A stretch of DNA of 14,427 nucleotides from Myxococcota bacterium (GTDB taxonomy: Bacteria; Myxococcota_A; UBA796; CAJQPC01). How positions within the stretch are numbered: the first letter of the stretch is position 1; each line of letters opens with the position of its first letter. The stretch is from assembly GCA_023150775.1 (NCBI GenBank), contig JAKLKE010000126.1:1-14427 (forward strand), given 5' to 3'. This document shows positions 1 to 14,427 of the stretch, one piece after another. The position numbers and the translations under genes were made by a program. The notes beneath the pieces were generated by a model that saw only the letters and a list, made by a program, of their open reading frames with translations, made no database searches and was not told the DNA's origin.

Positions 1-7385: not shown

Positions 7386-8413
7386 TGACCCAGACCACCC
7401 ACCACCCCGACCAGCTCAAGGCCCTCGACGCGGCGCTCAACTCGCTCCACAAGCAGTACGGCCCCGGCGCGGTGATGCGCCTCGACGGCAGCGTCGCCGA
7501 GCAGACGGGCGTGCCCATCTCGACGGGCTCGCTGAGCCTCGACATCGCGCTGGGCATCGGCGGGCTGCCCCGGGGGCGTATGGTCGAGATCTACGGCCCT
7601 GAGGCCAGCGGCAAGACGACCCTCGCCCTGCACGCCATCGCCTCGGTGCAGGCCCAGGGCGGCATCGCCGCGATCATCGACGCCGAGCACGCCCTCGATC
7701 CCAAGTACGCCGCGCACCTCGGCGTGCGCCTCGACCAGCTCCTCGTCTCCCAGCCCGACTCCGGTGAGCAGGGCCTGGAGATCGCCGAGCAGATGTGCCG
7801 CTCCGGCGCCGTGGACCTCATCGTCATCGACTCCGTGGCGGCCTTGGTGCCCGAGGTCGAGCTGGAGGGCCAGATGGGCGATCAGCAGGTGGGGCTCCAG
7901 GCCCGCATGATGTCCAAGGCCCTGCGTAAGCTCACCGGCGTCGTGTCCCGCACCCGCTGCACGGTGATCTTCATCAACCAGCTCCGCCAGAAGATCGGCG
8001 TGGTCTTCGGCCCCTCTGAAGTGACGACGGGCGGCAACGCCCTGAAGTACTACGCCTCGGTGCGCATCGAGGTCCGTCGCGGCGCCAGCATCAAGGTCGG
8101 CGACAAGATCATGGGCGCCAAGACCAACGCCAAGGTGGTGAAGAACAAGCTCGCCGCGCCCTTCCGCAACGGGGAGTTTGACCTGCTCTACGGCGAGGGG
8201 GTCGATCGTCTGGGTGAGCTGGTGGATCTCGGCGAGTCCCACGGCGTCGTGCAGCGGGCGGGGGCCTGGTACGCCTTCGGTGAGGAGCGCCTCGGCCAAG
8301 GCCGAGACAAGGCCCGGGTCACCTTGGCCGAGAACGCCGCCTTGCGCGATCGAATTGAGCAGCTCGTGAAGAGCGCCTCCGGCGTGCCCAACCTCTGCGA
8401 CGAGGTGTGCTGA
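7382..8413 (+). CDS. recA: recombinase RecA
   Basis: Unmistakable RecA sequence: the Walker A '[16 protein letters not shown]', '[14 protein letters not shown]', '[31 protein letters not shown]', and '[19 protein letters not shown]'. Length is 343 aa. GGAG (7372-7375) lies 6 nt before the ATG at 7382. Confidence 0.97.
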
Positions 8414-8605
8414 GCCCATCCAAAAACCCCCTTGAGCGTGGCCGTGGGCCCAAAAACACCAACGTGTTGAGCCGGGAGGTGGCGACCAGACCCGGACCCA
8501 CGGCCACCTTCTCGCCCCACCGCCGGCCTCGGCGTGTGGGGCGCCTTCGTCTTCACGCTTGCGGTCTAAAGAGCGCGCGGCTATCCGCAGACTCCCGGAG
8601 GTCTC

Positions 8606-9382
8606 GTGGAAGAGCGTCAGGTCGGTGCGCATGAGCTGGTGCTTCACGGCACGGAGGGTCCGCCCGTCGCGCTCGTCAGCGGGCCGCCGTTTGGCGCCGC
8701 GCTGTTTCGTGAGGTTCAGCGCCGCCTCGCCCCACGGCGCACCGTCGCCATCACCCTGCGCGCCCCCGACGCCCAGGGCCTCCCCGACCTCAGCGCGTCT
8801 TTGGCGGCCCTGCTCACTGACGTCGGCGCCCGGCGCCTCGTCGCCCATGGCCTCGCCGTGCCCGTCGCCTTGGGCCTGCCCGAGGGCCTCCTCGACGCGC
8901 TGGTGCTCACGAACGGCCCGATCACCCGGGTGGATCCTGTCGCTCGGGCGCTGGGCGCTCTGGGCGGGGCCGGGGCCACCCGCGCCGCGCTCACGACGCT
9001 CCTGCGCCCGCGCCCGCTCAACGCCTGGCTGGCCTCGTCCTTGGGCCTCCGCCGGGCGGTGGTGAACCCCTACACCATGGAGCGCGACATCGTTGCCCTG
9101 GTCACCGCGGCCTGGACGGGTGACGCCGCCGCGCGCCTCGGCGCGGCCCGCTGGTTCGCCGCCCTCGCCGCGCCCCTGCCGACATCCGGCCCCAAGAACG
9201 CGTCCCTCACGCTGATCTGGGGCGATCACGACCCGCTCTACCCCTTGGCCCAGGCCGAGGCCGCCTTGGGCTTCGCCCCCAACGCGCAGCTCCACCGCAT
9301 CCCTGGCGGCCAACATCTGCACCCTGAAGAGCGCCCGTGGGAGCTCGCCGACCTGCTCAGCGCCACGGCGTTGCGCACCTGA
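8606..9382 (+). CDS. alpha/beta-hydrolase-fold protein, apparently lacking the nucleophile Ser
   Basis: GTG start at 8606 with GGAG (8597-8600) 5 nt upstream. The fold is indicated by the acid and His regions 'LIWGDHDPLYP' and 'IPGGQHLHPEERPWELADLL'. The nucleophile elbow reads 'LVAHGLAVPV' instead of G-x-S-x-G. Stop TGA is at 9380-9382. Confidence 0.65.
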   Translation: MEERQVGAHELVLHGTEGPPVALVSGPPFGAALFREVQRRLAPRRTVAITLRAPDAQGLPDLSASLAALLTDVGARRLVAHGLAVPVALGLPEGLLDALVLTNGPITRVDPVARALGALGGAGATRAALTTLLRPRPLNAWLASSLGLRRAVVNPYTMERDIVALVTAAWTGDAAARLGAARWFAALAAPLPTSGPKNASLTLIWGDHDPLYPLAQAEAALGFAPNAQLHRIPGGQHLHPEERPWELADLLSATALRT

Positions 9383-9580
9383 GGCTCAAACTGCGACTTT
9401 TTTGTCGCGATTCGGGCCTTTTGAGGGGTGGAGAGGGGGGTGATCCCCCAGAACCGGCAAGTAAGAAGCGTCATTATCGGGCGAATCTGGCAGATGGCAC
9501 GCGGATTGCATTGTGGGCGGCGGAGACGCTGATTGGTCCGGCGGAAAGCCCCCCCGAACGCCTCACCGATCGCACAAGAG

Positions 9581-9610
9581 CCCCGGTCCTTTTGGACCGG
9601 GGTCTTTTGT
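9581..9610 (+). terminator. rho-independent terminator (9-bp GC stem, 4-nt loop, U-tract)
   Basis: ccccggtcc (9581-9589), loop tttt (9590-9593), ggaccgggg (9594-9602), followed by tcttttgt (9603-9610). The orientation suits the + strand only; the reverse complement has no U-tract. Confidence 0.6.
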
Positions 9611-9667
9611 CTCTGGGGTGCACATCTGCGCGCCTCGTCGTGCGCCACGCCGTGTATCCTCACGCCT

Positions 9668-10180
9668 ATGCCGACGATTCGCCTCGGGGTCCCCGCGGAC
9701 CATCCCCACATGCGGCCCATTGAGGAGGCCGCCGACGCCCTGTTTCACGCCGCCGGGGTGCAGCTCGGCGAGACGGGCGCGGGCCCCGCCGACGACGCGC
9801 CTTACGCCGAGGGCCTCGGCGACGGGCGGGTGCTCATCGCCGAGGACGACGCGGGCGAGCCCATTGGTTTCCTCTACTTAGAGTCTCTCGACGATCACCC
9901 CCACATCGAAGAGATCGCCGTTCACCCCCGCGCCCAGCGCCAGGGCCTCGGCTCGGCGCTCCTGCGGGCCTGCTACGCCCTCTGCCGCGAACGAGGCGCC
10001 CGCGTCTTGAGCCTCTCTACCTTTACCCACGTCCCCTGGAACGCCCCGTTCTACGCACGGGAAGGCTTTGAGGTGGTGCCCGAGGCCGCCTGGACGCCGG
10101 GCATGGTGGCGCTCAGAGCCCGCGAGGCCCGCCTGGGCCTAAGTCTTGACGAGCGCGCCGTCATGATCCGGTCGCTCTGA
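9668..10180 (+). CDS. GNAT-family N-acetyltransferase
   Basis: It has a GNAT core (VLIAEDDAGEPIGFLYLESLDDHPHIEEIAVHPRAQRQGLGSALLRACYALCRERGARVLSLSTF) and a GNAT-like N-terminus (MPTIRLGVPADHPHMRPIEEAA). The ATG at 9668 is preferred over the ORF's upstream Met at 9533, which would read through the terminator hairpin. There is no obvious SD. Stop TGA is at 10178-10180. Confidence 0.8.
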   Translation: MPTIRLGVPADHPHMRPIEEAADALFHAAGVQLGETGAGPADDAPYAEGLGDGRVLIAEDDAGEPIGFLYLESLDDHPHIEEIAVHPRAQRQGLGSALLRACYALCRERGARVLSLSTFTHVPWNAPFYAREGFEVVPEAAWTPGMVALRAREARLGLSLDERAVMIRSL

Positions 10181-10238
10181 CCGTGCGTGCTGGGTTAAGC
10201 ACGCTCCGTCGGCCCCCACCGACCCCTGGAGGTTCTCC

Positions 10239-11303
10239 GTGAGCGACTGGCGCAACAAGCTCCCTTCGGCCTACGACTATCGTGAGAGCGCCCGCGCCCG
10301 AAACACCGGTGAGCGCTTCGCCTGCGTCGTGAACCCCAAAGCGAAGGCCGGAGAGGTCGGCGCGCGCATCGACGAGATCCGCCGCGCCGTAGACCGCGCC
10401 TTCGAGCAGTGGGAGGTGTTCGTCAGCGAGGGCCCGGGCCACGCCACGGAGCTCGCCCAGCAGGCCATCGACGCCGGGTACGACATCATCGCGGCGCTCG
10501 GCGGCGACGGCACCTGCAACGAGGTCGTCAACGGCTTCTTTAACGGTCGCCTCACCCGCCGCCGCAGCGCGGTGTACACGATCTTGCCCTGGGGCACAGG
10601 CTCCGACCTCGCGAAGACCTTACGCGCCCCCGGCACCCTGGAGGACGCCCTCTGGGTGGCCTCTACGGGCATGACCCTGCCCACCGACGTGGGCCACATC
10701 GAGGGGCTCACGAACGACGGGCGCCCCTTCGAGCGGGTCTTCATCAACGTCATGGGCTTCGGCGCCAACGGCGACGTGGTGGATCGTGTCAACAAGGGCT
10801 CCAAGCGCCTCGGCGGCAAGTTCACCTTCTACAAGTCCACCGTCGACTCCCTCATGCAGTACAAGCCCGGCCAGGTGAAGGTCGAGTGGGAGGGCCCCGA
10901 CGGCCCCGGCGAGTGGACGGGGGAGCTCCTCTCGGGCTTCTTGGCCAACGGCGCCTACTGCGGCGGCGGGATGCACGTCGGCAAAGGCGGCTCGATGCAC
11001 GACGGCGCCTTTGATCTCACGCTCTTGCCCAACTTTGGCCTCATCGGAAACGTCGCCCGCTCCTGGCGGCTCTACGACGGCAGCGCCTGGAAGATCCCCG
11101 GCGCCCGCCGCGCCTACGCCACCAAAGTGACGGCGCGGGGCCTCGGCGATGAGCCCGTGCTCATCGACGTCGATGGGGAGCAGCCAGGGTTGTTGCCCGC
11201 CACCATGACCATCCTGCCCAAGTCGCTCATGGTGCGCGGCGGCTGGATTCACTCCCCCTTGCTCGAAGGGGAGCGTGAGGTCTGGCGCCCCGAGCGGGCC
11301 TGA
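10239..11303 (+). CDS. diacylglycerol-kinase catalytic-domain (DAGK_cat) lipid kinase, YegS/BmrU-like
   Basis: It carries the hallmark motif 'AALGGDGTCNEVVNG' and the N-terminal '...ACVVNPKAKAG' of DAGK_cat/YegS lipid kinases. GTG start at 10239 with GGAGG (10228-10232) 6 nt upstream. Stop TGA is at 11301-11303. Confidence 0.85.
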   Translation: MSDWRNKLPSAYDYRESARARNTGERFACVVNPKAKAGEVGARIDEIRRAVDRAFEQWEVFVSEGPGHATELAQQAIDAGYDIIAALGGDGTCNEVVNGFFNGRLTRRRSAVYTILPWGTGSDLAKTLRAPGTLEDALWVASTGMTLPTDVGHIEGLTNDGRPFERVFINVMGFGANGDVVDRVNKGSKRLGGKFTFYKSTVDSLMQYKPGQVKVEWEGPDGPGEWTGELLSGFLANGAYCGGGMHVGKGGSMHDGAFDLTLLPNFGLIGNVARSWRLYDGSAWKIPGARRAYATKVTARGLGDEPVLIDVDGEQPGLLPATMTILPKSLMVRGGWIHSPLLEGEREVWRPERA

Positions 11304-11656
11304 GCCTCGCCGACGCCGAGGGCCAAGCCTGTACAAAAGTCGCGCAGAGGCCTCTGCGGGCGGGCCTCGGCGTTGGCCCAATGGATCCTATCAGGACGCT
11401 CCTGATGGGGATCTCGAATCCCTGTGCAATCCATGTCCAAGCTCCGTCTATAGAGGGTGGTGCTGCCAACGGGGCTCGATCCCGCGGAGTCGCCGTACAT
11501 CAGAAACAATAAATATCACTATTAGGATTAATATCACATAGAGCATTCTCAAGTCGAGCGAACTCAGATCAGCGAGTGCATTTCACGAAACTCTCGCACT
11601 TATCTGAGTAGACGCGGGTTTCTCAGTGTGGTACCTTCGTTCATGCAAGGGTCAGA

Positions 11657-11690
11657 AAGAGTCATAGACTCGCCGTAGACTGCGACTCTT
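11657..11690. promoter_or_regulatory. nested palindromes (AAGAGTC-ATA-GACTC ... GACTCTT) about 40 bp upstream of the HU gene; candidate operator overlapping the promoter
   Basis: AAGAGTC (11657-11663) is the reverse complement of GACTCTT (11684-11690). Inside, GAGTC-ata-GACTC (11659-11671) is a perfect inverted repeat. A -10-like TACAAT lies at 11698-11703. The surrounding region 11480-11716 is markedly AT-rich compared with the ~70% GC context. Confidence 0.3.
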
Positions 11691-11728
11691 TAAGAAATAC
11701 AATAATCACAAGAAAGATGGAGACCGAC

Positions 11729-12022
11729 ATGAACAAGGCGGATCTGACCGAGGCGCTGGCCGAGCGCGCGAACATCCCCAAGGTGCGCGCCGCGAACTAC
11801 ATCAACATCCTCACCGAGGCCATCCGTGAGGCCCTGACCAACGGTGACAAGGTGACCATCTCCGACTTCGGCACCTTCACGATCTCGCGCCGTCGCTCGT
11901 TCAAGGGGCGCAACCCCAAGAACCGCGAAGAGATCAACGTGCCCGAGCGCCGCATCCCCGTGTTCCGCGCGGGCAAAGGCCTCAAAGAGGCCCTCAACGT
12001 CGACGACGTCGTCGCTGAGTGA
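11729..12022 (+). CDS. hup: HU-family nucleoid-associated DNA-binding protein
   Basis: MNKADLTEALAE...GDKVTISDFGTFTISRRRSFKGRNPKNREEINVPERRIPVFRAGKGLKEAL is canonical HU/IHF. The ATG at 11729 has GGAG (11719-11722) 6 nt upstream. An in-frame ATG at 11717 would add 'METD' but has no SD. Stop TGA is at 12020-12022. Confidence 0.9.
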   Translation: MNKADLTEALAERANIPKVRAANYINILTEAIREALTNGDKVTISDFGTFTISRRRSFKGRNPKNREEINVPERRIPVFRAGKGLKEALNVDDVVAE

Positions 12023-12211
12023 GCTGAGCCTCCCTCGTTGGGCGCGCGCTCGCTCCGCGCGCTCAACGAGACATCTTGACGTTTCGCTCCTGATGTACAC
12101 TCTCTCCGTGGCTTGTTCGAGCATCGGCACATCGCGTGGCCTTCGGTGATTCCCACCGTGAAGGGCGATTCGCCCACGCGGCTGCCCTTGGCAGTCGCCA
12201 GGAGCAGGTAC

Positions 12212-12832
12212 ATGGAAGAGAGCACCCACGGAGCTTCTGGCTCCTCCCCTCCTCTTGTCGAGCTTGTCGCGGACGCTCGACTGCCCAGCCGCTACGGCGA
12301 CTTCCGCGTGGTCGGATTTCGCACCTGGGACGGTGAAGACCTCGGCGCGGTCATTCGTGGCGACGTCAACGACGCCGAAGGGGTCCCGGTTCGAATGCAC
12401 TCGGAGTGCTTCACCGGCGACGTCATGGGCAGCCTACGCTGCGACTGCCGCGACCAGCTTGAGGCCGCCCTGCGCTTCATCGGTCGGGCGGAGCGCGGCG
12501 CGGTGTTGTACCTCCCGCAAGAGGGCCGGGGCATCGGCCTCGTGAACAAGATCCGCGCCTACGCGCTGCAAGACATGGGCCTTGACACCGTCGAGGCCAA
12601 CCTCGCCCTGGGCTTTGAGGACGATCTCCGCCGCTACGACGTCGCGGCGAGCATGGTCATGGCCCTCGGCATTCGTTCGGTGTGCCTGCTCACCAACAAC
12701 CCAAAGAAGATCGCCGGGTTGCGTGGCTTCGGAGTGCCCGTCGTCGGGACGATCCCCGTGCGGATGCCCCCAAACGAGCACAACCAGCACTACCTAGACA
12801 CCAAACGCGCCAAGAGCGGTCATCTGCTCTAA
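12212..12832 (+). CDS. ribA: GTP cyclohydrolase II (monofunctional RibA)
   Basis: Diagnostic motifs: 'VRMHSECFTGDVMGSLRCDCRDQLEAAL', 'LYLPQEGRGIGLVNKIRAYALQDMGLDTVEANLALGF..DLRRYDVAASMVMALGI', 'LLTNNPKKI', and 'YLDTKRAKSGH'. The ATG at 12212 has AGGAG (12200-12204) 7 nt upstream; the longer ORF start at 12113 adds a non-homologous extension. There is no DHBP-synthase (RibB) domain. Stop TAA is at 12830-12832. Confidence 0.93.
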   Translation: MEESTHGASGSSPPLVELVADARLPSRYGDFRVVGFRTWDGEDLGAVIRGDVNDAEGVPVRMHSECFTGDVMGSLRCDCRDQLEAALRFIGRAERGAVLYLPQEGRGIGLVNKIRAYALQDMGLDTVEANLALGFEDDLRRYDVAASMVMALGIRSVCLLTNNPKKIAGLRGFGVPVVGTIPVRMPPNEHNQHYLDTKRAKSGHLL

Positions 12833-13035
12833 GGCAAGCCTGCCTCGATCCCGGCGAAGGATCACCGCTTTGTCCTTCGGCAAATCGACGGAGCTTGTTC
12901 TTTTTGTGGTGATCGACGCCGCGGGTGCGCTGCAGCCCTTGTGAACTTGCGCTATGATGCGAAGCCGTTCACGTCGAGTTGACAACAGCCGCTGTCACAC
13001 TCGGCCGTCAGGCCACCTTCTTCGAGGCGCTCAGC

Positions 13036-14427
13036 ATGAAGTCGCACCCGGTTCTCTCCTTCGGCGTCATCGCGGTGGCCCTCGCTGGTTGCCGCACCCC
13101 CACGAACACCACCATCGTGCTGACCTACCCGATCATCGAGGTCAGCTCCAAGTGGGTTGAGTTCGGCCTCACGGAGCACGGCGAGGCGGTCACGCGCACC
13201 TTCACGATCACCAACAACGGCGATCTGCCGATGGGGATCTCCGACATTCGTGAAGGCGGCGGCATGGACGGTGACTTCACCGTCACCTACGACCCCACGC
13301 TCAAGTCTTGCCCCGCCTCCGCTGAAGGCGACACCGGCGAGCCGACCGCGAAGTCCGGCGGCACCGCGCCTCCAGGGCCGGTCATCTCCTCGGACGTCTC
13401 GACCGTAGACTTCGGCAACATCGCCTCGGGCAAGGTCGAGGTGAAGTACATCACCCTGTACAACACCGGCGACGCCGATCTCTCGATCACCAAGGCCGCC
13501 ATCGCGCCGTCTGACAGCCCCTTCTCGATGGTCGTGGACCCTTCGGGCTCCACCATCGCCAAGGGCGGATCGGCCCCGGTGATCCTCCAGTACGCCCCGA
13601 CGACCACCACGGGCGACGAGGCCTCGCTGGTCATCGTCAGCAACGGCAACCCGGCGGTGCTTGAGGTCGCCCTCAAGGGCAACATCGGCGGCGAGCCCAT
13701 CGACACCGACACGGGCAGCGGCGGCGACTCTGGCGGCGGCGACTCCGGCGGCGGTGACTCCGGCGGCGGCGACACCGGCACGGATCCCGGCGACGGCCAG
13801 GTGCTCTTCACCTTAGAGAAGGGCTGCAAGATGCCAGTAGACGTCACCTTCTCGCCGGTCAGCGTCGGGGACGTCTACGGCTCGATCATCATCGAGACCA
13901 AGACCCAAGACCGCGGCGAAGAAGAGGGCGATCCCGAGTACTGGGCCGATCTCGACAACGCCCGCATCGTCGTCTACACGAAGGGTGAGGCCGAGAAGGG
14001 TGAGGGCCGCGCCATCGTGACCCCCCGCTCCGTGCCCTTCGGCTCGGTCTGGACGGGTGAAGAGGAGGTCCGCTACATCCGCGTGCTGAACAGCGGCGAC
14101 GGCGACCTGACGCTCACCGCCCCCACGCTGGACTCCACCTGCGACGCCGCGTTCAGCCTGACCTACTCCTTCGCCGAGGCCGCTGACTCCACGAAGGTGC
14201 TTGAGTCGGGCAAGAGCTCGCTCATCGAGGTCACCTTCATCCCGGAAGACCAGAAGAGCGCCTACTGCACGGTCTACGTCAACTCCGACGACAGCGCCAA
14301 CCCCTCGGTGCCGGTCTACCTCCAGGGCAACAACGGCACCGACCCGGACAACGTCGCGCCGACGGTGAACATCCGCTCGCCTGAGCCTGGGTACATGCAC
14401 AACAACCCCGGCCCCATCGAGATGGAG
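13036..14427 (+). CDS. lipoprotein with repeated choice-of-anchor-D/ASH-like (DUF1573-type) beta-sandwich domains and a Gly/Asp/Ser linker (3'-truncated by the window edge)
   Basis: This frame-1 ORF is open from the ATG at 13036 to the window end, so it is absent from the supplied track (no stop). The N-terminus MKSHPVLSFGVIAVALAGC is a signal peptide plus lipobox (L-A-G-C). There are at least three repeats of the pattern 'V.FG......v.r.i.l.N.GD.DL.I' ('VEFGLTEHGEAVTRTFTITNNGDLPMGISDI', 'VDFGNIASGKVEVKYITLYNTGDADLSITKAAI', 'VPFGSVWTGEEEVRYIRVLNSGDGDLTLTAP'). A (GGGDS)3GGGDTG linker follows. Confidence 0.75.
   Translation, partial: MKSHPVLSFGVIAVALAGCRTPTNTTIVLTYPIIEVSSKWVEFGLTEHGEAVTRTFTITNNGDLPMGISDIREGGGMDGDFTVTYDPTLKSCPASAEGDTGEPTAKSGGTAPPGPVISSDVSTVDFGNIASGKVEVKYITLYNTGDADLSITKAAIAPSDSPFSMVVDPSGSTIAKGGSAPVILQYAPTTTTGDEASLVIVSNGNPAVLEVALKGNIGGEPIDTDTGSGGDSGGGDSGGGDSGGGDTGTDPGDGQVLFTLEKGCKMPVDVTFSPVSVGDVYGSIIIETKTQDRGEEEGDPEYWADLDNARIVVYTKGEAEKGEGRAIVTPRSVPFGSVWTGEEEVRYIRVLNSGDGDLTLTAPTLDSTCDAAFSLTYSFAEAADSTKVLESGKSSLIEVTFIPEDQKSAYCTVYVNSDDSANPSVPVYLQGNNGTDPDNVAPTVNIRSPEPGYMHNNPGPIEME
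13717..13779 (+). repeat. tandem 15-nt coding repeat (~4 units, ggcggcggcgactcY) encoding (GGGDS)n
   Basis: Direct reading: agc ggc ggc gac tct / ggc ggc ggc gac tcc / ggc ggc ggt gac tcc / ggc ggc ggc gac acc, in frame inside the lipoprotein gene. Confidence 0.8.

Follow-up and report, generated by a model that had tools for sequence, protein, structure and literature searches.

The gap between the alpha/beta hydrolase and GNAT genes of the window (the whole stretch of Myxococcota DNA analysed here, 14,427 nt) probably contains a complete small RNA (sRNA) gene that is transcribed by sigma-54 and encodes an RNA acting in trans; we put the probability of this reading at roughly 0.55. That a sigma-54 promoter drives a short conserved RNA at this site is, in our judgement, very probable. 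The first-pass annotation had read the gap as a riboswitch- or attenuator-type leader of the GNAT gene and had mentioned an independent sRNA of ~200 nt as the alternative. This alternative was essentially right, except that the predicted RNA is only ~95 nt long and that its promoter had been overlooked.

The locus and its conservation among relatives

The window DNA is ~70% GC and the listed genes all lie on the + strand (Table 1). The hydrolase ORF stops at 9382 and the GNAT ORF begins with the ATG at 9668, leaving a non-coding gap of 285 nt (9383-9667) in which, as had been noticed before, the GC content drops, to 0.62 against 0.70-0.77 in the flanks. This spacer folds better than shuffled sequences (z = -3.25 on the + strand, -2.59 on the other strand), and its 92-nt core does so more strongly than the whole (z = -4.34). 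No bEBP or rpoN gene was found within the window, and no activator gene adjoins the element. Searches for tRNA and tmRNA genes and for repeats flanking GNAT found none.

Table 1. Features of the locus in window coordinates
Feature	Position	Strand	Remarks
comM	called from 5548; alternative start 5581	+	
Small ORF	7050-7385	+	
recA	7382-8413	+	
Alpha/beta hydrolase	8606-9382	+	
Palindrome block, candidate UAS for a sigma-54 activator	9393-9414	+	GCGAC-TTTTTT-GTCGC palindrome plus GATTCG; invariant, 22 nt; putative function
Spacer 1 (UAS to promoter)	9415-9494	+	free sequence, strongly diverged; fixed length, always 80 nt; contains G-runs
Promoter plus RNA block	9495-9619		nearly invariant, 125 nt
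Sigma-54 (-24/-12) promoter TGGCACGCGGATTGCA	9495-9510	+	perfect TGGCACG-N4-TTGCA
Predicted small RNA	9521-9613	+	~93 nt; conserved block and covariance-model match reach 9619
Central hairpin	9531-9571	+	GAUUGGU/ACCGAUC plus GGCG/CGCC, 15-nt loop (MFE)
Intrinsic terminator	9580-9614	+	hairpin 9580-9603, then T-rich tract
Spacer 2	9620 to GNAT ATG		diverged in sequence and length, 45-73 nt
Candidate -10, TATCCT	9655-9660 (part of 9655-9668)	+	7 nt before GNAT ATG; putative
GNAT	9668-10180	+	ATG 9668
DAGK/YegS-like kinase	10239-11303	+	
HU	about 11729-12022	+	
ribA	about 12212-12832	+	

The locus was compared in two sets of relatives. The clade of the window is represented by eight distinct genomes, with GNAT proteins 79-98% and hydrolases 81-100% identical, and the deeper set comprises five lineages (L018, L019/L020, L021/L022, L038 and L039/L040), whose hydrolases are about 40-47% identical to each other. 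Hydrolase identity drops abruptly from at least 81% to at most 49%. The homologs come from wastewater, river and other metagenome assemblies, and exact-pattern matches lie in MAGs labelled Myxococcota, Deltaproteobacteria or Pseudomonadota. A scan of JGI metagenomes with the first pattern gave no match; a looser pattern gave 15 loci, all of them chance matches in coding-like sequence with neither promoter nor C-loop, and these were rejected.

Among the eight clade genomes the gap is divided into blocks of contrasting conservation. None of the 22 columns of the palindrome block varies, and only 6 of 125 vary in the promoter plus RNA block. By comparison, the hydrolase gene varies at 161 of 259 third codon positions (62%) and at 111 of 518 first and second positions, and the GNAT gene at 102 of 171 third positions. 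Of the six columns that vary in this block, two belong to the promoter's N5 spacer, to which all within-clade promoter substitutions are confined, and two lie at -3/-2; the transcribed part thus has only two, both in hairpin loops (one in the C-run, one in the terminator loop). Conservation of the spacer in related genomes, which the earlier annotation had proposed to check, applies to the palindrome and to 9495-9619, whereas 9415-9494 and the sequence from 9620 onward have diverged. The proposed ~230-nt leader does not behave as a unit, since its conserved block starts only at 9495.

All five deeper lineages keep the recA...hydrolase...DAGK-HU-ribA synteny and lack the GNAT gene. Their cassette sits in a hydrolase-kinase gap of 220-340 nt and has a common order: the palindrome, the -24/-12 element, GGAGA, GU(C/U)CG(G/A)CG, the C-run, CCUCACCG, a GC-rich hairpin whose sequence differs between the lineages, and a pyrimidine-rich tail. 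From the element to the next gene there are 30 to 125 nt of unconserved sequence, and the kinase ORFs of L039 and L038 begin only ~30-40 nt past the hairpin. The comparison indicates that the cassette is ancestral to the hydrolase/DAGK junction of this Myxococcota group. The presence of the same element without GNAT in five deeper lineages marks GNAT as a clade-specific insertion and the element as independent of it; GNAT looks like a recent insertion adjoining an sRNA gene.

Promoter, candidate enhancer and terminator

The -24/-12 element matches the sigma-54 consensus exactly (TGGCAC-N5-TTGCA; it also fits TGGCACG-N4-TTGCW), with one match found against 0.01 expected in shuffled sequences. 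All six lineages share its GG and GC dinucleotides at the same spacing, although their hydrolases are only 41-49% identical. In a scan for sigma-70 promoters the sole match was on the minus strand (9500-9473) and consists of the reverse of the -24 element together with an AT patch; this candidate was rejected because its -10 lacks the final T in L016. A second sigma-54-like promoter, CTGGCACGCTCCTTGCG, was seen elsewhere in the window at 5528-5544, 37 nt upstream of the comM ATG at 5581.

The hairpin that the first-pass annotation had pointed out at 9393-9408 exists and is invariant among the close relatives. Across the family its consensus is CGAC(A)-N4/6-(T)GTCG (CGAC-N6-GTCG, with TGAC in L018), and each of the five distant lineages has the palindrome at the end of the hydrolase gene, either overlapping the stop codon or abutting it. 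Its centre lies 95 bp from the GG of the -24 element in the window and 94-98 bp across lineages, with the exception of L038, in which the distance is 85 bp, that is, one helical turn less. The window contains one match to the palindrome against 0.08 expected, and its pairing with a sigma-54 promoter is unique to the site of the element in 245 kb of loci. A second hairpin noted earlier, at 9424-9445, also exists in the window, whereas its C-rich arm is lost in several relatives (L009, L012).

The sequence between palindrome and promoter is exactly 80 nt long in 8 of 8 clade genomes, heavy substitution notwithstanding. A fixed length combined with diverged sequence fits a DNA-looping or phasing constraint. 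This is the usual layout of enhancers for sigma-54 activators, with one palindrome ~100 bp upstream and intervening DNA whose length is fixed but whose sequence is free. The palindrome lies within the range of a bEBP site (~80-150 bp away, helically phased), which makes it a candidate site as judged from the sequence. Additionally, the spacer contains an AT-rich patch, TCATTATCG, at 9471-9479, which could serve as a bending site of the IHF type.

At the other end of the block, the canonical terminator described in the first reading is confirmed: the stem at 9580-9603 has 10 pairs (8 of them G-C), a TTTT loop and the tail CTTTTGTCTC, and a terminator scan made two overlapping calls here against 0.6 expected in shuffles. 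The helix shows compensatory changes in 4 of 12 aligned pairs with 96.8% of cells paired, which no shuffle or slid register matched, and the hairpin energy is between -17 and -26 kcal/mol in all lineages. The U-tract satisfies the rule of the scan in four of six lineages and is one U short in L018 and L019; the tracts are interrupted. Past the T-tract another ~6 nt are conserved (TCTCTGGGGT, to 9619), a tail that a simple terminated sRNA leaves unexplained.

These data bear on a reading without any RNA gene, in which the palindrome is a weak terminator of the hydrolase gene and the conserved block functions as DNA, for example as an integration site. The palindrome does follow or overlap the hydrolase stop, with a short T-rich stretch after it in L038, L039 and L021, but a terminator would not be expected to keep a fixed distance to a perfect -24/-12 element. 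Likewise, the GNAT insertion point lies just downstream of the block, as would suit an integration site, yet neither a tRNA nor repeats flanking GNAT were found. Moreover, the compensatory changes in 9580-9603 suggest that RNA pairing, or a terminator, is under selection. We consider this reading very unlikely.

The predicted RNA

With the start site placed 12 nt after the C of the -12 element (9509), the transcript is predicted to begin near 9521 and to end at about 9613-9619, giving ~93-99 nt. Relative to the predicted start, GGAGA begins at +2 to +4 in each of the lineages. A covariance model built from the homologs matches the window at 9520-9619 with 83.5 bits, and a scan of ~200 kb of loci with this model found a single copy per locus and no paralogs.

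Conservation of the RNA is chiefly in the primary sequence, namely in the 5' GGAGA, GUCCGGCG, the C-rich loop and CCUCACCG. GUCCGGCG (9536-9543) is an invariant motif in the central hairpin, whose loop carries a run of seven C (9549-9555), and CCUCACCG (9561-9568) is invariant in 6 of 6 lineages; the C-run is present in five of the six and absent in L038. When cognate strands of the outer central helix were compared in energy with strands swapped between lineages, 3 of 720 permutations did as well, with support only in the window, L018 and L021. In L019, L038 and L039 the segment GGU(C/U)CGG pairs instead with the sequence immediately before CCUCACCG, and the predicted folds fall into two structural subtypes outside the terminator. 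A covariation check, as proposed in the first-pass annotation and here made with RNAalifold and pair counting over six lineages, singled out the terminator helix, whereas no helix upstream of it shows covariation; the columns that form consensus helices 1 and 2 do not vary and are hence uninformative in this respect. Conserved primary-sequence motifs together with a covarying terminator are more in keeping with a seed-type sRNA than with an aptamer for a ligand, although a comparison of six lineages has little power. The element has its own promoter and terminator, lies between genes and carries a conserved putative seed, which is single-stranded in the predicted folds. A duplex screen for targets among the neighbouring genes (~14 kb) returned long, meaningless duplexes only.

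Several further structures and functions were considered and rejected. A 5'-3' closing helix GGAGAC:GUCUCU is attractive in the window and L021, but the cognate energy of -9.0 kcal/mol compares with -7.6 kcal/mol for swapped pairs; it is no better than swapped pairs or shuffled tails and is not claimed. For a pseudoknot between the GGGG of the tail and the C-loop there is no covariation, since L038 has GGGG without the C-run, while the reverse holds for L021 and L019. A small ORF within the block is contradicted by segment lengths that differ between lineages without keeping to multiples of three, and no Pfam match was obtained for the overlapping ORFs. A CsrA sponge was discarded because the GGA motifs are not conserved.

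The conserved motifs may alternatively act as a decoy, in which GGAGA, GUCCGGCG and CCUCACCG bind an RNA-binding protein or mimic Shine-Dalgarno (SD) and anti-SD sequences, so that the RNA titrates a protein or a ribosomal component rather than pairing with mRNAs. Such a role would suit an RNA in which mainly primary sequence is conserved while helices vary by lineage and which has an SD-like GGAGA as well as an anti-SD-like CCUCACC; the lack of an hfq homolog in Myxococcus xanthus (PMC5684412) also speaks for it. However, each motif is present in a single copy, without the repeated motifs of CsrB- or 6S-type RNAs, the loop GGA is not conserved and nothing specific indicates a protein partner, which leaves a decoy quite improbable.

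We prefer the reading as a trans-acting sRNA and propose the following mechanism. Upon a signal, an enhancer-binding activator encoded outside the window would bind the palindrome at 9393-9408 and reach the -24/-12 promoter at 9495-9510 by looping out the fixed ~95 bp between them. Transcription would begin near 9521 and stop at the hairpin at 9580-9603 and its U-rich tail, yielding an RNA of ~93-99 nt. This RNA would most likely act in trans by base pairing, with G-rich ribosome-binding sites as targets, through pyrimidine-rich motifs that are probably exposed, that is, the C-run of the central loop and/or the anti-SD-like CCUCACCG. In the clade of the window, GNAT was inserted downstream of the terminator.

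The downstream genes and a possible role in cis

In relatives, codons 1-14 counted from the GNAT start at 9668 remain conserved and carry synonymous changes, and alignments with distant GNATs cover 98% of the 170-aa form; some gene callers use the ATG at 9710. The nearest homologs outside the clade are actinobacterial (39-44% identity). The gene had been said to have no room for a separate promoter, a claim countered by the candidate -10 for a leaderless mRNA at 9655-9660. This TATCCT is kept in most relatives, with L006 having TAAGCT at the identical 7-nt spacing (TAnnnT), while the surrounding spacer of 45-73 nt is otherwise diverged and unalignable. No SD sequence precedes the GNAT ATG. Taking these sequence features together, GNAT appears to have its own promoter and a leaderless mRNA.

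A leader of ~230 nt (9383-9610), transcribed from upstream and controlling GNAT as a riboswitch or attenuator, was suggested by the position of the terminator, 58 nt before the GNAT ATG, and would account for folding of the spacer beyond that of shuffles. Nevertheless, its would-be aptamer (9415-9494) is diverged in sequence among close relatives, the conserved part opens with a sigma-54 promoter, and the element occurs without a downstream GNAT in five lineages. No helix upstream of the terminator shows covariation in the six lineages, no conserved antiterminator is seen, and GNAT has its own TAnnnT motif. Against Rfam 15, the whole window gave no match at the gathering threshold; at E<=10 the spacer gave only terminator-driven matches far below threshold (Spot_42 with 17 bits against 80, anti-hemB with 16 against 49.5), and the homologous site in the five distant loci gave none at E<=1. 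The earlier impression that no known riboswitch class matches is thus borne out for the window and for the five distant loci, and it, too, speaks against this leader, to which we give hardly any credence. A terminator in front of a gene need not mean a riboswitch.

A cis role directed at the whole downstream operon deserves more attention. Here the sigma-54 promoter would be the conditional promoter of an operon that was ancestrally DAGK-HU-ribA, with GNAT added in the clade of the window, and the ~95-nt RNA would be its 5' leader. A factor or ligand acting on the conserved motifs would modulate read-through of the hairpin, and the short terminated RNA would be a side product, or else one of the two forms of a dual-function RNA. 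The gene downstream of the element is not constantly GNAT, but a DAGK-like kinase is constant: what directly follows the element is in every case the kinase gene, or GNAT with the kinase gene behind it. Since the recA-to-ribA synteny is conserved as a whole, this adjacency is not independent evidence. In L039 and L038 a gap of ~30-40 nt leaves no space for another promoter; the kinase must be transcribed through the element there, which makes a cis role possible. In contrast, the 30-125 nt to the next gene are variable and unconserved over the deeper lineages, and the clade of the window tolerated a foreign gene with its own -10-like motif between element and kinase.

The terminator itself can be argued both ways. 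The imperfect U-tracts make read-through plausible, the conserved tail to 9619 would exist only in read-through RNA, and sequence is conserved far beyond the needs of a passive UTR. However, folds of the nascent transcript in six lineages revealed no conserved antiterminator. Alternative pairing of the 5' strand of the terminator gains only 0.8-6.7 kcal/mol, with partners that differ per lineage, against 17-26 kcal/mol for the terminator hairpin, and the one candidate, CCGGCG:CGCCCGG, is broken in L019 without compensation. The terminator is, moreover, the only helix that covaries. On balance, we regard a cis-acting leader as unlikely, though as the main rival of the preferred reading.

Both functions might be combined in a dual-function riboregulator, with a terminated ~95-nt form acting in trans through CCUCACCG and the C-run and a read-through form serving as leader of the DAGK/YegS-like operon. 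In this case, the conserved GGGG tail after the terminator would fold back to pair with the C-rich or CCUC region. We hold this combination to be unlikely; if true, it would constitute a new class of sigma-54-controlled attenuator or riboswitch in uncultured Myxococcota.

Further downstream, the leader of ribA (about 12126-12211) is also conserved across all lineages. It contains a candidate three-way junction with CGCGU/ACGCG, a variable hairpin with two covarying pairs, and GGGC/GCCC, followed by the hairpin GCGACUGCC-UCCU-GGCAGUCGC, whose anti-SD segment CCUCCUGG could alternatively sequester the SD sequence CCAGGAGG. This leader has no Rfam match.

Comparison with known systems

To our knowledge, only a small number of sRNAs depend on sigma-54 (Pxr, Qrr, GlmY/Z, CrcZ, NrsZ and a few others), all of them at the output of a signalling pathway. 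Qrr1-5 of Vibrio and CrcZ and NrsZ of Pseudomonas are sigma-54 sRNAs of ~100 nt or more with intrinsic terminators. They are transcribed only when an NtrC-type activator is phosphorylated and active, so that the level of the RNA reports the signal. All of them belong to Gammaproteobacteria, are Hfq-dependent or act as Crc/Hfq sponges, and are represented in Rfam; they share no homology with the element, which has no Rfam match to them. A C-run in a hairpin loop pairs with G-rich ribosome-binding sites without Hfq in RsaE/RoxS and RepG. The predicted fold of the element presents its C-run in the same manner; however, RsaE/RoxS and RepG come from other phyla, have sigma-70-type promoters and are unrelated in sequence, and the C-run of the element is missing in L038.

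Terminating riboswitches and attenuators resemble the element in being conserved, structured RNAs with an intrinsic terminator just upstream of a gene. Unlike them, the element shows neither covarying aptamer helices nor a conserved antiterminator, its downstream gene varies between GNAT and the kinase, and its promoter is its own and by all appearances enhancer-dependent. An identity as a riboswitch is not supported on present evidence.

The closest analogue is Pxr of M. xanthus and relatives, which belongs to the same phylum and is an intergenic sRNA of ~108 nt for which a sigma-54 promoter and an upstream enhancer have been reported (PMC5568312, PMC5684412). The last of its stem-loops is reportedly needed for accumulation, and a C-to-A change in a loop is reported to abolish its function (PMC5568312, PMC5684412). 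Pxr and the element are alike only in phylum, size and a sigma-54 promoter, with a putative enhancer site in the case of the element. The Pxr locus lies between pxrR/nla19 and an NADH dehydrogenase gene, with the activator adjacent, whereas the element lies between the hydrolase and GNAT or the kinase in an uncultured lineage with no activator nearby. The lack of an Rfam match at E<=10 also separates the two, provided that Rfam 15 has a model of Pxr. Since sequence, structure model and locus differ, the element is not a member of the Pxr family.

In promoter architecture the element recalls GlmY/GlmZ of Enterobacteriaceae, whose -24/-12 sRNA promoter is preceded by palindromic activator sites ~100 bp or more upstream, with AT-rich IHF sites between (PMC3045617). 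Both are sRNA genes with a -24/-12 element and an upstream palindromic site, the RNA of the element being predicted. They differ in that GlrR has three TGTC-N10-GACA sites and the element one CGACA-N4-TGTCG palindrome, in phylum, and in their unrelated RNAs, GlmY acting by protein mimicry.

Taken together, the best reading by analogy is that the element represents a new family of enhancer- and sigma-54-dependent sRNA, so far restricted to uncultured Myxococcota; our claim, which is drawn from sequence comparison, extends to a putative new sRNA family and no further. It would be a second, unrelated family of sigma-54 sRNA in Myxococcota, under stricter conservation than the neighbouring proteins. 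Such strict conservation suggests that an important post-transcriptional circuit under signal control operates in lineages represented by metagenomes only, and the conserved palindrome offers a handle on the cognate activator and its regulon. The element would be analogous to Pxr, Qrr and GlmY.

The ribA leader

The gene for GTP cyclohydrolase II, ribA, is preceded in all lineages by a conserved leader. Its pairing comprises a long-range CGCGU/ACGCG helix, a hairpin of varying length with two compensatory pairs and a GGGC/GCCC pairing, followed by a GCGACUGCC-UCCU-GGCAGUCGC hairpin. The last hairpin and the long-range helix have a GCG in common, and the CCUCCUGG segment of the hairpin is complementary to the Shine-Dalgarno (SD) sequence CCAGGAGG. 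Paired cells amounted to 97.6%, and the covariation score was reached by 16 of 500 shuffles. The layout of these pairings resembles a translational riboswitch or an SD-sequestering switch. The leader had no match in Rfam, even at E<=10, and is no FMN riboswitch.

Coordinates of the features in the window and of related sites in other loci (L003; L001, L006 and L017, window's own clade; L019, L021, L038 and L039, deeper lineages)
Feature	Position	Strand	Remark
ribA leader	12126-12211	+	~85 nt, directly 5' of ribA ATG 12212; strong conservation
ribA leader, homologous site	L019 ~6767-6845
ribA leader, homologous site	L021 ~6950-7032
ribA leader, homologous site	L038 ~6140-6224
ribA leader, homologous site	L039 ~6048-6130
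ribA leader, homologous site	L006 ~5447-5533
Second sigma-54-like -24/-12 element	5528-5544	+	CTGGCACGCTCCTTGCG; one mismatch to TGGCAC-N5-TTGCA
Same sigma-54-like motif	L001 4094
Same sigma-54-like motif	L003 23
Same sigma-54-like motif	L017 7626	-
GNAT gene	9668-10180	+	restricted to the window's clade
Kinase-HU gap	11304-11728	+	425 nt
GC-rich hairpin	12031-12073	+	CCCTCGTTGGGCGCGCG...CGCGCGCTCAACGAGACA; long, directly 3' of HU stop
Long ORF with Major Vault Protein (MVP) domains	3022-5466	-	MVP shoulder, Vault_3, Vault repeats

A candidate sigma-54 promoter upstream of comM

The second sigma-54-like element lies 37 nt upstream of ATG 5581, which agrees with the start called for comM in L001; as a candidate sigma-54 promoter, the element could serve comM, the small ORF and recA. 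No CGAC-N6-GTCG palindrome lies upstream of it, and the element itself was not found in L038. An in-frame difference of 54 nt, or 18 codons, separates the window from the otherwise near-identical L001 contig. It falls at some point after the comM promoter region and before recA (window ~5545-7053, compared with L001 4146-5672), where the coordinate offset passes from 1435 to 1381.

The GNAT, HU and vault-like genes

Outside the window's clade, the nearest homologs of the GNAT gene are actinobacterial (Zhihengliuella, Microbacterium; 39-44% identity). The gene lacks an SD sequence and carries a -10-like motif 7 nt 5' of its ATG; no repeats flanking it were found. It is probably a leaderless, horizontally acquired gene, inserted next to the terminator of the predicted sRNA.

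The gap between the kinase and HU genes may serve as a regulatory region of HU. Its 3' half is very AT-rich relative to this genome and contains ...aacaataaatatcactattaggattaatatcacatag..., in which (A/T)ATATCAC is repeated; distant lineages also have long gaps 5' of HU. The hairpin behind the HU stop probably serves as the terminator of HU or as a stabiliser, and its sole Rfam hit was a meaningless match to a microRNA below threshold.

In the vault-like ORF, whose counterpart in L001 is called as a 733-aa gene, the MVP shoulder domain was detected at E=1.7e-19. Bacterial homologs of vault proteins are unusual.
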